In this document: positions 1-64,000 of the stretch, piece after piece
Layout of the letters: every line of letters starts with the position of its first letter
How positions within the stretch are numbered: position 1 is the stretch's first letter
Virus record (IMG/VR): IMGVR_UViG_3300038443_002533
Coordinates: 128,001 to 192,000 of that record
Length of the DNA: 64,000 bases
Direction: 5' to 3' (one strand)
From: a virus
Lineage: Duplodnaviria > Caudoviricetes
Made by a program: the position numbers and the translations under genes
The notes under the pieces: generated by a model
What the model saw: only the letters and a program-made list of their open reading frames with translations
What the model was told of the DNA's origin: nothing
The model's database searches: none

Positions 1-126
1 CAGTGTACGTGCAGTCGGTACGGCGAATAACCAACCGGCGGTTACTGTCAACAGTAACTCGTTCAAGGTCATCAACTACAAGGGTAACTTCAAAGTCCCC
101 CTGTCGTGGTAATTGAATGACATAGG

Positions 127-160
127 CTCCTCTACCCTTCGGGGTAGGGGAGTTTATGCT
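127..160 (+). terminator. GC-rich hairpin followed by TTTATGC (hairpin-TATG module)
   Basis: CTCCTCTACCC-TTCG-GGGTAGGGGAG then TTTATGCT. The same module recurs at >=15 intergenic sites. Confidence 0.7.
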
Positions 161-404
161 GTCTGTTGTAAAGTCGAGTCCTAAGGGACTCTCTTCTCTT
201 GTCTTATGAATTCCAGAGAGATCAGAGAAGCTGAGTAGTAGAGGAGTATAAGGAAGTGAGCTAGTAGCATTATGCTACTAGCTATTATAGAGAGCAAAAG
301 GGGGTATGGGGAATGGGGGATGGAAGGGTACGCAAGCGAAACCTCTACCAGCCGTAAGGCCAGTAGCGAGTATTTCACTCAATGGATGAATGGCGCTAGA
401 TAAA

Positions 405-420
405 TTTAAACACATATTAC
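405..420 (+). promoter_or_regulatory. phiKZ-type early promoter-like motif
   Basis: TTTAAA-CA-CATATTAC just upstream of ORF 425; matches the phiKZ early consensus TATATTAC with upstream TTTaA. Confidence 0.55.
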
Positions 421-424
421 CAGT

Positions 425-985
425 ATGTGCTGGGGAATAGAAGCACTTAACAGACAACTAACAACAACGGAGTTAATGATGCTGAGCAAAGAAGACGAGA
501 AGAAGTATCTGAAACAGATGCAAGACGGCATGTATCTGGCTCTGGAAGCTGCGCACTATCTCGGTGGTCGGATGGAAATCAACTACTTGCCAAAAGTGGA
601 ATACAAACCCAAAGCAGGTGACAAGAATTTCCCGAAGGGAAGCAACATCAATGAGCGGATCGTCGAAGCGGAAAAAGCGATTGAGATCTACAAGGCGATG
701 TTGGACGGCAAGACCGCTAAAGAACTTAAGGAGTTGTTCAATCTGAAAAGCAGTTATGTACCGCAATATTATCATCCGGTCCAGATTGCAGTTCAGATTG
801 AACTGCTCAAGAAGCGTTATGACAACGCCCCTTATCAACCACGTGTCGTTGACCCAAAAACACGGCAACGTTACTATGATGATAGTGTACATCAGCTGCG
901 CCGACACAAAGACTTCCTGCTGAAAGTCATCGCTAATGCGAATAAAGACCGGTTTATGGCTGTCGTCTTGAAATACATCTATTAA
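425..985 (+). CDS. hypothetical phage protein
   Basis: 186-aa ORF after the promoter-like motif; true start may be a downstream ATG. Confidence 0.7.
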   Translation: MCWGIEALNRQLTTTELMMLSKEDEKKYLKQMQDGMYLALEAAHYLGGRMEINYLPKVEYKPKAGDKNFPKGSNINERIVEAEKAIEIYKAMLDGKTAKELKELFNLKSSYVPQYYHPVQIAVQIELLKKRYDNAPYQPRVVDPKTRQRYYDDSVHQLRRHKDFLLKVIANANKDRFMAVVLKYIY

Positions 986-994
986 GGAATTGCC

Positions 995-1183
995 ATGAGC
1001 GTCATGCGTAGTCATGTATTACAAGCCAAAGATAGTCTACGGCAAGCCACCACCCTCGTGGACAATCTGGAGCAAGACAATCCCGAACTACAAGAACTCA
1101 AGAACGCCGCTAAGCAAGCCTCGCAAGCCGCGGAAGTCTTGAACCGTCTGGTTGGCACGCGAATGGCCACATCCGCCAAGTAG
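995..1183 (+). CDS. small hypothetical protein
   Basis: SD AAGGA upstream; helical/coiled sequence. Confidence 0.6.
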   Translation: MSVMRSHVLQAKDSLRQATTLVDNLEQDNPELQELKNAAKQASQAAEVLNRLVGTRMATSAK

Positions 1184-1258
1184 TTTCCAGAAGTAAAAAT
1201 ACTGTCGTGGCTTCTTCTATAGCGCGATCCCCGTGTCTCTTGATAACCAACAATAATC

Positions 1259-1648
1259 ATGAAGAACTTAACCCGTGATGTCATCGTTTTTATCCGTACT
1301 GACGGCAGCCGTGCCACACTCCCGCCGTGTGAACACCCGCCGGTGGTGGAAATCGTAGAAGCGGAACCGATCGGTTATTTGGGTCCGCTGGAAATCGTCC
1401 GACAACCCCACCGCCGGGTGATCTTTCCGAACTGGCAAGATGATCCGAAAGGTGGCCCGTATGTGGTCTCGAAAGAGATCTTCGATCTGTTGCCGTGTGG
1501 GGCAATTGAATTCGTGACGCCAGATTACCACACCGCCATCATGAATGGCTTCAAGCAACCGCATCTGGTGCGCCGTTTCATCGTCAAGCCTGTCGCTGAA
1601 ACCATGATCGTCAAACAGTCCGCCGTGGCTGAGCTGCAACCTGAATAA
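1259..1648 (+). CDS. conserved hypothetical phage protein (NLT..LPP..YVVS family)
   Basis: MKNLT start and PYVVS motif resemble a widespread small phage family of unknown function. Confidence 0.65.
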   Translation: MKNLTRDVIVFIRTDGSRATLPPCEHPPVVEIVEAEPIGYLGPLEIVRQPHRRVIFPNWQDDPKGGPYVVSKEIFDLLPCGAIEFVTPDYHTAIMNGFKQPHLVRRFIVKPVAETMIVKQSAVAELQPE

Positions 1649-1682
1649 CCAACAACATCTTTCACATAAGGAAAACCCCATC

Positions 1683-2096
1683 ATGTTTAAATTCGGTAAA
1701 AAGAACAAGACCACTATCACCGCCAAGGTCCTGTTCCACAAAGAATCCAACGAGTTGCCGGAGCATGGCTCGGTCTACGTCGACCACGTCCAGAACCGCC
1801 TGAAGAACGAACCGGTGCGTTTCTCGTTCGTCGGCATCGAACCCCCCAAACTCACCCCGGAAGTCATCGCCCACATCTGGGACCAGGCTGAACGTCAGGG
1901 CTACACCGTGTACAGCCTGCGCAGCTACGCCGACGTTCTGAACGTGACGCCGGCCCCAGTGTTGCGTTCCAAAGACGACGAACCGAAGCCTGTGATCAAG
2001 CCGCGTCCGTGGGCCGATCAGAGCCAACCGCGCGTGCCGGTCTCCCGTACCCTGCGTCGTCCGAGCGAGAATCATGCGACTGCTGCGTCGAAGTGA
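1683..2096 (+). CDS. hypothetical protein
   Basis: SD AAGGA; codon usage like the other + strand genes. Confidence 0.7.
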   Translation: MFKFGKKNKTTITAKVLFHKESNELPEHGSVYVDHVQNRLKNEPVRFSFVGIEPPKLTPEVIAHIWDQAERQGYTVYSLRSYADVLNVTPAPVLRSKDDEPKPVIKPRPWADQSQPRVPVSRTLRRPSENHATAASK

Positions 2097-2421
2097 TCCG
2101 TTCAAGCAGGCGTTGAAAGCAACGATCCGCGTCGCCATGAATCCTGATCTGCCCCAAGCCATGCGCCACGGTACGGTCACGTTTAAGGTCGACGGATTCG
2201 GGGAATTGAAGCGGGACTTCCTGGTCGATGATCTGCTGCTGCTCCAGCAACAACCGAAGAAGCTGGCCCCAGTCGTCGCCCGCCAAATCATGCTGCTGGA
2301 TAAAACCCTGCCGAAGCGTGAAGCGATTTGTTCGCCCACTCGCATCGATATCGTCGGACCGGGTCGCCGCTTGGTGTACGATCTCCCTACGTTTAACGTG
2401 GTGTTGGATCAAGCCCTGTGA
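2074..2421 (+). CDS. hypothetical protein
   Basis: Overlaps the previous stop; followed by a hairpin. Confidence 0.6.
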   Translation: MRLLRRSDPFKQALKATIRVAMNPDLPQAMRHGTVTFKVDGFGELKRDFLVDDLLLLQQQPKKLAPVVARQIMLLDKTLPKREAICSPTRIDIVGPGRRLVYDLPTFNVVLDQAL

Positions 2422-2489
2422 GCATAGCCTCTCCTGCTCTCGATGAGAGCAGGAGAGTTACTTTCTATTCTTTTTTTGCCCAGTAAAAC

Positions 2490-3143
2490 ATGTCGAATAC
2501 TAAAGGTAAGTTTATTACCATCGAGGGAGTGGATGGTAGCGGGAAGACCACCAACATTGGGATATTGGCCGAACACCTACGTTCCCGCGGTTATAAAGTC
2601 ATCACCACCCGCGAACCCGGCGGTAGCGACGTCGCGGAAAAGATTCGCGATATGCTGCTCCATGACAAGATGGATGCTGTTACGGAACTGATGCTGTTTT
2701 TGGCCGCCCGTAACGAACACGTACAAAAGAAAGTCATCCCGCATCTGGAGCAAGGTTATATCGTACTCAGCGACCGGTTCCATGATTCAACATGGGCCTA
2801 TCAAGGCTATGGTCGTGGTATGTCGGACGAATTAGAAGAATTCGGTAAATTCGTGTACGGCGGACTCTTGCCGGATATCACGTTGTTCTTCGATATGCCG
2901 TTCGAAGAAGCTACGCGCCGGCTGAAGCTGCGTACAGATAAGAGTGATCGCTTCGATCAAGAAGTGGAAGCGTTTCGTAGACGGGTTTATGAAGGTTACC
3001 AAAAGCGATTAGGTGGCACCCGCCCGCAAGACCATGTGGTAGGTGGCCGCATTATCCACCGCATCAACGCCCTGCCGGAACCTGAAGTGGTGGCCGACAG
3101 CGTGTGTGCGTGGGCGAATGCCAACTTCGAAAACCTCACCTAA
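2490..3143 (+). CDS. tmk: thymidylate (dTMP) kinase
   Basis: FITIEGVDGSGKTT P-loop, TREPGG, SDRF motifs. Confidence 0.95.
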   Translation: MSNTKGKFITIEGVDGSGKTTNIGILAEHLRSRGYKVITTREPGGSDVAEKIRDMLLHDKMDAVTELMLFLAARNEHVQKKVIPHLEQGYIVLSDRFHDSTWAYQGYGRGMSDELEEFGKFVYGGLLPDITLFFDMPFEEATRRLKLRTDKSDRFDQEVEAFRRRVYEGYQKRLGGTRPQDHVVGGRIIHRINALPEPEVVADSVCAWANANFENLT

Positions 3144-3199
3144 ATAACTTGAAGCAAATGCGCGCCAAGAATACCCTCAAACCCAAATTCTAAATCCCC

Positions 3200-3487
3200 A
3201 TGTCTAACATCCGTCTCGGCAACAAAACCTACCGCAACGTCGAACAGTTCCCACTCGACGATATCGCGAAGCTCCTCGATGAAGTGAACGCCGAACTGGC
3301 CAAACTGACGGTGCGCGTGAATGAACAACTCGACCGCGGCCACGCCATCAAACCGAAAGACTGGGCGGCGCGTAAACGCCTCGACCAGTACGGGTATTTC
3401 CTGACCCAGCTCGCTCGGGAAGTGATGCTCAAGAACACCCCGCGCACGATCCTCAAACCGCTGGCGCGTTTCGTGAAACACTTGTAA
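3200..3487 (+). CDS. hypothetical protein, paralog A (MSNIRxGxKTYR family)
   Basis: N-terminus nearly identical to ORF 3498. Confidence 0.75.
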   Translation: MSNIRLGNKTYRNVEQFPLDDIAKLLDEVNAELAKLTVRVNEQLDRGHAIKPKDWAARKRLDQYGYFLTQLAREVMLKNTPRTILKPLARFVKHL

Positions 3488-3497
3488 GGCGATCACC

Positions 3498-3770
3498 ATG
3501 TCGAATATTCGTATTGGCGGGAAGACCTACCGCGACGTTGAAAAGATGTCGTTGGATGAATTGCGGCAAGTGGCGCAAGCGATGTTCAAAAGGTCGACTG
3601 TTCTGCAAAAGACAACCGAGGCCACTGTGTTTAATAAGGGCAGTATGCATCGGGGATCGGCCGTGATCGCAGAAATCCAAGCCCTGGAAAAGCGTTCCAA
3701 GTTAATCGATCACCTGATGAAACAAAGGGAAGCCGATGAACAAACCGCTCAGGCTCCTTCAGGAGCATAA
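3498..3770 (+). CDS. hypothetical protein, paralog B (MSNIRxGxKTYR family)
   Basis: MSNIRIGGKTYRDVE vs MSNIRLGNKTYRNVE. Confidence 0.75.
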   Translation: MSNIRIGGKTYRDVEKMSLDELRQVAQAMFKRSTVLQKTTEATVFNKGSMHRGSAVIAEIQALEKRSKLIDHLMKQREADEQTAQAPSGA

Positions 3771-4180
3771 CTGTACCGGTAGTTGCCTTCGAGAAGTCAT
3801 TGAAGGCGACGTGTGTCATCATGGTACATGTGAGTTTAATATTCACGATCCGATCAACCAACAGCTCAAGGAAGAATTATGTCAGTCGCTTGGCGTCCCC
3901 CAAGTGGAGACAATGCAGCCCATCTGGCCACCTGCGGCACCGCCGCTGAAGACGCTGCTACCGCGCACCCCAACGCAGCACATCCGGTCGAAACCACCGG
4001 TGCCCGTCTCATCGTTACCCACGTCCCCGAACCGTGCGCGACTGGCCAAGTGGGTACGGTCGAAGAAAAAGAAGATCCGTCCGAAATGACGGTTCACTAC
4101 TACCACGATACGTTCGTGGTCGCATGTGTCTCGATCATCATCGTGCTCGGTATCGTAGTGTTCGGTTACGTCATTAACCA

Positions 4181-4444
4181 GTGGAATGGAACCCGATAGG
4201 AGGTAGTATGGTCATGCCCGTCACAGTCTGGAACCAAGGTACACTGACCGGTAACAAACGGGTGCGGAAAGGTTGGTTCGGTAAAATCATCTTGCAAGTC
4301 GAAATCGAACAAATCAAGTTCCACCCTGGATTGGGCGAAGCCATAAGGTCGGGTAATTTACTCAACACTCGCCGAATCTGGCGGGACGCTACCGCTGCCG
4401 ATGTGGGTTTGGAAACCGTACCCCTGTCACTCACAACCAACTAA
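4181..4444 (+). CDS. hypothetical protein
   Basis: 87-aa ORF directly before thyA. Confidence 0.55.
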   Translation: MEWNPIGGSMVMPVTVWNQGTLTGNKRVRKGWFGKIILQVEIEQIKFHPGLGEAIRSGNLLNTRRIWRDATAADVGLETVPLSLTTN

Positions 4445-4464
4445 TCAACAATAAGGAAACGACA

Positions 4465-5541
4465 ATGCAGCAACCCGATCAATACAAGGCGCTCTTACAA
4501 CGTGTCATGGTGCCGGAAAACCTGCGCCCTAACCGCACCGGTGTCGACGCTTATAAGACCAGCGGTGAATTCATGGTGTTCCCGGATGTCTCAAAAGCGT
4601 TCCCGGCCACTACTCTCAAGAAGCTGGCGTTCATGCCAGTCAAAGGTGAATCGTGTGGTTTCCTGCGCGCTTTGACCAACGCTGCTGACTTCCGTGCCCT
4701 GAACTGCAAAGTGTGGGATCAGAATGCCAACGAACACGGCGTTACGCCGAACGCCTGGCTGTCCAATCCGTTCCGTCTGGGAACCGATGATGTCGGCCCG
4801 GTCTATGGAAAACAATGGCGGGAATGGGACGGTTACAAAGTCCTACCCAATCCGACTAACCGGGAAGAGATCGAGCGTCACAGTGCGATCGTGCAAAAGA
4901 TCAAGGCCGATGGTTGGGCGCTGATCGGACACACTTTCCACGCCGAAGACGGCATTCATGAAGAAGGTTCGATCTCGGGCGAAGTCTGGCACAAGTCGAT
5001 CGACCAGTTAGGCGACTGCGTGCGCCAGATCATCAAAAACCCGGACAGCCGTCGAATTCTGTACCATGGCTGGAATCCAGCGGTGCTGGACCAAGTCGCT
5101 CTGCCGGCTTGCCACTTGCTGTACCAGTTCCTGCCCGACAGCCACACTAAGGAACTGAACATGGTGTTGTACATCCGCAGCAATGATCTCGGTCTCGGGG
5201 CGCCGTTCAACATGGCGGAAGCGGCTCTGTTCATGCACATCGTCGGTCATTTGACCGGTTACAAACCAAAGAAGCTGTCGTACTTCATCGGCGACGCTCA
5301 CGTCTACGTCAACCAGGTCGAATATCTGACCGAACTGCTTTCGAACGAAGCGAAAGAATCACCCGTCCTGAGCATCAGTACACGGGTGCCAAGTTACAGT
5401 GAACTTATTGATCGCGTGGGTGAAAGCAATGCTACGGAAGAAGCGGTCAAGTGGCTGAAGCTAGTGGAGCCGGATGATTTCAAACTCGAAGGTTACGACC
5501 CACACATCCTGTCCACTCCAGTGCCGCAGATGGTCGTTTAA
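4465..5541 (+). CDS. thyA: thymidylate synthase (ThyA type, with insertion)
   Basis: GPVYGKQWR, SRR, LPACH catalytic Cys, YIRSND, PFN, GDAHVY. Confidence 0.95.
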   Translation: MQQPDQYKALLQRVMVPENLRPNRTGVDAYKTSGEFMVFPDVSKAFPATTLKKLAFMPVKGESCGFLRALTNAADFRALNCKVWDQNANEHGVTPNAWLSNPFRLGTDDVGPVYGKQWREWDGYKVLPNPTNREEIERHSAIVQKIKADGWALIGHTFHAEDGIHEEGSISGEVWHKSIDQLGDCVRQIIKNPDSRRILYHGWNPAVLDQVALPACHLLYQFLPDSHTKELNMVLYIRSNDLGLGAPFNMAEAALFMHIVGHLTGYKPKKLSYFIGDAHVYVNQVEYLTELLSNEAKESPVLSISTRVPSYSELIDRVGESNATEEAVKWLKLVEPDDFKLEGYDPHILSTPVPQMVV

Positions 5542-5551
5542 GGAGACAACC

Positions 5552-5767
5552 ATGAACGGTAAAGGTGTGTCGATTGGAATGGCTATGATTATGGCACTCA
5601 GTGTTCCTATTACGCTGATCGTCTCTCATAACCGCGACCAACGCATCGGCAAGTACCTCGCGGAGCATCACTGTAGCCGTATTCGCGAGAATGGTTTCGA
5701 TCCCATGTACGCATGCGGTGATATCGAGATAACGGAAAGCGATATTCTCAAAATCACCACGAACTAA
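5552..5767 (+). CDS. small single-TM protein, HxC/YxC family copy 1
   Basis: Hydrophobic N-terminus, then YLAEHHC...MYACG. Confidence 0.75.
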   Translation: MNGKGVSIGMAMIMALSVPITLIVSHNRDQRIGKYLAEHHCSRIRENGFDPMYACGDIEITESDILKITTN

Positions 5768-5776
5768 TAAGAAAGG

Positions 5777-6079
5777 ATGGGTATGAACTTGAAAGACACA
5801 TACGACCCCGCGGTTGCATTTCGTCGCGATATCGACAACGCCAACGAAAACTCGATCGCCATGGTGGTGATGGTGCTCATTCTGGCGGGGATGGTGGCGC
5901 TGCTGCACTGGTCGAAACAGAAAGGCGAGGAAAACGATCAGAAAATCCTCGCTTATATCAACGCCCACCAGTGCCAGGTCGAGAATCTGACGCCGGGTCA
6001 CCGCGGAGCACGTGCGGTGTATCACTGCACGGAAGGGCAGTTGCTCGACGTCGAGTTGCGTAAGGAAGCCTTGAAATGA
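5777..6079 (+). CDS. small single-TM protein, HxC/YxC family copy 2
   Basis: TM segment, then YINAHQC...VYHCTEG. Confidence 0.75.
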   Translation: MGMNLKDTYDPAVAFRRDIDNANENSIAMVVMVLILAGMVALLHWSKQKGEENDQKILAYINAHQCQVENLTPGHRGARAVYHCTEGQLLDVELRKEALK

Positions 6080-6327
6080 AGGTGATCCGCCAATGGTGGT
6101 ACGAATACCGTGATCTGGTGATTCAATGGATCATCATCGCGGTGTTCGGGGCGGTGGTGTTGGGGTTTTACCAATACCACGTGGAACAAGACCGACCGCT
6201 GGTTGCGTATCTGAACCGTCACAAGTGTCAGGAACTCGGCCGGGTTGGCCAACCTGCTCAATCCGTTTACCAGTGCGACAACGGTTTGCATCTGGAAAAC
6301 GACTTACGCAAGGAAACCGGAACATGA
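6076..6327 (+). CDS. small single-TM protein, HxC/YxC family copy 3
   Basis: TM segment, then YLNRHKC...VYQCDNG; ATGA overlap. Confidence 0.75.
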   Translation: MKVIRQWWYEYRDLVIQWIIIAVFGAVVLGFYQYHVEQDRPLVAYLNRHKCQELGRVGQPAQSVYQCDNGLHLENDLRKETGT

Positions 6328-6575
6328 TCAAGTGGTATAAATCCCTTAGTGAAGGTCGGAGGATTCTGGTGTTATGGGTCGGCATCGTGGTGATGGGTAA
6401 TTTCAACTGGCTGCTTTACGAATTAACCAGTGAGAGAAAAGCCAAAGTGTCGACTTACATCGCTGAGCACAAATGCAAGATCGTTAGCTATGCGGGGCGT
6501 GACGCTGAACCGGTGTACCAGTGTAACACGGGTCTGTTGATCCACAACCTTTTGGTAGACGAGGCACTGCGATGA
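6324..6575 (+). CDS. small single-TM protein, HxC/YxC family copy 4
   Basis: Start at ATG 6324; YIAEHKC...VYQCNTG. Confidence 0.75.
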   Translation: MIKWYKSLSEGRRILVLWVGIVVMGNFNWLLYELTSERKAKVSTYIAEHKCKIVSYAGRDAEPVYQCNTGLLIHNLLVDEALR

Positions 6576-6877
6576 ATATCGTAAAACTGAAGAAGGCGTG
6601 GCTGGATGTTTCGTGGACACCCGCCAGTATCGCGTCCGCACTATTTATCCTGGTGTGGGTGGCGGGGTTTATCCTGCTGATGTTAAATCGAGCGCCCACG
6701 AAAGTGGCGCAGCCAGTCGATCAACAAAAGTTCTGGCATTACATCGAACAACACAGCTGCCGTCGGGTGATCTGGATCACGGTCTGGTTCAAGAACGATC
6801 CACGCTATAATTGCGATAACGGTTGGTGGCGTGAAGAAGAATTGATCGAAGTCGCCAATAGCCGTTACCCACACTAA
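6572..6877 (+). CDS. small single-TM protein, HxC/YxC family copy 5
   Basis: YIEQHSC...RYNCDNG; ATGA overlap. Confidence 0.75.
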   Translation: MNIVKLKKAWLDVSWTPASIASALFILVWVAGFILLMLNRAPTKVAQPVDQQKFWHYIEQHSCRRVIWITVWFKNDPRYNCDNGWWREEELIEVANSRYPH

Positions 6878-6905
6878 GTCACCATTTTTAAACTAGGGAA
6901 TTATA

Positions 6906-7976
6906 ATGCAGTTGAATTTTGATGAAGAGTCGACTCCGGTCGCAGCAATCGACCAGAACGTCGATACCTCCCAACGCGTCAATGCATCGGACAAGCGCAT
7001 GATCAATGCTCTGACCGACGTGAACCAGCTGGTGCCGTTCAAGTACAAGTGGGCGTGGCAGATGTACAACGACAGCTGCGCCAACCACTGGATGCCGCAA
7101 GAATACAAGATGGACACGGACATTCAGCAAATGGCGTCGGGTCAAATCACCGCCGGTGAACGTGCCCGTATCGAGCGTACGGTCAGCGCGCTGGTGCGTA
7201 CGGTGGGCGGTGCTGGCGAACTGGCCATGCACATCTACCGCCACATCACAGCGCCGGAAGCGCGCCAGTACATCCTGCGCCAAGGCTTCGAAGAAGCACT
7301 GGTTCCGCACGCCTACGCCCACATCGTCGAGAAACTCAAGCTGGATGAAAATGTGTTGCTCGATCCGGCCACCCAGCCGGACACGTTCCATGACAAGCAA
7401 CGCTACATGGAACCCACGATCAAGCTCCTGACCGATCCGCTGTTCCGGACGGATTCGACGGAAAACATCCAAGCTTTCATTCGTGAACTCGTCAAGTACA
7501 CGTGCGTCATGAAAGGCATGTTCTCGATCGTTGACTTTACGCGCATGCTGGCCCTCGGCCAGCAGAACAAGATGCCGGATCTGGTCCAGCAATTCTCGCT
7601 GATGTTACGCGACCAACAAGCCCAGATCGAATTCGGTCTGGAAGTCATTCAGGCGATTCGTAACGAGAACACCCATGTTTGGACCGTGGAACTCGTGAAC
7701 GAAATCAAGGCGATCTTCAAGGAAGCGCTGGCGTGGGAAGTGGCACACGCTATCCGCACGGCTCGTCCGGAAGACGCGGAACAGGGTCAGCAGTTCAGCC
7801 ATCTGCTGCAACTGGTGGCCAACCGCATGGCTGGCAAGATCGGGGTCGGGGCGATCTTCCAGCCACAAGCCAATCCGTTCCCGTGGATGGCGCAAGCGCT
7901 CGGCCTGCAAGAGCACAAGCAGATCACGTCGGCGCCAGTCGAGAACAAAGTGTCCACGACGCTGGACTGGGAATAA
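6906..7976 (+). CDS. ribonucleotide reductase beta subunit (NrdB/R2) homolog with degenerate metal site
   Basis: VNQLVPFKYKWAW, NHWMPQE, YRHITAPE, NPFPWM match proteobacterial NrdB. Ligand motifs are altered: EEALVPHAY, MKGMF, RDQQAQ. Confidence 0.9.
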   Translation: MQLNFDEESTPVAAIDQNVDTSQRVNASDKRMINALTDVNQLVPFKYKWAWQMYNDSCANHWMPQEYKMDTDIQQMASGQITAGERARIERTVSALVRTVGGAGELAMHIYRHITAPEARQYILRQGFEEALVPHAYAHIVEKLKLDENVLLDPATQPDTFHDKQRYMEPTIKLLTDPLFRTDSTENIQAFIRELVKYTCVMKGMFSIVDFTRMLALGQQNKMPDLVQQFSLMLRDQQAQIEFGLEVIQAIRNENTHVWTVELVNEIKAIFKEALAWEVAHAIRTARPEDAEQGQQFSHLLQLVANRMAGKIGVGAIFQPQANPFPWMAQALGLQEHKQITSAPVENKVSTTLDWE

Positions 7977-7994
7977 CCAAGAAAAGGATGCAGT

Positions 7995-8258
7995 ATGACG
8001 CAAACACGCTTGGAGTCGTTAATTGAATCGATCGTTAATGTGGTGATTGGTTTTGGGATAAATTACTTCGCGAATTTCGTGATCTTTCCCCATTTCGGGT
8101 TTCATCTTAGCGCCAGTGCAAATCTCGCGATGGGGGCTATCTACACGGTCATCAGCGTAACGCGATCGTATTGCATCCGACGTTGGTTCAACAATCACCT
8201 TAACGCCATGACACGGGCTTTAGCGACATTCATCATCCGAATCCGTTCTAATGCTTAA
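7995..8258 (+). CDS. conserved two-TM phage membrane protein (ES..NV.IG...RSY..RRWFN family)
   Basis: Recognisable widespread phage motif pattern. Confidence 0.75.
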   Translation: MTQTRLESLIESIVNVVIGFGINYFANFVIFPHFGFHLSASANLAMGAIYTVISVTRSYCIRRWFNNHLNAMTRALATFIIRIRSNA

Positions 8259-8294
8259 TGTAATGGTTTTATTAATTACACTGGACTAGGAGTC

Positions 8295-8546
8295 ATGATG
8301 AAAGAAGCAGTCAAATGGTGTCTGTTTTTCGCCTGCGTCGTAGTGATAACGAACCAAGTGTTCGCCGCGCGACCCGCCCAAGCAGGTTCGATTGCGCCAC
8401 CGGTAAGTGAATTCACCTACACCACTTCCGCTGGTCAAAAAATCCACGTGAACTCGTGGACCCGCGGCGCAGTGCAATGTACGGCGTTGTCGACCGATGC
8501 CGCAAGAAGTACCGAAATTCCCCTCGCGATTTCCTGCACACAGTAA
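8295..8546 (+). CDS. secreted/anchored small protein, paralog of 12207
   Basis: Signal-like N-terminus, TNQVFAARPAQA, two Cys. Confidence 0.7.
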   Translation: MMKEAVKWCLFFACVVVITNQVFAARPAQAGSIAPPVSEFTYTTSAGQKIHVNSWTRGAVQCTALSTDAARSTEIPLAISCTQ

Positions 8547-8622
8547 TCCCAGTACCCCCATACGCGAGAGGGGGCAACCCTTCTTCGTATGCCATCATTT
8601 TCTCACCCACCAAGGAAACCAC

Positions 8623-9312
8623 ATGAAAAAGATCTTTGCCCTCTGTCTCGCTCTGTCGCTCGCCGCTTGCGGTAACGACTACCCGCAGCAACCGGTCCAG
8701 TACCAACCGCAAGTCGTCCAGCAAGCCCCGGCCCCGGCCCCGGCCCCGGCCCCGGCCCAGCCGGTCGTGGTCCAGCAAGACAACTCCGGTACGGCCCTCG
8801 TCGCTGGCGCCGCCCTCGGCGCGGTCGCTACCATGGCCCTGACCAACCGTGACTCGGGCGCCCAAGCGCCGGTGCAGCAAAACATCACCCACGTGACCCA
8901 GGTCAACAAGACGGTGATCGTGAACAACAAGACCGTCGCACCCCCGGCCCCGCCGGCCGCGCCTGTCGCATCGGTATCGACGCCTCCTGTGGCCCCGGCA
9001 CCTGCCGCGGTGAACCTGACCAAAGCCCCGGCTGAAACCCCGGCTGCCAAACCGACCTATGCTGTCACCGGTACGGCCAGCCCGACACCGACCATGACTG
9101 CGGCGGCCCTGACGGCACCCAAGACGATCACGATGCCCGCCACCACGTCGGCGCCGTCGAACTACAAGCCGAACAACTATGCCCCGGTGAGCTACAGCAA
9201 ACCGGTCGCGTTGCCCGCTCCCAAGCCTGCGATGGCACCGGCACCGGCGAAGTTGTCGTATTCCGGCCCCAAGCCGCTGGCGATTTCGTATTCGCCTGGC
9301 AAGAAGAAGTGA
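8623..9312 (+). CDS. Pro/Ala/Thr-rich lipoprotein
   Basis: MKKIFALCLALSLAA-C lipobox, (AP)n repeat, SD AAGGA before ATG 8623. Confidence 0.8.
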   Translation: MKKIFALCLALSLAACGNDYPQQPVQYQPQVVQQAPAPAPAPAPAQPVVVQQDNSGTALVAGAALGAVATMALTNRDSGAQAPVQQNITHVTQVNKTVIVNNKTVAPPAPPAAPVASVSTPPVAPAPAAVNLTKAPAETPAAKPTYAVTGTASPTPTMTAAALTAPKTITMPATTSAPSNYKPNNYAPVSYSKPVALPAPKPAMAPAPAKLSYSGPKPLAISYSPGKKK

Positions 9313-9391
9313 AGGTTGCAGTTGAGTAATTTTTAACGAGACTGTGTCATGGTTTGAAGGGAATTGCGCCGCCCTCTAGGAGTTAGGAAAG

Positions 9392-10513
9392 ATGCGCTTA
9401 TTTTTCGGGAGTCGAAAAATGCAACAAAACTTTACAGCGTTTGCCAAACCCAAGCTGGGTGTGATGATCGGCCGTTTCTCGTTCATCCACCGTCAGCACG
9501 AACGTACCCTGCAAATCATGGCGGCCGAGAACGACTATATCCTGGTCATGATCGGTTCGGCGAATCGCTGCGTGTCCAAGAAGAACCCGCATGAATTCGC
9601 TGTGCGTGCCGAGATCATGAGCAAGCTGCTGCGCCGGCTCAAACCGGACGGGCAGTTTCGCATCGTGTCGCTCAACGATACCCTCTACAACGAGGAACGG
9701 TGGAAGATGCGGGTGTACGGGGCTGGCGAGCAGTACGCGCAGCGGTGTGGCATCCATCCGGAACGCATCACGCTGTATGGGACCGACAAGGATGAATCGA
9801 CCTACTACCTGAACTCCTTCCCGCAATGGAAGACCAAGGACGTGGGGCGGGTCGAAGACATCGACGCTACGCGGCTGCGTGAGCTGTGGTTCCGTCATTC
9901 GCAGACGGTACCCGGTGGTTTGCGTCTCCAGGACCATCTGGTCCCCGAGATGTTCGACTACCTGAAAGACGGCCACAAGTTCAACGAGGCGTTGCAGAAG
10001 GACTGGTATTACCTCACGGTGACCGAGCCGGATAAGTTCAAGGACTATCCGTATCCTGAAGCCTTGAACGTCATGTGCGGCGATGCAATCGTGGAATGCG
10101 CTGGCCATATCCTGACCGTGACCCGGTCCGGTGATCTCGGCTATGGGCAAGTCGCACTGCCAGGTGGCCACAAGAACAAGAACGAAACCGCGTTCAATGC
10201 GGCGCTTCGGGAACTGTTCGAGGAAACCAACTTGCGTGTGCCGGAGCAGACCATCCGTAACTGCGTGCAACAAACGTACCTGTTCGACCACCCGGGCCGG
10301 ACGCTGTCGTCGGTGCCAAAATCGACGCTCGGCGTTTACGTCAAGATCGAGCCGCGTGACGGCAAGTTTCCCCGTGCCAACGGCGGGGATGATGCCGCGC
10401 ATCCGACGTTACCGAATGGTGGGATCCGCTGGATTCCCAAGTTCGACATCATCAGCGGTAAAGTCAAGATGTGGGACGACCACAATGACATCGTGGATTA
10501 TTTCACGGCGTAA
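9392..10513 (+). CDS. bifunctional NMN adenylyltransferase / Nudix ADP-ribose pyrophosphatase (NadM-Nudix, NatV-like)
   Basis: IGRF..HxxH, GSAN, NP, LND.LY, YYLNSFPQW, IDAT.LR; Nudix box GGHKNKNETAFNAALRELFEETNL. Confidence 0.9.
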   Translation: MRLFFGSRKMQQNFTAFAKPKLGVMIGRFSFIHRQHERTLQIMAAENDYILVMIGSANRCVSKKNPHEFAVRAEIMSKLLRRLKPDGQFRIVSLNDTLYNEERWKMRVYGAGEQYAQRCGIHPERITLYGTDKDESTYYLNSFPQWKTKDVGRVEDIDATRLRELWFRHSQTVPGGLRLQDHLVPEMFDYLKDGHKFNEALQKDWYYLTVTEPDKFKDYPYPEALNVMCGDAIVECAGHILTVTRSGDLGYGQVALPGGHKNKNETAFNAALRELFEETNLRVPEQTIRNCVQQTYLFDHPGRTLSSVPKSTLGVYVKIEPRDGKFPRANGGDDAAHPTLPNGGIRWIPKFDIISGKVKMWDDHNDIVDYFTA

Positions 10514-10584
10514 CGATTAGTGGCAGAAGCCATGAGGGTTGCCGGTCCCTTACCGGTGAAGTAAATAATTGGGAGTCAATTATC

Positions 10585-12138
10585 ATGCTGGAAATCGTAA
10601 AACCCTTCAACATCATCCTCTGGTGCGACACGTACAAGTTTGCTCACTGGGAAGAAATTCCGTTCGGTGTCAAGCAGATGGTGTCGGCGGTCGTGCCGCG
10701 CAAAGCCCTCTACGGCGATGACGGTGAATTCATCACCGACGAAATCGTGACGGCTGGACAAACGTTCATCGCGCACGTTTTCGCGACGGCCCGCCTCGAA
10801 CAGTGGATGATCGACGAAGCAGAAGTCGAAATTACCGAGCAGGGCTACAACTTCAACCGCGAAGGTTGGGAGTACATCCTCCGTACTTACGGCGGCCGTA
10901 TCCCCCTGACCATGTTCGGGGTCGAAGAAGGCCGTGTGGTTAAACCGCAAACGCCGATCCTGATGATCACCAATGAAGACGACGACCGGACCGCGTGGCT
11001 GGTGCCGTACTTCGAGCCGGTGATCCAGTCGGTCTCGTGGTCGATGACCTACACCGCCACCATCTGCCGTTACATGTTCACCGTGATGGCGTACTACGTA
11101 CTGCTGTCCGGCGGCAACATGAAAATGCTGGAATATCTGATCCACAACTTCGGTGATCGTGGAGCAGATGGCCCGGATGAAACCCCCGTGCTCAAAGGCA
11201 TTGCTCACGCGATGCTGTTCCTGGGCAGTGATTGCGGGCGCGCCAATCGCTACATCAAGGTGCTCTACAACACGTCCAAGCCGTACACCAGCTCGGTGGA
11301 AGCTACGGAACACACGACGGTCTGCCTGAATTCGGACGCGGAAACGCGTGACGACTTCGGCGGCATGCAGATGGTCATGCGCCGCCTCAAAGCTGTGGTC
11401 GAACGCAGCAAGCGCGGCATCGGTATCCCTGTGATCTCGACGGTGCCTGATACCTACGACGATGAACGTTTCGTCACGGTGTACGTGGCCGGCTTCAAGG
11501 TGGAAATCGAAAATTCGGGCGGACGTCTCGTCATTCGTCCGGACTCCGGTATCCCCAAGAAGAAACTGCCGCAAGTACTCGGCTGGCTGAAAGATATCTT
11601 CGGCACGACCTTGAACGAAGCTGGCTACCAAGACCTGCCATGGTGCATCGGGGCACTCTACGGTGACGGCATGAACGTTAACACGTTCGAACCTGTCGTG
11701 CGGGCAGCGGTGGTGGACCACAAGTACACCACCAACAACTTCCTGCTCGGCATGGGTGCCGGCATCACCAACGAAGGCTCCCGCGACAAACTGAGCTTCA
11801 GCATGAAAACGATCGCAGAACGCCGCGAATCGTGGAAGCGCGTGCTCAAGGAGCCGAAGTCCGACATGGGTAAGAAGTCGCTGTCGGGTCTGATCCGCAA
11901 TCGTGAAAACGAATACGGCGAACTCGAAACCTTCGACGCCTTGGCTTCGAACAGCTTGTACGAGATGTTCGTGCCGGGCCCGGGACACCGTCGCTGGCTC
12001 GACAAGGGCTATCGCGACTGGCGTCAATCGTTCGATGACACCCGCGCAAATGCGCAGAAAGGCGCCATCGACAAAGCGGCGAATCGTCTGGCCGCTGAAA
12101 AAGCAGTCAATGACGAAGCCGTCGCTGAAGTAGCGTAA
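10585..12138 (+). CDS. nadV: nicotinamide phosphoribosyltransferase (Nampt)
   Basis: DTYKFAH, HNFGDRG, ATEHT, DTYD, VIRPDSG, YGDG, GMG, KKSLSG. Confidence 0.88.
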   Translation: MLEIVKPFNIILWCDTYKFAHWEEIPFGVKQMVSAVVPRKALYGDDGEFITDEIVTAGQTFIAHVFATARLEQWMIDEAEVEITEQGYNFNREGWEYILRTYGGRIPLTMFGVEEGRVVKPQTPILMITNEDDDRTAWLVPYFEPVIQSVSWSMTYTATICRYMFTVMAYYVLLSGGNMKMLEYLIHNFGDRGADGPDETPVLKGIAHAMLFLGSDCGRANRYIKVLYNTSKPYTSSVEATEHTTVCLNSDAETRDDFGGMQMVMRRLKAVVERSKRGIGIPVISTVPDTYDDERFVTVYVAGFKVEIENSGGRLVIRPDSGIPKKKLPQVLGWLKDIFGTTLNEAGYQDLPWCIGALYGDGMNVNTFEPVVRAAVVDHKYTTNNFLLGMGAGITNEGSRDKLSFSMKTIAERRESWKRVLKEPKSDMGKKSLSGLIRNRENEYGELETFDALASNSLYEMFVPGPGHRRWLDKGYRDWRQSFDDTRANAQKGAIDKAANRLAAEKAVNDEAVAEVA

Positions 12139-12145
12139 TACGTAA

Positions 12146-12182
12146 AGCCCCAGCCCCCGTGTGGGGTTGGGGTCTTTATGCC
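12146..12182 (+). terminator. hairpin-TATG module after nadV
   Basis: CCCCAGCCCC-CGTGT-GGGGTTGGGG then TCTTTATGCC. Confidence 0.7.
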
Positions 12183-12206
12183 ATCTTTATCTAGAAAGGA
12201 ATTACC

Positions 12207-12473
12207 ATGCGCGCCCTGAAAGAACTCATTAAAACCATTGTCCTGGTGGCTTGCCTGATCTGGGTCACCAATGAAGTCTTCTTCGCTCGCCCGGCTCACG
12301 CGGCCGACGCCACGTCGTCGGTGTTGTCGACATCGTCGTTCAAAGGTGCAGACAACACTAACGTGTATGTCACGAGCTGGGTCGATCACGGCGTCAAGTG
12401 CACTGTCATTACGGCGGGCGATAAGACTGCCTACAAGAACATCCAAGCCAGTGTTTCCTGTGTGAAGTTGTAG
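12207..12473 (+). CDS. secreted/anchored small protein, paralog of 8295
   Basis: TNEVFFARPAHA, V.SW...V.CT..., C-terminal SC. Confidence 0.7.
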   Translation: MRALKELIKTIVLVACLIWVTNEVFFARPAHAADATSSVLSTSSFKGADNTNVYVTSWVDHGVKCTVITAGDKTAYKNIQASVSCVKL

Positions 12474-12475
12474 TC

Positions 12476-12727
12476 ATGGGTATAACTTACTCCAGCCTGT
12501 TTTTAGGTAACCGCACGCTTTACGAACTGAAAGTCCCGGAACACGTGGGCGGCTTAGTGCGTAAAGTGGGTAAAATGACAATCCAAGCCAGAGTGGAAGA
12601 ACAGCGCGTGGAAGACAAACAGCAACGCGCCAAGCTCTCGCAGAAGCGGCATAAAAGCAAAACCTTCCACGTCAACAAAAAGAAAGACGTACCGCCGTTT
12701 CTCCAGAATCTCGTCAAGAAAGCCTGA
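12476..12727 (+). CDS. basic hypothetical protein
   Basis: Lys/Arg-rich 83-aa ORF. Confidence 0.6.
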   Translation: MGITYSSLFLGNRTLYELKVPEHVGGLVRKVGKMTIQARVEEQRVEDKQQRAKLSQKRHKSKTFHVNKKKDVPPFLQNLVKKA

Positions 12728-12805
12728 ACAGTTATTTTTCACCTTGTAGACCTATTAATGGGGAGGTCTACATTCATACCTCCATAATCAACAATAGGAA
12801 CATTC

Positions 12806-13381
12806 ATGAACACCACGAAAAGCACCGAAGCCAAGATCAAACTGAACAACTTCAATTTCGACTCGCACGAAGTCAATCTGATCCATCGTCAATTCAGCGG
12901 AGAACGGACCCAGTTCATTTCGACCATCGATGAACTGCTGCGCTGCTGGGCCATGGCTGATTCGACCAACCCGAACATCCAGTTCAACTATGAACTCCTC
13001 TCGCGCGTCGAGAATGGCAAAGCGGTGAACCGTGAACAGCTGTACGAGGCTGACCATGTTTCGGTTTTCTTCCAACACGTCTCGGAAAAAACGGCGGTGC
13101 CGATTGCCGCGACACTGAACGCTCCGAAGCAGCTGACCAAGCTGTACGACCTGGCGTTCACCAATGCCCGTCCGACGCTGCCGGCGCATACCGTGGCGTC
13201 CCACTTCACTCTGCGCGAAGTGCTGGCCCGCGCTGCGGAATACGCAGTCATGGTTACCGTTAACGGTACGACCCTGAGCGTATTCGTCTCGGAAAGTGAA
13301 ATCAATCACTACATGTATTTCGACCTGAAACTGTTCGGCGATCTGAAGCCGTTCGTGGACCAGGTCAACGCCGCACAGTAA
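12806..13381 (+). CDS. hypothetical protein
   Basis: A/C-rich leader with SD; strong codon bias. Confidence 0.75.
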   Translation: MNTTKSTEAKIKLNNFNFDSHEVNLIHRQFSGERTQFISTIDELLRCWAMADSTNPNIQFNYELLSRVENGKAVNREQLYEADHVSVFFQHVSEKTAVPIAATLNAPKQLTKLYDLAFTNARPTLPAHTVASHFTLREVLARAAEYAVMVTVNGTTLSVFVSESEINHYMYFDLKLFGDLKPFVDQVNAAQ

Positions 13382-13445
13382 CGGCATCATCCTGCCTCCC
13401 ATCCCCCTGTTTGGGTGGGAGGATTCTATGACCTAAAGGACTATC

Positions 13446-13583
13446 ATGGATAAGAAATACTACGCCGACGGTTGGCGTGCACGGTGCAAGAACGAGCCGT
13501 TCGATCCTAATGCGTCCGCCGATTGGCAAGACGGTTGGAATGACCGCAACGAAGCGCCACAGGAAGAAACGGTGCCGGTATGA
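13446..13583 (+). CDS. Rmf-like mini-protein copy 1 (45 aa, not in ORF track)
   Basis: Manual translation MDKKYYADGWRARCKNEPFDPNASADWQDGWNDRNEAPQEETVPV; SD AAGGA. Confidence 0.65.
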   Translation: MDKKYYADGWRARCKNEPFDPNASADWQDGWNDRNEAPQEETVPV

Positions 13584-13717
13584 GGGCAACCGCTTTTGAA
13601 GTGGGGTTTCATGCGTTTTGCAAATACCAGCCCTTCGACGTCTCGCAATCGCAAGAGTGGAAAAATGGCTGGATTCACGCACAAGCCTTAGAACAACAAA
13701 TCTTAACCACTGGCTAG
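13580..13717 (+). CDS. Rmf-like mini-protein copy 2 (45 aa, not in ORF track)
   Basis: MRATAFEVGFHAFCKYQPFDVSQSQEWKNGWIHAQALEQQILTTG; ATGA overlap with copy 1. Confidence 0.6.
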   Translation: MRATAFEVGFHAFCKYQPFDVSQSQEWKNGWIHAQALEQQILTTG

Positions 13718-13890
13718 GAAAACCAACATGTCCAAAACTAAATCGAATAGCATCGAGAACTTATTGTTCGCGCTGGTTATCGGACTCGCGTTCTGCTTCG
13801 ATCGGCGACAAGAGCCCGAAGAAGAGATCAACTTCGGTTGGATCGCGGTCTGGGTCGTCGCTATCGCCATCATCGGGTACTGGAAGCATT

Positions 13891-14487
13891 ATGCGTGAGC
13901 TGACTCTTCAGGAACGGTTGATCGCGGTGGAGTTGGCGAGCCGCCACTACATCCCCAGCGCTACGGTGCAACACCCACAAGGCGTGATCGTGCCGGGCGA
14001 TAAGTTCATGACGGACAAACTGCGCGACCCGGACTATGTACCGTATTGCTTGGCCTGTTCGCCTGCTCAACGGCTGCGTCGCATCGAAGAAGGGTTTCAA
14101 TGCCCGTGCTGCAACACCAAAGCGAATTGGGATCTGACTACCTTCAACGACAACGTCGACGTCGAGTTCGAACCTGAACACGCGGAAGCTGGCGATATCG
14201 CGAGGATGAAGTTGCGTGCCGCTAAAATCGCGGCAGAACAACTCATCCGCGAGACGCCGGCTTATCCGCCCCGTTACTGGGGCGAGGATGAAGGTAAGAA
14301 GAATACGTCGCTGCACGCGTGCGGTAAGTGCGGGGAAACGTTCTTCGGCAAGAACAAGCGGAAGTACTGCAAGATCTGCCAAACGCCGATCAGTGCCAAT
14401 CAAGCTATTGAACAAAGAGCGAGGCAGCGTCATCCTTACATGGAACCGCCGGCCGCTGTGAATCGTAAGGAGCGTCGTCGTGGGTGA
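13891..14487 (+). CDS. zinc-finger protein (multiple CxxC)
   Basis: CLAC, CPCC, CGKC, CKIC; likely start MRELTLQ at 13891. Confidence 0.7.
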   Translation: MRELTLQERLIAVELASRHYIPSATVQHPQGVIVPGDKFMTDKLRDPDYVPYCLACSPAQRLRRIEEGFQCPCCNTKANWDLTTFNDNVDVEFEPEHAEAGDIARMKLRAAKIAAEQLIRETPAYPPRYWGEDEGKKNTSLHACGKCGETFFGKNKRKYCKICQTPISANQAIEQRARQRHPYMEPPAAVNRKERRRG

Positions 14488-14653
14488 TTTTTCGGTGGTA
14501 CTTAAAACCCTCCAGGGTGGGAAGAAGTTTTATAGCCAAGGCTGGAATGCCCGGGTGAACAACGAGCCTTACGATCAACAAGCCTCACCCGATTGGAAAA
14601 TCGGTTGGCGTGACTGTGAGGCGACTCCACCAGAAGAACGTAGCCTGGTTTAA
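14480..14653 (+). CDS. Rmf-like mini-protein copy 3 (57 aa, GTG start)
   Basis: ...FYSQGWNARVNNEPYDQQASPDWKIGWRDCEATPPEE; clear paralog of copy 1. Confidence 0.6.
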   Translation: MGDFSVVLKTLQGGKKFYSQGWNARVNNEPYDQQASPDWKIGWRDCEATPPEERSLV

Positions 14654-14836
14654 GGGGGGTGGTGATGAATGCTGACCAAGCCCATGAGTTATTGCGTACC
14701 GTCGCCGAGCATATGCACAAAAATGCCCATCTCGTGTACGGTATCAAGAACGCCGAGAAAGCCCGTGAAGCAATCGCCGAAGCCTTAATGGTGGACAAAG
14801 CTTCACGGGAAGCTAACCAAAAATAACGAGGACCTT

Positions 14837-15742
14837 ATGGGTGTCTATCAAATTTGGACCGTACAGATGTCGCGCAGCCGTAATTTGAAAGACAAAGGCA
14901 TCCATGCCCTCGACACGACGGTAAAATCCGGCATCAAAGCGTTTGCGCCCAAGTGGGACATGGTTATGGCGCATAAAGAGCAAAGGCTCTCGGACGCGCA
15001 GTATACAGACCAGTACACCCGCATGATGCGGGAGTCACGGCAGAATAACCACACTATCTGGAAGAAATTACAAGATCATGAGAAAACTGCTGTTCTTTGT
15101 TATTGCAGCCCAGGTAAGTTTTGCCATCGCCATCTTTTTATTCATGAAATGAAAGATTACCTGGAGAGTTTGGGCCACACGGTCGAACTTAAAGGGGAAA
15201 TCAACGGGCCGCAGTATTACAGTGAGATCCCGAAAGCGGTGGTCTCCATTCCCCGTGACGAAAAGATTGTTCCGTTTTATAGCAAGTACGATTTGTTGTC
15301 GAATCACAACCCTTCAGGTTTTACCATCAAAGGGGTGACGTTTAAGCATGTCGAGCAATTCATGATGTATTGCAAGGCGATGCTGTTTAACGACAAACTC
15401 CAAGCGGGTTTGATTCTGGCAGAACCCGATCCGCAGAAGTGTAAGATATTGGGACGGGGTGTTAGGCCGTTCGATGAAGCGTTGTGGGTGTCGAAGCGGC
15501 GACGCTATGTGTATCTCGGCTGTTTGCAAAAGGCCCGGGAGCACAAAGAAGTGCGCGATTATCTGTTGTCGACAGGTAATGCGATTTTGGTGGAAGCTAG
15601 TCCACGCGATACGATATGGGGCGTAGGGATCGCTAAGGAAGATCCGCGCATCTACGATATCGAGCAATGGCAGGGATTGAATTTACTGGGAGAGATCTGG
15701 ATGGAAGTGCGCCGGGTCTTACAAGCGGAAGTGGTATTCTAA
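14837..15742 (+). CDS. DUF488/YeaO-like + NADAR (YbiA-like) fusion protein
   Basis: N-terminal FAP.W...LCYC.PGKFCHRHL; C-terminal LSN, VEQFMMYCKA, LVEASPRDTIWGVG, GLNLLG..WMEVR. Confidence 0.85.
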   Translation: MGVYQIWTVQMSRSRNLKDKGIHALDTTVKSGIKAFAPKWDMVMAHKEQRLSDAQYTDQYTRMMRESRQNNHTIWKKLQDHEKTAVLCYCSPGKFCHRHLFIHEMKDYLESLGHTVELKGEINGPQYYSEIPKAVVSIPRDEKIVPFYSKYDLLSNHNPSGFTIKGVTFKHVEQFMMYCKAMLFNDKLQAGLILAEPDPQKCKILGRGVRPFDEALWVSKRRRYVYLGCLQKAREHKEVRDYLLSTGNAILVEASPRDTIWGVGIAKEDPRIYDIEQWQGLNLLGEIWMEVRRVLQAEVVF

Positions 15743-15801
15743 CGGAGAAAAAGGTGTTCTACAAAGCCTTTCAGCAGTACGTCCAAACCAAATGGCGAAA
15801 A

Positions 15802-16404
15802 ATGTATAACGACCTGTACGATCTGGTCGAAGGATTTATGTTCGCGGTACTCATCACTGCGTTGGCGCAACCATGGTTGATTCACGTCAATGACTGGTTG
15901 CTGGACACGCGCACCATCGTGCCGGTGTACCTCACACTGTGGACTGTGGGCATGGCCTTGATGCCGCCGCTGCGGATGTTGCTCTCCGCATTCTGCTACG
16001 GGTGCCGGTTTTATGGTGATTATGAAATCATCCATGGCACCTTCGGCTACCGCGCGTTTCGCGTGACCCCGGCCCAACAAGAATACCTTGCACTGTATTA
16101 CGAGAAGCGTCCTCGTAAGAAAGAACTTATCATCGCCTCCGCCATCATCGATGGCTCGGGTACGATCTGGTGTGTGGAAAAACCTGGACGCCATCACCAC
16201 TGCATCTGGTACATGGCACAACACGCTGCCAACAAACAAGAACACACCCAAGGTTTTCTGACCAACCAATATCGTTTCATCGGGCGGGAAGCCGGTCGAC
16301 TGCTGGCCCTGCATACGGGTCAAGTCAAACGCACGGACCACGATGAGGATCTGTTCTCAGAAGACCTGTGGGACACCCCCGAACACCTTCGCTATAAAGG
16401 TTAA
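15802..16404 (+). CDS. membrane-anchored protein with conserved phage domain (RHH..QGF.T..LFSEDLW)
   Basis: Two TM segments followed by a widespread phage motif set. Confidence 0.7.
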   Translation: MYNDLYDLVEGFMFAVLITALAQPWLIHVNDWLLDTRTIVPVYLTLWTVGMALMPPLRMLLSAFCYGCRFYGDYEIIHGTFGYRAFRVTPAQQEYLALYYEKRPRKKELIIASAIIDGSGTIWCVEKPGRHHHCIWYMAQHAANKQEHTQGFLTNQYRFIGREAGRLLALHTGQVKRTDHDEDLFSEDLWDTPEHLRYKG

Positions 16405-16407
16405 CCC

Positions 16408-17091
16408 ATGTTTCACTTCGATCCTGCTCTTCGAGCTAAGCTGGAGCGTATTCCCTCTCAAAAAGAATGGCTGGCAATGCTGAGAAAAGAACTCATGCGC
16501 AAACCCCGCTTCGGCTTTAACACCCACGGTAACGTGATTCCGGTCCCTAACCCGGGTGGTAAGAATGTCACCATCATCGCGGCCATGGATAACCACAACG
16601 GGATCGGCAAGGATAACCAGATCCCCTGGAAGATCAGCGAGGATCTGCGCCAGTTCAAACGTCTGACCCAACACAGCACGGTCATCATGGGTCGTAAGAC
16701 CTTCGAGTCGCTGGGCTGCAAACCGTTGCCGAATCGACTGAATGTCGTGCTGACGCGGGACATCCCGGGGTTCTATGATCGTCATTCGTATGACAACCTC
16801 GTGGCGATGTGGAATTTGAAAGACGCGATCGAGACTTGTCAGTCTGAACAGGTCTTCATCATCGGCGGTGGCGAGATCTATCGGCAAACCCTGGAGATGA
16901 ATCTGGCGCACGACATGCTTCTCACGCGTATCCAGCGTGACACCGAGTGCGATGCGTTTTTCCCGAAGTTCGACACCAGCCCCGCCTGGCTCGCGCCAGT
17001 GTACAGTACGCACGCCCTGAGTGGGGGCGGCACCATGCGCTACGAATACTGGCGCCGTGCGACGCAAGAACCGCTTTACTTGAAAGAATAG
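16408..17091 (+). CDS. folA: dihydrofolate reductase with N-terminal extension
   Basis: IIAAMD.HNGIG..NQIPW...EDL..FK, VIMGRKTFES, PLPNR.N.VL, FIIGGGEIY. Confidence 0.93.
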   Translation: MFHFDPALRAKLERIPSQKEWLAMLRKELMRKPRFGFNTHGNVIPVPNPGGKNVTIIAAMDNHNGIGKDNQIPWKISEDLRQFKRLTQHSTVIMGRKTFESLGCKPLPNRLNVVLTRDIPGFYDRHSYDNLVAMWNLKDAIETCQSEQVFIIGGGEIYRQTLEMNLAHDMLLTRIQRDTECDAFFPKFDTSPAWLAPVYSTHALSGGGTMRYEYWRRATQEPLYLKE

Positions 17092-17096
17092 CCACC

Positions 17097-17585
17097 ATGA
17101 GCACCACTCGTACCAAACGTACTCACAAAGCAACTGGCCGTCGTATCAACACTGTCGCGCAATCTGACGAGCGTCTGTCGATCGACCGCCGGGTATATCT
17201 ACCTTTTGATCTGGCCATTGTCCACGGGGCGATGCAAAACTTCCGTTTGGACCTGGCCAAAGGCATGCATCATTATTTGGACGACTGGCTGTTGTATAAG
17301 TCGAATTATTTGTCCGAAGCTTTGGGGTACATGAAAGACGATGGGTGCAATTTGTATCCTGGACACAATAGCGAATGGTGGATTCATACGGAACGCACCT
17401 GCGGGGTGCTGCGCATGCCGACGGATCGTTCGGTGAGGCTCTTGGATTTGTTCGACATGTGGATCGATATGGACGACCCCGAGCTTCTCAAGAGTGACGA
17501 CTTCCCGTGCCCCACCAAGATCAACTCGAACCTGGCCATCGATAAAGCGACGAAAGCGTTCGAGCGTCGGTTCTGCTATAACTGA
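17097..17585 (+). CDS. hypothetical protein
   Basis: Likely start at ATG 17097 after the folA stop. Confidence 0.65.
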   Translation: MSTTRTKRTHKATGRRINTVAQSDERLSIDRRVYLPFDLAIVHGAMQNFRLDLAKGMHHYLDDWLLYKSNYLSEALGYMKDDGCNLYPGHNSEWWIHTERTCGVLRMPTDRSVRLLDLFDMWIDMDDPELLKSDDFPCPTKINSNLAIDKATKAFERRFCYN

Positions 17586-17868
17586 TAGGAGTTGTTATGG
17601 ATGATACGCCACAAGACTTGGAAAGCGTGATCAGCCGGACGGCTTTGCCGCAGCTGCAACAATACAACGCGTTGCAAGCCAAGGAACCGATCACGTCGTT
17701 TACCATCACCAACCAACTGCGGATCGCCATGCCTAAGGATGGGGAATCGACCGACCAATCCTGCTTCGAGCAGCTCTGGGTGGCCACCGCCCGTGATCAG
17801 AGTACCTTACAAGACTGGCGTCCAGTACAGACGCTGGAAGAGAAAATCGCTTCGCAAGGGAGTTCGAC

Positions 17869-18120
17869 GTGACTGCCGATATCCGCATCATCGATGGCTT
17901 GACCATCAAACTCATCCCCAAGGACATGTTCAAAGATCGGGATGAGCAAGTCCGTAGTGTGACCTTGACGGCACTCGCCCACATTCAAGACCGCGGTTTG
18001 CGTGTTGAAGAAGTCGTGCGGATCTTCCGCGGTAATGCGTTCGTGGGTGTATCCCGTAAGAACCTCGACGGGTTGGTAGCGTCGTGGGTCGATGTGTGGA
18101 AACGCCATGGCCGCTTCTGA
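17869..18120 (+). CDS. hypothetical protein, paralog of 18107
   Basis: IRI.DG..IK.IP...RG..V.E....FRG...WV..W. Confidence 0.7.
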   Translation: MTADIRIIDGLTIKLIPKDMFKDRDEQVRSVTLTALAHIQDRGLRVEEVVRIFRGNAFVGVSRKNLDGLVASWVDVWKRHGRF

Positions 18121-18382
18121 AGTGGCAAGCACCTCGACCATCCGCATCGACAACGGTAAGTGGGCAAAAGCGATCCCCATCGGGATGCTGTTAGGCCATG
18201 AAGACAAGATCAAAACGTTCTTCCATTGCACGATTACTGGGCTTCTGGCGCGGGGCGTGAAGGTGAAAGAATTCATCGAGTGTTTTCGAGGCGGGAATTA
18301 TAACCACCTGACGATGCAGGAAATGGACTTCTTGCTGCACACCTGGGTGTATTGTTGGGAAAAAAAGGGGCATTTTGAGTAA
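18107..18382 (+). CDS. hypothetical protein, paralog of 17869
   Basis: Same motif pattern. Confidence 0.7.
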   Translation: MAASEVASTSTIRIDNGKWAKAIPIGMLLGHEDKIKTFFHCTITGLLARGVKVKEFIECFRGGNYNHLTMQEMDFLLHTWVYCWEKKGHFE

Positions 18383-18533
18383 TGGCGATAAGCGATTTCG
18401 CGCACATATTACCTCTTTGATCTAGCTCGCATGATGAGAGACCAGTCCTTCGGGGCTGGTCTTTTATGCCGTCATCCGGGTAAAAAACATCCAGAACTCC
18501 GATTCTCTGTATAACCAACAATAAGGAAGCATA

Positions 18534-19079
18534 ATGAACGAAGGTATTTTGTATTGGGATCTCGCCCATCGACTGGATGTCGCGCGTGAAAGTCCGGATG
18601 AGTTCGGTAACGGTCCGATTTACAAGATGGCACAGCTCGATGGCGGCATCAAGTTCTTCATTCTCGCACTGGAAGAGTTGGGCGCCAAGACACGGTACTC
18701 GTGCGAAGGTCACCCATACGGCGCTTACGTGGCGTTTGATGCTCCGGTTCGTCTGATTCGCAGTATCCATTTCACTAACACGTTCACGTTGGTGGCCGAT
18801 CTGAACGAGATGCGTCTTGACGGCATGTGCGACTGCGCGATGTATGCGGATCACAAGCGACACAGAACGGGCCAGGATGCTGCTTTATGGGCAGAAGCGT
18901 ACACCGAAGAAATGCGGGTGGACTTTCTGCGTCAAGCTGCCGACCAATGGATGCGGCGTTTCGGTTATCGCTTACCGAAGTTGCGGCAACAACTGGAAGC
19001 CCTCGCTGCCCAGATTCCGCTGGAACAACAATTATACAACCAACAACAAGGAGCTGTAAATGGCAATTCCCCTGAATGA
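18534..19079 (+). CDS. hypothetical protein (LEELGAKTRYSCEGH)
   Basis: SD AAGGA; SCEGH motif is common in phage proteins. Confidence 0.7.
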   Translation: MNEGILYWDLAHRLDVARESPDEFGNGPIYKMAQLDGGIKFFILALEELGAKTRYSCEGHPYGAYVAFDAPVRLIRSIHFTNTFTLVADLNEMRLDGMCDCAMYADHKRHRTGQDAALWAEAYTEEMRVDFLRQAADQWMRRFGYRLPKLRQQLEALAAQIPLEQQLYNQQQGAVNGNSPE

Positions 19080-19374
19080 CGTAATGGCCAAACTCGACGA
19101 GAAAACCGAACTGTCGGATCAAATCATCGCCAAAATCGATGATGATCTGTCGGATCGTCGCGTGGTCAAGCAGAACGTCATGTACCAAACGAGCAACCCG
19201 ACATGGCGGTTCAGTTTCGACGGCACCCTTACGGTCGGCGACAAGCAATACATCATCCAGCAATACAAGGCCGCAGGCTGGGGCGAAGTCGAAGTCTACA
19301 ACTCGGAAGAAAACGAAGAGCGTGGTGGTCTGTGCGGTGTCAGGTTGTCGCGTGACGCTACCATGATCGCTTAA
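19060..19374 (+). CDS. hypothetical protein
   Basis: SD AGGAG; strong codon bias. Confidence 0.7.
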   Translation: MAIPLNDVMAKLDEKTELSDQIIAKIDDDLSDRRVVKQNVMYQTSNPTWRFSFDGTLTVGDKQYIIQQYKAAGWGEVEVYNSEENEERGGLCGVRLSRDATMIA

Positions 19375-19416
19375 CCCAGCAGTAACTACAATTAACAACT
19401 AACTAAGGATATCATC

Positions 19417-20787
19417 ATGAAAAACCAAAACCAACGTGAAGAAGTCAAATTCGCATTCTCTCTCGAAGCCGACGGTTCGGTCTCTCCCAAACTCGTGGTC
19501 CGCAACACCAACGTCGTGGCTGAAATTCCGGCCCGCGTCTATCGCTTGGAAGTGAGCGAAGAGTCGGGTGTGCGCCTGGTGCCCGAGAACGACTTCAAAA
19601 TGCCGGCTAAGATCTACGGCAAGGTCAACAACCACGCGCAGCGTATCCTGCGCTCCTACGAGCTGAACAGCAAAAACCTCGGCGTGCTGCTGATCGGCGA
19701 TGCGGGTTCTGGCAAAACGCTGACGCTTAAACAGGTCGCGATGCTCGCGGTCGAACTGCAATACCCGGTCATCCTTATCGATGAAGCAGTACACGGCAAT
19801 ATCCTCGCCCAGTTCCTGGCCACCATCACGCAACCGTGCGTGGTGTGCATCGATGAATTCGACAAGAAATACGGCGGCCGCGATAAGGACGGCGACGCGG
19901 TTCCGGGAATGAAACAGGATGCGATTCTGGAACTGCTCGACGGCGCCAATTCGGCGCACAAGAAGATCTTCATCCTGACGGCCAACAACGATGACGCTAT
20001 CTCGGTGTATTTGAAGGATCGTCCGAGCCGGATTCGTTACACGCTCCCGTACAAACGGATCGAACAAGACACCGTGATCGACTACGTCGGCAGTGAACTC
20101 AAGAACTGCACGGAGGAAGATATCCGCGCGTTCCTGTTGCTCACCATGGCGGACTCGGATGGCTTCCGTGGCTTGAACTTCGATTCGATGGCTGAACTGG
20201 TGAACGAAATGAATCAATTCCAGTGCCCGCTCGACGAAGCGCTGGAGTTCATGATTCGTCAAGGTAAGGTCTGCCGCAGCTCGTTCGAAGTCACCGTGTT
20301 CCACAACGGCCAGAAGATCCATACCGCTGGTGCGCATGGTCGACACAACGGCGTGTATCTGCACACGGGCGATTACGAGATCAAGTTCATCGTGACCGTG
20401 CCGAGTGCGGATCGTCCTGGCTGTGCCGATCGCGTCGCCGTCACGCTCACCAAAGACCACTATGTGGGCTCCGGTGAAAACTACTTGATGTCGGAATTCA
20501 AGTACGGCGATTTCACCTTTATGCTCCAGCTGGTGAACTACGCCAAAGCCAGCCATGCGGCGTCGATATCGGATAAGGAATACAAGGAGCGTCCGGAAGT
20601 AAAAGCGCATGCGGAAGCGAAGGCCAAGGAGAGGAAAGAAAGACCTGACGGCGGTGGCAACAATGACATGCACCCGCTCCGGATCATGTTCCATGGCAAC
20701 AACGACGCCGATTTTCCTGAGACCATGGAGATGCAAGCTCTGCTCTCTTCGAAACATTTCGGCGGCCGCACTGGCACCAACGGTTAA
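19417..20787 (+). CDS. AAA+ ATPase
   Basis: Walker A GDAGSGKT, Walker B VCIDEFD, LLDG, sensor LTAN, Arg finger RPSRI. Confidence 0.9.
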   Translation: MKNQNQREEVKFAFSLEADGSVSPKLVVRNTNVVAEIPARVYRLEVSEESGVRLVPENDFKMPAKIYGKVNNHAQRILRSYELNSKNLGVLLIGDAGSGKTLTLKQVAMLAVELQYPVILIDEAVHGNILAQFLATITQPCVVCIDEFDKKYGGRDKDGDAVPGMKQDAILELLDGANSAHKKIFILTANNDDAISVYLKDRPSRIRYTLPYKRIEQDTVIDYVGSELKNCTEEDIRAFLLLTMADSDGFRGLNFDSMAELVNEMNQFQCPLDEALEFMIRQGKVCRSSFEVTVFHNGQKIHTAGAHGRHNGVYLHTGDYEIKFIVTVPSADRPGCADRVAVTLTKDHYVGSGENYLMSEFKYGDFTFMLQLVNYAKASHAASISDKEYKERPEVKAHAEAKAKERKERPDGGGNNDMHPLRIMFHGNNDADFPETMEMQALLSSKHFGGRTGTNG

Positions 20788-20803
20788 CTAAGAAAGGTTC
20801 CAC

Positions 20804-21214
20804 ATGAACACCAAAGAAAAAAGGATTCGCATCACCAGCCAGAACTTCGGTGGCCCGCACAAAGCCGAAGTGGTGACGTTCGATGAAACGTATCCACCGA
20901 TGTCTGGCGGTCCGATCCAGCTCTCCTCGGAACAGTTGGAAGTGAAGTTCGCGACGCTGCTCGCGCAAGCCGCTTACTCCGGCTATGACGTCGAGATCAC
21001 CAAGCACAACGATCCGACCAAAGGCATGGGCGGCCACATCCCACACCTCATCATCCGCCCGGATTACCAGACCGCCCGGGCCGCGATGACCCGCGCCGCC
21101 GAGATCGACGCCCACTTCAAGCAACACGGCTGTCATGGGTTCACGGTGGCTGATGCGGAAGACGAGCGCAAGGTTCTCTTTACGATGCCTGCAAAAACCA
21201 CCATCGATGGGTGA
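20804..21214 (+). CDS. hypothetical protein
   Basis: SD AAAGG; codon bias. Confidence 0.7.
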   Translation: MNTKEKRIRITSQNFGGPHKAEVVTFDETYPPMSGGPIQLSSEQLEVKFATLLAQAAYSGYDVEITKHNDPTKGMGGHIPHLIIRPDYQTARAAMTRAAEIDAHFKQHGCHGFTVADAEDERKVLFTMPAKTTIDG

Positions 21215-21438
21215 TGACGATAACGTACCTCTCCTGAAAAGTGCGCAGTTGTATTGGGACCCTAACAACGTTGAGATCGTCGCGGCGTTGAAAGTGGCTC
21301 CCCAGTACCTGCCCAAGATCATTCTCGAACGACTGGTGAAAGAACTCGATCGTCGCCTGATGCAGATGTATGACAAGGTGGCCTTCGAGCGCGAACACGG
21401 TTTAGTAAACTATGACTTGCTTGATAAGGGAGAAGCTG

Positions 21439-21723
21439 ATGCGTAATCTCAAAGATGGTCTGATCTTGTTGGCTGGCGGTATCGCCTACTTGTTCAGCGC
21501 CCTGGTATGGGAAATCGCGATCGCACGAATCACGATCTGGTGGGGTGAACAGTTTATCCAACTGCGCCCTACCCTCACTGGCTACCAGCCGCTGGGGTAC
21601 ACGATCGTGGGGTTGTTCTTTATGTTGGTCGTGATCCCGCAATTCTTTTGGTTCCCGGTCTTGTTCTTCAAAGAACTCAAAGAGCTGTGGGATGAACCAC
21701 ACGTCACACCTGTTATCGCTTAA
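21439..21723 (+). CDS. two-TM membrane protein
   Basis: Two hydrophobic helices; followed by a hairpin-TATG module. Confidence 0.6.
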   Translation: MRNLKDGLILLAGGIAYLFSALVWEIAIARITIWWGEQFIQLRPTLTGYQPLGYTIVGLFFMLVVIPQFFWFPVLFFKELKELWDEPHVTPVIA

Positions 21724-22181
21724 CGAGCGCATAAGTGGCCCTAGGGAATTCCCTAGGGCCGTTTTTATGTTGTATCTTTTTTTTGTTCAAAATCATGCGT
21801 TATTACATACAACAAAGTTTTTTGGTGGTGAGTTGGGTGCTCGTGGTGATGGGTTTGGGTCTGGACGGGGAATGGGCGATCTACCACTGGCCTTTCTGGC
21901 CCAAACTGATCTGGATGATTTCTACGTTCGTGACGTGCCTGGTGGGCGTATCGTTGGCGTGCAATTGGCCCCCATTTCGAAAGCGCGAAGCTACTGATGA
22001 AAAAGTATTGCCGGGAGGTAAACTGTGAAGAGAATTGCTGTAGGGATAGTGTCCGTCTTGCTGATGGCACTGGGTGTGCCGCTGGTGATTCTCGCGGCGG
22101 TTGCGGGTGTGGTGGCCGGTACGGCGTACTTCTTCGGGTATGGGTTTTGGACAGCCGCTGTAGCGGTACTGAAAATGGCGG

Positions 22182-22811
22182 ATGATCATGGCGCACATTG
22201 TGAAAGTTGACGGTATCGAGATGTTCGCCACGGCGCGTGGTCACAGTCTGGAATGCGACGAATGTGGCGACACCTATACCGGCGGCAATGGCGAAGACCG
22301 TGGTGGTCCAATCATGATCAACGGTTATCGTAGCGTTGACCGGAGTGAGATCGTCAGCGACGCTGCTCAACTTGGCTGGACCGGGTTGACGAAGTACCTA
22401 GCCCCCGCTGAAGTTAAAGGCATGGCTCCGCCAGATTTGTGCCCGGTGTGTTCGGTCATGAAACATGCGCCGTACTGGCCAACCGTGGTGCACGAACCCA
22501 AAGGCATCAAGACGTTGATGTACAGCGATAAAGGTCCGTTAGTGCAGCGCCATACCGTGGTGCGGCCCTTGGAGAAAGGCCCATTCGGAATCACCATCGT
22601 TGGCTGGCCTCTGCTCGACCGGTATAACCAACCACCGGCTGTGATGGATGTGAAATTCACCGCCAGTGAAAATGGCGTGAACAGTATCTATTTCGACGGT
22701 AGTGTTAAGTGGCCCTACCGAAAACGCGGCGAAGGCTTCAAGTCTGTGGCTCCCAAGATCCGTCTGTGGTCCTGGGGCGATGGCAAAGTCTACGCTAAAG
22801 AAATCACATAA
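22182..22811 (+). CDS. hypothetical protein with CxxC pairs
   Basis: CDEC, CPVC. Confidence 0.65.
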   Translation: MIMAHIVKVDGIEMFATARGHSLECDECGDTYTGGNGEDRGGPIMINGYRSVDRSEIVSDAAQLGWTGLTKYLAPAEVKGMAPPDLCPVCSVMKHAPYWPTVVHEPKGIKTLMYSDKGPLVQRHTVVRPLEKGPFGITIVGWPLLDRYNQPPAVMDVKFTASENGVNSIYFDGSVKWPYRKRGEGFKSVAPKIRLWSWGDGKVYAKEIT

Positions 22812-22825
22812 CTAACTAAAGAACC

Positions 22826-23800
22826 ATGTCCAAAAGAGAACACCCCGTTTCGACCCCGCACGATGTGGTTTGCTGTTATCATGCAAATTGCATGGACGGA
22901 CTCATCTCTGCGGCACTCATGCATCATCACTTCAAGGGTCAAGTCGAGTGCTTGCCGGTGCGTTACAACGAAGATCCGCCCCTGGAACTCATGAAGGGCA
23001 AACACGTCTATCTGGTGGACTTCACGTACCCAGTCGAAGCGTTGCAGGATCACATCGAATCGATGGCGTCGCTGACCGTGATCGACCATCACCAAGACGC
23101 CATGACGCCATGGGTCGGCGCAGCCGCACTGGGTGAATTCAAAGACACGACCGTGTTCTTCGACAATAACCGGTCGGGCGCTGCCCTGGTGTGGTTCTAT
23201 CTGCAACACCAGCTCGGTCAGACCTTGGGTGAAGGTACGCCACCGCTGCTGGTCCAGTATGCGCAAGAATACGATCTCTGGACCAAAGGTCTGCCGATGA
23301 CGGATGAAGTGCAAAGCGCGCTGCGTTTTAACTTCCCGCCGCATCAGGCCAATCTCGAAGAACTGGCCGACTACTTGATCAACGCTGGTCCTGCCGAGAT
23401 CGAGAAGCTCAAGTTCACGGGCGCGATCATCCAGCAGCAAGAAAAGACGATGGCCGAGTCCTTGATCCGCCGTGGCTTGCACTTCACCAAGTTCCTCGAC
23501 TACGAGAACATCCCGGTCTGTGCGATGCCGGCTGAACTCGCGAACCAGGCAGGCGAGATCATCTACAACCGTTATCCCGATGCGCCGTTCGTGGTGCTGT
23601 TCGAGGATAACTACAAACACAAGAGCCGCAAGTACTCGTTCCGCAGCCGCCGTGACGGCGGGGCCAATGTGTCGCAAATCGCGGCCCGTATTGGCGGCAA
23701 AGGGCATTACAATTCTTCCGGGGCAGTAGTTGACCTCGAACTCATTTTCGAGCAAGAAGTTCTGGTGTTCAAAGATGAAATCCCGGGTTGCATCGTCTAA
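22826..23800 (+). CDS. DHH/DHHA1 family phosphoesterase
   Basis: YHANCMDG, VDF, IDHH, DLW, FSFRS-like, GGKGH. Confidence 0.88.
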   Translation: MSKREHPVSTPHDVVCCYHANCMDGLISAALMHHHFKGQVECLPVRYNEDPPLELMKGKHVYLVDFTYPVEALQDHIESMASLTVIDHHQDAMTPWVGAAALGEFKDTTVFFDNNRSGAALVWFYLQHQLGQTLGEGTPPLLVQYAQEYDLWTKGLPMTDEVQSALRFNFPPHQANLEELADYLINAGPAEIEKLKFTGAIIQQQEKTMAESLIRRGLHFTKFLDYENIPVCAMPAELANQAGEIIYNRYPDAPFVVLFEDNYKHKSRKYSFRSRRDGGANVSQIAARIGGKGHYNSSGAVVDLELIFEQEVLVFKDEIPGCIV

Positions 23801-23821
23801 ATCAATAACTAAGGAAACCAC

Positions 23822-24820
23822 ATGAGCCGCATCATTCGCCACACCACTGACATCAAGCGACATCGTGCCTTCATCCTCACCGTCGATTCGACCTACATCG
23901 AAAACGCGACGGCGCGGACCGCTGAAGGTCTGGTCAACGTGTTCGCCAAGCCGATCAACCACTACCCGCACGAACTGTTCCTGGACGACGCCCAGAGCTG
24001 CCTGGCGATCCGTGAACGTGAGTGGTGCGATAACTCGATCGCCTACACTTACAACGAACTGTCGCGCGACAACCAGATCGGCGCCTACATCCTGAACGCC
24101 AAGGGCGAGAAGAAGAAAGGTGACCCGAAGTACAAGCAGCTCCTGCCGTACCTGATCGCTCGCCAGAAGCAAGCCGACGGCAGCTACCTGTACTTCCCGT
24201 ACCGTCGTCTCGACACGGTCGGTGAATCGCGTCTGGCGGGCAACGGTTCGCTCGGTTACGGTGGTCACATCGATCTGGAAGACGTGGTCTTCGAGAACTC
24301 GGTGATCGACTTGAACGCCACGATCTTCAAGGCCGCGTGGCGGGAAGCCATGGAAGAATTTACTCTGCGTCCGCAACCTGGCAATAACGAGGTACTGGTA
24401 AATTCCCACTACCAAAACGCCATTTCGTTCGGTGACCTGTTCATCGTCGACAACTCCAACGACGTCGGCGAACTGCATCTGGGCATCATCATGTACTTCG
24501 ACGTTCCCGCCGGCTGGACCCTGGAAGCGTCGGAAGACGAACTGACCGCTCTGCCGCCGATGACGGCCGAACAGATGCTGGACGACCCGGCGTTCAAGCC
24601 GGAGAACTGGACGCTGTTCTACCTCCAACACGTGACGGACAAAACCGCGTTCCCGATCAGCGACCTGACCCACACGCCCGACGATGTGCTGAACATCGAC
24701 CACGGCGGCGTCAAAGTCGGCACCGTGCCGGCCGACGCGGTCACCGCCATCCTGGACGAACTGAAACAAGAAGAGAAGCAAGATGTCATCAAAGTCGCCG
24801 ACGACGGAGCAGCCTACTGA
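23822..24820 (+). CDS. predicted Nudix-family phosphoesterase (COG4112/YmaB-like)
   Basis: DPKYKQLLPY, YRR..GESRL, SLGYGGHID, REAMEE, DNSNDVGELHLG. Confidence 0.8.
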   Translation: MSRIIRHTTDIKRHRAFILTVDSTYIENATARTAEGLVNVFAKPINHYPHELFLDDAQSCLAIREREWCDNSIAYTYNELSRDNQIGAYILNAKGEKKKGDPKYKQLLPYLIARQKQADGSYLYFPYRRLDTVGESRLAGNGSLGYGGHIDLEDVVFENSVIDLNATIFKAAWREAMEEFTLRPQPGNNEVLVNSHYQNAISFGDLFIVDNSNDVGELHLGIIMYFDVPAGWTLEASEDELTALPPMTAEQMLDDPAFKPENWTLFYLQHVTDKTAFPISDLTHTPDDVLNIDHGGVKVGTVPADAVTAILDELKQEEKQDVIKVADDGAAY

Positions 24821-25011
24821 CGGCTGGACCAACAACATCGATTGGAATAACGCGATCACGGGCAGTCCCGCCAATACGGTCGAGTTGAAGATCGATGAGG
24901 TTCAAACCCAATCGGTGACGAACGCCATCGACGTCGTCCCGACGGAAAAACCATAACCGGGTTAATCCCCACTACCCTGCCTCCTCACGGGGGCAGGGCT
25001 TTGGAGCTTTT

Positions 25012-25527
25012 ATGCAAACCATTAATCGCGCAGCATTTATCGAGAAAGCTGCGGAAGTTTCGGCGCAGTGCCTGTATGACGTCCATGAGGGGCGGGGCGA
25101 TACTTCCATGGTCGAAGTCGACGGTAAGATGAAAATGAAACCGTTCTTGCCCTTGATCGCGCAAATCGTCGGCAAACCGGAAGGCCGCATCACCAGCATC
25201 TCCGACGGGGTCGGTGGCGTCATCGAGTTGTCGGTAACGGAAGAAGAAGACCTGGAAAATCGGACTAACTTCCATCTGGTGCAACTCGTGCGGAAAACCA
25301 TCCAGGATGCCGGCCGAGATTCCCCAGAAGCCGTTTTCGAAGCCGGCAAGCGTCTCGTCGAGCGTGCCACACGGGCGGGTTCGGTGCTGCTGATCGGCAT
25401 GAACACCGCCAAACAAAAGAAAGTCAGCCAGTCGAAAGACTTCGTGATCGTTGCCCCCTACAATGGCAAAGGTCAAACGCTGATGACCCCTGAACCCTCT
25501 ACCACCGGACAACGCTATGTCGGCTAA
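25012..25527 (+). CDS. hypothetical protein
   Basis: Follows a hairpin-TATG module. Confidence 0.7.
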   Translation: MQTINRAAFIEKAAEVSAQCLYDVHEGRGDTSMVEVDGKMKMKPFLPLIAQIVGKPEGRITSISDGVGGVIELSVTEEEDLENRTNFHLVQLVRKTIQDAGRDSPEAVFEAGKRLVERATRAGSVLLIGMNTAKQKKVSQSKDFVIVAPYNGKGQTLMTPEPSTTGQRYVG

Positions 25528-26299
25528 CTACATCTCCCCCATCGACGAAAAAATGATGGCGTATTCCCATCGCCTGCGAGACTTGATTCTCGAAGCGCAT
25601 GCGGAAGGCATCGTGTTCAGCATCGGGGCGGAAGATAATGGGGCGCTCGCACCATTGGAAAAGAATCAACGCCATCACCGTGTCGTGGTCGCAGTGCCGA
25701 AGCTGGAACATGAACACCCGCAGTTGTACACGCCGTACTCGATCACGGCCGAAGCCGTTGTCGAAACCACCCAAGCCATCGTGCCGGCGAAGAAGATCGA
25801 AGCGTATAAACCCCGACCTTTGGTGCCGCTTTACACCGAACTCAGTTCAGGTCTTTTCGTCAACAGGACGTTAATCTGTCCATGGCGCGTGGGTGATGAC
25901 CACGTCGAGACCTCGGCGCTGAAGTTTGATCGGGCCATGGATTTGCTCGCCTTGTCTAACAGCGATGCATGGTTTAAGTCCGGCAAGGTTCGCCAGAATG
26001 ACATGATCGGCGAAACGGTGACTCTGGCAGAAATTTTCTACATTAAGCCCAACAGTCAGGTGGATTCATTCAAAGTGTGGGAAATGCCAGGCGCATTGTT
26101 TCCCCCGGCAACTTCGGGCGATTACAAAGATCTGACGGTCGATTTCACATTTTCGTTGCCATTGGACTTGGGCACGATACGCGTGGCCGGCCGACTCAAT
26201 CGTTTGCACGGCCGGCTCCATCTGACCGCCAAAGCATCGCGGCCTGATGTCACCCCGTTAGGCTTTACGCTCAAAGCGGATCGTATTCAACCGAAATAA
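25517..26299 (+). CDS. two-domain protein: Y..RL..L..EA..EGI domain + phiKZ-type major-capsid-like domain
   Basis: N-part paralogous to 26304/26622. C-part LVPLY...F...PW..ETSALKF...DLLALS.SD...G...ND resembles an internal region of the phiKZ-type major head protein (recalled). Confidence 0.6.
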   Translation: MSANYISPIDEKMMAYSHRLRDLILEAHAEGIVFSIGAEDNGALAPLEKNQRHHRVVVAVPKLEHEHPQLYTPYSITAEAVVETTQAIVPAKKIEAYKPRPLVPLYTELSSGLFVNRTLICPWRVGDDHVETSALKFDRAMDLLALSNSDAWFKSGKVRQNDMIGETVTLAEIFYIKPNSQVDSFKVWEMPGALFPPATSGDYKDLTVDFTFSLPLDLGTIRVAGRLNRLHGRLHLTAKASRPDVTPLGFTLKADRIQPK

Positions 26300-26303
26300 A
26301 GCC

Positions 26304-26606
26304 ATGAGCGTGATCCGAAAGAAGATGGAGGCGTACGGTGACCGCTTGATGCAACTCGTCACCGAAGCATTTGCAGAAGGGATCGTATTGACACTGCCCG
26401 AACCGGAAGGTGGTGGGGTGTTGATCGATCCGCCGGAAGGACAACATGTCTATTCGATCTCGGCACCGATTCCATATATGGGGCTGACCCATTTGAGTTT
26501 GAAGCGCACGGAGCGACTGGTCGTGAAAGCTGTCGTGAAAGGCGAGTTGTCTGCGCCTGAAGAAATCGTTTTACCTGTTCGCATGCCGTTACCAAAAAAT
26601 ACCTAA
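26304..26606 (+). CDS. Y..RL..L..EA..EGI family paralog
   Basis: MEAYGDRLMQLVTEAFAEGI. Confidence 0.75.
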   Translation: MSVIRKKMEAYGDRLMQLVTEAFAEGIVLTLPEPEGGGVLIDPPEGQHVYSISAPIPYMGLTHLSLKRTERLVVKAVVKGELSAPEEIVLPVRMPLPKNT

Positions 26607-26621
26607 TAAGGAAGCACTAAC

Positions 26622-26963
26622 GTGAAAACTATTGAAGTCAAGAATAACGAAGCCACGAAACGTATCAACGTTTATGCTGAGCGTCTGCGTGAACTGGTGA
26701 TCGATGCTCTGTCCGAAGGCATTCAGCTGGAAATTCCTGTTATCGAGCGTGGTGGCGCGCTCAACAAGAAATCGCATGGTGTCGAACAATATGTCGTGAC
26801 CGCGGCCATCCCAAATCGCTGGCAACATCCGTATTACAACCAACCGCTGTGGGTGCGCGCCCGTGGCGTGATTGTGAACTGCCAACCTGATTACGAAGAG
26901 AACCGCGTCCTCCCGCCAAACGACGAACTGCTCGCCGCCAACGGTTCTGGTGGTGGTGAATAA
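26622..26963 (+). CDS. Y..RL..L..EA..EGI family paralog
   Basis: NVYAERLRELVIDALSEGI; GTG start. Confidence 0.75.
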   Translation: MKTIEVKNNEATKRINVYAERLRELVIDALSEGIQLEIPVIERGGALNKKSHGVEQYVVTAAIPNRWQHPYYNQPLWVRARGVIVNCQPDYEENRVLPPNDELLAANGSGGGE

Positions 26964-26989
26964 TAATAATCGCGAAAAGGAAGAACAAC

Positions 26990-27616
26990 ATGAAATTCGG
27001 TCCATTCCCGGGCGCTGTCCCAGCCCACCCGATCTTGCGGCAAAACACCGCCCAATACTTCGTCCACCCCAACACGATCGACCCGTGGATGGTCGGCGAT
27101 ACCGAGAACGCCACCTCGGCGCTGAAGTTCGGTGCACGCTTCAGCCTGCTCGATGTCTCGCAAGACGACGACATGCTGGTGACGGGAAAGATGACGGTGT
27201 GCGATGAAATCGATTCGCTGCTCAGTCTGGCGCGGGTGTACTACCGCACCAAGTTCGGCGACGTGAGCTACCTGGACGTGCCGCCGCATTCTGGCGCCTT
27301 GTTTGAACATACCGGCAACTCCCTCAGCGGGCTCACGCTGGATGCGACGGTCAAGGTCAACAAGTTCGGCGAACCGCGTTCCTGGTTCAGCCGGGCAGTG
27401 GACGGGCTCTACAAGTTGTTCAAGAAAGACCTGACGGCAGTGATGCACATCACGGGTGAAGCGAATACCCAGACCGGCATCATGCAGATCGATGTCACCA
27501 CCACCGATATGGATATTCGTCCGATCGGTTACACGCTGCGTGCGTATCGTCGCGACGCCAACCGCCAGTACCATGGCGCCGGCGGCGACCTCTCGCGTTG
27601 CCCGTACATGAACTAA
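26990..27616 (+). CDS. stand-alone phiKZ-type major-capsid-like domain protein
   Basis: FVHP..IDPW..ATSALKFG..FSLL..SQ.D..L..G.M...DEID; paralog of the 25517 C-part. Confidence 0.6.
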   Translation: MKFGPFPGAVPAHPILRQNTAQYFVHPNTIDPWMVGDTENATSALKFGARFSLLDVSQDDDMLVTGKMTVCDEIDSLLSLARVYYRTKFGDVSYLDVPPHSGALFEHTGNSLSGLTLDATVKVNKFGEPRSWFSRAVDGLYKLFKKDLTAVMHITGEANTQTGIMQIDVTTTDMDIRPIGYTLRAYRRDANRQYHGAGGDLSRCPYMN

Positions 27617-27625
27617 GGAGCCACG

Positions 27626-28030
27626 ATGTCTGTTGAAGTAACGCTGCATAAACTGCCTGGCCTGCCGGAAACCCCGATCGAGATCCACGCTCTGGGTTGG
27701 CGTGGTGTTGGTTCCGACCATTCCCATTACGTCATCGGCGGCATGAACATGCTGGACAATCCGCAAGTCTCCGACGCGCGGATCGGTGATCATGAACGTC
27801 TCGACATCCTGTTCCAAAATGGACCGATCCCGCAAGTCGGCCACAATGGCGTGACAATCGAGCATCTGCTCGCGGTGTGCGGCCATCGTCTGGAAGAACT
27901 CCAAAGCGGCAAGTTCGCCAGCGAGTACAACCAAAAGGCGCTGGAACACATCCAAGGCGCGATCGCCTCGCTGAGCCAGCGTACGCTCGACCGTATCGCC
28001 CGTCAAGTCGAAGGCACGTACCAAACGTAA
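27626..28030 (+). CDS. tad1: Tad1-like anti-Thoeris/anti-CBASS nucleotide sponge
   Basis: H.YVI, FQNGP...NGVT.E.LL....RL..LQSGKF...N..AL.HI..A...L..RT.DR..R.VEGT matches the Tad1 pattern. Confidence 0.75.
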   Translation: MSVEVTLHKLPGLPETPIEIHALGWRGVGSDHSHYVIGGMNMLDNPQVSDARIGDHERLDILFQNGPIPQVGHNGVTIEHLLAVCGHRLEELQSGKFASEYNQKALEHIQGAIASLSQRTLDRIARQVEGTYQT

Positions 28031-28807
28031 TCGTAAGCGCAAAAATACCTAGGCTCCCTATCTTGGGGAGTCTAGGTTGTTATGCTGTCTGTAGAAATAA
28101 ACGCGACTATATCACTAACCCGAAGTACGGTACATTTACAATTAACAAAGGAACTATCGTGGAAAAAATTTCGATGACTGAAAGACTGATGTTTATTGCG
28201 GCAGTGCGTTGCATGGCCACGGCATTCAAAGAGACGGTTGGCGACCACCCCATCGCCCCGCAATTGTCTGCGGGTGTTATAAAAACGTGGATGGTGTTCG
28301 GCGTGTTGTTCAACAAGGCGGTCGATTCGTATCACGAACCGCTACGCGTAATTTCGAACGGAACAGCCCCCCGTCCGAATTTCTGGGTCGCGCCAGAGAA
28401 GGCCATCGATCCGGTAAGTGAAGACAACAAAGTCGAGATCGTCGACGGGCACTACCACGAATTCATGGACCGCGTGAACTGTCTGAACATGCTGTTCGAT
28501 TCACTCGTGGTATCGCACACCGTGACCGAGTTGTTACGTGATGATGTCAACCGAGTCGCGGAAGAACTGGCGGAACTCTACCAGGCTTCGGCCATGCTTC
28601 ACACCGACCGACCGTAACTTCATGGCATTCATTCAAATGACCAAGTCGCAAGGCGCGGCGTATCGCGCCTATCTCGACAGTTATCGCCGCCAGACCGGGC
28701 GAGAACCCGGCTCTGTCCAACGCACGGAAGCTTTTATCTGTGCACGTTCCACTGACCCATGGCGCCGTCCAGCCTGGGTTGCTCATCAATGAAAGAGAGT
28801 TGTCCCC

Positions 28808-29134
28808 ATGAATAAGAAAATGGAATTCATTTGCTCTTGTAAAGCTTTCATCGCTCGCTTCCGCGGCAAGCTGTCGGGCAACTTCGAAAAGCAAGTCATC
28901 GTCATCGACAATCGCAAGATCGTCGGTGCCCGCTTCACCGACTGTGAAATCTGGTATGGTGGCGGTGGCATCAACCTGGTCGATACCCATATCCAACACT
29001 GCACTTTCCATCTTTTCGGTCCAGCCAATCGAACTGGCATATACCTGAAGTGTTTGGACAAACTCGACCCCGAGCTGATCGTCAAAACATTCCCTGGCGC
29101 GATCGCGCACGCCCTTAAACCCTCTTCAATGTAA
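28808..29134 (+). CDS. hypothetical protein
   Basis: Possible short beta-helix-like repeats (F.DC.I, L.DT.I..C.F). Confidence 0.55.
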   Translation: MNKKMEFICSCKAFIARFRGKLSGNFEKQVIVIDNRKIVGARFTDCEIWYGGGGINLVDTHIQHCTFHLFGPANRTGIYLKCLDKLDPELIVKTFPGAIAHALKPSSM

Positions 29135-29142
29135 GGATACTG

Positions 29143-29502
29143 ATGCGTTATCAAGTTTCGGCAGTGGCCACGTACGGTTACGGGTTGGCATTGCAAACCA
29201 TGATGGGGGCGTCTGAAGGCGGCCAGCAGTTTGGTCCGTTCCATTCACTGGAAGCTGCTCGGCCGTTTTACGATGCTGAGAAAGTCGAGCCGTACGACGA
29301 TGAAGGTCCTGATCTGTACGAGGGCGGTAAGAAAACCTACCGTAAGAACTTCCGTAAAGGCGGGCCACTGGAATGGTGCAACCCCTTCAATGACCAGATC
29401 AATTGGAACTGTCCTGAAGGATCGGTCAGTCCCTGGGGGCACGGCATTCATTTGGTGCTGATGCATGTGGACGGTGTGCAGCGTTTGTACCAGCTGGCGT
29501 AA
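29143..29502 (+). CDS. hypothetical protein
   Basis: SD AAGGA; Gly/Pro/aromatic-rich. Confidence 0.7.
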   Translation: MRYQVSAVATYGYGLALQTMMGASEGGQQFGPFHSLEAARPFYDAEKVEPYDDEGPDLYEGGKKTYRKNFRKGGPLEWCNPFNDQINWNCPEGSVSPWGHGIHLVLMHVDGVQRLYQLA

Positions 29503-29514
29503 CCAGGACTTATC

Positions 29515-29793
29515 ATGAATGCCATCCACCCTTTTCTGTTGTGGTACTTGGTGATCAGCGCCGGGGCGATGTTTATCGCCTTCGCTTGGTTGTCGGTCGC
29601 TGATCTCATTGATAAGTACATCCACGGTCGTCCGTCGGACGCTATGCTCGGTTATAACTACAGCAGTGGTATGACCGGGATGGCGGTCATGACGTCGGCG
29701 CCTTTCATCAATCTGGCGTTCCTGGTGTTCCTCCTGCGTGAGCTGTACGGGACGTTGCGTAACAAGAGAAGCCTTCGTTTCAGAAAGGAATAA
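29515..29793 (+). CDS. two-TM membrane protein
   Basis: Hydrophobic helices. Confidence 0.65.
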   Translation: MNAIHPFLLWYLVISAGAMFIAFAWLSVADLIDKYIHGRPSDAMLGYNYSSGMTGMAVMTSAPFINLAFLVFLLRELYGTLRNKRSLRFRKE

Positions 29794-30113
29794 ACGAATG
29801 AGCGTTAGAAGTGAAGTTCTATTGCTGGCTGTATTGGAAGATTCTGAAGAAGTGACGGCGTGTGACGATTGTACCAATATCGATCTCATGAACCGTTACC
29901 TCGCTCGCGATTATCCAGATTCCAAACCCCAGTTCGTCGCACTCGCACCCATCACCTATGTGTATGGCGTTGGGTCCATCAAGAACTTGGACGAGGAAGC
30001 GTTGGTGGAAGCATTCCGACGAATTCCCTGGTTTGAACCCTCCAACACCACTCTGATGATTCGCAAAGATGGGGAAAGTCAATGGGCGTCCTACACTGTT
30101 AGGAGGGATTAGA

Positions 30114-30341
30114 ATGAAACGTCGTAACTTTTTAGGATTGACTGGATTGGCTATTGCGGCGCCAGCGATCGCCAAGGTGCAAGATATTCAACCCGTCCGT
30201 CCTGTTCAGGTCCCTCCTCCGGTCGCCCCACCCGTGCACGGAAGAGGATTGAGTGCTTATGAAATTTCCGTTAGCATGGGTTTCCCAGGCACACCAGACC
30301 AATGGCTCGCTTCATTGAAAAATGGCGACCCTCTCTTTTAA
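30114..30341 (+). CDS. small protein with twin-arginine (Tat) signal
   Basis: MKRRNFLGLTGLAIAAPAIA; C-terminal GLSAYEI..MGF.GT.DQWLASLK motif. Confidence 0.7.
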   Translation: MKRRNFLGLTGLAIAAPAIAKVQDIQPVRPVQVPPPVAPPVHGRGLSAYEISVSMGFPGTPDQWLASLKNGDPLF

Positions 30342-30350
30342 GGAAATCAC

Positions 30351-30611
30351 ATGAATCGACGTGGATTCTTAGGCGCGATGTTGGGCGCCGTGGCCGCCCC
30401 AGCGGTGGTCAAAGCCGAAAACTTGATGAAGATCATCGTTCCGAAGCGAACTGGTATTATCTTCTGGCCGGAACGAAGAATACTTCTCAGTGGCGATTTT
30501 GATGGCGATGTGTTGAACTGGGGTAACATGGTTTGGAAGCCAGAACTTATTCGGGTGTTGCCAACCGTCCGAACTTCAACAAAGCCGCTTATCATCGTAC
30601 CGAGTCTCTAA
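30351..30611 (+). CDS. small protein with twin-arginine (Tat) signal
   Basis: MNRRGFLGAMLGAVAAPAVVKA. Confidence 0.7.
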   Translation: MNRRGFLGAMLGAVAAPAVVKAENLMKIIVPKRTGIIFWPERRILLSGDFDGDVLNWGNMVWKPELIRVLPTVRTSTKPLIIVPSL

Positions 30612-30666
30612 GTGAATGTTATAGTGGTCGTTTTATGCGACCGTAACTTTCACCTAGAGGCCACCC

Positions 30667-31203
30667 ATGTCCGATGCTGCGCAACCGCTTTCTTTGAACA
30701 ACATCTCGGAAGAGAAAATCCAACGTTTCAAACAGCGCCCTGAGTTGCTCGATGCGCTGGCGCAGTGGGTGACGTTTGCGGACCGTCGTTTGATTCCGCA
30801 GATGCTGGCACTGGGTGAGTTGGTGCGTGACCTGTATGACCTCCCCGCCGAACTCAAGCTGTACCGTGGCTTTCGGCTGGGGAGCTATCAAGATAGCCTC
30901 GGGATCGATGAAGGTGCACCGATCGGCCAGAGTGTAACTTACACCAGCGACGATCGCTCGCTCTCGTTCAGTACTGAAGAAGCGATCGCGCGGGGATTCG
31001 GTAACGTGGTGGTGTCGACCAAGATCAATCCCAAGAAAGATCCGTGCTTGGTCATCACCGATGAGCTGCTGGTGATCGTGCACGAATTACTCAACTTCAA
31101 AGACCTCAAAACCCAACATGAAGTGATCCTGTTGCCGCCGATCCAGATTCAAGTCCAGGTCGTCAGTAAAGAGTCGAATTCCTTCAGTTGGTTAGCATGG
31201 TGA
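30667..31203 (+). CDS. putative R-S-E type mono-ADP-ribosyltransferase
   Basis: LYRG (R), SLSFST (SxS), TQHEVILLP (QxE) in the correct order and spacing. Confidence 0.6.
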   Translation: MSDAAQPLSLNNISEEKIQRFKQRPELLDALAQWVTFADRRLIPQMLALGELVRDLYDLPAELKLYRGFRLGSYQDSLGIDEGAPIGQSVTYTSDDRSLSFSTEEAIARGFGNVVVSTKINPKKDPCLVITDELLVIVHELLNFKDLKTQHEVILLPPIQIQVQVVSKESNSFSWLAW

Positions 31204-31212
31204 AAGGAGAAC

Positions 31213-31485
31213 ATGTCTCACGAACAACACAACGCAGAAACCAGCGACGCTTATCTGAAACGGGTGTGTGACTATGACCCGGCAACCGATAAGCTCATGA
31301 AGACGAGCGATATCTTGGAGATGCTGGCTAACGCCAATGCCGAGGTTTCGCGCAACACCTTCGATCGCTGGGTCAAAAATGGTTCCTTCCCGAAACCGAA
31401 TATCCGCATCGGCCAGAGCTGGCGTTGGACTGAACGTCGGGTCAAGGAATGGCTCCGAAGCTGCGTAGAGAAAGCTCAACAATGA
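31213..31485 (+). CDS. AlpA/excisionase-like HTH DNA-binding protein
   Basis: VSRNTFDRWVKNGSFPKP..IG..WRW...V..W. Confidence 0.85.
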   Translation: MSHEQHNAETSDAYLKRVCDYDPATDKLMKTSDILEMLANANAEVSRNTFDRWVKNGSFPKPNIRIGQSWRWTERRVKEWLRSCVEKAQQ

Positions 31486-32041
31486 ACATCGAAGACATCG
31501 ATTTTGACAACGAAGAACAAGTCCAGCAACTGAGGGACCAAAAGGTCGAGATCCCGGTCGGGGTTCTGTATACGTTGCTGGGGGCGTATTACAAGGGCGG
31601 TGGTGAACCGGATTCCTACAACGACCGGCTGAACGAAGTCATGGAAGGCATCTTCAAATAAAGCGCTGTGGTTTGGATGCCCGTAACATTCTTGCCAATT
31701 TGTAATATTGCTTGCTCGTATTTATTTATATGCGGCAATTAATGCTGTGCGAGATAATTTCGCGTGTTGATTTTCCACAACTGGAAAAGCTGTGGATTGG
31801 AGCGCGAGGTTAACTTGACTCAGTTCTGGCGAACTAATTACTGGATCACACCGCATCCAGTTTCATTGACTCGTTCTTTTACAATTCATTGACCTCGGTC
31901 AAACAATCGATCGGTAAATCGAACTTAATAGTAGATGAGAAACCGAGGGAAGGAGCCGAACCCTTCCACCCATATTCGCAGGGCGCAAGATTGTAAGACA
32001 ACCCCCCTGTTTCCCTATCTAGAGAAACTAGGAGTAGTAAC

Positions 32042-32329
32042 ATGAATGACCCAGTTATGGTTTGCAAGTTGCAGCTGCATGAGATCACCCCGAAGAAAAC
32101 CAACGCCTGCTATGACAAGGACAACAAACCGACCTTGCCATTTTCCATTGTGAAATTCGGCGCGGTGTGGGAAGGTTCGGCGGAGAATCAAGCGATGAGT
32201 GAAAATGCCGTGTTCGGTCATTGGACGCCCAGCGCGTCTTTCAATGCCACCATCGCCAACGAAGCTGTGATTGACAAACTGGTGCCAGGCCGTAAATACT
32301 ACGTTACGTTCACCGAAGCACCGGACTGA
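32042..32329 (+). CDS. conserved small phage protein (EN..F..WTPS..YYV.F family)
   Basis: SD AGGAG; widespread motif pattern, function not assigned. Confidence 0.75.
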   Translation: MNDPVMVCKLQLHEITPKKTNACYDKDNKPTLPFSIVKFGAVWEGSAENQAMSENAVFGHWTPSASFNATIANEAVIDKLVPGRKYYVTFTEAPD

Positions 32330-33040
32330 AGCAATGCCGAGCAATCGGTTACCATGGCTGTGACTTACTGAGGGCGCACCTGAAAAGGGCTCGGTAAGTT
32401 ACAGCAAGTTGTGCCCTTACATCGGACATATGGGTCGATGGGGTTTGTGCCGATAAGACTGGGTGCCAACGCCCGGACCTAAAGCACACAGGCGCATCCC
32501 ACTCGGGAAGGCGAGTGGTCGGGCGTAATACGAGAACCTCGGGTTGCTACCCGGGGCTGTTTGCCAACAGGCGGCTTAAGTCGCTTTCGGCCCTGCTGGG
32601 AGATCTCAGCGCACGTAAGCACTCGTGTTAATGCCCGCGGTGCGGCCGGCCAATTCTCGGCCTGCACCTCGATGTTCGTGACACGTCTGTTCGATTGCCG
32701 GTTAACTCCGGCCAGACGAGTGTTTGAGTGGTTGGCGGGTGGGTATCCCGTCTGGGCAGCTGATATTCGCCTACCGCTTCCGAACTGCCTGAGCATAGCC
32801 TTTAGGCACTTGACGCGCAAATCGCTCAGGTGGGCCTAAGGGATGTGCTAAGAGCATGTCAAACTTCTTTTCTAGAGAGATTGGTTGTGCCTAGCCACGA
32901 TGGGAATCGTTGCGGCGCGATGGGAATCGCCACAAGGTGCAACAAGTAGTACACATTGGTGTATAGCCTGAAGTTGCCTTTACCAAGACCGCCGTCTGCA
33001 AACGGCGTAGAGGCAATTTTGGCATGTACTCCTGAAAGAG
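32330..33040 (+). ncRNA. candidate large structured ncRNA (~700 nt)
   Basis: No credible ORF. More than 12 hairpins, including a 16-bp stem 32357-32372/32390-32405 with G-U pairs. Strand inferred from context. Confidence 0.6.
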
Positions 33041-33046
33041 ACAATA

Positions 33047-33550
33047 ATGAGAATGCAACGACATTTGGCCACCGAGTCGGACCAACCGACAGGCGAAGCC
33101 GAAGATTCACCGGCCTACATCGAAGCGCTGGCCAAAGCGCAGCCGTACATCGAAGAATGGATCGGCTACGACCTGGACAAGACGCTGTTCCGCCATGACA
33201 AGTGGGAAGGTGTCCTGCATTTCGGCGAACCGATCGTACCGATGCTCGACCGGCTCAAGCAAGACCTCGCTAGTGGTAAGCGAGTAAAAATTTTCACGGC
33301 ACGCGTATCCTACGCCGACGAACGCATCAACACCGTCGTTCGTAAAGCGATCCAAGACTTGATGTTCGAGCATACCGGCCAGGTGCTGGAAGTGACCAAC
33401 ATCAAAGACATGGGGATGCGCAATCTGTACGATGACCGCGCCACCGGGGTGATCCCGAACGAAGGGGTGGTCATCGAAGCCCCTAAACACCTGCCGGGCA
33501 CCAGCGCTCAGTTCACCAAAGATCTGAAAGCCGCCCTCGGTCAAGACTAA
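33047..33550 (+). CDS. HAD-superfamily phosphatase (PNKP 3'-phosphatase-like)
   Basis: WIGYDLDKT (DxD), KIFTAR, VTNIKD, LYDDR. Confidence 0.8.
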   Translation: MRMQRHLATESDQPTGEAEDSPAYIEALAKAQPYIEEWIGYDLDKTLFRHDKWEGVLHFGEPIVPMLDRLKQDLASGKRVKIFTARVSYADERINTVVRKAIQDLMFEHTGQVLEVTNIKDMGMRNLYDDRATGVIPNEGVVIEAPKHLPGTSAQFTKDLKAALGQD

Positions 33551-33555
33551 ACACC

Positions 33556-33822
33556 ATGGCACTTATTCCTACTGGCGTTAACATCATCTACGATCTGTTG
33601 AACGCCCCGAAAGACAAGAACCCGCAAGAGCAGATGGCGGAACTGGGCATCACGTGCCAACGTGTTATCCCCGAACCCATCATCCATCTCTGGCGTTTCA
33701 TCTCTGTTGACCGCGCGACGATTCCCGCTGAGTTGCCCCCGTACCTCAGTCTGGTGTATCTGAACGTCCAGCAATGGAACGAAGAACTCGAAACGCTGAA
33801 GCAACTCAGCCTGAAGAAATAA
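33556..33822 (+). CDS. hypothetical protein
   Basis: 88-aa ORF after the HAD gene. Confidence 0.65.
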   Translation: MALIPTGVNIIYDLLNAPKDKNPQEQMAELGITCQRVIPEPIIHLWRFISVDRATIPAELPPYLSLVYLNVQQWNEELETLKQLSLKK

Positions 33823-33874
33823 ACGGCGTACCACCCACTTGACCCCGACCGCAGTCAGGACCAAGTGGTGTAAG

Positions 33875-34225
33875 TTACGGGTTGTACGGCACGGCCAAAC
33901 CGTTGCTGACGAGTTGATCGTTCAGGCTGGTCGAAGTATTCGGCAGATACACATCCGCCAGATAGCGACCATACTTCTCCTTCTTGTCCGCGACGGTTTG
34001 GATCACCACCGGGGCGTTAGCCGGCAGTTGTTGCTGAAGCCAAGCGCGTGAATCTTTCCCGGCTTGGGTGCTGACTTCGGGGGCGTTGATACCGTTGAAG
34101 CGGCAGGTCATGTTGATGTGGATATCGCATCCCAAGTCAACATTGAATTCTGCGGTATCGCCATCGATGACGCGAATCACGGTGGCGTTACGGATGTACA
34201 CATCTTTCTTTTTGGCGGCTGTCAT
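33875..34225 (-). CDS. thermonuclease (staphylococcal nuclease-like)
   Basis: VIRVIDGDT, RFNGINAPE, EKYGRYLA, LN..LV..GLA. Only convincing minus-strand gene. Confidence 0.9.
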   Translation of the reverse strand: MTAAKKKDVYIRNATVIRVIDGDTAEFNVDLGCDIHINMTCRFNGINAPEVSTQAGKDSRAWLQQQLPANAPVVIQTVADKKEKYGRYLADVYLPNTSTSLNDQLVSNGLAVPYNP

Positions 34226-34273
34226 GGTGGGCTCCTATGCAAAGGGGGTTCATAGCATCCGCGCAGTACCAAT

Positions 34274-34428
34274 GGTCAAGATGGCGAAGTGGAAGACGCA
34301 GCTGACGCTCCGGGTGCAAGTGATCAGTATTTGAACGAGCAGTAGGGTATCTACCGGGTCCATGATCGGGGCGGGTACTCAGATAAACTGTTCTAGTAGA
34401 ACGGAGGTTCGATTCCTTCTCTTGACCA
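34274..34428 (+). ncRNA. tRNA-like RNA 1 (155 nt; expanded anticodon and variable regions)
   Basis: GGTCAAGA/TCTTGACC acceptor, Leu/Ser-type D arm GCG-AAGTGGAAGA-CGC, T arm GGAGG-TTCGATT-CCTTC, ~105 nt between. Confidence 0.7.
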
Positions 34429-34439
34429 CTCAGTTTTAT

Positions 34440-34515
34440 GGGGAAGTCGCCCAGCAGGTTTATTGACCTGACCCACTGTAGGCACGCGCAGGTGCGAATC
34501 CTGCCTTCCCCGCCA
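34440..34515 (+). ncRNA. tRNA-like RNA 2 (76 nt; D and anticodon arms fused into one arm)
   Basis: GGGGAAG/CTTCCCC + G + CCA; T arm GCAGG-TGCGAAT-CCTGC. Confidence 0.75.
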
Positions 34516-34532
34516 CTCAACCGTAGTACGTA

Positions 34533-34692
34533 GGGCATGTAGCTCAGTGATAGAGCACCGTCCATTACCCTTGGGGTCGCTGGTTCGAGTCCAGCCTGGG
34601 GAGTATGCGAATACTCGCTGGTAGCTCAGATGGTTAGAGCACAAGGCTTGCTTAGACGGAGGTCGTGGGTTTGATCCCTGCCATGTCCATCA
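34533..34692 (+). ncRNA. tRNA-like RNA 3: twin tRNA (permuted tRNA nested in the anticodon loop of another)
   Basis: Outer GGGCATG/CATGTCC and CCGTC/GACGG. Inner CCTTG...T arm...CTGGGGA-GTAT-GCGA-ATAC-TCGCTGG...D arm...CAAGG. Confidence 0.85.
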
Positions 34693-34698
34693 AGAATT

Positions 34699-34807
34699 CT
34701 TAATAAGTGGTAAAGTAGATCAACGCGGAGAACCGACGCGCTACAAGGGATACCTCGCTCTGGTTGGTTCACTGGAACGAAGGAGTTTGACCCTGCCACT
34801 TATTAAG
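34699..34807 (+). ncRNA. tRNA-like RNA 4 (long closing stem, T-loop-like hairpin, internal domain)
   Basis: 14-bp stem CTTAATAAGTGGTA/TGCCACTTATTAAG; GTTTGACC loop next to the 3' strand. Confidence 0.5.
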
Positions 34808-34826
34808 TGTTTTTAAGTTTCACGTA

Positions 34827-34964
34827 GGGCGTTTAGCTCAGTTGGTAGAGCACGGCTAAAGGTGGGCACCGACAAACCCACACCAGCTTAACAGGCTGGG
34901 GCCGAAAGGCAGTCACCATTCATTAAAGCCGAGGTCATGTGTTCGAATCACGTAACGTCCACCA
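34827..34964 (+). ncRNA. tRNA-like RNA 5 (69-nt three-hairpin insert replacing the anticodon loop)
   Basis: GGGCGTT/AACGTCC+ACCA, canonical D arm, CGGCT/AGCCG stem, AGGTC, ATGTG-TTCGAAT-CACGT. Confidence 0.88.
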
Positions 34965-34973
34965 AGTTTCAAA

Positions 34974-35040
34974 GGGTGTGTAGCTCAGCTGGTAGAGCGT
35001 AGTCATGCAAGATTGTGGGGGTTCGAGTCCCCCCATTCTC
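34974..35040 (+). ncRNA. tRNA-like RNA 6 (67 nt; 6-nt anticodon loop ATGCAA, 1-nt variable region, no CCA)
   Basis: Canonical D arm and GGGGG-TTCGAGT-CCCCC T arm. Confidence 0.7.
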
Positions 35041-35046
35041 TCGATT

Positions 35047-35138
35047 GGGAATGTGGCGGAATTGGTAGACGCGCCGTTCTAACGGACGGTTATCACATTA
35101 GGCTAAGGTCATGGGTTCAAATCCTGTCACATCCACCA
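35047..35138 (+). ncRNA. tRNA-like RNA 7 (Leu-like; anticodon loop collapsed to 4 nt)
   Basis: GCGGAATTGGTAGACGC D arm, CCGT-TCTA-ACGG, long variable region, T arm, CACATCC-ACCA. Confidence 0.72.
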
Positions 35139-35156
35139 AGTTTCAAGCAGTACCGT

Positions 35157-35234
35157 AGGGGAGTCGCCAAGTTGGTCCAAGGCCCCGGATTTTGATTCCG
35201 GCATTCGAAGGTTCGAATCCTTCCTCCTCTGCCA
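35157..35234 (+). tRNA. tRNA-Gln(TTG)
   Basis: Full cloverleaf AGGGGAG/CTCCTCT, CCGGA-TTTTGAT-TCCGG, G-CCA end. Confidence 0.95.
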
Positions 35235-35315
35235 GATTTTCGTAGGACTGTTTGATGAACAGAGTAAAATCATCATGGTAGAGATACCACTTACTAGGCA
35301 CTAGGAGAATGTACC

Positions 35316-35780
35316 ATGGCTGGATTTGTGAAATTGATGTCGAATGAAAACCTGCCGGACGCAAGTCCGTTCAAAGGCTATCAGCTGATCAGCTTACCGG
35401 ACGCTGGCAAGGTCGAATTCAAACGTAATGAGCGAGGTCTCGATACGTGTGTGATCTACACCCCGGAGCATGATCCAGAAGAATACCTGATGTACGGCAA
35501 TGCGTATATCCTGAGCGACTCGGGTAAAACCATTGCTTCCCATGGCACCAACGTGCCCTGCGCATTGGAACCGGGTCAAGAGATCAATGACGCTAAGGTG
35601 GCGGTTAGCGCACTGCTTACGCTGGAACCTGACGATCTGAAAGCGGCCCTTTGCCATCTGGTTGCAACTAAGCCGGAAACCATCCGTGTCATGGGTGGCG
35701 TCATAGCCAATTTGGCGCGGGCCGGAAACGAAGCTGCTATTTACTCAATTCGTCCCGCGGTCGAACACATCAGCACGTAA
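35316..35780 (+). CDS. conserved hypothetical phage protein (GNAYILSDSGKTI motif)
   Basis: SD AGGAG; motif common in phage proteins. Confidence 0.75.
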   Translation: MAGFVKLMSNENLPDASPFKGYQLISLPDAGKVEFKRNERGLDTCVIYTPEHDPEEYLMYGNAYILSDSGKTIASHGTNVPCALEPGQEINDAKVAVSALLTLEPDDLKAALCHLVATKPETIRVMGGVIANLARAGNEAAIYSIRPAVEHIST

Positions 35781-35956
35781 CACCGATCAATGCCCAAGTC
35801 AGTTATTCCCTCCAACCGATTTCGTCATGAAAGATGGCGCATCTGGCTAAAAGTGAATTCCAAGGCCTGACTAGGGCGCCCCTTTGGCTTTATTAGTTGA
35901 AAGAGGTGTTGTGCCACCACACGCCGTCAATCGAGTAGACTAATAAAGCCTTCCCT

Positions 35957-36032
35957 TCCCCGATAGCTCAGCCGGTAGAGCGACGGACTGTTAATCCGCA
36001 GGTCCCTGGTTCGAATCCAGGTCGGGGAGCCA
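35957..36032 (+). tRNA. tRNA-Asn(GTT)
   Basis: TCCCCGA/TCGGGGA, loop CTGTTAA, G-CCA end. Confidence 0.96.
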
Positions 36033-36039
36033 CGAACAT

Positions 36040-36860
36040 AAAAGCTGGAATCTAAGCTAGTAGAGTTATCCTTTAACTTGTGCTGGGGTTGTGTTGTTGA
36101 CACTTTACAACTAAGGCTTGGGTTCCGCCTTTTGTGTTTAACTGTCTTTGGGTTTGACTTGGATCGACCGCGAGTCGCAATTACCATACGAGCGATTACG
36201 ATTATCGAAGAACATATTGGCCTGACTCACAAGTCACCTGGTCAAACCCACCCTTTTTCAGAGGACGCACGTGAGGTCGTGCAGGCTTGAGTATCAAGTC
36301 TAGAATGGGCGTGGCTCCTTACACCTACGGGGATACTTAAGGGAGTCGAGGGAAGTGAGATCTCATCAATCTCCACAATGTGGGTGCAACCCACCCCAAT
36401 ACTCGCACACAGGAACGCCGTGGAAATCGGTGAACAACCAGGAGATGAGCCTGGTCCTCTGAGCTATTCTAAATAAAGGTACTGATGAGCCGTGGAAGTC
36501 GGCCCCTGTGCATACAGGCAAGGTTGCAAACCCTTCGAAACATCTCTTGCGCTTCAAGATACAACGAGATGTATACCAATGGACTTAACAGTGGTAGCCG
36601 TTGCTCTTGTCACCTCCGGGGTCTTGATGGGAGTCTAGTAGCGTTTCTGACACGAGCGCTGAAACTGTACGACTGGTTCAACCCTGTCGGCGTCTGTCAA
36701 ACGTCGTGGAGAGAGGATCAGTAAGTTGTACAACGCGTAAGCTGTGCCGCACGCTCCTAGTGAGCGGGTTCAGTGAGAAGCTAGGTCGTGCAAGACCAAG
36801 TTGTGCAGCCATTGTGAGATTGCGTCGGTTTGGCCAGACTGGCGCAGTTGTATCGGTGTG
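36040..36860 (+). ncRNA. candidate large structured ncRNA (~800 nt)
   Basis: No credible ORF. Perfect 10-bp long-range helix 36149-36158/36241-36250 plus many hairpins. Confidence 0.55.
36478..36577 (+). ncRNA. type I hammerhead ribozyme-like core with multibranched stem II
   Basis: GGTA-CTGATGA-G...C-GAAA-CATCTC...GAGATG-TA-TACC. Confidence 0.6.
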
Positions 36861-36931
36861 AGGCGGGGGAGGGGTGCAAAACTCTCCCCCGTTTCTTATT
36901 CTTTTTATGCCGTCAAAATCTAGGAGTAACT

Positions 36932-37669
36932 ATGTGGAACTTTTTCAAACGACTGTTTGGCGGTGGTAAACGACAAGAACCCCAGATCGATAAGCCGAGC
37001 GGATCGGCGGGCCGCTGCACACCGTACATGACACCGCTCAGTTCCATCAAACCGAAGTCACCGGAGCCCGTTAAAGAAGATCTGAAGCGCCCCAACGGCC
37101 AATGGGAAGAAACGGAAAACCAACGGCCGCCCGAAAGCGTATGGCAACAAAGCTTGCGGCGCGAAATCAATAAGGTTGAAAAACGTCAACGCTACAATGA
37201 AATTTTGAGCCAAGCTGGGATGGATGTTCGCGCCAGGCGATTCGAAGCCGTGCAACAGTCCGTCGATCGGGTTCGCCAAGAAGCACTCAACTCCGCCACC
37301 CCCCAGATGAGTCGACCGCAATTACCGCCCCATGCGTTGACGGATTCGGCGCGCCTGGATTTGGTCCGAAGAGCAACGCTGAGCACCATGTCCCAGCGCC
37401 CAGGATTACAAGCTGGGCTAGACGCGGTTCAGCGTGACATCGAAGCGCGCCGTCGACAGAACGAAGAAGACGAACGTCGTCGCCGTGAAGCCGATGATGA
37501 AGACCGTCGCCGTCGTAACAACGATGACACATTGAATTTGTTGGTAGGCTTATCCTCGATAATTTCTGACACCGTATCCTCATCGTCTGATTCCAGCCCC
37601 AGCTCGGATCCGTTCAGCGGCGGCGGTGGTTCCTTTGACGGCGGTGGTGCTTCTGGAGATTGGTCATGA
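36932..37669 (+). CDS. hypothetical protein with acidic/Arg coiled coil and Gly-Ser tail
   Basis: SD AGGAG before ATG 36932; ends FSGGGGSFDGGGASGDWS. Confidence 0.75.
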   Translation: MWNFFKRLFGGGKRQEPQIDKPSGSAGRCTPYMTPLSSIKPKSPEPVKEDLKRPNGQWEETENQRPPESVWQQSLRREINKVEKRQRYNEILSQAGMDVRARRFEAVQQSVDRVRQEALNSATPQMSRPQLPPHALTDSARLDLVRRATLSTMSQRPGLQAGLDAVQRDIEARRRQNEEDERRRREADDEDRRRRNNDDTLNLLVGLSSIISDTVSSSSDSSPSSDPFSGGGGSFDGGGASGDWS

Positions 37670-37862
37670 CAACCCAAATTTCGCTCGAACGCATTCGTGA
37701 GTTGCAAGCGGAGATCGATCAGATCAACCGACTGCATATCGCTGACGTGGTGATCACCAAGAACGGGAAGCCGCTGGATGTCAGCCCCCGGATCCTCAAC
37801 GACATGCGTCTCACCGGCTTGAATACCTTCGGCCTCTTGAAAGACCTCGATAAACAGAACCC

Positions 37863-38141
37863 ATGAACACATTCACCCAAATCGAACGTTTTCTCGACGA
37901 AAACCGCGGACCAAACCTCTCCGCGAACATGATCGGCATACTCGAAGAAGCCAAGACCCGCGATCTGAGCGTATTCCAATATTACAAAGCGGTCGAAATG
38001 GGTCGAATTGGTAAAGTCTGGGTAATGCCATGGTCCGGTGGAATGGCGATTTCTTTTGGCGATGCTGAAGAAGCCACTCATCTCTGGAGTGACGAGAAAG
38101 GCACTTGGAAGCCCAGTTCGTACTTCCGCCAGTACGTTTAG
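37863..38141 (+). CDS. hypothetical protein
   Basis: ATGA-coupled ORF. Confidence 0.65.
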   Translation: MNTFTQIERFLDENRGPNLSANMIGILEEAKTRDLSVFQYYKAVEMGRIGKVWVMPWSGGMAISFGDAEEATHLWSDEKGTWKPSSYFRQYV

Positions 38142-38370
38142 CAGATTTAGATAAGGAAAGCCATGTGTGAAGAATTGACGTTACATCCACGGGCGATTTA
38201 CGCATATGAGCTGTCGGATATTCAGTTGCGCAGTTTGTACCGCCTCAACAAGAATGACCTCATGTGTGCGTGGCGCACCCCGACCGGGATCGTCGTGTAT
38301 CTCGATGGCCCCAAGCCGAACTGTTACGCGTGGAAGATGTACGGTTGGGAACCTTTTAACGAGGAAGAAA

Positions 38371-38739
38371 ATGGGTAGACATATTGCCAACGGGCAGATC
38401 GAAGTGAGTCTGCATCGGGATGCCGATTTCTCGTCTATGGCTGAGTGCAGTGCTTGGCTGGCCGAGCGTCTGAGATGGTATCCAAAGGAACATTACACGG
38501 TCACGGTCATGGCGGGCGGCACCTACGGCCTGAAAGGGGTGCTTTTCGATCAGATCTTCGAGCATGATTTTACCGCGATGCCAAATGTGAGCATCGTCGT
38601 GAAAAGATGGGACGACCACCCGAGTTTCTCGGCATACCACGGAACGAATCCTTACCCTGGTAACGGAACCCGTGTATTCGGCAATCGGGTTATGGTTGCA
38701 GCAATTCGGGCGATTTATCACCCGCTAGTGGCAAGTTAG
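38371..38739 (+). CDS. hypothetical protein
   Basis: Likely start MGRHIA at 38371. Confidence 0.6.
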   Translation: MGRHIANGQIEVSLHRDADFSSMAECSAWLAERLRWYPKEHYTVTVMAGGTYGLKGVLFDQIFEHDFTAMPNVSIVVKRWDDHPSFSAYHGTNPYPGNGTRVFGNRVMVAAIRAIYHPLVAS

Positions 38740-38823
38740 TAGTATGTAGTACGTAGTAGGTAGTGCATGATTTATCGGTGGAGATGGTGGGATCGAAAAC
38801 TCCATTCACCATCGAGAAAAATC

Positions 38824-39393
38824 ATGAAGAAAATTGCATCTTTGTTTCAACGTAACTATGACGGCGATCGTCAAGTGCGTAATGAAGTCGTTCCGGGTTC
38901 GGAATGGGTAATCCACGGCGAAGGGTATGCGACCCGTAAATGGGATGGCATGGCTATTAAGCTGGAGAACGCTCAGTTCTTTAAGCGTTATGATGCGAAG
39001 GCTGGCAGAACACCGCCCCCTGAATTCATTCCTGCCCAACCGGCGCCTGATCCACAAACTGGCCACTGGCCTGGTTGGGTGCCGTTGCAAGGGAAAGAAC
39101 TCAATCGCGTAGTAGCGGCGTATCAAGACAGCGGCATCACGGAAGACGGCACATTCGAATTCTGTGGACCGACGATTGGTACCCGCCATGGCGCCAACCC
39201 TGAACGGCTCACCAAGCACATCCTGGTGCCCCACGGGCAAGACATCCTGGCCGACTGTCCGCGTGACTTCGATGGGCTCAAAGCCTATCTGGCGAATGCG
39301 GATATCGAAGGGGTGGTGTGGTGGCATCCGGATGGTCGTAAGGTCAAGATCAAAGCAGCTGATTTTGGCCTCGTCAGGCACGCAGTAATCTGA
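38824..39393 (+). CDS. DUF5565 / RLIG1(C12orf29)-like ATP-dependent RNA ligase
   Basis: Motif I TRKWDG, KRYD, GHWPGW, GTFEFCG, L.PHG, motif IV EGVVW, motif V KIK. Confidence 0.75.
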   Translation: MKKIASLFQRNYDGDRQVRNEVVPGSEWVIHGEGYATRKWDGMAIKLENAQFFKRYDAKAGRTPPPEFIPAQPAPDPQTGHWPGWVPLQGKELNRVVAAYQDSGITEDGTFEFCGPTIGTRHGANPERLTKHILVPHGQDILADCPRDFDGLKAYLANADIEGVVWWHPDGRKVKIKAADFGLVRHAVI

Positions 39394-39457
39394 TGTAAGC
39401 TGAATCGGAGGAGCTTCGGCTCCTCCGCTTATGCTGCCCGTTAATTAAGGGACCAAC

Positions 39458-39844
39458 ATGGTAAGTAGTTATGATTACAAGCGATTGGTGGCAGAGATTA
39501 AGAAATGCCCAACCCGACGCAAATACCAGCGTGCGTTTTTAGCGTTGGCGCAGGTCTTACGACAAGATTATTTGCCCATCAAACATGGTGGACACAACGA
39601 CGATGGTGAGATGTGTTTGTATTGGGATACCGGTACGCATTACTGCGATATCGAAGTCAACCCTTCAGCCACCTCGTTCTCGATTTATATCAGACAACGT
39701 AAAGACACCGAAGATGAAACAGAACGTTGCATCCGTCCCGAAAAAGAATGGTTCTTCGGAGCCGTCACCCTCGCCGAGTTCAGCGAAGACTGGATCACCC
39801 AACCCCTCACCCCCTTTAAAAAACAAAGCGGTGAAGAAGTGTAG
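39458..39844 (+). CDS. hypothetical protein
   Basis: SD AAGG; follows a hairpin-TATG module. Confidence 0.65.
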   Translation: MVSSYDYKRLVAEIKKCPTRRKYQRAFLALAQVLRQDYLPIKHGGHNDDGEMCLYWDTGTHYCDIEVNPSATSFSIYIRQRKDTEDETERCIRPEKEWFFGAVTLAEFSEDWITQPLTPFKKQSGEEV

Positions 39845-39921
39845 CTGCCAGTGTTCCCACTGTGTCGCAATGGGGAATGTCCCCAAGAAGAAATAACCAA
39901 CAACATAATCAGGATATCCAC

Positions 39922-40923
39922 ATGAGCTATCAATCCAAAAAAGCAACGTGCCCGCTCTGCAAAGGAAACAAGACGGTCGATACCCAGCGCGAGGTCTTCA
40001 TCATCGGCGACGATGACAAACTGTCCGAAGATGTATTAGCGATCGCCGATGCGATGGCTGGCGATAACGCATGCCCGCATTGCAATGGCGTGGGCGAAGT
40101 GTCGGTACCGCCGTATAGCGACGGGAAAGGCGCGCTTCTGTCCACAGATAAGATGGCGGAGTTGGCCAAGGCAGGTACGGTATTGCGTTGCATCGGCAGT
40201 GCAGTGTTTGTCCAAGCTGTCGCCAACCAAGCTGCGCGTATTGTTCTGCCCGAGGATATCGTGGACACGTATGTCGGTTACTGGGCTGATCCTACCCGTG
40301 CCATCACACTGCGTGAGTATATCTTCCAGATCGCCCAAACCGCAGAAGAACTGGCGATGAAGATGTATGGGAATCTGGGCAACCCTATCTATGCCGGTCC
40401 ACGCAAGCCGGCGCAGCAACCAAGCGAAAAAGTCGAAACACCTCCTGCTCCACCAAGACCGTACTTCTTGACGGATGACCAGTACGATCTCATCGTGCGG
40501 ACCATGAAAAAGGTGTTTGGTCTCGATGGCTTGGAATTCAAGAAGTCCATCATGGATATCGCGAAGATCGCCCACGCCAATGGCGTCGAACAAACAACGA
40601 AAGCGATCCAAGCGTCGATGGCGGCCCATTACCCCGAACTTGGGCAGCCGTCACTTGTGCTGAGTCTGATCGATAACGTGGGTTATTACGCGAAAGTGCA
40701 AGTCTTGCTTTATGCGCAGGCTGCGATTGATGCCTACATCGAAGACATGGGGTATCCGCCTCGCGAGACGAGTATGCCTAACGATAAGGGGCAGTTCCTG
40801 GCGTTGTTTGAAGCCTTGATCTCGCAAAATCCTACCGCGTACGAACGTCCTGGTCAAACTGTGTATCAAGTCACCAAAGACGAACTGGAGTTGCTGTATG
40901 AGGTTCTGACCAAAGAAATTTAA
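39922..40923 (+). CDS. hypothetical protein with N-terminal DnaJ-like CxxCxGxG zinc finger
   Basis: CPLCKGNK...CPHCNGVG. Confidence 0.75.
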   Translation: MSYQSKKATCPLCKGNKTVDTQREVFIIGDDDKLSEDVLAIADAMAGDNACPHCNGVGEVSVPPYSDGKGALLSTDKMAELAKAGTVLRCIGSAVFVQAVANQAARIVLPEDIVDTYVGYWADPTRAITLREYIFQIAQTAEELAMKMYGNLGNPIYAGPRKPAQQPSEKVETPPAPPRPYFLTDDQYDLIVRTMKKVFGLDGLEFKKSIMDIAKIAHANGVEQTTKAIQASMAAHYPELGQPSLVLSLIDNVGYYAKVQVLLYAQAAIDAYIEDMGYPPRETSMPNDKGQFLALFEALISQNPTAYERPGQTVYQVTKDELELLYEVLTKEI

Positions 40924-41144
40924 GTCGAGGGGGCTTCGGCCCCTTCACTATGCCGCCTATTTTTTGTTCAGAAACTTTTTGGTATCCTTTTATCATCATT
41001 CTACATTACTTGTATGAAAGTCATCCGTAGCAGCAATCGATGTGCGGCTGATGTGGCACTAGAAATTTTCAAGTCTATATTCCAGTGGTGAATAAGAATA
41101 CCGATGTATGTATTCCTGCCCTTTCAACTATCTCGGAGAATACC

Positions 41145-42128
41145 ATGGACAATCAACAAGTTACCTTTTTCATCCCCGATGCTGAACAAGTTGCTCGCCT
41201 GATCCATGCGGATCCGGATCGTGACTTCCAACTGTTCGGGACCGGCGTACAAGTCTGGATCGGTCAAACCTACCTGCGTCTGAAGCAGAACGGCCTGCCG
41301 GTCAAACTCAGCCATAAAGTCCCGACCTCGGGCATCGTGGTGGTGCACGCTGACCACATCGGCATCGCCCTGCGCGCCCGTAGCTTGTTCTCCAACATCA
41401 CGTTGGTGACGGTGCGGGCTGACCGTCCGCCACGCAACATGGCGGATTATGAAATCGTCCAGAACGGCCACTCGGTCCGTAACGACCACACCTTCCACGT
41501 GCAGCACTGGCCGCAACCGGGCTTGGTGCAACGCGATGCACAGCGTGGTAGCCAAGTCAAGAACGTCGCGTTCAAAGGCGCTGTCGGTGAAATGGCCGAA
41601 GACCTGACCCGTCCGGCGTGGGCGGCTGATCTGGCTGCCCACGGTCTGGAATGGCGTACCGACGCGGTGGCTTTTTCGGACAACGCCTCGTCATACCAAG
41701 TGAATTGGAACGACTATCACGATGTCGACCTGGTGGTGGCCATGCGCAAAGATACGTCGCGTCTGTACACCAACAAACCGGCCAGCAAACTCATCAACGC
41801 GTGGCTCGCTGGCGTGCCGGCGATCCTGGGCCCGGAACAAGCGTTCCGTGAACTCAAGCAAGATGAGCTGGACTACATCGAGGTGAAGTCGGTCGAAGAA
41901 GCCCGCGCCGCGATCCTGCGTTTGCAAAACGACCCGGCCCTGTACCAAGCGATGGTGGAACGGGCCCGTGTTCGTGCCCATCAAGTCACGACCGAGCAAT
42001 GCACCGCGGCCTGGGCGAAGCTGTTGTTCGAAACCATCCCGCAGCGTAAAGGTTCGGTGGTCAAGGCACTGACCAAGTTGTTTGCGAAAAGCATGCGCAG
42101 CCGTTTGAGCTACATGTTGGCAGCATGA
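41145..42128 (+). CDS. GT-B fold glycosyltransferase (family 1/4-like)
   Basis: HWPQPGL..RD, NVAFKG, DY.DVD.VVA.R, KPASKLINAWLAGVPAILG.E. Confidence 0.8.
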   Translation: MDNQQVTFFIPDAEQVARLIHADPDRDFQLFGTGVQVWIGQTYLRLKQNGLPVKLSHKVPTSGIVVVHADHIGIALRARSLFSNITLVTVRADRPPRNMADYEIVQNGHSVRNDHTFHVQHWPQPGLVQRDAQRGSQVKNVAFKGAVGEMAEDLTRPAWAADLAAHGLEWRTDAVAFSDNASSYQVNWNDYHDVDLVVAMRKDTSRLYTNKPASKLINAWLAGVPAILGPEQAFRELKQDELDYIEVKSVEEARAAILRLQNDPALYQAMVERARVRAHQVTTEQCTAAWAKLLFETIPQRKGSVVKALTKLFAKSMRSRLSYMLAA

Positions 42129-42310
42129 AAAAAGGTAGGGACGCTGAGCTGACGGGGAAACCCGTCAGCTCAGTATGCCCGCTATCTTTTTTTGATTCTA
42201 TATCACTTAAATAGCCCGGAAAAGTTAATTGATGACAAAGTGTTATTCTTTTCAAGAAACTTTACGGTATCCTTTTATCCGCTCCACCTATCCATTGAAA
42301 GGAGGCGTTA

Positions 42311-42742
42311 ATGCAAAGCAAGTCGTTTATCCAACCCCATCGGCGCCTGATGCTGAACACGGGTGGTTGGGTAACTAAGTTTCGCTTCTTACTGCCGTTT
42401 CTAACGGAAGATATCGATCAGGCGTTTCATGAAATCCTGTACGTGATGATTGAGTCGATGCGCTATCGCGATAAGGCGATGCGTGAAATCGTCACGATGG
42501 TGAAGAACCTGGAACAAACCATCGACGTGTGGGTGACCTGCAAAGAGGAGATCGTCCGCACCCTCAAACAACTGGCCTTAGAGATTTACTTTCAAGCAGA
42601 GGCACTCCATCTCTACAACGAGGACGGGATTCTGATGTACACCTACAGTCCCCATCCTGATCCCCATTTTGAAGACGTGATGCTGATCAGCGTCCCGCAG
42701 TTGACTTGGAACGGTGCCCTGTATGAGCCACGCAGCTATTAG
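42311..42742 (+). CDS. hypothetical protein (paralog-like with 42723)
   Basis: SD GGAGG; PHRRL start and C-terminal LY..DG.L.Y pattern. Confidence 0.7.
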   Translation: MQSKSFIQPHRRLMLNTGGWVTKFRFLLPFLTEDIDQAFHEILYVMIESMRYRDKAMREIVTMVKNLEQTIDVWVTCKEEIVRTLKQLALEIYFQAEALHLYNEDGILMYTYSPHPDPHFEDVMLISVPQLTWNGALYEPRSY

Positions 42743-43283
42743 CCCGCATCGGGTATTTCTGATTGACCTGCATGATCCGCTCAGTCGTTTCATGCAAGTG
42801 TTGGAGGATTATTGCGACTTGGATTACCAAGACGGTGGCGGCATGCTGACCGAGCAAGAGATCGTGGTGTTGACCATGAACTTCTTGAACATCGCCCATA
42901 ACACCAACGAGGCGATCGAAGCGATGTCGATCCAAGTCAATACGTATTGTAAATACTACCCCACCCCGTATAACAAACATCGGATTTACGAAGCGATTGT
43001 GGTGTACATCCGCAGCATCCATCGCTTGTTTTTAGATGCGGGTCTGTATGGTGACGACAGCTATCTGGCTTACAGCTTCGGTGGATGGCATTTGCCGGGC
43101 GTACCACTCTTGGTACCGACCACTCATCTGCGTTGCTACCCACAGGGGATTTCCACCCTGGTAGACGCTGAACCCGTCGATCCCCGGCCGAGCCGGATCT
43201 TCCGCACCATCACTGAGTCCCACGATTCCTATTACAAAGACTGGCCTTTAACCCCACGCGCCACAGACATTCTTCCTTATTAA
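42723..43283 (+). CDS. hypothetical protein
   Basis: PHRVF start; GLY.DD.YL.Y pattern. Confidence 0.7.
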   Translation: MSHAAISPHRVFLIDLHDPLSRFMQVLEDYCDLDYQDGGGMLTEQEIVVLTMNFLNIAHNTNEAIEAMSIQVNTYCKYYPTPYNKHRIYEAIVVYIRSIHRLFLDAGLYGDDSYLAYSFGGWHLPGVPLLVPTTHLRCYPQGISTLVDAEPVDPRPSRIFRTITESHDSYYKDWPLTPRATDILPY

Positions 43284-43319
43284 ACATCACAGCACTTAGC
43301 TTTTACACGTGAGGTCACT

Positions 43320-43694
43320 ATGCATCATCCTGTCGTTCTGCGCCACACCCACCGAACTTGGCTCAACAGCAAAGGTCAGGTCGTCTCAGCACTGCCGGGC
43401 GAAACCACGGAACCACGCACCGTGTCGATCAAATGGGAAGCCCGTGTGCTCGACGCTGCAACCGAACAACCGATCGAGGGTTTCCCGACCTTGAGCGGTA
43501 CCGACACCCTGGAGCAACACGCCCACCATGAAAGCGCCCTCGAAGAGCTGTACTACGAACGGCTGCGCTGGGTGGACGGTGATAAACCGGATATCGAACA
43601 ACTGAAGCAAAACGTCAACGCCGGGATCTGGACGCTCGATATCCAGATGGAAGATCCCACGCTATTGAACCCCGTCCCTGTCATGAACGACTGA
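43320..43694 (+). CDS. hypothetical protein
   Basis: SD GAGG; followed by a hairpin-TATG module. Confidence 0.7.
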   Translation: MHHPVVLRHTHRTWLNSKGQVVSALPGETTEPRTVSIKWEARVLDAATEQPIEGFPTLSGTDTLEQHAHHESALEELYYERLRWVDGDKPDIEQLKQNVNAGIWTLDIQMEDPTLLNPVPVMND

Positions 43695-43858
43695 TCATCT
43701 TCCACTCAGCCGAAAGGCTGGGTGGAGGTATGACGTTCTTTTTTTATGATCTTGCTTATTCTGTTGACAGAGATGGCCCTACGTGATTTGACGACTATAT
43801 CACGATGATGAGCCATAACCAGGACTCCTCTCCTTCCACTTAACAACCAACAACAACT

Positions 43859-44449
43859 ATGCCGGGTAATTCCAAAGCTTCACGTAAACCGAAACACTCC
43901 GCGACACGTCCCACCCCGGTGGCTAAACAAATCGCAACCGCGTTCTCCCATCCACCGTTGGTGGTCGGGGATTTTATCAACCCTAATAGCTTCGTGAAGA
44001 AAGCCAGCGATCTCGCCCGCTTCTGTATGAATCGCATCGTCAACCAAACCGGTAACTTTGACGATTGGAACAAGTTGATGCACCGCATGTACGCAGGGTC
44101 GGTGGCGTATGCGGATTACTTCAAGCCCGACAACGGCATCGCTGCGACGATTAACGATGCCGTCGCTTCCCTCCAACTCATCATGGTGCGTACGCACTGT
44201 ATCGGGATCGATGGGTTCGGGATGCGTCCGGGTGAACATGCATTGGTAATCGATGCACTCGAACTGATCGATCGCTTGACGCGCAACATGACCAGCCAGG
44301 AAGTGCGCGATGCGTACAACAAGGCTGGGTGGTGGTTGGATGAGCTGGTCGCGCAAAACAAGAAAGCCAGTGACCTGTTCTACGAACGCCAAAAGATGCT
44401 CGGGCAGCTCGCACAAGAGTATCAAGCCGCACAAGCCGCAAGGGGTTAG
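43859..44449 (+). CDS. hypothetical protein
   Basis: Downstream of TATATCAC at 43796. Confidence 0.7.
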   Translation: MPGNSKASRKPKHSATRPTPVAKQIATAFSHPPLVVGDFINPNSFVKKASDLARFCMNRIVNQTGNFDDWNKLMHRMYAGSVAYADYFKPDNGIAATINDAVASLQLIMVRTHCIGIDGFGMRPGEHALVIDALELIDRLTRNMTSQEVRDAYNKAGWWLDELVAQNKKASDLFYERQKMLGQLAQEYQAAQAARG

Positions 44450-45187
44450 CATGTATGAAGTGGGAAAAGTCTACATCTGGCAAAACCAGGTCGGGGAATG
44501 TGCAGCTTTAAATGGCACAGAAACCACAGTGCTGGAAGGTCCTTTTGTTTGGATCACCACCGTGACCCAGGCAAGGCAAACCGGTTGGTTAACCGATAGT
44601 TATCTGCCGGGTGAAGAAAAGAATGACCCGAACCAGATGGTGGCCTTCTTTGGCGATTTGCGGCTTAAAGACCCGCCTAATGGCGAAAAAATAATCATGG
44701 AGTTGTTCAAACAACCTGAAATGGAGACTGCGTAATGTGCGTGCCGGGCTATGAAGTGACGATGTGGGTGTGGGTCGAAAGCAAAACGACGGGACATACG
44801 CTGGTGGAACCGCGTCAGTTCACGGCGGTGGTGCATCCGCCTGTGTGGACGCAGGATGATCTGGTTGCGCTGGAAATGTCGCTCGATCATCAAGCCAAGC
44901 TGAAGTTCTTGGTCGAATTGCGCAAAGATCCGAATCCTTCGCCAAAGGTCCTCTCGATGTTGGTCGGTTCTGACTTCATCATTCGTGGCCTCTTGCAGAA
45001 GTGGAAATCCCCTCAAGACCAGCACGGTCAATATAAAACCGTGATCTACCCCCCGCATCAACTCCGGGCAGCATAACCTACCCCATGACCCCTGCGGGTC
45101 ATGGGGGCGTATGCCCATAATAGAAAATCACCCACGGCGTTAAAGCTATGGTAGGAACTTCACAACTAACAATTAAAGGAAAGCAAC

Positions 45188-45688
45188 ATGAGCGACGAGC
45201 AAATCAAGAAGGAAGCGAAAAAGCTCGCTGACGCGAGCGACAACATGATGAATGTGGTCGCCAAAGCGATCCGCTTCGCACTGCAACATCAGCACAAAGA
45301 GATCAACATCAGTCTGGGCTTTTCACCGGAGATGGTTCCGCGCTCGTCCAAAGGTGTGCTGTCTGATAAACCGTTTGCGGCTGACGATTATACCACACAA
45401 GGCATGTGCTTGCTGGTGGTCAAGACCAACCCCGGCGCTGTCTTGACCGACGACATGCAAAAGCTCGTGTACGAGATGGAATCGCGCCGGGTGTCGATCG
45501 GGTCGCTGCAAGACAACGCTGATGTGTTCCCGGTGATCTTCTCAGTCAAGCATGGTGAAGATCTGGAAGAACTGGAACACCGAGACTATTGCCTGTTCAT
45601 GCGCAATGATCCGGAAGATCTGGCCGTCGTGGAATGCGGTCGTCACATTGCACAATTCCTCCGCAGCGGAACTCTGCCGCAAAGCTAA
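45188..45688 (+). CDS. hypothetical protein
   Basis: A/C-rich leader and SD AAGGA. Confidence 0.7.
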   Translation: MSDEQIKKEAKKLADASDNMMNVVAKAIRFALQHQHKEINISLGFSPEMVPRSSKGVLSDKPFAADDYTTQGMCLLVVKTNPGAVLTDDMQKLVYEMESRRVSIGSLQDNADVFPVIFSVKHGEDLEELEHRDYCLFMRNDPEDLAVVECGRHIAQFLRSGTLPQS

Positions 45689-46505
45689 ATCGCATCTATA
45701 ACTAACAACAAGGATATCAACATGATTCACCATCAATACGACCCGCTCGTTCTGTTCTCGGAAATGCCGAGCACCCAACCCACCGTCACGGTAACGGAAG
45801 CACCGGCGGTGGTCCAGAAACCAGCACCGATTCTGCCCTACCATGTCTTCGAGATCGATGGTCATCCGTTCGCCACGATCTACAAGAACGCGGACGACTA
45901 CAAAGACGCCCCAGATCTCGGGCACTGCTAAGGAGAGCATCATGAACTTGCAAGAAGCTATCCAGGATGTGTGCCTGCGCAAACCCATCGCGGCCCCTTT
46001 CTTTGTGCCGGTCCATCAGGAAGCGTTGACGAAACAACATCTCGCGAAGACACGGACCAGCGCTCTACTTCGGCTGAGCCCTGAGGCACGGGAAATTTTG
46101 ATCAAGTCCAATCCGGTCTCACAAGAGGCTCTTCGAGACGTGGTGTCCGCGCTGCGTAATTTGTCCAACTCGCTCAAGTGTACTTTCGTCACGGCTAAAG
46201 CGCCTGTGCTTGAACCACTTACGGAAGAGAAGATGAAACAAATTCTCGACAACACGCACGTCATCGGCTTTGACCTTAGTGGAAACGCGAGTGATGTGAC
46301 CACCGTTTTCGATATGCAGGTTCCGAGGGATCAAGCGATTTTCACCGACAGCGATAAGTTCCTGACGGTTCAGCGCGGTAAGCGTCGTCGTGGTCAATCG
46401 GAATCGTTTCAATTCCACGCTGTTTTTGACGAGAACAGTACTGTCCACATCGATGAAGTCAAAGAGCTTCCACCACCCAAACCCGAAGATCAATAAGGAA
46501 CCCGT

Positions 46506-46919
46506 ATGTACAATCTCAGAAAAGACAAAGGTTTGCTGTACGGCGAGAATGTGTTTAACATCTTGGTCACTGCACCGGGTTACGAACATGGTGATGATGA
46601 CCGCACCATCGAAATCATGGCGCGTGCTGCGACATTGGGCGGTTTTTCCGCTTATCGGTTTGAAATCGATAACTTTAAATCGGACGTGTATGCGTGGATA
46701 AAATGCAACTACGTGACCGATGGTATCGACGTTGTTCTCGGTACGGGCGAAACCACCGTGTACGATGATAAGCGTGGTCGCGTACCGCTCGATACCGCAA
46801 TCGTGATCGAATTGCACGGCGACGAATTTCACCAAGCCGCCAAAGCCGTGTATCAGTTTCTCGTCCATGGCAATACGGATTTGCGGCACACGCATCGCCA
46901 ACCTTACCAGCGTTATTAA
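46506..46919 (+). CDS. hypothetical protein
   Basis: SD AAGGA. Confidence 0.7.
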   Translation: MYNLRKDKGLLYGENVFNILVTAPGYEHGDDDRTIEIMARAATLGGFSAYRFEIDNFKSDVYAWIKCNYVTDGIDVVLGTGETTVYDDKRGRVPLDTAIVIELHGDEFHQAAKAVYQFLVHGNTDLRHTHRQPYQRY

Positions 46920-46950
46920 CACCACCTCAACCACAAGAAAGGATATCACC

Positions 46951-48162
46951 ATGAACAATAAAGACAACAAGGTCGTGCCTATCCGGCCTGGTGTGGAAAT
47001 CAAAAGGCCAACCGACACGACCGTTCGCTCGCTCGGGGAAGCGGAAGTCAATCTTCCTCCCACCACGCTTCGCTCCTATGCCGGGGTCGAACAAATGATG
47101 CAACAGACTTTGGAAAAACAGCATTTCGGTATCCTAAGTCATCTGAATCAACGGCAGCGCACTGAAGGGCCGCCGAAGAATGACGATTTCGATCCACTGG
47201 CATGGCAGCATCTGCTTAACGTCGAACACCTGACCGATAAGCCTGACCGCTTCCGTCCGACACAAACGCCACCCGAGAAACGTAATAAAATTCGCAACGC
47301 ATGCGTTTCCGGCCACTTCCCGGGTGAAGAAAAGAAATGCCCGCTCTGCCAGCGAGCGCGGTTCAATACCCTGGTGACCGGTTATTACATAGACAAACCC
47401 GGCCTGCCGCAGCTGCGTGAAACGATCATGCGCATGATCGGCGAAGGTCGGTATGATTCCGAGGATTACCGGTTCATCATGGACTACTTGGGTTTGCCGC
47501 ACAACATCGATCTGGATGGATTGAAAAAGTTCTACAACAAAATCCACAAGATCGAAACGATGTCTCGTTGGGCCAACAGCGCTCGCGATGGTCTGTTCTT
47601 TATCAGACACCCACTACTGGGTGAAATGGTGCCTCTGGCGTCCCCGTATTACGCTGGATCCGGACTGGTGGCTTCGCTCATCCAGATCGATGAGCAACTC
47701 CGCGAGATCTATAAGGAGGCAGCCACAATCAACTACGAAACCTCGTGGGCCGCCCTCGACCCGTTGGGTAAACTGCCTGACAATAAAGGCATGTCCGCAT
47801 CCAAGGTGAGTCTCGACATCGAAGCCGATCCGTTATCGGGGAAAGGGCCAGCCATCGTGTACCACACCATCGGCGGCGATGCCGAGCATCTTTACGCTGC
47901 CGCAAAGCGTAATCGTCCGTCCGTCGCCACCGGTATGGATAGAACCACGGTTCTTATCGAACCCGGTAATCCATTTGGTGCGATTATCGGTGGTCGGCAA
48001 GAGCGTCGCCGCCTCGAAATGTTTCATAAGCTGAACACGGGTTACAAACTCAAACGTGCGGATGGTCCTAAGAAGCGCGGCGTTAAGAACACCGATCAGC
48101 TCGTCAAGGATATCAAACCGCATCCGCTGCTCAAACACCTCATCAAGAAAACGGAGAAATAA
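46951..48162 (+). CDS. hypothetical protein (C..GH...CPLC zinc motif)
   Basis: Start ATG 46951 after SD AAGGA. Confidence 0.75.
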   Translation: MNNKDNKVVPIRPGVEIKRPTDTTVRSLGEAEVNLPPTTLRSYAGVEQMMQQTLEKQHFGILSHLNQRQRTEGPPKNDDFDPLAWQHLLNVEHLTDKPDRFRPTQTPPEKRNKIRNACVSGHFPGEEKKCPLCQRARFNTLVTGYYIDKPGLPQLRETIMRMIGEGRYDSEDYRFIMDYLGLPHNIDLDGLKKFYNKIHKIETMSRWANSARDGLFFIRHPLLGEMVPLASPYYAGSGLVASLIQIDEQLREIYKEAATINYETSWAALDPLGKLPDNKGMSASKVSLDIEADPLSGKGPAIVYHTIGGDAEHLYAAAKRNRPSVATGMDRTTVLIEPGNPFGAIIGGRQERRRLEMFHKLNTGYKLKRADGPKKRGVKNTDQLVKDIKPHPLLKHLIKKTEK

Positions 48163-48350
48163 TGATTCGTGAGTACACGGTCGTGAAAGATCACGATCTT
48201 GAAAATTTTGTCAAGGAAGTCAACCGCTTGATCCAGGTGGGTTGGCAGCCGCTGGGGAGTATGTCGGTTACGTCGTACGAGGTCCGTGATATTTTCACCC
48301 CGTCCAATTCCGCGATCGAAATGATGCACATGCAGGCCATGGTGAAGTAA
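48162..48350 (+). CDS. DUF1737-like protein copy 1
   Basis: Y.VV...LE.F..EVN.LI..GWQPLG. Confidence 0.75.
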   Translation: MIREYTVVKDHDLENFVKEVNRLIQVGWQPLGSMSVTSYEVRDIFTPSNSAIEMMHMQAMVK

Positions 48351-48520
48351 TGGTCACGTTCAAAATCATCGAAGGGATTAGCGCGGTGGTCCTGGAGCGG
48401 CTGGTGAACGCGAAATTGAATATGGGCTGGAAGCTCCACGGAGGCGTGGTGGTACAAAACGATAAGTTTTACCAAGCCCTCACCATCACCCACCGTAAAA
48501 CTGTCAAAATCCCCAAGTAA
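48350..48520 (+). CDS. DUF1737-like protein copy 2 (56 aa, not in ORF track)
   Basis: Manual translation MVTFKIIEGISAVVLERLVNAKLNMGWKLHGGVVVQNDKFYQALT... Confidence 0.7.
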   Translation: MVTFKIIEGISAVVLERLVNAKLNMGWKLHGGVVVQNDKFYQALTITHRKTVKIPK

Positions 48521-48805
48521 ACGGAGATCAACTATGTCACCAGGATCAAATGAATTGAATCAACTCGATATCGCCAATCGCTGCACGCTAGTCGCAGCCA
48601 AGTTGGTCGACGAGTTGTTTGCAGGGCGTGACCCGCGTATGCCCGCGGCGCTGAACAAGAATGAGCTGATGACGGTGCTGAAAGTGGCCGCCCTCAATGG
48701 CTATGAGTTAGGCCTGAATGACGGATTCGCGACATCGGACCAGACGTTGAATCAGTCGTTCTTCCAACGCTTATTCGGCGCCTTCGCTAAACAAAAAGGT
48801 TAACA

Positions 48806-49267
48806 ATGAGCGCAGAAGTCCAGGATGATTTGGATAGCCGTGTTAGCGACTACATGGTTGTAACCGAATACGATCGAGATCGTCTCAACAAAGAAGTTAA
48901 TTCCCTGGTTCAGAAGGGATGGCAACCGTTGGGCGGAATTAGCGTGTCGCCTTATGTGTACACGCAAGGTGGCGAGACCTGTCACGATACGTGCTTCGCT
49001 CAAGCGATGGTGAAAACGCTGTTTACCAAATATACCGAATCAATGAAGTCCCGAGTGGACGCATTGTACCGGCTTATTGCATTAGCGGACCAGCTGAACG
49101 AAAGCGAAATCAACAGCTTGGATCTCAGCTTACGTGATCATCTGGTACAGCATTATCTTCGCGCCGGAGTATCGGCAAGAGAACTGGCGCCACGCTTTGG
49201 TTTAACCGAGGGCCGGATATCGCAGATTAGGAAAAGTGGGCATTTGAAAAGGGAGAAACATGGCTAA
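48806..49267 (+). CDS. DUF1737-like domain fused to C-terminal HTH
   Basis: EVNSLVQKGWQPLGG...FAQAMVK; C-terminal SARELAPRFGLTEGRISQI. Confidence 0.75.
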   Translation: MSAEVQDDLDSRVSDYMVVTEYDRDRLNKEVNSLVQKGWQPLGGISVSPYVYTQGGETCHDTCFAQAMVKTLFTKYTESMKSRVDALYRLIALADQLNESEINSLDLSLRDHLVQHYLRAGVSARELAPRFGLTEGRISQIRKSGHLKREKHG

Positions 49268-49586
49268 GAAAGAAGTGGGTCCGGGCGTGGTGTGCCGGAT
49301 CATCGGTTCTTCGGTAGGACCGAAAGGCAGTTCGATCGGGAAAATCGTGCGGGTGCTGGGGTTGACTGATCCGCCTATCCACGCGCTGTGGGGAGATATG
49401 TGGGACGTAGAAGCGATCGATGGCTCGATGTTCGAAGTCAAGATCACTTCGCCGGACTTGACCACAACGCACATCCAACAAAGCCGTGGTTGCGTATGTG
49501 CTACGGACTGGCTCGATCCGCTCGATGAAGATCCGACGGCACCGAAAGCCGACGCGACGGAACGCGAACGTGATCTGGTGAACTGA
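49260..49586 (+). CDS. small SH3-like hypothetical protein
   Basis: G..CRII...N/IGKIV.V...WL.PL pattern common in phage. Confidence 0.6.
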   Translation: MAKKEVGPGVVCRIIGSSVGPKGSSIGKIVRVLGLTDPPIHALWGDMWDVEAIDGSMFEVKITSPDLTTTHIQQSRGCVCATDWLDPLDEDPTAPKADATERERDLVN

Positions 49587-49826
49587 TGCGTCGAATGCCG
49601 ATGCCGCGCTTCGTACCGCAGGGGGATGAGTTTCCCCCTCCAACGGGGTATTGTCACAGCAGTATGTGGACGGCGCGCTTTACCTGGCTCGATCCTGTCC
49701 ATACAACCAACCAGTTAGACGACCAAGACCCAACAACAAAAACGAGATGTCAACCAGGGCCATCCGCGTAAAGGTGAGACGTTGCACGATATCGCCTATC
49801 GATAACTGAGCTTTTTAAAGGAGGCG

Positions 49827-50291
49827 ATGATGCCACTACCTGTCGTCGAACAGCACCACCAAAGCATCTTGATGGATCTGGTCATGATCCTGCGAGAGCA
49901 ACCCTGTGAACTCGGGTTGCTCAAGGTAGTGAATGAACCGTTTTTGATACCGACTTGGGCATCAATGGCCTCGCCCCGCCACGCTTCGGTGGAACGGGAT
50001 TATCGCCGCTACATGCTGTATGGGTGCGACATCGTCCTCCAGCCCATCATCGATTCGATTGGGGTGAAAGAAGTCGTTGAGTTCCTCCGTTCACGGCGTG
50101 TCTCGCTCAGTCCGCTGGAAGACAACTTCGATTTCCATGTGCATTTCTTTCATGACCATGGTCGGTTGTCGTTCAGCGACGAGTTCATCACGTATCACTA
50201 CGTTCCCGATCAACGGGAGAAAGTATCCAACCGCGTAGCGGAAGTCGTCGCCCAGTTTCTGTTGTTTGGTCGAGTCCCCATGATTACATAA
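49827..50291 (+). CDS. hypothetical protein
   Basis: SD GGAGG. Confidence 0.65.
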   Translation: MMPLPVVEQHHQSILMDLVMILREQPCELGLLKVVNEPFLIPTWASMASPRHASVERDYRRYMLYGCDIVLQPIIDSIGVKEVVEFLRSRRVSLSPLEDNFDFHVHFFHDHGRLSFSDEFITYHYVPDQREKVSNRVAEVVAQFLLFGRVPMIT

Positions 50292-50307
50292 AAAGAAAGG
50301 TATTGCT

Positions 50308-50679
50308 GTGGTAACTGTCCGTAAAGCTCCGTTGATGAAAGTGCGCGCTGGAGATTCCAGCCTCCAAACTTCCTTCAAAACCACCGCCACCATTCCCGCC
50401 ACCTTAGCGGCGTTGCGCGAGTACATGCAAAAGCATGCTGGCGATAAGCCGTTCAGTGAAAACGAACTGCATTCGCTGCGGTTCCGTCACCGCACCTGCG
50501 GTCAACAGGAAAACGATCAACGCGTCGAAGACGTGGAACACTGGCGCGGTCCGTGGTGGGTGATGTATGTCACCGATGAACACCGCCGTGAAGGCGAACG
50601 GGTCGCCAAGATTACCAAAAAGAAACCCACTTACCGCCAAACCATCTTCGGGGTGTGTGACCGATTCCCGATCGGTTAA
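50308..50679 (+). CDS. hypothetical protein
   Basis: GTG start after SD AAAGG. Confidence 0.6.
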   Translation: MVTVRKAPLMKVRAGDSSLQTSFKTTATIPATLAALREYMQKHAGDKPFSENELHSLRFRHRTCGQQENDQRVEDVEHWRGPWWVMYVTDEHRREGERVAKITKKKPTYRQTIFGVCDRFPIG

Positions 50680-50716
50680 GCGTAACCACTACAATTAAGA
50701 ATAAGGAAACTAGGAT

Positions 50717-51826
50717 ATGCAACTGAACCACGCCAACCTGCGCGACATTTCGTCCACCCCCTGGTTCGATATGGCGCCCCATCTGCACCGAGAAATCCAA
50801 ACCCTCGACGGACTCAACCGGATCCGAGAACTGCGCCGCAATTACCAATGTAGCGCGTTGCCACGTTTACAATCTCACATACTCGGCGGCCGCTGGCAGG
50901 TCGAGGGCGGGAATTACATGCGCTTCGAACTCAAAGTCCATGGCCAACCGTTCCCGACAGAAGTGAAGGAGTTGTGGGAAAAGATCAAATTCAACAACAC
51001 GGCCCACACCGAATACGAGTTTTATGACTTCTTCCGTCGTTTTCGGCACGATGATCAAACCTGGGCATGGCAACGTAGCATGGGTGGCGGTTACACGATG
51101 CCGTTGGCGGATGTACCCTGCATTCACTGCGGTCAGAAGTGGACCGTAGAAACGTCGCACGACTGTCGTATTCATGAAGCCGGCCGTTTCAACGAAGTCG
51201 AGTATCCGGCCACGCCCGATCTGGTGGGGAAGAAGTTGGCGGAAGTGCGTGAGATCGTCACCCGCACGCCGTCCAACGACGCGAAGCTGACGATGTACAA
51301 ATCGACGGTACTCCGTAGTGATCGCTTCATCGATACCACGCTCGTCGAAAATGAATTTTCCAAAGAAATGGAAGTTCGTAACGCTCAAGGGTATGCTACG
51401 GCCGACTCGTATTACGCTGGCCGAGCAGAATTGGTCGACTGGGATCAGTACGTGGTGCAGGAAGGCGACGTGTTGATCTTCTCGAAAGTTCAGTACATTC
51501 ATCCGGCTTGCGAGGTGGAACGCGTTACCGAAAAAGTCCGTGAAAGTTTGGCCGATGCGTTGACGCAAGCGGGTGTGAAAATTCACGGTAGTGTGCGTAT
51601 CCCGAACGGCTACACCGAAGCGATGTATTCGGGCGCGTGGTTCATTTTCGAAACCAATCTCGGGATGTTCCGTATCGGCTGGCGCCGCCATGTGATCTCC
51701 GTGTTGCGGGTGCAATACGGCGAGACGTCCTACGACGCCACCACGTTTGTCAAGGTACCCGGTTCGCATGACCAGCATTTCGATAGTTACAAAGAACTGA
51801 CCGAGCATTTCAAAACGCTCAAATAG
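50717..51826 (+). CDS. hypothetical protein (369 aa)
   Basis: SD AGGA; C-terminal IPNGY...WF.F.T..G.F.IGWR motif; hairpin-TATG after stop. Confidence 0.8.
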   Translation: MQLNHANLRDISSTPWFDMAPHLHREIQTLDGLNRIRELRRNYQCSALPRLQSHILGGRWQVEGGNYMRFELKVHGQPFPTEVKELWEKIKFNNTAHTEYEFYDFFRRFRHDDQTWAWQRSMGGGYTMPLADVPCIHCGQKWTVETSHDCRIHEAGRFNEVEYPATPDLVGKKLAEVREIVTRTPSNDAKLTMYKSTVLRSDRFIDTTLVENEFSKEMEVRNAQGYATADSYYAGRAELVDWDQYVVQEGDVLIFSKVQYIHPACEVERVTEKVRESLADALTQAGVKIHGSVRIPNGYTEAMYSGAWFIFETNLGMFRIGWRRHVISVLRVQYGETSYDATTFVKVPGSHDQHFDSYKELTEHFKTLK

Positions 51827-52252
51827 ACGGCATAACGGGAGAGCCTACGGGCTCTCCTATTTTTATGTCTCTTTCTTTTTTGGTTTGCTATGACTGCTGA
51901 TGAAGAACTTAAACGGGTGATGGGGCGGATTCGAGCATGGCATAAGAACGAACTCACGCGTTACGCGATGGAGTTGCCAGACTACGAATATGAAATCACC
52001 AAGAAACGTTTCGATGCTTTTTTGAATCGTGCTCGTCGGCATCATCGCGCTCAGGCATTAACCGAGCTGCGGGACATGTTAGGCGAGATTACCTATTTCA
52101 TTTTACCGTGGGAAGCCATTGCCTGGTATGCCCGTCAGAAGAAAAAGACTATGTGAAAATATTGGTTGGCGCTATACGTATAGAAAACACTGGCCCTAGC
52201 GATTTTGAGAGCTATATTACTAGATTGATCGCCCACCCATAAAGGATACCCC

Positions 52253-53005
52253 ATGGCCACCCCAAGCCAACATTTCGAGCTGATTCAAAGCAACGTTTTC
52301 CAAGACATCGCTAAATTGATACCGTCCAGTATCGATACCACGGTGGCCATCAACCGCGATAAACCGCACCACATCGCGTGGCAGTTCACCATGACGCAAG
52401 ATGGCCTCTCGATTCTACGCACCATCACGGTCTCGGAAATTGATCTGAACGACAACTTCACGGTGACGATGGAAGAAGCGTTGAAAGAACCGCACTTCGT
52501 CACCAACACCGATACCTGGACGTATAACGCCGAGCAATTCGACAACATGCAGTACATGTACACCCGGATGCTGAGCTTCGTCTGCGGCCTGATCAAATCG
52601 GAACGGTTTCCCACACCCGAGAACATCGCGAACCTGAGCGAGATCAATCGCTGGTCGGGCAGCTTCCGCGCGACGCTGCACTATGTCAGCGACGAGTTCG
52701 GTGAGTGGTGGAAGATTCGGTTGTTCGATCCGAAAACTCAAGAGATCTACGTCGAGAACCTGCCAACGACCATCGACGGCGCCACGTGCAGCACGATGTA
52801 CCATCTCTACAATACAGCCTTCGAAAAAGGTCGCATTCACGGGATCAACGTCCTGGCTGAACGAATGGCGTCTGAAGAAGCGGGGCGGGCGCTCAACGCG
52901 TCATTGCTACGCGACTACGACATCCGGCCGGCACTGCGTGAATTCGTTCACTGCGGCAATCTCGAACACGCGGTACTGTCCACCCAAAAGTCGAAAAAGA
53001 AATGA
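52253..53005 (+). CDS. hypothetical protein
   Basis: Downstream of a perfect TATATTAC at 52213. Confidence 0.8.
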   Translation: MATPSQHFELIQSNVFQDIAKLIPSSIDTTVAINRDKPHHIAWQFTMTQDGLSILRTITVSEIDLNDNFTVTMEEALKEPHFVTNTDTWTYNAEQFDNMQYMYTRMLSFVCGLIKSERFPTPENIANLSEINRWSGSFRATLHYVSDEFGEWWKIRLFDPKTQEIYVENLPTTIDGATCSTMYHLYNTAFEKGRIHGINVLAERMASEEAGRALNASLLRDYDIRPALREFVHCGNLEHAVLSTQKSKKK

Positions 53006-53466
53006 GCGATAAGAAACTGGAATGGCGGGAAGTGGTCCTGGCTTCCCTGAATGCATTCGAGAGCGATGTTTGCCCCGAACACGTGATGCAGGAAGCCATC
53101 AACGAACTCCGTACCCGCCAGAACAACCGTCCACTGCGCGGTGAACGCCAACCGCCGGCGCCGCGTCGCCGACTGTCTGAAACCAGTCTCGATTACTGTC
53201 GGCGTTACAGTGGCGTAAATCCCGACGAGGTCTCGCACTTGATCGACGTGAACAGTTTACGCCTCGTCAACGGCATGCTCCTCGGGAACTTCATCCCCCA
53301 TGGCCCTCACGCCGAGCACGCCCAGCAAGTCACCGGTAATGGCCTCGGTCAGTTCGGCATGCGTGTGTCGGTGCGTTACAAAGAAGGCAACACCACCCAA
53401 ACCCAAAACCGCACGGTCGAATGGTGCGACATCATTACCTTCGACCTTGTTCTCAACCATAACTAA
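53002..53466 (+). CDS. hypothetical protein
   Basis: ATGA-coupled ORF. Confidence 0.65.
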   Translation: MSDKKLEWREVVLASLNAFESDVCPEHVMQEAINELRTRQNNRPLRGERQPPAPRRRLSETSLDYCRRYSGVNPDEVSHLIDVNSLRLVNGMLLGNFIPHGPHAEHAQQVTGNGLGQFGMRVSVRYKEGNTTQTQNRTVEWCDIITFDLVLNHN

Positions 53467-53477
53467 GAAAGCCATCT

Positions 53478-54245
53478 ATGCAACCCAACCAACTCCCGGG
53501 ACTCCTCAGCGACAAACAGATCAAAGAATTGTGCGCGCCACCCACATTCGCGGTACTTCGTTACGACGACCCTGAATGGGAATATAGCTGGAAAGACTCA
53601 CTCACGTTGGGGCGGCAAGTCAATACCAGCGGTATCAAGGAATTCCGCCATCTCACGAATGAAGAACGCGAGGCATTCAAGCCGATGATCAAGCCATTCT
53701 TCCCGCACCAAATCAAGACGCGCAACGTGGTTCACAGTGCGACCGACGACAGAGCAAGCGACCGCTACGAGACACAGAAGATCGTGTCATATGGCCTCAG
53801 CTCGGCCGGGTATGATGTTCGCCTGGGTCGAAAGTTTAAGATCTTTACCAACATCCGTTCGGCACTGATCGATCCCCTCAACATGTCGGATGACTGCTAT
53901 GTGAATCACGAAGGCGATGACGTTATCATCCCGCCACATAGCTACATTCTGGGCCATACGCCGGAAGTGTTCGATATCCCGCGGGATGTGATGGTGGTTT
54001 GCGTAGGTAAATCCACCTACGCTCGTGCCGGATGCGCGGTCAATGTAACACCCATCGAACCTGGGTTTAAAGGGCAAGTGGTGATCGAGATCGCCAACCA
54101 GACGCCGCTTCCCATGAAGGTGTACGCTGATATGGGAATCGCACAATTCCTTTTCTTTAAGATGAGCGGACCATGCGAAACGTCTTACGCTGACCGCGAC
54201 GGCAAGTATCAAGGTCAAACCGGTATCACGACCGCGCGAGTATAA
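53478..54245 (+). CDS. dcd: dCTP deaminase
   Basis: LSDK.I, SYGLSS.GYD.R, GKSTYAR.G, NVTPIEPGF.G, GIAQ.LF, SY.DR.GKYQGQ.G. Confidence 0.95.
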   Translation: MQPNQLPGLLSDKQIKELCAPPTFAVLRYDDPEWEYSWKDSLTLGRQVNTSGIKEFRHLTNEEREAFKPMIKPFFPHQIKTRNVVHSATDDRASDRYETQKIVSYGLSSAGYDVRLGRKFKIFTNIRSALIDPLNMSDDCYVNHEGDDVIIPPHSYILGHTPEVFDIPRDVMVVCVGKSTYARAGCAVNVTPIEPGFKGQVVIEIANQTPLPMKVYADMGIAQFLFFKMSGPCETSYADRDGKYQGQTGITTARV

Positions 54246-54947
54246 AGTCTGTTCCACCTAAAGTGTAAGAAAACCAGAGAGGCTCTCGCGGGCTTCTCTG
54301 TATCTTTATAACCAACAACACAGGGAATCAACCATGAACGCTCAAACTTTCGTCCAAGCGCCCACTAACGAGGTGGAGAAAAAATCGCGGGAACTTGACG
54401 CGGTCTACCTCGCGAAGCTGCGCAGTTATGCCATTGGCGCAATGTCTTCGTCGTCGGCCGCTAAAGTGGTCTTGGAGTTGACGACGCTCTATCACAAAGC
54501 ACTTCAAGTGCTCGGTCAGAATAGTGACCTGGGGGCAATCAATGCCGCTGTCGGTAAAGTTGCTTATTACCAAATCTCCGACGAACTCAAAGTTCATTTC
54601 ACACCTCAGCCCATCGTGCCGAGAATCTAATTATGAAACTCAAAAAAGGTACGCCGCTAGAGTTCATCACCGCCGTATTAAGCCGCCTCGGTGTCGTTAA
54701 CGAATACAAAGACTACCTGATGGAAGCGTATGAACTCTACGCCGAACAGCGGGATGCGGGTGTTCCGGACAATGAGATCATGGCTCGATTTATCGCAATC
54801 AAGGAGAACGATCCGAAATTTGATAAAACCAAAGAAGCGGTAATGGACTTCCTCAAGAAAAGGCGAGAAGCGAATCAATTTGCCGCTAAAGTCCTGAAAG
54901 AGATTGCCGATAAGGGAAAGAAATAACTAACAATAAAGGATATCACC

Positions 54948-55556
54948 ATGAAAAGCAACGAAATTAGCGCAATGGAAGATCCGGACTATAGCCGCTCGAC
55001 GGAAGGCACTTTCTGGGCCAAAGAAGCAGCGGAAGGAAAGAAACAAACCACGGATCATTTCCGCCACGAAGCTTACTGCGCCGCGGTGGGTGGCGGCGAC
55101 AACGACGATTACTGTAAATGTAGCCGCACCCATATCCGGAAAGAAAACAAACGGCTGGGTCTCCCTACGTCGCTGCCAGATAACACTTGGCGCAAGGCGA
55201 GTACATTGAGTGGTTCGGGCGATCCATACGCTAATGTCTTTCAAATCTACGACAACGTGGATTCGATGGATGCATTGCGAGCCGTCTTTCCAGATGGTGA
55301 AGCCAATCCTGAGGACTGGGTGTTATTTTCGACAAGCGGCACCCATGGCACATATGCCACAATCGAAGACGTCGAAGCTGAAGTCAACGAGAACGGGTTT
55401 AGCTTCGATGGCCTGACGTTCATCATTATCCACCCACGATCCATCTGCATGAAGTATGGCCGGGCGTATCCGGAAACCTCAGACGACTTCGCGTTCTTGA
55501 AACGATTGCGCGAAAGTTCCATTAAAGCCGTATCGGAAATCGGTTACCACAAATGA
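54948..55556 (+). CDS. hypothetical protein (VLFSTSG.HG.Y motif)
   Basis: SD AAGGA; conserved phage motif. Confidence 0.75.
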   Translation: MKSNEISAMEDPDYSRSTEGTFWAKEAAEGKKQTTDHFRHEAYCAAVGGGDNDDYCKCSRTHIRKENKRLGLPTSLPDNTWRKASTLSGSGDPYANVFQIYDNVDSMDALRAVFPDGEANPEDWVLFSTSGTHGTYATIEDVEAEVNENGFSFDGLTFIIIHPRSICMKYGRAYPETSDDFAFLKRLRESSIKAVSEIGYHK

Positions 55557-55823
55557 TCTCACTTAACGACGACTCCGTCAAAGGACGGATCCGGGAGGGT
55601 GCGCTGTGCGGGCTTAGCTATGAACAATTTTACTGGCCGCATGTACCCGAGCATTTACGTCAAGACAACTTCTCAGCCGACAGAGTTTTTGCAATAACCT
55701 CTTTATCGCTTGGTTGCTCGTGCTGGGCAGACGGTTATGGTGGCGGCACCTTTGGTCGTCCAGGCAAATACGGCAATGGCGCCATTCTGGTGTATAACCA
55801 ACGTGACATTATCGAGGTGAAAG

Positions 55824-56594
55824 ATGAGCAAAATCAAGTACACGGTACTGCCGCCCCAAGCAACCCCGAAGGGATTGACAGCGCATCGTCGCCCACCCAA
55901 CCTGGGTGAGCATCAACTCGCCTTCCTGAACTCGAATAATCGCTACGGTTTCCAGGTGGATGAAATCCCTGAGGAACCGATCGTGGACGAGATGGCGGCA
56001 TTGTTCTTAACCGTGTTGTACAACCTACCCAAACTCTCCCGTTTCGAGCGACAGCAAGAGATGGCTAAACACCATCGCAAGATGTTGAGCGCGGGCTACG
56101 CCATGCAGGGTGGTGTCTACGTGAAAGTGAAGACGCTCACAGAAGAAGATTACGCGCGCGCTCGTCAAGCCAAGCACGGACTCATTAAGAGAAATCAACT
56201 CCAACAGATGCTGGTTCGCCCCAGTGTGCTGCAAGAGTTTGAAGCAGCGAAGCGTGACCCGCGCTGGCAACAGCCGTGGAACCATGCCGAGTACCACGAG
56301 GCGCTGTCGCGGAAGCATATCTATGCTACCCGTACCTTTGAACCGACTGCGGCGAAACTGCATGCCAAGGAGCATCAAACTCGCCTGGACAAACTGTTGG
56401 ATGAACTGGATCAACAGAGCAACATCAAGAATCCGATTCTCCGCCGGCTCGTCAGTCTGGAAAAAGCGGCATGCGTGTTGGCGTCTAACGAATTCGTCGC
56501 TACGTTTGATATCGATGAGTTCTTGAATGCGCCGATCACCCCTAAATCAGAACCAACAGGACACCACCGTATCAATCCCTATCTCGATAACTAA
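55824..56594 (+). CDS. hypothetical protein
   Basis: 256-aa ORF. Confidence 0.7.
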   Translation: MSKIKYTVLPPQATPKGLTAHRRPPNLGEHQLAFLNSNNRYGFQVDEIPEEPIVDEMAALFLTVLYNLPKLSRFERQQEMAKHHRKMLSAGYAMQGGVYVKVKTLTEEDYARARQAKHGLIKRNQLQQMLVRPSVLQEFEAAKRDPRWQQPWNHAEYHEALSRKHIYATRTFEPTAAKLHAKEHQTRLDKLLDELDQQSNIKNPILRRLVSLEKAACVLASNEFVATFDIDEFLNAPITPKSEPTGHHRINPYLDN

Positions 56595-56612
56595 CAACAA
56601 AAGGAAATTATC

Positions 56613-57482
56613 ATGAACGCTCGACCCGTATGCAGCAAAGAATGGTTACTTGAGTTATGCGCTCAAGTGGCCGATCGCCCAGAGATCGCCCACCTCCACG
56701 ATAAAGACCATTACGAGGAAGGACTCAAGGTCATTGCCGTGGGTGATCTCGACCTCGATGAGACTTATCCCGATGTCTATGGCCTCCCGGACAAATTCCG
56801 GGTACTGTTTCCAGACACGTACCTAAAGCTCCAGTTCGTCTGGCAGAACCTGGTCGAGCTGCGTGACCGGCACCAGTTCTACGATGCCCCACACAGTCGA
56901 CTGATCCGCGCTATCGACGGTGTGCCTTTGTCGGGTCTGGTCTTTGAATTTCGGCCAGATAAATACGACATCAAACGTTGGGAGGAACGCACTAAATTCT
57001 TCCATGACATCATCGACGAGGCTGAAGCACGCATCGCGATTATGCAACCTGACCAACCGATCAAGCTCAAGCGCTTCCCGTTCGCATTCGGTGACTGGAT
57101 GCAAGTGGTGCAGACCGAGGACGGCACTAAATCGGTGTTGGTATCGACCGGAGGTAGCTTGGGCGGCGACATGGGAACATGGGCAGAATTTATCATGGTT
57201 AACCCTGATCCAGCGACACCTGATCAACCTTATCCGTTCGATGAAAAGAAAAGCTATTTTCACGACGACCGAGAACATACGGTCGGCGTCAACTACACCT
57301 GGCTCGCTGGCCCGATCTTGGCCGATTGGTTTGCCAGTGGCGTCGTGCATAATCGCGATGCTGTCGAGCTGATGGATTCGTACATCAACGATGGTGAATT
57401 CAAGGCTGGCCCTCGGAGCGAAACGATGGCACAAATTCGTGAACGCTTCGATCAAGAACATCCGCCTGAGGATGACGAGTAA
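56613..57482 (+). CDS. hypothetical protein
   Basis: A/C leader plus SD. Confidence 0.75.
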   Translation: MNARPVCSKEWLLELCAQVADRPEIAHLHDKDHYEEGLKVIAVGDLDLDETYPDVYGLPDKFRVLFPDTYLKLQFVWQNLVELRDRHQFYDAPHSRLIRAIDGVPLSGLVFEFRPDKYDIKRWEERTKFFHDIIDEAEARIAIMQPDQPIKLKRFPFAFGDWMQVVQTEDGTKSVLVSTGGSLGGDMGTWAEFIMVNPDPATPDQPYPFDEKKSYFHDDREHTVGVNYTWLAGPILADWFASGVVHNRDAVELMDSYINDGEFKAGPRSETMAQIRERFDQEHPPEDDE

Positions 57483-57503
57483 CCTACAACAAGAGAGGAT
57501 ATC

Positions 57504-57767
57504 ATGGCAAAAGATCAAGGACCGAAATCATTCATCGATCAGCAACGTGCTATCCATGAAGCAACGATCGCTGGGTTGATGGCGGATGGCCGTTTCTCTC
57601 AACCATTATGCGACAAACTCGATCAACTCTCCAAAGAACTGTACGAGATCGCGGTCTATCAATTCGAGTATGGTGAACCCGACGAGTATCATAAGTGCGC
57701 CGGCGCCATGAATTCACTCATGGGGGTGGTCACTGAGTTGTTGAACCAGGCTAACGGCAAAAAATAA
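57504..57767 (+). CDS. hypothetical protein, paralog of 57785
   Basis: FI..Q...H.......DGRF...LCD.L.QLS...YE.A.YQF.YGEPD. Confidence 0.8.
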   Translation: MAKDQGPKSFIDQQRAIHEATIAGLMADGRFSQPLCDKLDQLSKELYEIAVYQFEYGEPDEYHKCAGAMNSLMGVVTELLNQANGKK

Positions 57768-57784
57768 TTCATACGAGGGATATC

Positions 57785-58042
57785 ATGCCGAAACAACCCA
57801 ACACCTTCATCGAAGAGCAATACGCTGCCCACCAATCAGCGTTGGCGACGATGCGGAGAGACGGCCGTTTCACGGCGGCGTTGTGTGACCAGCTCGAACA
57901 GCTTTCGAACAAGATGTACGAAGTGGCTCTTTATCAATTCGCATACGGCGAACCGGATCAGTTTCAGAAATGCTCCGACTCCATGACCACGTTCATTGAA
58001 ATGCTCAGCGAGATTCTCGATCAAGCCAATAGCAAAAAATAA
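57785..58042 (+). CDS. hypothetical protein, paralog of 57504
   Basis: Same motif pattern. Confidence 0.8.
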   Translation: MPKQPNTFIEEQYAAHQSALATMRRDGRFTAALCDQLEQLSNKMYEVALYQFAYGEPDQFQKCSDSMTTFIEMLSEILDQANSKK

Positions 58043-58066
58043 CCAACAAAAGGAAAGGAATAACAA

Positions 58067-59329
58067 ATGCAGATGTATTGGGTAGGTGGCGCCGTCCGCG
58101 ATCGACTCCTCGGGATGCAACCGAAAGATATCGATGTCGTGGTGGTGGGTTCCACGGCCGAAGAAATGTTGGATAATGGCTTTCGTCAAATCGGTAAAGA
58201 CTTCCCGATCTTTATCAGTCGGCTCGACGAGCTGCATGGCGATAAAGCCGAGTATTCGCTCGCGCGTCGTTCCCGCAAAAATGGAAATGCCGATTTCGGT
58301 CCGGAAGTCACCCTCAAAGAAGATCTCGGTAAACGGGATCTGACCATCAACGCCATGGCCATCGAGATCAATGGCTTCCTGAATAGCCATACGTTTCAGC
58401 TGGTCGACCCGTATTGCGGGCACGATGATCTGCTGAATAAGGTGTTGCGGATGGTGAGCAGCGAAGCCTTCTATGAAGACCCGATCCGGGTGTTGCGTGT
58501 GGCGAGATTCGCTGCGCGTTACCCGGACTTCAGGATCGATCCCGACACCATGGAAACCATGTGGACCATGGTGTTCGAGGGGTTGCTCGATAACCTCGTC
58601 CCGGAACGGGTGTGGAAGGAACTGTCGCGGGGTCTGATGGAAGTCAAGCCTTCGCGGATGTTGCAAGTCTTGCGGCAATGCGGAGCGTTGGAAAAGATTC
58701 TGCCGGAAGTCGATGCGCTGTACGGTGTCCCGCAACCGGAGAAACACCACCCGGAAGTCGACACGGGTATCCACATCGAGCAAGTCCTCGATTATGCGGC
58801 CAGCCAGAACTTCGATTTGCCAGTTCGGTTCGCGTGCTTGATGCATGATCTCGGCAAAGCCTTGTCGCCGAAGGACACCTGGCCGGCCCACCACGGGCAT
58901 GAAGGGGCGGGAGCGGACCTCGTGTCGAATGTGTGCGTGCGTTTGAACGTCCCGATGACCCTCGCCAAAATCGCGATCCAAACGACGACGTGGCACGGTG
59001 TGATCCACCAGTCCATGAAGGTCAAGCACACCACGATCGTGAAGCTCTTGCGGCACTGCGATGCGTTCCGTAACCCGGACCGTTTCCAATACGTGCTGCA
59101 AGCCTGCATGTGCGATGCCCGCGGGCGTAAGTCCGACACGGTCAGTTTCGAAAACGTCGAGTACCCGCAGGCCATGCGCTTGAGCGGTGCTCTGTGGGCT
59201 GCCCGCCAAATCAAGGGCAATGAGATCGCGAAGCAATTCCAAGATCGTCCGGAATACATCGCAGTCAGTATGCATGCGGCACGTGCTCGCGCCATCAAAG
59301 CGTTCGACCGTCAACAGAAAGGAGCTTAA
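58067..59329 (+). CDS. cca: class II tRNA nucleotidyltransferase with HD domain (multifunctional CCA protein-like)
   Basis: VGGAVRD.LLG, DIDVVV, GKDFP.F, EDL.KRD.TINAMA, EDP.RVLR.ARFAAR, ERVW.E, HHPE.D.G.H, HDLGK. Confidence 0.93.
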   Translation: MQMYWVGGAVRDRLLGMQPKDIDVVVVGSTAEEMLDNGFRQIGKDFPIFISRLDELHGDKAEYSLARRSRKNGNADFGPEVTLKEDLGKRDLTINAMAIEINGFLNSHTFQLVDPYCGHDDLLNKVLRMVSSEAFYEDPIRVLRVARFAARYPDFRIDPDTMETMWTMVFEGLLDNLVPERVWKELSRGLMEVKPSRMLQVLRQCGALEKILPEVDALYGVPQPEKHHPEVDTGIHIEQVLDYAASQNFDLPVRFACLMHDLGKALSPKDTWPAHHGHEGAGADLVSNVCVRLNVPMTLAKIAIQTTTWHGVIHQSMKVKHTTIVKLLRHCDAFRNPDRFQYVLQACMCDARGRKSDTVSFENVEYPQAMRLSGALWAARQIKGNEIAKQFQDRPEYIAVSMHAARARAIKAFDRQQKGA

Positions 59330-59331
59330 CC

Positions 59332-59706
59332 ATGTCATGTCTTGCTTGTATTGCCCGCGAAAAGACTTGGCGTGGCGATGATCCTAAGTGCGCCTTCACT
59401 GAAGGCGTATTCACTCGGGAGAACTATCGCTGCGCCACCGCAGATCTGATTCGGGATATTACGGAAATCGAAGATAACCCGAATATTCACCGCGTCTTCT
59501 GTGAATCCGAAGAACGGTATGCGACGATCAACGTCGACGATATCGATGCGTTGGGTGAAGAAGGTCATCCGCTTGCGCTGTGGGTGCAGTGGTATAAGAA
59601 CCGGGGCGGCACTCAAGGGATGCTGCTGATGTTTGAAAATGCACCTCCGCGCCCACCGACTGAAGCCGAATGCGTCGCCATCATCGAGTATTATAAAAAG
59701 AAATAA
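59332..59706 (+). CDS. Cys-rich hypothetical protein
   Basis: C..C, W.GD...CAF, NY.CAT, WYK.RG. Confidence 0.7.
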   Translation: MSCLACIAREKTWRGDDPKCAFTEGVFTRENYRCATADLIRDITEIEDNPNIHRVFCESEERYATINVDDIDALGEEGHPLALWVQWYKNRGGTQGMLLMFENAPPRPPTEAECVAIIEYYKKK

Positions 59707-59720
59707 CGAAAGGAAAGAAT

Positions 59721-60746
59721 ATGGGCGGTAATGCCTTGAAACACGTGGGGGTCGAGCGGAAGTCCCGTGACGATTATTTTGCCATTTCCGGATTGGTGTG
59801 TGGCGCACTGGGGCGGTTGTTTCCTCAATGTCATGCACAACCGATCCTCGCCTACGCCAACAAAGAATCGTTTGGCGACTGCGATATCCTGCTCAAGTCG
59901 GACAATCTACCGCCGAACTGGCATGACCTGATCCGGGCGGAATTTCAACCGCAAGACATGATCAGCAACGGTGGTGTATTGTCGTTCGACTATAAAGGCA
60001 TGCAGATCGATCTGATCACATCGCCAGCGAGCGAGTATGATTTCGCTTACACCTATTTTGCGTTCAACGATCTCGGTAACCTCATGGGTCGGATTGCGCA
60101 CAAAATGGGTTTCAAGTACGGCCACGATGGTCTGTGGAGAATGCTTCGTGATGAGCGCAACCAAAAATACGCTGACGTGCTCGTGAGCCTCGATGTATCG
60201 GCAGTGTTCGCGTTTCTCGGTTACGACTACGCGGCCTGGAAACAGGGATTCGTGTGGCTGGAAGAAGTCTTCGAGTATGCCGCTTCGACACCTTACATGA
60301 GTCGCGTTATCTTCCAGCTCGACAACCGCAATCACGTCAGCCGTATCCGTGACATGAAACGCCCGAGCTACAACGCGTTTCTGAAATGGATCGAAGATAA
60401 ACCGGGGCTGGACAAGTACAAATGGTCGAGCTATACCGGTGACACGGTGACGGAAGAACGCCTCAAGGAACGCGCTTATTGGCAATTCGAGGCCTTCAAC
60501 ACGTTTCCGGGATATCAAGAACGTTGTCAAGAAGCTTACATCAAACACGAGCGTAATCGTCAAGCCAAACAGAAATGGAATGGCGATATCGTGCGCGGTA
60601 TCACGGGCCTGACTGGCAAGCTCCTCGGCACCTTCATGGAGCGCTGCCGTAAGCAGCATGACGATTTCGAAGCCTGGGTGATCGAGCAGACGCCTGAGCA
60701 AATCGAAGCCTTCGTCAAAGAAGTCCAAGCAGCACCTCAGCAATAA
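59721..60746 (+). CDS. DNA pol beta-superfamily nucleotidyltransferase
   Basis: MGGNAL, KESFGDCDIL (GDxD), QIDLI, NDLGNL.GRIAH..GFK.G..GL. Confidence 0.75.
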   Translation: MGGNALKHVGVERKSRDDYFAISGLVCGALGRLFPQCHAQPILAYANKESFGDCDILLKSDNLPPNWHDLIRAEFQPQDMISNGGVLSFDYKGMQIDLITSPASEYDFAYTYFAFNDLGNLMGRIAHKMGFKYGHDGLWRMLRDERNQKYADVLVSLDVSAVFAFLGYDYAAWKQGFVWLEEVFEYAASTPYMSRVIFQLDNRNHVSRIRDMKRPSYNAFLKWIEDKPGLDKYKWSSYTGDTVTEERLKERAYWQFEAFNTFPGYQERCQEAYIKHERNRQAKQKWNGDIVRGITGLTGKLLGTFMERCRKQHDDFEAWVIEQTPEQIEAFVKEVQAAPQQ

Positions 60747-60776
60747 TCAATCAACAACTATACAAAAGGAACTCGC

Positions 60777-62426
60777 ATGTCCGAAACTCTCGTACATCCC
60801 GACGCGGTGCAACACGCCGCCTACGATCCGACTCTGTTCGCCTCGATCTCGACCCAAGCCCAAGCCACTTACGCGCGTCGTGTCAACGACAAAGACCCGA
60901 TCTTCCGGGTCGATCTGCCCAAAGGCAAACTGTTCGACGCTTACCTGGCGGCCCTGCCCCCGGAACGTCGTCAGCAGATGAACTGCTCGTGCTGCCGCAG
61001 CTTCCTGAACCGCTTCGGCGGCTTGGTGCGCATGTCGACCGATCCGGACACCTTCGGCAAGCTGGATTCGGTGCTGTGGTCGAACGACGACACCGTCGCC
61101 AACCCGATCTTCGAAGGCGCCATCGACACGATGCGCAAACTGGTCGAAGGCGCCAAGATCAACTACCACTTCGTCTCCAAGCTGGAAACGCTGGGTGAAG
61201 CCGAGAAAGGTGGCTTCGATCACTTCGCCATCAACAACGCGCAGATCTTCGAGCACGCCCTGAAGGAACCGCACGAGATCATCGCCGACGAAGTGCAAGC
61301 CTACAGCAACCTGTCCAAGTTCATCGGCACCACCGACCAGGCCATCATCGACCAGGTCGCCACGTTCTTCAAGCACGACCAGCGCCTGAAGAACCAGCAA
61401 AAGTGGGTCGGTCACGCCGAATGGCTGGCGGAATTCAAGCGTCAACGCGATGCACTGCCGAAAGACCAGAAGGGTCCGTACACCTGGCTGCAAGTGGCTA
61501 CCCAGTCGCCGGGCCGGGTCGACATCAAGAACAGCCCGATCGGCAAGTTCATCAAGAATATCATCGGCGGTGACTCCTACGATGTCGCCACGGCCAAGTT
61601 CCTGAAAATGGCCGACGGCCTGAACTACATGCGCCCGAAAGCCGCACCGAAGGCCGGTACCGTTCAACGCGCCGAAACCATCTTCGAAAAGCTGGGCCTG
61701 GCGTCGGCCCTGGAACGTCGTTTCCTGACGCATCCGGAACTGCGTGGCGTGATCTGGTCGGCACCGGAAGAAGCCCCGAAAGAAGAGAAGTCCACGCTGT
61801 TCGGTCACCTGAAGACCCAAGAAGACAAGCCGGCGGCACCGACCCTGCCGGAAATCAACTCGGGCCCGATTTCGCTGGCACGCTTCATGGCGGAAATTCT
61901 GCCGACGGCGCTGGCGATCGAACTGGACGGCAACCAGTCCGTGCGCTACAACATCACGTCGTTCACGACCTCGGTCGACCCGGAAGCCAAGCCGATCCTC
62001 CAATGGGATGATGAAGCCAACCGCAATCCGGTCTGCGGCTACATCTATCACGAGGGCTCGCCGCTGCGCCAGTGGGGCATTACCACCGCTCGTCCGAAGA
62101 TCGTCAAGATCATCAACAACCCGGAACAGTGGGGTCGTGACGATGCAACGGTGTTCGGCAAGTACGTGACGACGTTCGTGTTCGATGAAGGCAATGGTGG
62201 TCGCCTGCCCAACACGCCGATGTTCCCGGAAACGTTCCGCTCCGAACTGCACGAAGTGCGCTCGGTCCTGGAAGCACATTTCCGCAGCAAGCCGCTGACC
62301 CCGCTGGAAGACGGTCAGAAGCCGGTGGTCGGTATCATCATGCCGGTGGCTGGTCCGTGCTTCCTGCCGCTGCGCGTGACCACCAAGGACGCCGTGGTGC
62401 GTTACCAGATCGACCGCGGTAACTGA
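60777..62426 (+). CDS. conserved jumbo-phage protein of unknown function (NCSCCRSF)
   Basis: 549 aa, very strong host-like codon bias. Confidence 0.8.
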   Translation: MSETLVHPDAVQHAAYDPTLFASISTQAQATYARRVNDKDPIFRVDLPKGKLFDAYLAALPPERRQQMNCSCCRSFLNRFGGLVRMSTDPDTFGKLDSVLWSNDDTVANPIFEGAIDTMRKLVEGAKINYHFVSKLETLGEAEKGGFDHFAINNAQIFEHALKEPHEIIADEVQAYSNLSKFIGTTDQAIIDQVATFFKHDQRLKNQQKWVGHAEWLAEFKRQRDALPKDQKGPYTWLQVATQSPGRVDIKNSPIGKFIKNIIGGDSYDVATAKFLKMADGLNYMRPKAAPKAGTVQRAETIFEKLGLASALERRFLTHPELRGVIWSAPEEAPKEEKSTLFGHLKTQEDKPAAPTLPEINSGPISLARFMAEILPTALAIELDGNQSVRYNITSFTTSVDPEAKPILQWDDEANRNPVCGYIYHEGSPLRQWGITTARPKIVKIINNPEQWGRDDATVFGKYVTTFVFDEGNGGRLPNTPMFPETFRSELHEVRSVLEAHFRSKPLTPLEDGQKPVVGIIMPVAGPCFLPLRVTTKDAVVRYQIDRGN

Positions 62427-62516
62427 TGTAAGAATTCCCGCGCAAGCGGGATGTACCACAGGGTCAGACTCTAAGGTCGACCCTTTTTCTCTAACCTTAA
62501 GTTTATAGGAACTAAG

Positions 62517-62945
62517 ATGACTGATAACACTCGCACCCAAACTGTCCCGTTGCGTAAAGGTGGCCGTGGCCTGGCCGGCACAATCGAGAATGCCAAGCAC
62601 CATGCACAATCGATGCTCCCTTTCATCAACTCGATGAAATGGATGGTGAGGGATCTCGGCTTTGCTCTCTGGGAACAGGGGCATAACCTGCATCAGTTCA
62701 CGACGACCGATGGGCGTAAATTCACGCTACGTGGAATCGTCCGCGAGAAGCCTGGACGTTCGGAAGACGACCCGTTGTACATCGGCGTGCGTCTGTCGCT
62801 GCGATTGTCGCGTTCGGAAGAAATTCGTCTACTCGACATCGACTCGGTGAATCAGATTCCCGATATGGTGAACATGATGCGTCAACTGGCCACCCCGCAG
62901 ATCGGGCGCGATTCGCGTCTCATGAGCGGTTGCGGTAGCAACTAA
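62517..62945 (+). CDS. hypothetical protein
   Basis: SD AGGA; hairpin-TATG after stop. Confidence 0.75.
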   Translation: MTDNTRTQTVPLRKGGRGLAGTIENAKHHAQSMLPFINSMKWMVRDLGFALWEQGHNLHQFTTTDGRKFTLRGIVREKPGRSEDDPLYIGVRLSLRLSRSEEIRLLDIDSVNQIPDMVNMMRQLATPQIGRDSRLMSGCGSN

Positions 62946-63521
62946 TCATTAACACGGCAGGAGGGCACTGCCCTCCTGTTATGCCGTCTTTACAAGGATT
63001 GATCATGAATCAAACAGATGCAGTTATCGCTTTCGCGGTCTGGTGTGTGGTGGGGGCGTTGCTAATCTTCGTGCGTGACAGTAGAACGAAGTTGAGCTAC
63101 ACCATCATCGAGAACGCCGGTTATAAGAAGTCGGCTGAACTCCTGGGCTTTCTGAGCATCGTGCTGTGGCCGATCGCGATGTTTATCGCCATGGTGTTCA
63201 GTTACTACGTGCTTCAGCACATGAAACGTAACGATTAAGGGATTCTCATGAATGCGCGTCAGTATCTCCAGAAAGAATTTGCGTTCTTTACCGAAGAGCA
63301 TATTGACGCTCTTCTCCAATTTAAAAGAATCATCTTCCCACAATTAAATGGTAGTGCTATTGTGATCAGTCGTACTCTTTGGCAAGAGACGTACCAGCGC
63401 CCATATGTCGTGATGAAATGGGAAGGCCCAACGGGATCGCGACATGGCCGTCTACTGAACAACTTCGAATTACTGTTGCTGGCCGAAATCTTCTGTCGGC
63501 GCGAACCAGGAAAGGAATCAC

Positions 63522-63962
63522 ATGAAACGCATGGTCATGATTGAAGGGGCTGACCAAACCTTGACGTTGTCGAAAATCGAAGCACTGCATCTGGGCTGGT
63601 CATTCCTGCACCTAGATGAACTGTCGGACGGGACGTGGAAACTCACGTACAGTCCGGGTAATCTGCGGGACATCCACAACCTCAAAGGCTTGTACTTCTG
63701 TGGCCTGAAAGGTCCGCTGGTTAATGGCGAGCCACAAGGGGACGCGGATGTCCGGGTCGGGATGTATGACGTCCTTCACAACTCGGAATGGATCGACCAG
63801 AATTGGCACATCGGCCTGATCCAAGCGGTGCCCAAGGATCGCCTCGCGCGACATATCCGCTTCGACATGAATTTACCGGCCAGCCTCTGGCGCATGTCGT
63901 ACACGGCGGAGTTGATGCCGGACCTCAACCACGTCTTTGGCATTTTGTTTAACCAAGAATAA
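63522..63962 (+). CDS. hypothetical protein
   Basis: SD AAGGA. Confidence 0.7.
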   Translation: MKRMVMIEGADQTLTLSKIEALHLGWSFLHLDELSDGTWKLTYSPGNLRDIHNLKGLYFCGLKGPLVNGEPQGDADVRVGMYDVLHNSEWIDQNWHIGLIQAVPKDRLARHIRFDMNLPASLWRMSYTAELMPDLNHVFGILFNQE

Positions 63963-64000
63963 CACCGTTCATAACTAACAATAACCATGAGCTATAATAA

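Follow-up and report, generated by a model that had tools for sequence, protein, structure and literature searches.

This locus raises the question of what a phage can do with a subunit of ribonucleotide reductase (RNR) that has lost its metal site. RNR is the sole source of DNA precursors made de novo and a central focus of the conflict between cells and viruses. Phages bring complete RNRs of their own, and poxviruses bring an active orphan R2 subunit. The window, a stretch of 64,000 nucleotides, covers bases 128,001–192,000 of a 272,470-bp viral record (IMG/VR IMGVR_UViG_3300038443_002533) that has direct terminal repeats (DTR) and is rated 100% complete. It encodes an R2 (RNR beta) homolog of 356 amino acids (P0001), and the features on which the analysis depends are as follows, all numbered from the first base of the window, with residues of the phage protein in its own numbering and their equivalents in E. 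coli numbering.

4465–5541, plus strand: ThyA-like thymidylate synthase, the conserved upstream neighbour of the dead R2 (PF00303, E 6e-64)
6895–6899, plus strand: Shine-Dalgarno-like AGGGA, 6 nt 5' of the ATG (direct sequence reading)
6906–7976, plus strand: radical-dead R2 homolog, 356 amino acids (PF00268, NF005550, AlphaFold2/Foldseek, dN/dS)
6975–7103, plus strand: residues 24–66, N-terminal arm and first helix, near-invariant in dead and live R2s (alignments)
7203–7205, plus strand: V100, in the column of ligand Asp84, which is Glu89 in R2c (alignment)
7233–7295, plus strand: residues 110–130, IYRHITAPEARQYILRQGFEE, ending in E130, kept in common with live R2s
7302–7316, plus strand: V133 (His118 equivalent) to Y137 (Tyr122 equivalent, kept) (alignment)
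7512–7514, plus strand: K203, replacing ligand Glu204 (alignment)
7614–7625, plus strand: Q237 and Q240, replacing ligands Glu238 and His241 (alignment)
7944–7946, plus strand: N347, replacing the radical-relay Tyr356 (alignment)
7956–7973, plus strand: C-terminal TTLDWE, the presumed R1-docking tail, with the L-x-W-(D/E) pattern common to the live NrdB subclass

The reading frame is uninterrupted from the ATG at 6906 to the stop codon at 7974–7976, as read from the sequence. The protein matches PF00268 over the entire profile (E 5e-45) and passes the NCBIfam equivalog NF005550 with 323 bits against a cut-off of 309; its live relatives score 667–701 bits. The reading frame and these two matches uphold the first-pass annotation in its call of an intact 356-residue ORF of the R2 family. 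The closest cellular sequences are NrdB proteins of the Oxalobacteraceae (41–44% identity), and the nearest cellular NrdBs are of the Burkholderiales class-Ia type with the ligand order D..E..H..Y..E..E..H. The nearest solved proteins are of the Chlamydia/Saccharopolyspora R2c type, the best being 6y2n and the C. trachomatis R2c structures 1syy, 2ani, and 4d8f (E about 1e-67). The AlphaFold2 model has a mean pLDDT of 85 and a Foldseek TM of 0.81–0.91 to C. trachomatis NrdB, and the protein is predicted to fold as a normal ferritin-like R2. It is unambiguously a homolog of the RNR small subunit, namely of the class I beta (R2) of betaproteobacteria and Chlamydia. With that type of NrdB (NF005550, PRK07209) it has in common the fold, the N-terminal arm, the WMPQE and TAPEARQY..EE motifs, and the L-x-W-acid terminus; however, five ligands and the relay tyrosine are replaced, and its genome holds no partner R1. 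An R2lox identity was considered and rejected (NF006200, 30.5 bits against a cut-off of 194; ligands absent). Since the NF005550 cut-off is passed, PGAP-style pipelines would call the protein an active ribonucleotide-diphosphate reductase subunit beta, and relatives already carry the name of the active subunit beta at JGI.

The residues were assigned by alignments to 1syy, 2ani, 4d8f, and 6y2n and to live betaproteobacterial NrdB. These alignments determined that only one of the six metal ligands survives, the pattern being V, E, V, K, Q, Q. The sole remaining ligand is E130, the equivalent of Glu115. The changes proposed earlier at His118 (V133), Glu204 (K203), Glu238 (Q237), and His241 (Q240), and the loss of the relay tyrosine to asparagine (N347), are each seen in these residue-level alignments. 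There is one correction regarding the segment that contains the first aspartate, FFxTADS, which had been described as deleted. The aspartate is indeed lost and its column is occupied by V100; however, the segment is not deleted but replaced by ALVRTV-GGAG with a single-residue gap. The N-terminal block, W62, Y137, and the terminal LDWE are kept, as had been noted, when the protein is aligned to live NrdB and R2c; W62 is the equivalent of Trp48, and E66, the equivalent of Glu52, is kept as well.

Class I R2 proteins dock into R1 via their C-terminal tail, and the tails of free R2 proteins are disordered. Residues 337–356 are disordered in the AlphaFold2 model of the phage protein. Its last six residues are TTLDWE, versus GALNW(D/E) in live relatives and G-A-L-N/S-W-D/E in the Oxalobacteraceae NrdB tail, so that three of the six terminal residues deviate from the live consensus GALNWD. 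Because the di-metal site is lost and the relay tyrosine is absent, a radical would be neither made nor passed on. With five of six ligands and the relay tyrosine gone, and with no R1 encoded, the protein cannot be a conventional R2.

The first-pass annotation had reported no R1 gene in the window and had asked whether a second nrdB lies elsewhere in the genome. The absence of R1 extends to the complete 272,470-bp genome, in which a PF02867 profile search found no R1 of classes I or II and tblastn queries with NrdA of Collimonas and with two R1s from phages gave nothing better than E 0.08. There is no second R2, since the complete genome has a single PF00268 match. Additionally, neither class III RNR NrdD (PF13597) nor NrdI (PF07972) had a match in the complete genome.

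By its virion proteins, which match phiKZ-type PHROGs and share ~40% identity with their counterparts in Burkholderia phage FLC9 and Ralstonia phages RSF1 and RSL2, the source virus is a phiKZ-related jumbo phage. The closest cultured phages infect Burkholderia and Ralstonia, and the only sequencing run listed as containing the phage DNA is a rhizosphere metagenome, probably the sample of origin; the listing included no RNA run. The virion kinship and the rhizosphere run together point to a soil bacterium from the Burkholderiales as the probable host, and the NrdA and NrdB of that group fall in the subclass of the phage protein, NF005550.

Relatives were sought in 5.8 billion proteins, 1.8 billion representatives, and IMG/VR. 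The search revealed a clade of 13 dead R2 sequences, including the protein from the window, with 38–75% identity. In a quick tree with SH-aLRT support only, the clade is monophyletic (SH-aLRT 95–99) and is separated from all live sequences by long branches, and it evolves several-fold faster than the live R2s. No cultured phage carrying a member of the clade turned up among 50,697 phage records searched by megablast and tblastn; the best matches were intact nrdB genes with ≤44% identity. Read in the order D84, E115, H118, Y122, E204, E238, H241, Y356, the protein from the window and one other (P0002) have the pattern VEVYKQQN, two sequences have DETYKQQK, and one sequence each has KEVYKQQN, DESYKQQK, EETYKQQK, GEMHKQHN, NEMQKVHS, GERYKEHA, DERYKEHA, YESFKLHT, and AERFEQHR. 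E115 is retained in all 13 members and H118 in none, with Arg at that position in the earliest branches. The E204 position is Lys in 12 of the 13, and the Tyr122-equivalent position is Y in nine and F, H, or Q in the rest. Y356 is absent from every member and is replaced by N, K, A, S, T, or R. An Arg or Lys opposite the one carboxylate that survives, together with the neutralisation of the other ligands, seems to make up structurally for the metal that is missing.

The gene is under purifying constraint by several measures. Frames are open in all eight dead-clade genes for which DNA is available. Against the ortholog of 75% identity the gene has a dN/dS of 0.116 (NG86 values), which lies within the range of its neighbours (ThyA-like, 0.067; NMNAT-Nudix, 0.148; NAMPT, 0.084), and residues 24–66, 110–130, and 344–356 pooled give 0.024; these ratios are approximate because dS is about 1.4, near saturation. 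A decaying pseudogene had been named as the outcome that would overturn the earlier interpretation, and with open frames, 13 divergent orthologs, and a dN/dS of 0.12 the gene is not one.

Ligand-poor R2 homologs were also observed outside this clade. An independent lineage (P0147, pattern DEQAAKHA) is found on a 250-kb contig (L096:855-3334), where another PF00268 gene, of 480 amino acids, comes immediately after it and the two make a tandem R2-like pair. Another contig (L098:484-7581) encodes a very degenerate, long R2-like protein of 549 amino acids (P0218, KSVWNGQH) and also has a Cpn60/GroEL-type gene. Many more ligand-less lineages occur among the 150 best representatives, and dead R2 homologs therefore seem to have arisen repeatedly.

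Comparing the 13 members of the dead clade with a non-redundant set of 10 live relatives separates what has been kept from what has been relaxed. Dead and live R2s conserve the same residue at 95 positions; 86 positions are conserved in live R2s but have relaxed in their dead counterparts; at 21, each group conserves a residue of its own; and at one position conservation is new to the dead clade. The shared positions are concentrated in three blocks: the N-terminal arm with the first helix, RV.A.DKR.IN..TDVNQLVPFKYKWAW..YL..C.N.WMP.E; a stretch in residues 110–130, IYR..TAPEARQYLLRQG.EE; and the terminal L..W. Relaxation affects the ligand-bearing helices, the 287–297 loop, and the NFFE..Y relay segment just ahead of the tail. 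The relaxation of the catalytic regions and the retention of the surface and terminal blocks indicate that selection dropped the cofactor and radical transfer. Judged from these alignments, the surface and terminal elements that it kept would have a purpose only where they touch the partners of an RNR. The retention of the Tyr122 equivalent and of W62 and E66 could have structural reasons alone.

The genomes of the relatives suggest how this state was reached. R1 is absent from all four dead-R2 genomes that could be searched in full, namely the genome holding the window (G000) and G002 and G003, which are complete with DTR, and G001, which is 83% complete; no R1 lies within ±10 kb of the dead R2 in two further loci (L002, L003). 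Two related complete jumbo phages (G004, G005) have an intact R2 with R1 immediately adjacent, and these R1s are 62–66% identical to Collimonas NrdA. Between these two states are four phage records with an intact DEHYEEHY R2 and without a detectable R1: G008 (L019; 249 kb, DTR, complete), G010 (L029; complete), G006 (L011; 82% complete), and G007 (L015; 86% complete). These live orphans resemble the orphan R2s of the poxvirus type, but in phages, and two phages with nrdB but no nrdA were described by Dwivedi et al. (PMC3653736). The presence of intact orphan R2s in records that lack R1 argues that reliance on the host R1 preceded the loss of the cofactor. The simplest history that these sequences suggest is from an nrdA-nrdB pair to a live orphan R2 using the host R1, and from there to a dead R2.

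The gene neighbourhood shows the same continuity. ThyA-R2 synteny is seen in six loci (L002, L003, L005, L015, L092, L093), and the ThyA-R2 linkage together with a module of Tmk, small membrane genes, NMNAT-Nudix, NAMPT, NADAR, and DHFR is kept across the dead clade. In G007 the intact R2 is directly downstream of a ThyA 50% identical to that of the window, the same arrangement as in the window, and the linkage is therefore ancestral synteny.

Several features of this neighbourhood were observed in their own right. The ThyA-like protein of the window has 358 amino acids, ~90 residues more than its Pfam span implies (profile 2–257 over residues 6–347), and the ThyA homolog adjoining another R2 homolog (P0121) has 480; both may be insertion-bearing or specialised enzymes of the thymidylate-synthase family. 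Between ThyA and the dead R2, at 5474–6877 on the plus strand, are five tandem overlapping ORFs of about 83–101 amino acids, each with a single hydrophobic helix and, after it, an H-x-C ... Y-x-C-x2-G motif that all five have in common, and weak homologs occupy the same position in G002 and G003. From 9392–12138 onward on the plus strand is an NAD-salvage module with an NMNAT-like/Nudix fusion (373 amino acids) and NAMPT (517 amino acids), which in relatives is followed by NADAR/DUF488 and then DHFR genes; this order is conserved in G000, L002, L003, G002, and G003.

On balance, the protein is probably a non-catalytic beta-prime subunit that engages the host class Ia RNR, a reading drawn from the pattern of conservation and from known RNR systems. 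Binding to the host RNR is the most parsimonious function for a protein that keeps the R1-docking terminus and the most conserved surface blocks of R2, and for a phage without R1 the host class Ia enzyme is the only available partner. That partner would probably belong to a member of the Burkholderiales whose NrdA and NrdB are of the same subclass. The former di-metal site would be filled by side chains, with K203 facing E130 and neutral Val and Gln elsewhere, and K203 is probably a buried counter-charge for E130 in a putative salt bridge. The tail would dock on the host NrdA, or the protein would pair with the host NrdB as a hybrid dimer, or both, and host ribonucleotide reduction would be placed under phage control within a dTTP/dNTP module (Tmk, ThyA, DHFR). 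Once hybrid dimers with the host beta worked, the cofactor of the phage copy would have become dispensable. A predicted complex between the Collimonas NrdA core (residues 255–930, 3-row alignment) and the tail of the phage protein (residues 300–356) scored 0.03 against a mark of 0.32, in a prediction made without controls; this score bears on binding in neither direction. The faster evolution of the clade means that the partner surfaces of the protein may have changed.

Known systems provide precedents for both halves of this proposal. Yeast Rnr4 is a ligand-deficient R2 that cannot hold a cofactor and is the obligate partner of the live Rnr2. It is reportedly the non-catalytic beta-prime of the Rnr2-Rnr4 heterodimer (Huang & Elledge 1997; Sommerhalter et al. 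2004, cited in PMC3161108) and is conserved all the same owing to its place beside the live subunit in the holoenzyme. The phage protein likewise has an R2 fold with an incomplete ligand set that is conserved under selection; however, more ligands are lost in it, Rnr4 and its partners are encoded in one genome whereas the live alpha and beta of the phage protein would be those of the host, and a heterodimer is here proposed by analogy. A more specific form of the proposal is a trans-kingdom Rnr4, in which the dead beta-prime would heterodimerise with the host NrdB and dock on the host NrdA, and the phage would set the amount, the stability, or the dATP feedback of the holoenzyme; this version is tentative. 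The second precedent is the orphan R2 of chordopoxviruses (vaccinia F4), also a viral R2 without a viral R1. Most chordopoxviruses encode R2 only, and this R2 binds the cellular R1 via its C-terminal seven residues to form hybrid complexes (PMC2900304). The natural poxvirus R2s are catalytically intact and the dead form is a laboratory mutant (PMC2900304), whereas in the bacteriophage the dead state is natural and long-conserved, with both the cofactor site and the relay tyrosine absent. No description of a dead phage R2 was found in the literature searched.

The first-pass annotation had interpreted the protein as a dead R2 mimic that inhibits or reprogrammes host dNTP synthesis by binding NrdA or NrdB, or else as a decoy against defences that sense phage RNR. 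Its catalytically dead state is borne out by the lost ligands, the lost relay tyrosine, and the missing R1, and the context leans towards an accessory role rather than pure inhibition. The poxvirus results favour inhibition, as a dead Y300F R2 is dominant negative, though only with its tail present (PMC2900304). The position of the gene in a dNTP-synthesis operon and its descent from orphan R2s that presumably boosted the host RNR favour a supportive role, and it is hard to see why a phage would simply inhibit the enzyme on which its own precursors depend. The balance tips, if only slightly, towards a supportive or hijacking partner and away from a dominant-negative inhibitor.

A different possibility is that the R2 fold now serves a task outside RNR, such as a scaffold for a dNTP complex of ThyA, Tmk, and DHFR, or an anti-defence or decoy function. 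Dead R1 homologs of betaherpesviruses act on host signalling, and other viral RNR subunits have been repurposed, as in the BORF2-APOBEC3B case. The accelerated evolution of the dead clade and the 21 positions at which both groups are conserved but the dead clade has another residue are consistent with a new role, as is the linkage to the ThyA-like gene that is kept throughout the clade. That linkage is, however, also present beside an intact R2 (L015) and so predates the loss of function. The strongest-conserved segments of the dead clade are those common to live R2s, including the R1-docking terminus, and only one position is newly conserved. Recruitment away from RNR is thus considered doubtful, and engagement of the host RNR as a beta-prime subunit is preferred.

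It could also be asked whether the protein still generates a radical in a metal-free manner, like a class Ie R2, for example by delivering a radical on a modified Tyr137 to the host NrdA. Class Ie R2 works without metals (PMC8463856), its NrdF has substituted ligands that include a Lys in the former site as in the phage protein (PMC8463856), and both Tyr137 and Trp62 are kept. In class Ie, however, only three Glu are replaced while the Asp and both His are kept, and NrdI is needed (PMC8463856); class Ie also retains the relay Tyr and the radical Tyr, the latter turned into DOPA, NrdE and NrdI are co-encoded, and the enzyme is active (PMC8463856). The phage protein has lost the Asp, both His, and the relay Tyr, and its genome has no NrdI and no R1, so that the earlier statement that its pattern differs from class Ie holds. 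Additionally, the Tyr122 equivalent is F, H, or Q in four of the 13 dead-clade members, and the relay Tyr356 is absent in all of them. A metal-free radical generator is very unlikely. Last, a functionless remnant of a former nrdAB operon, which the lost R1, the lost catalytic residues, and the long branches of the clade might suggest, is scarcely credible in view of frames that stay intact in eight of eight DNA sequences despite saturated synonymous divergence, a dN/dS of 0.12 for the whole gene and 0.02 for the retained blocks, a gene position and length conserved across 38–75% identity, and replacements as recurrent and specific as the Lys that takes the place of Glu204 in 12 of the 13 members.

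The interpretation of the protein as a beta-prime subunit of the host RNR has consequences beyond this phage. An annotation as an active NrdB leads to an overestimate of the metabolic autonomy of the phage. The series of nrdAB, intact orphan R2, and dead R2 would present the evolution of an enzyme into a pseudoenzyme with its intermediates still visible. The dead R2 would offer a natural means of probing beta-beta and alpha-beta docking in RNR of the Pseudomonas/Burkholderia/Chlamydia type, and tail-based RNR modulators might be modelled on it. If the interpretation is true, a naturally dead, long-conserved orphan R2 would constitute a third viral strategy next to the complete RNRs of phages and the active orphan R2 of poxviruses, namely a pseudo-subunit that controls the host enzyme, and a hybrid holoenzyme would make it the first known viral pseudo-subunit that rewires the host RNR rather than replacing it.

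Follow-up and report, generated by a model that had tools for sequence, protein, structure and literature searches.

An RLIG1-family RNA ligase and accessory genes at a variable tRNA island of a chimallin-type jumbo phage

The window analyzed here, 64,000 nucleotides of DNA, belongs to the complete 272-kb genome of a giant, chimallin-type (phiKZ-like) jumbo phage from soil. A preliminary description had named a HAD phosphatase, a thermonuclease, an RNA ligase, and a CCA enzyme in it, and all four genes are present where it placed them. The features considered below are as follows.

2490 to 3143, plus strand: thymidylate kinase (PF02223, 1.6e-43)
33047 to 33550, plus strand: capless (C0) HAD phosphatase, 167 aa; core at residues 35–148, preceded by an N-terminal helix
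33556 to 33822, plus strand: small ORF, 88 aa, between the HAD gene and the array
33824 to 34270, no strand assigned: insertion/deletion cassette of 447 nt carrying the SNase gene, delimited by RNA-library contigs of a relative
33875 to 34225, minus strand: staphylococcal-nuclease-type nuclease (SNase), 116 aa (PF00565, phrog_452)
34274 to 35234, plus strand: array of tRNA-shaped RNAs, the last a canonical tRNA-Gln (35157–35234)
35316 to 35780, plus strand: clade-specific ORF, 154 aa, inside the array
35957 to 36032, plus strand: canonical tRNA-Asn (GUU) (ARAGORN; Rfam 69.5 bits)
36033 to 36900, plus strand: conserved ORF-free stretch ending in a terminator-like hairpin (36860–36895)
36482 to 36573, plus strand: hammerhead-like motif (CUGAUGA, a 48-nt three-hairpin domain, CGAAA, stem III, GUA)
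38824 to 39393, plus strand: minimal RLIG1-family ATP-dependent RNA ligase, 189 aa (PF17720, phrog_14301)
58067 to 59329, plus strand: class II CCA-adding enzyme with an HD phosphohydrolase domain (PF01743, PF12627, PF01966)

The array is abutted at its start (34274) by the HAD and SNase genes. Both canonical tRNAs of the genome, each with an encoded CCA, and all four tRNA matches that Rfam reports in the window lie within 34974–36032, and nine T-arm motifs are spread over 34403–36005. A weak YrlA-like match at 34558–34662 scores 31 bits, far below the 69-bit gathering threshold. Array elements are 70–90% conserved in relatives, and insert-bearing and twin elements are among the conserved ones. 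Searches with the ORF inside the array found no more than five homologues, each on a contig of a related jumbo phage, and Pfam and Atlas gave nothing informative. From the last tRNA to the ligase gene is 2.8 kb, a distance that takes in an ~870-nt non-coding stretch, the hairpin (14 pairs with a T-rich tail), and three ORFs; the ligase gene is 5 kb from the HAD gene and in a different transcription unit. The CCA gene is more distant, at 22 kb from the array.

The ORF-free stretch is probably a long non-coding RNA. It is conserved in relatives L043, L045, L047, and L048 and partly in L062, where it sits just upstream of the ligase. Within it, a custom descriptor for the hammerhead-like motif had a single match in the 272-kb genome and one at the corresponding site in each relative, versus 0.1 matches per shuffled genome. 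Stems I and III covary, and RNAalifold returns the same stems; the three-hairpin domain in the stem II position is unusually large, and Rfam hammerhead models gave no match at E ≤ 1. The predicted cut falls after 36573.

The gene at 38824, previously described as DUF5565/RLIG1-like, is indeed such a ligase: PF17720 (RLIG1) is matched at 29.5 bits (cut-off 25) and phrog_14301 at 1e-71, and the active site is intact. Its start is set at 38824 because homologues begin MKKI. The family profile aligns with Yasminevirus RLIG1 (9c6l) at E 1e-18, with the KxDG lysine in register, and K39 of this motif, E112, E162-G163, and K175/K177 do not vary among 24 sequences; a GTRHGANPE insertion is common only to the closest relatives. 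At least 2318 clusters of homologues exist in public data. Judging from homology, the enzyme would adenylylate itself on K39 and then join a 5′-phosphate to a 3′-hydroxyl RNA end. Its earlier comparison with RLIG1, a 5′-3′ RNA ligase active on nicked tRNA anticodon loops, is borne out: the enzyme is a genuine member of this family of 5′-P/3′-OH ligases, and RLIG1 family members, including a Cellulophaga phage homologue, seal 5′-P/3′-OH tRNA halves and anticodon-loop nicks in vitro (PMC11494293).

The HAD protein likewise has its DxD phosphatase motifs intact (D42xD44xT46, T84, K120, and D129D130, all four invariant in 23 homologues), although it has no Pfam or NCBIfam match of its own. The best VIA fold match of its structure model (pLDDT 86) is the phosphatase of T4 Pnkp (5uj0_B, Z 9.9), compared with Z 7.4 for GmhB. 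In hhalign, motif I and the S/T-x-R of motif II align with T4 Pnkp at 24% probability, and PF25109 (HAD_PNKP) is the only recurring Pfam match among the relatives (3 of 23, best E 0.007). The assignment to the PNKP type thus stands to the extent that the Pnkp phosphatase domain is the closest likeness, but the healing role attached to it is incomplete without a kinase.

The divergent thermonuclease is equally genuine (PF00565, E 8e-9, 36 bits with a cut-off of 21; phrog_452, 3e-33), with IDGDT, R42, E50, and R87 invariant in five relatives and Asn at the Ca-ligand position (GINAPE) in all five. It was described as the only minus-strand gene, which is true locally and agrees with the gene calls of relatives; for the window as a whole, this is limited by minus-strand ORFs at 17797–18863, which match no family. 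The SNase gene is a dispensable, removable cassette. In an ~96% identical relative, contigs from two RNA libraries (one study) join 33823 to 34271, with 8 other letters between, and relative L043 keeps the array with no SNase within ±10 kb of it.

The CCA enzyme has its PolyA_pol head, RNA-binding, and HD domains and matches phrog_2279-type tRNA nucleotidyltransferases/phrog_2244 at 5e-105. The reported lack of a 5′-kinase in the window extends to the complete genome. Matches to PNK3P (PF08645), RtcB, Rnl2, and 2H esterase are likewise missing from the complete genome, as are matches to Rnl1, for which the control search was also empty everywhere; a Ro protein and a tRNA-splicing endonuclease were not found in the whole genome either. 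The product of 2490–3143, which gives the sole AAA_33 match in the genome (a weak one) and is its only small Walker-A protein, is a thymidylate kinase by its PF02223 match and not a polynucleotide kinase.

Do these genes form one cut-heal-seal pathway? For the pathway of the preliminary description to be real, SNase or another nuclease would have to cut the tRNA-like RNAs or host tRNAs, the HAD enzyme to remove the 3′-phosphate, an unrecognized or host kinase to act on the 5′ end, and the RLIG1-like enzyme to seal the break. In its favor, none of the three enzyme types is missing or damaged, the resemblance of the HAD protein to T4 Pnkp fits the heal step, the SNase gene is embedded in the tRNA array or adjoins it in G000, L045, L047/48, and G001, and the RNA-repair repertoire of jumbo phages is known to bring together ligases, HAD phosphatases, kinases, and CCA enzymes (PMC7824862). 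Nevertheless, we consider this pathway highly improbable. SNase cleavage leaves 3′-P/5′-OH ends, and its products cannot reach the ligase because the complete genome encodes no polynucleotide kinase. SNase is, moreover, an exact presence/absence cassette, and it is a non-specific enzyme common in phages that lack this ligase: its homologues occur in 425 phage records, for the most part cyanophages without the ligase. It does not hold up as the cutter. Nor do the genes co-occur as a conserved module with such arrays: each of HAD, SNase, and ligase comes and goes on its own among relatives. In G001, SNase and ligase are found without HAD, L045 has HAD and SNase with no ligase within 10 kb downstream, L043 has only HAD within the ±10 kb read, and the FLC phages have only the ligase. 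Of 41 other loci examined, 37 have the ligase with neither a HAD nor an SNase homologue, the exceptions being RP12, G001, and L047/48. SNase and ligase lie 5–10 kb apart or less in four related lineages (G000, L047/48, G001, and RP12), which could reflect function, but shared ancestry explains it equally well; in T4, the repair genes pseT and rnlA also adjoin the host-DNA nuclease gene denA with no functional link. Thus, a complete or conserved cut-heal-seal pathway is not supported.

Of these genes, the ligase is the only one whose association with tRNA genes recurs. In 5–6 of 40 loci, versus about 1 expected, it has a tRNA or T-arm element on the same strand no more than 1 kb away, a roughly five-fold enrichment that comes from a home-made T-arm scan and includes an RP12/FLC element that Rfam does not recognize. 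Loci with such an element less than 1 kb away are L001/L002 (RP12, FLC4-3B), L006, L038, L039, L041, and L062. No conserved protein neighbor of the ligase emerged across the 41 other loci, and the gene stands alone in a mycobacteriophage, a Cellulophaga phage, and a Janthinobacterium chromosome. In a rival reading, the island could simply gather accessory genes, with the ligase acting on other RNAs, such as mRNA or rRNA, or taking part in a different process, and with DNA and nucleotide metabolism as the business of HAD and SNase. Indeed, ~85% of ligase loci have no tRNA nearby. Gene turnover is heavy between the conserved flanks (homologues of the genes at 30667 and 42311): in the slot of the 88-aa ORF, L043 has an 81% homologue, and L045 and L047 have other small ORFs. 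In BcepSaruman and Vibrio phage PVA7, the HAD homologues are part of DNA replication or nucleotide modules, and PMC13244148 connects human Rlig1 with rRNA integrity. We regard such accidental co-location as unlikely; against it stand the enrichment of tRNA elements, the in vitro tRNA activity of the family (PMC11494293), and the place of the HAD gene, which immediately precedes the array in every one of the five clade members despite the local turnover.

Alternatively, the ligase, perhaps with HAD, may mature the unusual RNAs of the phage itself, by rejoining exons after insert removal, closing the permuted inner tRNA of the twin, or rejoining or circularizing a hammerhead-cut non-coding RNA. 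Insert-bearing and twin elements are conserved, the covarying hammerhead-like motif lies in the island, and in RP12 and FLC4-3B, the T-arm-bearing element 150 nt upstream of the ligase is called by the intron mode of ARAGORN as a tRNA with an ~93-nt insert. Yet this reading seems doubtful to us. L043 keeps the twin and insert elements with no ligase in the syntenic slot, and its 269-kb contig is not represented among the 120 best ligase homologues; the genome gave no sign of a splicing endonuclease, and hammerhead products carry a 5′-OH, which this ligase could not use without a kinase. Between the island and the ligase operon stands a terminator-like hairpin, and most ligase loci lack any tRNA-like element. 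Finally, the claim that the phage cuts and rejoins its tRNA-like RNAs finds no support in RNA-library contigs, which contain no spliced or rejoined form but are poor evidence on this point.

We therefore favor, with a probability of about one half, a reading in which the ligase is a stand-alone sealer of 5′-P/3′-OH tRNA nicks in a variable tRNA island, and the other genes are separate accessories of no single pathway. The locus would be a fast-changing island of tRNAs and non-coding RNA in a nucleus-forming phage, where accessory genes settled separately. The ligase would reseal host or phage tRNAs nicked to 5′-P/3′-OH ends, such as metal-dependent defense or toxin tRNases would leave, making end healing unnecessary. 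The HAD protein may be a Pnkp-like 3′-phosphatase kept at the array head, clearing 3′-phosphates from RNA, DNA, or nucleotide ends, for example before CCA re-addition; it cannot make SNase-type or anticodon-nuclease-type breaks ligatable because there is no kinase. SNase most likely degrades host nucleic acid while phage DNA is shielded. Since the phage tRNAs come with an encoded CCA, the CCA/HD enzyme presumably serves to repair tRNA 3′ ends.

Several known systems resemble parts of this locus. Like the bacterial rsr-Y RNA-rtcB operon, the phage has a tRNA-like module (T arm, capped acceptor, and D arm) near an RNA ligase gene, but searches found neither Ro/TROVE protein nor RtcB, and the YrlA score is below threshold. 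As with theta ribozymes beside phage tRNAs (PMC10879173), a small motif resembling a self-cleaver shares a transcription unit with a phage tRNA array, but the motif here has a hammerhead-type rather than an HDV-like core, and its cleavage is a prediction. In viroids, a tRNA ligase circularizes hammerhead products (PMC5895719); the phage similarly has an RNA ligase gene near its motif, but one whose product cannot use 5′-OH ends. T4 Pnkp and Rnl1, which counter the PrrC anticodon nuclease, share with the locus a 5′-P/3′-OH ATP-dependent RNA ligase, a DxDxT HAD of matching fold (Z 9.9), and a nearby host-DNA nuclease gene (denA in T4). The phage differs in having no 5′-kinase domain or gene, in having a HAD that stands alone, in using RLIG1 rather than Rnl1, and in that HAD and ligase are not co-inherited and lie in separate transcription units. 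Iyer et al. (2021, PMC7824862) surveyed RNA-repair sets in jumbo phages and found fewer of them in the phiKZ-like group 1. These sets share the tRNAs, ATP-grasp-type ligase, HAD phosphatase, and CCA-adding enzyme; those listed have Rnl1, Rnl2, and RtcB with matching kinases, in contrast to the RLIG1-type ligase without kinase here. The RLIG1 family itself includes human RLIG1 (C12orf29), Yasminevirus RLIG1, and the Cellulophaga phage homologue. The phage enzyme passes the PF17720 cut-off and aligns with 9c6l at the catalytic lysine and both glutamate motifs, but at 189 aa versus 277–325 it lacks the N-terminal ~45–70 residues and most of an internal insert. For viral members of this family, a role in tRNA counter-defense has already been predicted (PMC11494293).

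The four enzymes that the preliminary description placed around an array of tRNA-shaped RNAs, a thermonuclease (SNase), an RLIG1-type ligase, a CCA enzyme, and a HAD phosphatase, are all present, the first three by family matches and the HAD by four invariant motifs. They lie in a complete virus of 272,470 bp with direct terminal repeats (the window is bases 128001–192000), of rhizosphere or root origin, whose + strand carries nearly all of the coding. In relatives found through the HAD protein, the genes immediately upstream include those for chimallin, a phiKZ-type capsid protein, and a Tad1-like protein, which marks the phage as a nucleus-forming, phiKZ-like jumbo phage. The relevant features are as follows.

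Features of the RNA island and of two related ligase loci
33047–33550, + strand: ORF of the HAD protein
33875–34225, − strand: ORF of the SNase
35157–35234: tRNA-Gln(UUG), CCA encoded in the genome
35957–36032: tRNA-Asn(GUU), CCA encoded in the genome
36482–36573: hammerhead-like motif, inside the 36033–36900 non-coding stretch
38824–39393, + strand: ORF of the ligase
58067–59329, + strand: ORF of the CCA enzyme
Phage RP12 (locus L001), 5690–5875, and phage FLC4-3B (locus L002), 5680–5860: structured element, perfect in its T-arm, that precedes the ligase gene by ~150 nt

On sequence grounds, the 189-aa product of the ORF at 38824–39393 is a minimal RLIG1-family ligase. It matches PF17720 (RLIG1; 29.5 bits, cut-off 25) and phrog_14301 (1e-71), and its family profile matches the Yasminevirus RLIG1 crystal structure 9c6l (E 1e-18). 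Lys-39 of its KxDG motif aligns with the lysine mutated in 9c6m, and the alignment with 9c6l also covers its GTxE and EG motifs (the reference active-site residues are human K57, E195, and E250); the catalytic lysine and the two glutamate motifs are invariant in 24 of 24 sequences. Such an enzyme would be expected to use ATP to join a 5′-phosphate to a 3′-hydroxyl RNA end. At least ~2300 clusters of ligases of this kind are on record.

The linkage of this ligase to tRNA genes holds above chance: a tRNA or T-arm element lies on the same strand within 1 kb of the ligase in 5–6 of 40 loci, where about 1 would be expected (RP12 and FLC4-3B, counted once, and loci L006, L038, L039, and L041, with L062 as an extra). 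RP12 and FLC4-3B, both cultured Ralstonia phages, share the 3′ part of the element upstream of their ligases (ORF259 in RP12). ARAGORN in intron mode reads the element as a tRNA with a 93–189-nt insert, a description that depends on this permissive mode together with the T-arm. The tRNA model of Rfam does not match it at E ≤ 0.1, and by eye its acceptor stem is imperfectly paired. RLIG1 family members act in vitro on tRNA halves (PMC11494293), and this activity, taken with the linkage, supports a tRNA-directed role. Of the cut-heal-seal pathway that had been proposed for these genes, in which the SNase cuts, the HAD heals, and the ligase seals, this link to tRNA stands, and a Pnkp-like HAD is plausible.

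The gene set, however, is not conserved. The 41 other loci with a ligase homologue have no recurrent protein neighbor of the ligase, 37 of them have no HAD, SNase, or kinase homologue beside it, and a first look at their flanks found no HAD, SNase, or CCA homologue. An SNase gene occurs near the ligase in RP12, in the complete 322-kb phage G001, and in L047/48. In RP12, which has no HAD, the SNase is 6 kb from the ligase, with RNA polymerase and other genes between; G001, a more distant relative, has SNase, array, and ligase without HAD; the FLC phages have the ligase only; and the ligase of small phages and of a Janthinobacterium chromosome has only unrelated genes around it. Within the clade of the phage itself, the HAD gene is directly upstream of the array in five of five members, three lineages have SNase, and two have the ligase; near the HAD of L043 and L045 there is no ligase, as judged from the syntenic slot and the list of homologues. 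A kinase beside the ligase in L060, a 523-kb contig, is not a polynucleotide kinase partner: at 6001–8490, a CoaE-type kinase fusion of 411 aa and then a CoaD-like nucleotidyltransferase come after the RLIG1-like ligase, and these look like phage-borne CoA-synthesis genes. That no healing partner accompanies this family is an argument for an enzyme that usually acts by itself, on ends ready for ligation.

The SNase is not supported as the cutter of the proposed pathway. Its ORF matches PF00565 (36 bits; cut-off, 21) and phrog_452, and its catalytic residues Arg-42, Glu-50, and Arg-87 are intact and invariant; in each of the five relatives, Asn takes the place of one Ca ligand. A search of IMG/VR with it returned one contig. 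In contigs of a ~96% identical relative from two RNA libraries of root metatranscriptomes, which span the 3′ end of the HAD gene, the array, the ORF at 35316, and the ligase, position 33823 is joined to 34271 with 8 other letters between, so that the SNase gene is a cleanly bounded, removable cassette of 447 nt. Mobile genes are drawn to this island. Elsewhere, an HNH/NUMOD4 homing-endonuclease gene lies just upstream of the HAD in one relative (L046, 8886–9464), and an HNH gene lies between the ligase and a tRNA-Met in L062. The case of the SNase illustrates that adjacency of genes in a hypervariable island is a poor guide to pathway membership.

Chemistry also speaks against the SNase as the cutter. 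SNase products have 3′-phosphate and 5′-hydroxyl ends. RLIG1 enzymes require a 5′-phosphate and a 3′-hydroxyl (PMC11494293), and the proposed route thus cannot do without a 5′-kinase. The preliminary description had seen none in the window, and the same is true of the complete 272-kb genome: a profile search for PNK-type kinases (PF13671/AAA_33) gave a single weak match, the thymidylate kinase, and a Walker-A scan of all ORFs found no other small kinase. A 456-aa Walker-A protein is an AAA ATPase. PNK3P, Rnl2, and 2H phosphoesterase likewise had zero matches in the complete genome; the blank search for Rnl1 is uninformative because its control found nothing anywhere. With no kinase in the genome and no conserved gene set, a coherent three-step pathway is not supported. 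The CCA-adding enzyme is of class II, with Pol-beta head, RNA-binding, and HD domains (PF01743, PF12627, and PF01966, all above cut-offs).

The HAD protein is a less clear case. Its ORF has no curated family match, and a search of IMG/VR with it gave zero matches. Its four motifs (D42, D44, and T46; T84-A-R86; K120; D129-D130) are invariant across 23 homologues and comprise the DxDxT nucleophile, S/T-x-R motif II, lysine, and DD of PF25109 (HAD_PNKP; reference, T4 Pnkp residues 157–299). The best fold match of its AlphaFold model (pLDDT 86) is the T4 Pnkp phosphatase 5uj0_B (Z 9.9, rmsd 3.1, 105 residues aligned). Next to this stand 1ltq (Z 9.4) and Pnkp1 of the Pnkp/Hen1 system (Z 8.6) and, among non-Pnkp folds, BT_0820 (2obb; Z 8.8) and GmhB (Z 7.4); Foldseek E-values are weak, about 0.01–0.06. 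In hhalign, DLDKT of the HAD pairs with DVDGT of T4 Pnkp and T-A-R with S-G-R, at a probability of 24%. PF25109 is the sole recurring Pfam family among the homologues, weakly so (3 of 23; best E 0.007), and the window protein itself has no match to it, the curated cut-off not being reached. The resemblance to Pnkp phosphatase is real, as three weak lines agree on it; membership of the HAD_PNKP family is not established; and that the protein is a Pnkp-like phosphatase is plausible from model and motifs. In BcepSaruman and a Vibrio podophage, homologues of the HAD have DNA replication and nucleotide genes as neighbors.

It could be asked whether the ligase instead matures the odd tRNA-like RNAs of the phage. 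These begin at 34274. The genome's two canonical tRNAs, tRNA-Gln(UUG) and tRNA-Asn(GUU), the only ones in the 272-kb phage, lie within 34974–36032 together with the four Rfam tRNA matches in the window, and a strict T-arm scan finds 9 in the array versus about 5 in the rest of the genome. The "twin" and insert-bearing elements retain 70–90% identity in relatives, which indicates functional RNAs. A role of the ligase in their maturation nevertheless seems unlikely. The relative L043 keeps both kinds of element and has no ligase in the syntenic slot, and no homologue on its 269-kb contig is recorded among the best 120 matches. Moreover, the RNA island is closed by a terminator-like hairpin (36860–36895) ahead of the ligase operon. 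More weakly, the RNA-library contigs contain no rejoined twin or insert RNAs, although neither absence nor strand nor transcription can be read from contigs. Joints seen in DNA runs were rejected as rejoined forms, having sides of only ~20 nt and deriving from tRNAs of other organisms.

Judged from the sequence only, the outer acceptor stem of the twin (34533–34692) carries G3-U70, the wobble pair that marks alanine identity. If CTTGC, the 5 nt that open the 3′ junction loop, were joined to AC, the 2 nt that close the 5′ junction loop, the resulting CUUGCAC would be a UGC (Ala-type) anticodon loop of the inner module. The center (34558–34662), with a T arm, a capped acceptor hairpin with a GCGA loop, and a D arm, gives a weak match to the Y-RNA-like YrlA (31 bits; threshold, 69). 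Also inside the array is a 154-aa ORF (35316–35780), kept only in related jumbo phages; its homologue in G001 again adjoins tRNA-Asn and SNase. Pfam, NCBIfam, PHROGs, and Atlas returned nothing usable for it, and no family or fold can be assigned.

After tRNA-Asn comes an ORF-free stretch of 870 nt (36033–36900), conserved across the clade, partly conserved just upstream of the L062 ligase, and ending in the hairpin, which is strong. As starts of downstream genes, a TTG at 36830 lies upstream of this hairpin, the true start probably being near 36932, and an ATG at 38206 seems spurious, since the 55 residues it would add at the N-terminus do not resemble protein. The motif at 36482–36573 has the hammerhead conserved core (CUGAUGA, GAAA, and UH) with stems I and III, which covary and are recovered by RNAalifold; a descriptor of core plus stems gives one match per genome, at the homologous site, versus 0.1 per shuffled genome. 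It differs from known hammerheads in having a three-hairpin domain of 47–49 nt in place of a single stem II, and Rfam hammerhead models do not match it at E ≤ 1. It is thus hammerhead-like, a candidate self-cleaver, and if active would supply an RNA cut in cis. A broader possibility is that the ligase belongs to a phage-encoded system that cuts and rejoins the phage's own RNAs, in which the ligase would splice or circularize insert-bearing or half-swapped tRNA-like transcripts, possibly also the hammerhead-cut RNA, after their cleavage. If so, this would be the first case in which a bacterial virus splices tRNA, or matures permuted tRNA, with a protein ligase. We consider it very unlikely; the predicted hammerhead product has a 5′-hydroxyl and so is unusable by an RLIG1-family ligase. 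Greater originality may lie in the motif and in the conserved long non-coding RNA beside the array.

Repair of tRNA is a classic phage counter-defense, exemplified by T4 Pnkp and Rnl1. Compared with T4-type healing and sealing, the present phage has a candidate 3′-phosphatase in the HAD, of fitting fold and motifs, but it lacks the 5′-hydroxyl polynucleotide kinase, and its healing and sealing genes are not inherited jointly. T4 also offers a caution: next to its repair genes pseT and rnlA is denA, which encodes a nuclease for host DNA that plays no role in repair. The locus differs from Rsr/Y-RNA/RtcB repair operons, since Ro/TROVE and RtcB both have zero matches in the complete genome and the YrlA score is below threshold, and from enzymatic tRNA splicing by endonuclease and ligase, since the tRNA-intron endonuclease PF01974 is absent from the genome (archaeal controls matched). 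Iyer et al. 2021 described tRNAs, ATP-grasp ligases, kinases, HAD phosphatases, and CCA enzymes as RNA-repair gear of jumbo phages, rarer in phiKZ-like phages (PMC7824862), and a counter-defense role for viral RLIG1 was already predicted by the 2024 RLIG1 paper (PMC11494293). What we describe is therefore not a new system but a kinase-less case of a known kind. As a concrete case of a putative sealing-only RLIG1 enzyme tied to tRNA genes, it would point to host tRNases that leave 5′-phosphate and 3′-hydroxyl ends, and it bears both on tRNA repair in nucleus-forming jumbo phages and on the viral role of the recently discovered RLIG1 family.

Follow-up and report, generated by a model that had tools for sequence, protein, structure and literature searches.

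A phage array of tRNA-chassis RNAs with replaced decoding arms, including predicted tRNA-within-tRNA units

Opinions still differ on why tRNA genes are carried by phages, and the small tRNA-like RNAs of phage tRNA clusters, such as species 1/2 of T4, have to our knowledge gone unexplained for about fifty years. The DNA analysed here (the window, a 64-kb stretch of a complete 272-kb jumbo phage genome) raises this question again with a run of genes that keep much of the frame of a tRNA and have no anticodon loop: are they interrupted working tRNAs, debris of tRNA genes, or RNAs maintained for a purpose other than decoding?

Six units on a common scaffold

The run of tRNA-chassis elements is located on the + strand at positions 34274-35138, directly 5' of a canonical tRNA-Gln(UUG) with encoded CCA (35157-35234, + strand) that ends the array and displays the same leader and spacer style, and a canonical tRNA-Asn(GUU) was called by ARAGORN at 35957-36032 (+ strand). 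These two tRNAs were the only ones called by default ARAGORN over the 64-kb window, and matches to the tRNA model in the complete 272-kb genome were confined to this cluster. None of the array units was called (0/6), in agreement with an initial annotation of this DNA that had described elements without a normal anticodon loop; because this loop is missing in every unit, codons cannot be read. The array itself has been confirmed, but its count of seven elements has not, since those placed at 34974 and 35047 are not separate RNAs and together form one nested unit (34974-35138), which leaves six units. The common leaders and spacers pointed out earlier (ACGTA before 34533 and 34827, and AAGTTTCA spacers) were also recovered, as were the encoded NCCA ends at 34515, 34964 and 35138. 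The leader motif YGTAGKA was not enriched in the window (16 observed, 14 expected), a sigma-70 promoter scan of 33800-37000 revealed no promoter, and the sole terminator-like site was found at 36860-36895.

Acceptor stems, already noted as closed, are perfect or nearly so, with 7/7 or 8/8 pairs formed in units 1, 2, 3, 5 and 6. The T arms of the units constitute the repeat family D1, and D arms are present in units 1, 3, 5 and 6 and lacking in unit 2. Unit 4 has no acceptor stem, discriminator, T arm or D arm of the tRNA type, and the T-arm-type hairpin formerly assigned to every element could not be sustained there in convincing form. Anticodon loops have been swapped for inserts of 62-89 nt or for one long arm. 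The outer scaffolds are paralogous (85-90% identical), yet the inserts are unrelated, a pattern that, at the level of sequence, fits the use of one scaffold for different cargo.

With the Rfam tRNA model RF00005 (threshold 29 bits), the two halves of unit 6 scored 39.6 and 31.7 bits, and the other units scored 18-27 bits or gave no match. When introns were allowed, ARAGORN returned three insert-bearing tRNAs in the 1 kb of the array. The same search returned three insert-bearing calls, along with 116 plain tRNAs, in 1.05 Mb of unrelated viral DNA, a background made up of loci matching the 14-mer TCCACCAAGTTTCA, which is unspecific (at least 120 chance matches). The insert-bearing calls in the array are far above chance. 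Single-sequence folding z-scores were modest (-0.2 to -2.6 across the units) and folding energy did not set the units apart from shuffled sequences, so support for them comes from comparison with relatives rather than from folding energy.

Two units carry clusters of hairpins. Unit 1 (34274-34428, + strand), modelled by intron-allowing ARAGORN with a 73-nt insert, has an 8-bp acceptor (34274-34281 with 34420-34427, G-1:C73 plus 7 bp), a Leu-type D arm, a T arm and, in the anticodon region, about 75 nt folding into three hairpins; its CCA is not encoded. Its ortholog is found at L012:2486-2642, and RNAalifold gave 49 pairs, of which five, spread over the acceptor, the T stem and the insert's long hairpin, have compensatory changes on both sides. 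An invariant stretch of 19 nt in the insert had no antisense target in the phage genome with up to three mismatches. Unit 5 (34827-34964, + strand; intron-allowing ARAGORN, pair counts, fold z = -2.4) combines G3.U70, A73, CCA and canonical D and T arms with an anticodon stem (34853-34857 with 34927-34931) whose loop has been replaced by a 69-nt insert of three hairpins. An analogue with three hairpins of other sequence is found at L011:1489-1622, and simpler-hairpin analogues at L001:2888-3000 and L002:2877-2988.

Units 2 and 4 have homologs only in a near-identical variant. Unit 2 (34440-34515, + strand, 76 nt) has a 7-bp acceptor, G73, an encoded CCA and a T-arm loop TGCGAAT, with a single long irregular arm where the D and anticodon arms would be; its MFE structure accounts for 60% of the ensemble (z = -2.6) and its Rfam tRNA score (25.4 bits) is sub-threshold. 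Its two substitutions in the 97.5% identical variant, at 34472 and 34485, both fall at positions unpaired in the MFE fold. Unit 4 (34699-34807, + strand, about 110 nt) is closed by a 14-bp helix (34699-34712 with 34794-34807; z = -1.4), had no Rfam match and no homolog in the relatives, and in the DNA variant shows one change that improves the helix and one that breaks it. It is not tRNA-like, and its standing as a real unit is uncertain.

Nested units and their conservation

Unit 3 (34533-34689, + strand) has been defined by pair counts and RNAalifold. Its outer acceptor pairs 34533-34539 with 34682-34688, including G3.U70, followed by A73 at 34689 and no encoded CCA; the outer D and T arms are its own, and the outer anticodon stem pairs 34558-34562 with 34655-34659. 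Within it, and joined through a 6-nt/8-nt internal loop (by inspection), lies a domain (34569-34646, + strand) laid out as a tRNA body in circular permutation. The stem CCTTG/CAAGG closes it, and its T arm (34579-34595) is followed by an acceptor hairpin (34596-34621, 7+4 bp) with the GNRA cap GCGA and by a D arm (34624-34640). The second tRNA nested in this element, already proposed by the initial annotation, is backed by the acceptor pairing, 13/14 in the swapped (nested) arrangement versus 5/14 in tandem. RNAalifold on an unforced MAFFT alignment of four homologs recovered the nested fold, with 17/38 pairs compensatory. The two inner halves are 83% and 75% alike to the tRNA-Asn of the same phage, which is the likely evolutionary source of the domain.

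Unit 6 (34974-35138, + strand) was characterized by ARAGORN, pairing and MFE as a nested or acceptor-swapped double tRNA. The outer acceptor (34974-34980 with 35128-35134, G3.U70) is followed by A73 and CCA, and the inner part includes a T arm (35017-35033), a 7-bp acceptor hairpin (35034-35053, loop TCGATT), a Leu-type D arm and a 7-bp hairpin (35073-35090). Intron-allowing ARAGORN modelled it as a single tRNA interrupted by 89 nt at position 38/39. The nested reading forms 14/14 pairs, 7/7 in each acceptor helix, versus 11/14 for the tandem reading, a value below every one of 67 canonical adjacent tRNA pairs, and both swapped acceptor helices are used in the MFE fold. The junction is 7 nt/0 nt by inspection, and the predicted outer anticodon helix (TAGTC/GGCTA) is uncertain, with a local hairpin (TAGTC/GATTG) competing for the same strand. 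By these pairings, the nested units are composed of outer acceptor, D and T arms and an anticodon loop that holds a circularly permuted tRNA body.

Nine units of this design were found in four jumbo-phage genomes (the present one, L012, L011 and FLC9), seven of them outside the window. The six helices common to the nine units are 90-100% paired (at least 96% in five of the six) and show changes on both sides at 3-7 positions per helix, a covariation that is partly between paralogous or analogous units with stems delimited by hand. Inner acceptor hairpins are exactly 7 bp long in 6/7 units and end in stable cap loops, GCGA in this phage and UUCG in FLC9, and the outer acceptor stems of the relatives contain a bulge or an internal loop. 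Identity to orthologs reaches 88.8% in unit 1 and 82% in unit 3, and 59-60% in the adjacent protein. The earlier argument that random decay would not produce such elements is thus strengthened by compensatory change in every helix and by the conservation of unit 1 (89%) against the flanking protein (60%). The comparative evidence indicates that the units are structured RNAs under selection in which the top half of the tRNA has been kept and the decoding arm replaced. Analogous units are carried by the cultured phages FLC9 (Burkholderia glumae) and FLC4-3B (Ralstonia), so the question is open to bench testing.

Metagenome contigs searched with the 154-aa protein that flanks the array, as a single query and as an alignment, gave no further homologs, and among viral contigs this protein and an 18-mer from the insert of unit 1 retrieved only two related genomes. 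Contigs over 34100-36100, from two RNA libraries of one study and two DNA runs, belong to a 97.5% identical relative in which units 1 and 2 are contiguous and followed by different sequence that rejoins near 35106; parts of this region uncovered by the contigs are not interpretable as absence. The RNA-library contigs carry no information on ends, strand or level and are not evidence of transcription or processing, and their depth over the units is about that of the neighbouring coding region, where RNA and carried-over DNA are not separable.

The units could be functionless by-products of recombination among repeated tRNA genes, transcribed or not, whose halves pair only because they derive from one ancestral gene. 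The resemblance of the unit 3 inner domain to tRNA-Asn, the paralogous outer halves, which are repeats inviting unequal crossing-over, and an array make-up that varies among close relatives, with units 2 and 4 without homologs, would agree with this origin. Such by-products would not be expected to show compensatory changes in all helices or to be far more conserved than the flanking protein gene. Former spacers have also become helix extensions with GNRA or UUCG caps, the design has been repeated with unrelated sequences in four genomes, and six units against two canonical tRNAs are maintained in a compact phage genome. This explanation is considered very improbable.

Another explanation is that these are tRNA genes with mobile tRNA-shaped or hairpin introns in the anticodon loop, excised before the halves are resealed into working tRNAs, for instance by an RLIG1-like ligase. 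Four units were modelled by ARAGORN as intron-bearing tRNAs, the inserts lie within or beside the anticodon loop and differ on one scaffold, and the content of the array is altered in the 97.5% identical variant. Genes for an RNA ligase-like protein and a nuclease also lie close by: an RLIG1-like RNA ligase domain protein (38767-39393, + strand; Pfam PF17720, 29.5 bits) and a staphylococcal-nuclease homolog (33875-34225, - strand; PF00565) divergent from the array. The ligase is also found in FLC9 and G001, and under the family cut-off in FLC4-3B, and an ortholog of the nuclease, 82% identical, adjoins the array of G001; neither the ligase nor the CCA-adding enzyme described below shows strict co-occurrence with the units in relatives.

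Against introns, the loops that would remain without inserts do not match the acceptor identity, with Ala-type acceptors joined to GCA, GCU or AUU triplets, and the insert boundaries vary by unit (31/32, 38/39, both sides of the loop). The unit 1 insert is conserved with compensatory changes, and the bulged outer acceptors of relatives are ill-suited to a working tRNA. No bulge-helix-bulge was seen by inspection; no group I intron was matched in Rfam up to E 10, the inserts being of 62-89 nt versus about 200 nt or more for the ribozyme core; and neither a tRNA-intron endonuclease domain nor RtcB was found in the phage. In a permuted inner body with a capped acceptor, cleavage by RNase P and RNase Z would break the cap open and release no exons, which also argues against introns. 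Circularly permuted and intron-containing tRNA genes are known in Archaea and red algae, where splicing is BHB-dependent (PMC3978253). They resemble the present units in the order of the inner body (3' half, linker, 5' half) and in inserts near the anticodon loop, but here the setting is bacterial/phage, BHB and splicing endonuclease are missing, and the permuted body lies inside another tRNA instead of forming its own gene. Excised introns are therefore regarded as an unlikely explanation.

Alanine identity and likeness to Y RNAs

Units 3, 5 and 6 share G1-C72, G2-C71, G3.U70 and A73, with CCA encoded in units 5 and 6. The combination of G3.U70 and A73 was present in 3/3 of the class-I type units, whereas among 151 canonical phage tRNAs it was restricted to tRNA-Ala. 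AlaRS reads its tRNA without using the anticodon, and tmRNA has an identical Ala identity. Since this identity has been kept and AlaRS is anticodon-independent, units 3, 5 and 6 may be chargeable. Charging cannot be the general function, because the unit 3 ortholog in L012 has not retained this identity, and outer acceptors are bulged in relatives; the identity is also absent from the FLC9 units.

It can be proposed from these features that the Ala-identity units are charged by AlaRS and act via the amino acid, as small tmRNA-like rescuers, as alanine donors for a non-ribosomal transferase or as AlaRS/EF-Tu sinks. A mini-tmRNA was considered for unit 5, where a frame of eight codons ends in a hairpin loop, and has been rejected, as no tmRNA was called and the analogous unit of L011 does not share the frame. 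In the window, tmRNA was found neither by ARAGORN nor by Rfam, and SmpB was not found in the phage, although a host SmpB would be expected. The likeness to tmRNA (SsrA) resides in an Ala-identity tRNA-like RNA whose anticodon arm has given way to a large structured insert. However, the units have no pseudoknot series, conserved tag frame or phage SmpB, and their full D arms and anticodon stems are unlike the tRNA-like domain of tmRNA. With the identity gone from the L012 ortholog and FLC9, a function exerted through alanine is quite improbable.

The inner domains of units 3 and 6 also resemble a named class, the YrlA-type Y RNAs of bacteria and phages (RF02553; Chen et al. 2014, PMC4201824; Wang et al. 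2018, bioRxiv 10.1101/312249), in their T arm, closed acceptor-like hairpin and D arm, and in an 'anticodon' stem made by the two ends of the domain. The view that no named class matches these elements thus requires qualification, since the nested inner domain has the YrlA architecture and T4 rnaC is an older case of a stable RNA with a T arm in a phage tRNA cluster. The permuted tRNA-like module is the effector-binding domain of YrlA Y RNAs. The best phage blastn match of the unit 3 inner domain was the YrlA located upstream of the Ro60 gene in Vibrio phage BONAISHI (79% over 81 nt). The Rfam YrlA score of this domain (31.3 bits, E 2.7e-4) does not reach the gathering threshold of 69 bits, and bona fide phage YrlAs beside Ro60 likewise scored only 34-59 bits. 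Ordinary tandem tRNAs yield sub-threshold YrlA matches too: they scored 25-28 bits with the same model, and a match of this kind was present in 13/14 control genomes.

If the nested units were strict Y RNAs, they would bind host Ro60/Rsr and redirect host RNA decay (Ro60-PNPase), with the outer tRNA as a substitute for the usual Ro60-binding stem or as a second handle. The YrlA-like inner domain, its closest phage match beside a Ro60 gene and a score near the bottom of the bona fide phage range speak in favour. Searches of the complete 272-kb genome and of five related phages gave no match to TROVE/Ro60, so the phage lacks the one partner that is known for YrlA-type RNAs. The motif GNCGAAN0-1G on the 5' strand, which has been linked to Ro60 binding (PMC4201824), is absent by inspection from the strand leading into the unit 3 inner domain. 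The only GGCGAAG was located within the D arm of unit 1. In place of the long terminal stem with the Ro60 site of YrlA, there is here a second, complete tRNA body whose acceptor end is open and bears CCA, and the units sit in a tRNA array, whereas YrlA lies beside rsr. Binding of host Ro60 by the nested units is accordingly given low odds. Having the effector-binding module of YrlA without Ro60, these units may help to find the binding partner of the module.

Proposed role and comparison with known systems

The phage has two decoding tRNAs versus six conserved look-alikes, and its relatives have similar ones with other sequences, which suggests that selection keeps the tRNA frame and not decoding. 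The units retain the features by which proteins and RNase P recognise a tRNA, namely an acceptor stem and a T arm together with, in most cases, a D arm, and the anticodon position displays either a hairpin cluster or a second complete permuted tRNA body with a capped acceptor. Our preferred interpretation, with a probability of about 0.58, is that the units are non-decoding tRNA mimics, matured by RNase P and CCA addition, which serve as decoys or tethers. They would be co-transcribed with tRNA-Gln and matured like a tRNA, with an RNase P cut at the outer 5' end, 3' trimming and CCA addition; a CCA-adding enzyme of the phage, with head, RNA-binding and HD domains, is encoded at 58067-59329 (+ strand; Pfam PF01743, PF12627, PF01966). 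In the infected cell, the mimics most likely bind, hold or bring together factors that recognise tRNA. The more specific role of decoys for anticodon nucleases, suggested in the initial annotation, is doubtful, because the anticodon loop read by such enzymes is absent from the units.

A narrower version of this interpretation, possible and tentatively held, is that jumbo phages of this group make a family of 'two-headed' mimics in which a tRNA with a live acceptor is joined anticodon-to-anticodon to a capped second body. In the contest between phage and host over tRNAs, they would decoy or tether tRNA-recognising enzymes or toxins. The other members would bear hairpin cargo, maturation would be carried out by the host tRNA machinery, and some might receive alanine or be cut open by RNase P to give RNAs in two pieces. 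If true, it would amount to a natural tRNA-scaffold system together with a Ro60-independent use of the YrlA module. In a full-text literature search, neither tRNA-within-tRNA nor YrlA-tRNA chimeras were found described for phages.

The species 1/2 RNAs of T4 (rnaC and rnaD) are likewise small stable RNAs at the end of a phage tRNA cluster, where two such RNAs accompany eight tRNAs, compared with six and two here. The MFE fold of rnaC predicts a T-arm hairpin (CCGGG-UUCGAAU-CCCGG), and inspection of its sequence suggests an imperfect stem of the acceptor type around some 100 nt of hairpins; no tRNA-like arm was obtained in the fold of rnaD. The T4 RNAs differ from the units in having no nested second tRNA, D arm, Ala identity or sequence similarity to them. 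Engineered tRNA scaffolds for the expression of recombinant RNA were reportedly described by Ponchon and Dardel in 2007. In these man-made chimeras a cargo RNA is placed at the anticodon stem and the whole is processed and stabilised like a tRNA, and the array would be their natural counterpart: if the proposed processing is true, the units are natural cases of the tRNA-scaffold principle used for recombinant RNA production.

Organization of the tRNA region

The virus record is complete (272,470 bp, with direct terminal repeats) and the window corresponds to its bases 128001-192000. When the whole genome was scanned, matches to the Rfam tRNA model were confined to window positions 34440-36029, a region whose nearest named relatives were the Burkholderia phages FLC9, BcepSaruman and BcepSauron and the Ralstonia phages FLC4-3B and FLC1-1B. 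The stretch 34274-35138 contains repeated T arms (six copies, repeat family D1), D arms and closed acceptor stems. The features described there by the initial annotation were found in the sequence, including three encoded NCCA ends, a common leader (ACGTA precedes 34533 and 34827) and a common spacer (AAGTTTCA follows 34964 and 35138; repeat families D4 and D10). The lack of normal anticodon loops was also borne out, as default ARAGORN called only two genes in the region, tRNA-Gln(UUG) at 35157-35234 and tRNA-Asn(GUU) at 35957-36032.

The tRNA-frame array proposed initially is maintained, with its count reduced from seven elements to six units, since the last two elements form a single one. 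Units 1 to 6 (34274-34428, 34440-34515, 34533-34689, 34699-34807, 34827-34964 and 34974-35138) constitute one block on the plus strand, with common leaders and adjoining tRNA-Gln; all six are conserved RNAs on a tRNA frame that lack anticodon loops, and two of them are double tRNA bodies. When ARAGORN, a program that the initial annotation had proposed, was run with introns allowed, 34274-34429, 34827-34964 and 34974-35138 were modelled as tRNAs bearing inserts of 73, 62 and 89 nt, respectively, and at a lower threshold 34533-34689 was also modelled, with an 85-nt insert. In 1.05 Mb of viral DNA unrelated to this phage the same settings gave 119 tRNA calls, 3 of them insert-bearing, so three or four within 1 kb are not due to chance.

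Downstream of tRNA-Asn, the stretch 36035-36895 has few ORFs of at least 60 aa as far as about 36830, no Rfam match at gathering thresholds and, at its end (36860-36895), the sole terminator-like hairpin of the region. A tandem TGTAGTA-CGTAGTA is located at 38745-38758, directly upstream of an RLIG1-like ligase ORF (38767-39393). Motifs of the GTAGTA type precede many units in the arrays of the relatives, and no overall enrichment of this motif was found in the window. Strict co-occurrence with the units in relatives was not seen for the ligase, for a CCA-adding enzyme encoded at 58067-59329 or for a staphylococcal-nuclease homolog on the minus strand (33875-34225).

Anatomy of the units

Unit 3 confirmed the nested second tRNA that had been noticed at 34533, because its acceptor strands form 13 of 14 pairs when swapped and 5 of 14 when read as tandem tRNAs, the anticodon stems being likewise swapped. 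Its outer body comprises the acceptor GGGCATG/CATGTCC, a D arm, the anticodon stem CCGTC/GACGG, a T arm and A73. The anticodon-loop position is occupied by a 5-bp stem (CCTTG/CAAGG) with a 6-nt strand before it and an 8-nt strand after it, and this stem opens into a second complete tRNA body (T arm, acceptor hairpin and D arm), in which the inner acceptor hairpin has 7 bp plus a 4-bp extension capped by the GNRA loop GCGA. In unit 6 the outer acceptor is formed by the 5' strand at 34974 and the 3' strand at 35128 (7/7 pairs), and the inner one by the 3' strand at 35034 and the 5' strand at 35047 (7/7). As tandem tRNAs only 11 of 14 acceptor pairs would form, below the 12-14 of all 67 adjacent canonical tRNA pairs, which identifies the elements annotated at 34974 and 35047 as one unit. 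Its inner body begins with a T arm, followed by a 7-bp acceptor hairpin whose loop has 6 nt, a Leu-type D arm and a 7-bp hairpin. The outer anticodon stem TAGTC/GGCTA is uncertain, because the MFE fold favours a competing local hairpin, TAGTC/GATTG.

Units 1 and 5 keep acceptor, D and T arms, with three hairpins replacing the anticodon region, and unit 2, of exactly 76 nt, consists of acceptor stem, T arm, CCA and a single long middle arm. A T arm had been described for every element, which holds for the others and not for unit 4 (34699-34807), a structure closed by 14 bp in which no convincing T arm, Rfam match or homolog was found. Two unannotated RNAs are present in the FLC9 array (L001), a structure of about 125 nt with a 13-bp closing helix that is comparable to unit 4 (L001:3270-3410) and an RNA of about 170 nt bearing a T arm and a 12-bp closing stem (L001:3510-3680).

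Conservation, covariation and possible function

Two related uncultivated genomes were found through the flanking genes, one of 322,570 bp (locus L011) and another of 226,011 bp (locus L012). The L012 orthologs of units 1 and 3 are 88.8% and 82% identical, respectively, and the adjacent 154-aa protein is 59-60% identical. Unit 1 and its ortholog differ at five pairs by compensatory changes on both sides: the acceptor stem and the T stem contain one such pair each and the insert hairpins three, of which two are in the long hairpin. Several G.U/G-C exchanges were seen as well. For unit 3, four homologs (one each from the window and L012, two from L011) were placed in a plain MAFFT alignment, from which unguided RNAalifold recovered the nested fold, with 17 of 38 pairs keeping their pairing through both-side changes. 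Additional nested units, unrelated in sequence, are present in FLC9 and L011. In nine nested units from four genomes, several of them paralogs or analogs with stems delimited by the author, the six common helices are paired at 61/63, 45/45, 18/20, 44/45, 47/49 and 45/45 positions, with changes on both sides at most of the positions; six of seven units have an inner acceptor hairpin of exactly 7 bp, and the caps include GCGA and UUCG. Pseudogene decay, already doubted initially, fails to explain this conservation and these compensatory changes. Units 3, 5 and 6 have paralogous outer halves, 85-90% identical and differing in a compensatory manner, and the two inner halves of unit 3 are similar to tRNA-Asn of this phage (83% and 75%). 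This points to an origin of the nested form from tRNA genes, followed by its retention.

Contigs from two RNA libraries of one root-metagenome study represent a 97.5% identical relative and cover 34271-34548 and 35203-36002 at similar depth; these contigs show no ends and cannot tell RNA from carried-over DNA, so coverage is not evidence of processing. The five listed substitutions in units 1-2 of this relative are, with one exception, unpaired or G.U to G-C. In one contig, a different sequence of about 114 nt comes after units 1-2, standing in place of units 3-5, and rejoins the window near 35106; array content thus differs between very close relatives. The upstream flank of this relative diverges from 34271 leftwards.

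G1-C72, G2-C71, G3.U70 and A73 are all present in units 3, 5 and 6. Among 151 canonical phage-array tRNAs, G3.U70 with A73 was found in tRNA-Ala only (9 of 11). AlaRS does not read the anticodon, so these three units may, from their sequence, be chargeable with alanine. This identity is not general, as the L012 ortholog of unit 3 lacks G3.U70 and its acceptor stem is interrupted by a 2x2 internal loop. In L011, a bulged G in the acceptor 3' strand (NNC-G-NNNN) is found in all five insert-bearing units examined, in agreement with RNAfold; FLC9 units have a 2-nt bulge, FLC4-3B a 2x2 loop, and an insert-bearing tRNA-like element of an unrelated viral contig (L102:262-400) the same bulged G as L011. 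Irregular outer acceptors are systematic in the insert-bearing units (L011:60-745 and 1489-1622, L001:2700-3165, L012:2324-2474 and L002:2877-2988, all in relatives, and the L102 element), the 2x2 internal loops being of the GC/AA type, and the canonical tRNAs of the same arrays have regular acceptor stems.

In the mechanism considered most likely, the units would be co-transcribed, matured by RNase P and the CCA enzyme, and accumulate as stable L-shaped or dumbbell RNAs that would bind tRNA-recognising factors as decoys or tethers. Of the roles initially put forward, that of an anticodon-nuclease decoy ranks last in likelihood, because the loop read by those enzymes is absent. The inserts could alternatively be introns or mobile inserts, an explanation considered improbable: the leftover loops mismatch the acceptor identity, insert boundaries differ from unit to unit, and no BHB motif, group I core, splicing endonuclease or RtcB was found. 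Moreover, RNase P would open the inner-body cap instead of freeing exons, and the insert of unit 1 shows conservation and covariation of its own.

Comparison with known RNAs

The inner body of the nested units matches the architecture of YrlA, a tRNA-like Y RNA (PMC4201824; bioRxiv 10.1101/312249). A YrlA with a 7-bp capped acceptor is cleaved by RNase P and gains CCA in vivo (PMC4201824), and by this precedent unit 6 and several units of relatives could be opened into two-piece RNAs; unit 3 probably stays closed, given its 11-bp GNRA-capped helix. The Rfam YrlA model gives 31.3 bits (E 2.7e-4) on unit 3, a score that is by itself weak proof, the pairing pattern being decisive; ordinary tandem tRNAs score 25-28 bits and sub-threshold matches occur in 13 of 14 control genomes. 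A search of 50,697 phage records with the unit 3 inner domain alone revealed, besides a group of Enterococcus phages, one match in Vibrio phage BONAISHI that spans 94% of the domain. Two matches were examined, those of BONAISHI and Enterococcus phage EFDG1, and a gene annotated as RNA-binding protein follows closely downstream of each; the BONAISHI protein has TROVE and Ro60 vWA domains, which makes the match in this phage a genuine YrlA locus. Two unannotated YrlA-like RNAs are located directly upstream of the Ro60 homolog in BONAISHI (L016:381-500 and 583-694) and two directly upstream of the corresponding gene in EFDG1 (L017:199-306 and 383-489), all four scoring 34-59 bits, under the Rfam YrlA threshold.

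Membership of the Y RNA family was rejected on three grounds: no Ro60 gene was found in this phage or in five relatives, the Ro60-binding motif is absent from the stem entering the inner domain, and a whole tRNA stands here in place of the YrlA terminal stem. Like units 3, 5 and 6, tmRNA combines alanine identity with an insert where the anticodon would be; neither ARAGORN nor Rfam gave a tmRNA match, and SmpB is absent from the phage. Full-text literature searches yielded no account of tRNA-within-tRNA RNAs or of YrlA-tRNA chimeras in phages. Phage T4 offers an older analog in rnaC (species 1 RNA), encoded where its tRNA cluster ends. The predicted fold of rnaC contains a T-arm hairpin and, on the author's reading of its sequence, about 100 nt of hairpins are closed by an imperfect stem resembling an acceptor. 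The units are placed among the tRNA-mimic non-coding RNAs, a known kind.

Follow-up and report, generated by a model that had tools for sequence, protein, structure and literature searches.

A half-swapped pair of tRNA-shaped modules, one nested in the other, in the tRNA gene cluster of an uncultured jumbo phage

The twin element and its gene cluster

The window, that is, the whole stretch of 64,000 nt analysed here, is taken from a complete phage record of IMG/VR (272 kb, direct terminal repeats), in which it spans bases 128001-192000. Positions 34274-35138 hold a series of tRNA-like RNAs on the + strand, with true tRNA-Gln and tRNA-Asn genes after them. Several RNAs of this cluster keep the acceptor, D and T arms of a tRNA, and other RNA stands where the anticodon loop would be. 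The element under study, hereafter the twin, is a 160-nt stretch of this jumbo phage tRNA gene cluster, located at 34533-34692 on the + strand. It comprises an outer (A) and an inner (B) tRNA-like module, the segments of which are listed below with the other features of the window that bear on them.

34533-34539, + strand: module A, acceptor 5′ strand GGGCATG; 7 of 7 pairs with 34682-34688
34542-34556, + strand: module A, D arm GCTC-AGTGATA-GAGC with U8-A9 before it; read from the sequence and from a partial match of the tRNA model
34558-34562, + strand: module A, anticodon-type stem 5′ strand CCGTC, pairing with 34655-34659; 5 of 5 pairs in every copy
34563-34568, + strand: junction J1, CATTAC, 6 nt, unpaired; 6, 0, 7 and 8 nt across the four full copies
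34569-34578, + strand: module B, closing stem 3′ strand CCTTG (34569-34573, pairing with 34642-34646) and variable-loop-like GGGTC
34579-34595, + strand: module B, T arm GCTGG-TTCGAGT-CCAGC; read from the sequence, the models and the hand alignment
34596-34621, + strand: module B, closed acceptor-like hairpin of 11 layers with one G·G mismatch and a GCGA loop; present in the minimum free energy (MFE) fold
34622-34646, + strand: module B, U8-A9, D arm GCTC-AGATGGTTA-GAGC (34624-34640), A26 and closing stem 5′ strand CAAGG (34642-34646); read from the sequence and the YrlA model alignment
34647-34654, + strand: junction J2, CTTGCTTA, 8 nt, unpaired; 8, 6, 4 and 17 nt across the four full copies
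34655-34664, + strand: module A, anticodon-type stem 3′ strand GACGG (34655-34659) and variable loop AGGTC
34665-34681, + strand: module A, T arm GTGGG-TTTGATC-CCTGC; 4 of 5 pairs altered on both sides
34682-34692, + strand: module A, acceptor 3′ strand CATGTCC (34682-34688), discriminator A73 (34689), then TCA
34827-34964, + strand: chassis RNA with a 70-nt insert
34974-35138, + strand: second twin of a different kind, in which the acceptor strands alone are swapped (7 of 7 and 7 of 7 pairs)
58067-59329, + strand: tRNA nucleotidyltransferase (CCA-adding enzyme; PHROG 2244, E = 4.6e-105)

Every segment named in the original prediction was found where that prediction had placed it, on the + strand between 34533 and 34692. 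It had also been claimed that the stems pair only when the halves of the two modules are swapped, and a comparison of the two readings bore this out. The topology is set by four stems, an acceptor and an anticodon-type stem in each module. In the swapped reading, these stems formed 7 + 6 + 5 + 5 = 23 of 24 pairs, versus 2 + 3 + 2 + 1 = 8 of 24, about chance level, when the same four stems of the window twin were read as tandem tRNAs. The structural reading, in which the anticodon position of one tRNA-like body is occupied by a second, permuted tRNA-like module, also holds. The outer acceptor carries G1-C72, G2-C71, G3·U70 and A73; its 3′ end is TCA in the window twin versus CCA in the ortholog of phage G005.

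ARAGORN called no tRNA at the twin, and the Rfam tRNA model (RF00005) gave two partial matches only, of 27.1 bits (34539-34596) and 18.4 bits, at a cut-off of 29. An anticodon loop is absent from both modules, so that neither of them forms the cloverleaf with a 7-nt anticodon loop that RF00005 describes. The unconstrained MFE fold joined nucleotides 1-7 of the twin to its 3′ end. The nested fold had a free energy of -54.0 kcal/mol versus -55.9 kcal/mol for the MFE fold, with a z-score of -0.3 versus shuffled sequences, and thermodynamics alone did not single it out.

A scan for promoters and terminators at 33800-36400 found none, versus about two expected by chance. The original prediction had listed a nuclease, an HAD phosphatase and an RNA ligase as neighbours of the twin. 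The nuclease proved to be an SNase homologue on the opposite strand, and the ligase corresponds to a weak RLIG1-like match 4 kb off; the supposed HAD phosphatase had no Pfam or PHROG match. Two public root metatranscriptome libraries held parts of the cluster, in contigs that came from a relative without 34549-35105 and gave nearly no cover of the twin. The cluster is rearranging quickly, as copy number and order vary between relatives.

Homologous copies, covariation and probable module ancestry

Relatives were reached via the neighbouring proteins. Three further full copies of the twin (L003:3325-3476, L002:1209-1368 and L002:1387-1558) lay in two jumbo phages that are likewise uncultured, G001 with 322 kb and G002 with 226 kb. 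The hand alignment of the four full copies was checked letter for letter against the loci, and in it the other three copies scored 20-23 of 24 pairs in the swapped reading versus 6-12 of 24 in the tandem reading. In the same alignment, two of the five pairs of the outer anticodon-type stem and four of the five pairs of the inner closing stem were altered on both sides; across homologs, this applied to five of the seven pairs of the outer acceptor. For copy L002:1387-1558, the unconstrained MFE fold gave the entire nested fold. The inner hairpin of the L002 copies is of unrelated sequence and is still 10-12 bp long. Its loop varied among the copies (GCGA, GAAG, ACTTC and TCAA); the GNRA cap that had been described is thus present as GCGA in the window copy and is not kept in the others. 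Copy L003 has a weak outer acceptor, in which either 5 of 7 positions pair or 6 bp form around a 2-nt bulge.

A covariance model (R1) was built from the four full copies. In the alignment fitted to it, 96.5% of the cells paired and 22 of 45 pairs were altered on both sides, and none of 500 shuffles was as high, figures that lean towards the structure as the model was made from the same four sequences. When the partners were slid by 1-3 columns in this alignment, 33-46% paired. The element is known from four uncultured phage genomes only, so that the covariation rests on few sequences, and part of it may be pairing inherited from differing ancestral tRNAs rather than compensation after nesting. 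Within module A, U56 of the T arm goes with A19 of the D loop; the G005 ortholog has G19/C56 and copy L002:1209 has A19/C56. This is only suggestive of a tertiary A19-U56 covariation.

As a control, IMG/VR was scanned with the pattern 'T loop, 24-36 nt, D arm', which returned 91 stretches. Outside the clade, each analysable stretch held either ordinary tRNAs in tandem, scoring 7 + 7 when read that way, or a stand-alone YrlA-like RNA. Some 40 such tandem pairs, drawn as controls from 130 further phage contigs of IMG/VR, paired normally. Taken together, the scores of the further copies, the covariation relative to the shuffled and slid controls, and the tandem controls at 7 + 7 indicate that the swapped pairing exceeds chance.

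The R1 scan of these phage genomes gave no extra copy beyond their tRNA clusters. R1 was also applied to 50 phage records in which a related CCA-adding enzyme is encoded; it detected the chassis element in G005 only, and the other hits examined were ordinary tRNA pairs. G005 is the closest relative (69% identity in the CCA enzyme) and carries a reduced form only. Among GenBank phages, similarity to the twin was found at the tRNA or YrlA level only; no cultured relative of the phage was found, the best protein identity being 34%. A scan of metagenome contigs with the 154-aa neighbour protein gave no relative.

Two reduced copies were identified, L002:1060-1189 and L202:1501-1621, the latter being the ortholog in G005. 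The nested fold is retained in both, with the chassis, the T arm of the inner module, a hairpin of 7-9 bp and a single-stranded, GG-containing TGGTTAA, and both are without the inner D stem and the inner closing stem. The outer chassis of the G005 copy is nearly unchanged, with the same GGGCATG/CATGTCC and A73 followed by CCA. Judged from these reduced copies, the second acceptor/T minihelix with its elbow appears to form the conserved core of the payload.

The second twin has an inner hairpin of 7 bp with a 6-nt loop, and its outer acceptor is GGGTGTG/CACATCC-A-CCA. It scored 65 bits with R1 over its full 165 nt, and in its MFE fold the two ends of the RNA, 5′ and 3′, pair with each other. 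Its ortholog is L002:1580-1744. Rfam read the second twin as two tRNAs, and ARAGORN called part of the L002 ortholog a tRNA-Ile(AAT).

The 3′ half of module B in the window and L003 copies was 24-27 of 30 positions identical to the phages' own tRNA-Asn (24 of 30 in the window), versus 16-17 of 30 for tRNA-Gln. The tRNA-Asn signature that the original prediction had noted in module B is real, and it therefore reads as ancestry; it is missing from the L002 copies. Module B looks derived from tRNA-Asn. Module A looks derived from tRNA-Ala, as judged by G1-C72, G2-C71, G3·U70 and A73, the AGGTC variable loop and the GATC-type T loop, together with the outer acceptor of the second twin, which is identical to that of a phage tRNA-Ala(TGC) in L200. 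G3·U70 and A73 occur in the window twin, its G005 ortholog and two further chassis RNAs of the window, and also in both full copies of L002 when these are read with a bulged G. Alanine identity was rejected as a universal feature of the family, G3·U70 being absent from the L003 copy and the reduced L002 copy.

Comparison with YrlA RNAs and other tRNA-like systems

A permuted tRNA topology had been regarded as unknown in phage. This needs amending, as YrlA-type Y RNAs have the same permuted module, and Chen et al. (2014; PMC4201824) reported them beside the Ro60 genes of 254 bacteria and of 22 phages. The Rfam YrlA model (RF02553) aligned with 34558-34662 at 31.3 bits (E = 4e-4), below its gathering cut-off of 69. 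The T, acceptor-like and D helices of module B were covered by this alignment, and the order of T arm, closed hairpin and D arm was found at 34569-34646. All four full copies keep the permuted helices of module B. Between the basal stem and the tRNA-like domain, the model has a middle helix (positions 13-19 with 91-97), which was gapped out of the alignment; the GNCGAAN0-1G motif was absent from all four full copies. The twin region was 79% identical over 85 nt to one of the two YrlA-like RNAs of Vibrio phage BONAISHI, which sit just upstream of the BONAISHI TROVE protein.

For a YrlA RNA, a Ro60/Rsr (TROVE) gene would be expected on the same strand at a distance of about 4 kb or less. TROVE and DUF2828 were searched in the window phage (G000), G001 and G002, and none was found; the positive controls (BONAISHI, G003, G004 and an Enterococcus phage) matched. 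A homolog of the Ro-like protein of BONAISHI was likewise not found in G000. Among the twin phages tested for Ro, G000 and G001 are 100% complete, so that a Ro-like gene would be expected to show if present. All four other checked phage lineages with a stand-alone module have a Ro-like gene, and in BONAISHI and the Enterococcus phage it is located just downstream of the RNA.

The likeness to YrlA (RF02553) comprises the permuted order of module B, its closing stem and the nucleotides of the tRNA tertiary contacts, and phage YrlA RNAs exist (PMC4201824). The tRNA-like module of YrlA bears tRNA modifications (PMC4201824). The two RNAs differ in what carries the module, which is a whole tRNA-like body in the twin and a Ro-binding basal stem in YrlA. 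The twin is further set apart by the lack of GNCGAAN0-1G, by 31 bits versus 69, and by the absence of a Ro-like gene both nearby and genome-wide. The permuted module of Y RNAs would thus be usable without Ro when mounted on a tRNA body, which bears on the role of that module.

The twin resembles tmRNA in having an alanine-identity G3·U70 acceptor (34533-34539/34682-34689) and a T arm, no anticodon, and an anticodon side that leads into other RNA. A permuted gene order is known for tmRNA in its two-piece form. The reduced copies, with their GG strand and no D stem, resemble the D-loop analogue of tmRNA. The twin differs from it in having neither a reading frame nor pseudoknots, and no tmRNA was found in the window by ARAGORN or Rfam.

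Cyanidioschyzon merolae and some archaea have permuted tRNA genes, in which the 3′ half comes before the 5′ half and a short linker connects the acceptor ends. Module B is alike in that its 3′ half lies upstream of its 5′ half and the acceptor ends are linked. Permuted tRNA genes give rise, through a circular intermediate, to decoding tRNAs with an intact anticodon, by means of a bulge-helix-bulge motif and a splicing endonuclease; the twin, in contrast, has no anticodon and no conserved junction, and the phage has no endonuclease. The tRNA cluster of phage T4 encodes stable RNAs, 'species 1 and 2' (rnaC and rnaD), that are not tRNAs and are processed with the tRNAs. Set side by side by description, these and the twin are alike as non-tRNA RNAs among phage tRNA genes, and we know of no nested two-tRNA architecture in the T4 species.

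Literature searches gave no report of a nested or two-headed tRNA, in phage or elsewhere, and none of a single chain forming two complete tRNA-shaped modules by half-swapping. The parts are known, that is, the YrlA module, the tRNA-like chassis and stable RNAs in phage tRNA clusters. Their combination and the independence from Ro are new.

Proposed role and alternative explanations

The analysis established that the fold is nested and is conserved with covariation, that no junction of anticodon-loop size is conserved and that the phage lacks a Ro protein. On balance, we favour the explanation that a single RNA of about 157-160 nt, which does not decode, is encoded here and that its one chain folds into a domain-swapped pair of tRNA-shaped modules, probably acting as a tRNA mimic and processed as a tRNA. 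Because neither module has an anticodon, a stable tRNA mimic is most likely, rather than two spliceable tRNAs. The fallback offered in the original prediction, an unspliced two-elbow dimer mimic without anticodon, is the reading that the evidence supports.

The maturation first proposed for the twin, in which both junctions are cut and cross-ligated into a linear tRNA A and a circular, permuted Asn-like tRNA B, each with a 7-nt anticodon loop, is highly improbable. It would draw on the resemblance of module B to tRNA-Asn, on the weakly matching RLIG1-like ligase 4 kb downstream and on a junction total of 14 nt, which was found in the window copy alone. By the standard of the original prediction itself, a sum that was not kept in relatives would count against the scheme, and it was not kept: the copies have 6 + 8, 0 + 6, 7 + 4 and 8 + 17 nt, that is, 14, 6, 11 and 25 nt, and the stems abut in L003, where J1 has 0 nt. 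Going by these lengths, '14 = two 7-nt loops' is a coincidence of one copy. The scheme is further contradicted by the reduced copies, which have no inner closing stem, by the junctions, in which no U33 or R37 pattern is conserved, and by the phage genome, in which tRNA_int_endo and RtcB were searched and neither was found. To our knowledge, bacterial hosts lack a tRNA-splicing endonuclease. A circular B would also have no 3′ end for charging, its acceptor being closed by a hairpin of 10-12 bp. It is somewhat easier to imagine, although still very unlikely, that the twin is a relic without function or selected role, left when recombination or duplication scrambled a tandem pair of tRNA genes. 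The fast rearrangement of the cluster, the presence of the reduced form alone in the closest relative (G005) and the imperfect outer acceptor of L003 would agree with this. Against decay stand nine of nine helices that are paired across copies with differing stem sequences, the tertiary-contact nucleotides U8, A14, G15/C48, G18G19 and T54-A58, which are kept in both modules, and the recurrence of the reduced form with the same layout in two genomes.

Two further alternatives accept a functional RNA and differ in its final form or partner. RNase P might also cut the inner hairpin and CCA might be added there, so that the product would consist of two chains and have both acceptor ends open, as a 'Siamese' pair of tRNA-like molecules. 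A precedent is the YrlA of Mycobacterium smegmatis, which has a 7-bp acceptor hairpin and in vivo is cleaved by RNase P and has CCA added to it (PMC4201824). Inner hairpins of exactly 7 bp, with loops of 4-6 nt, characterise the second twin and its L002 ortholog as well as the reduced copy of G005, and the phage encodes a CCA-adding enzyme. In all four full copies, however, the inner helix runs for 10-12 layers, past the acceptor position, and in the window copy and the L003 ortholog position 73 is paired with -1, as in Salmonella YrlA and Deinococcus Yrn1, which are not cut by RNase P (PMC4201824). For the full copies, this makes the two-chain form rather unlikely. A true Y RNA of the YrlA kind, predicted to bind the Ro60/Rsr of the host and having a tRNA body in place of the basal stem, is unlikely as well. 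The YrlA layout of the inner module, with its match to RF02553, and its closeness to phage YrlA-like RNAs speak for such an RNA, and a host could supply Rsr, which about 5% of bacteria encode (PMC4201824). The score far under the gathering cut-off, the gapped middle helix and the missing motif weigh against it, as does the Ro-like gene of the other four module-bearing phage lineages, set against G000, G001 and G002 without TROVE or DUF2828.

Under the favoured explanation of a stable, single-chain tRNA mimic, the twin would be transcribed together with the phage tRNA cluster and released at its outer acceptor by RNase P together with 3′ trimming. In most homologs, the end is formed by N73-CCA, and a recurring AGTTTCAA trailer comes next. 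A CCA-adding enzyme would complete the twin, and the one encoded by the phage could be the finisher of its 3′ end. Splicing into two tRNAs would not occur. AlaRS, which reads G3·U70 rather than the anticodon and for which tmRNA provides a precedent, may for this reason charge the outer acceptor with alanine. If so, the twin would be a new natural RNA with anticodon-independent aminoacylation, beside tmRNA and the tRNA-like structures of plant viruses. The chassis would provide processing and stability, and the payload would present a second acceptor/T minihelix and a tRNA elbow. We speculate that the twin is a bivalent tRNA mimic, acting without Ro as a decoy for, or an adaptor to, proteins that recognise the elbow or the acceptor.

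A broader and more tentative proposal, which we hold as possible only, is that this clade uses the alanine-identity chassis as a natural tRNA scaffold to excise, stabilise, CCA-tail and perhaps alanylate varied payloads, the twin being the case in which the payload is tRNA-shaped. Under this proposal, the twin could link two sites that bind tRNA, with AlaRS, EF-Tu or the CCA enzyme as examples for the outer acceptor and an elbow reader for the inner module; in the variants with a 7-bp hairpin, opening by RNase P could instead give a two-chain RNA with two acceptor ends. In the 'tRNA scaffold' that Ponchon and Dardel engineered for RNA expression, a payload RNA reportedly replaces the anticodon loop of a tRNA, and the cell is said to process and stabilise the product as a tRNA. 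The twin differs in being natural and phage-encoded and in having a tRNA-shaped payload. Phage tRNA clusters can hide families of non-decoding chassis RNAs, which tRNA finders miss or misread as tandem tRNAs. The window is like the scaffold system in having several chassis RNAs with different payloads; the 70-nt insert of the RNA at 34827-34964 is kept with covariation in G005 and is swapped for a different insert in G001.

Twins of the second kind and insert-bearing chassis RNAs

The tRNA cluster of the window contains further RNAs built on a chassis, that is, a tRNA-like body (acceptor, D arm and T arm) with another RNA in the anticodon-loop position. Their counterparts were found in the related uncultured phages G001 (locus L002) and G005 (locus L202) and in a related jumbo phage (locus L003).

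Window 34974-35138; L002:1580-1744: twin of the second kind, acceptor strands swapped
Window 34827-34964; L202:1019-1148; L002:2489-2626: tRNA-Ala-like chassis with ~70-nt insert; G3·U70, A73 and CCA
Window 34274-34432; L003:3484-3643: tRNA-like RNA with large insert; acceptor GTCAAGA/TCTTGAC, D arm and T arm

The second twin was read by Rfam as two tandem tRNAs, and part of the G001 copy was called tRNA-Ile(AAT) by ARAGORN. The swapped acceptors paired better than the unswapped ones, with 7/7 and 7/7 against 6/7 and 5/7 in the window copy. The inner hairpin comprised exactly 7 bp with a loop of 4-6 nt in both copies, and an anticodon-like hairpin was retained locally in each half. TAGTC, a 5′ strand (CGATC in G001), had two possible partners, a local one and a distal GGCTA (GATCG in G001), and covariation between the copies was seen for both alike.

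In the best register for all five G001 chassis RNAs (L002:1060-1189, 1209-1368, 1387-1558, 1580-1744, and 2489-2626), a single G bulges out of the acceptor's 3′ strand between the fourth and fifth pairs, counted from the top; this gave 7 acceptor pairs and an A73-CCA end. This register was chosen by MFE in two of the three RNAs folded (L002:1387-1558 and L002:1580-1744).

In the tRNA-Ala-like chassis, the anticodon loop was replaced by the insert, which is structured. The insert hairpins covaried between the window and G005 (CCAGC..GCTGG vs. CCGGC..GCCGG), with the GCC-GAAA-GGC hairpin unchanged; the insert of the same chassis in G001 was unrelated. The RNA at 34274-34432, with ~100 nt inserted between D arm and T arm, shared 91% identity with its jumbo phage counterpart, and its Rfam match was weak, tRNA-Sec-like and nothing further.

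Trailer and recombination

The trailer CCA-AGTTTCAA recurred 3′ of many chassis RNAs in three phages (window 34962-34972 and 35136-35146; L002 and L003 spacers), and could reflect either a signal for processing or a remnant of duplication. RNA-library contigs from root metatranscriptome libraries (runs X2 and X3) joined window 34271-34548 to 35106-35232. They come from a close relative in which ~440 nt of the cluster are missing, the nested twin among them; the twin's first 16 nt were fused to a type-2-like element at the junction. This fusion shows that chassis RNAs recombine with one another.

Other small RNAs and enzymes

Window 34440-34516: 77-nt tRNA-like element of the tRNA cluster, GGGGAAG...CTTCCCC-G-CCA, odd middle portion
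Window 34701-34808: ~108-nt RNA of the same cluster, closing stem of 11 bp (TTAATAAGTGG/CCACTTATTAA)
Window 33875-34225 (minus strand): SNase-like nuclease
Window 38767-39393: candidate RLIG1-like RNA ligase, weak match
Window 58067-59329: CCA-adding enzyme
Window 10585-12138: nicotinamide phosphoribosyltransferase
Window 9392-10513: cytidyltransferase-family protein, weak MutT/NUDIX match

YrlA-like RNAs in other phages

Unannotated pairs of RNAs resembling YrlA (the Y RNA-like RNA with a permuted tRNA-like domain), below the Rfam cut-off, were found in two phages.

L001:2985-3298: YrlA-like RNA pair, Vibrio phage BONAISHI
L118:1146-1599: YrlA-like RNA pair, Enterococcus phage vB_OCPT_Ben

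Both pairs were directly followed downstream by a Ro-like protein gene. The Ro-like protein next to the YrlA-like RNAs was a TROVE protein in BONAISHI and a DUF2828/DUF7788 protein, annotated solely as "hypothetical," in the Schiekvirus. A permuted (two-piece, alpha-type) tmRNA gene was also observed within a large tRNA cluster of an unrelated IMG/VR phage (L083:3913-4204).
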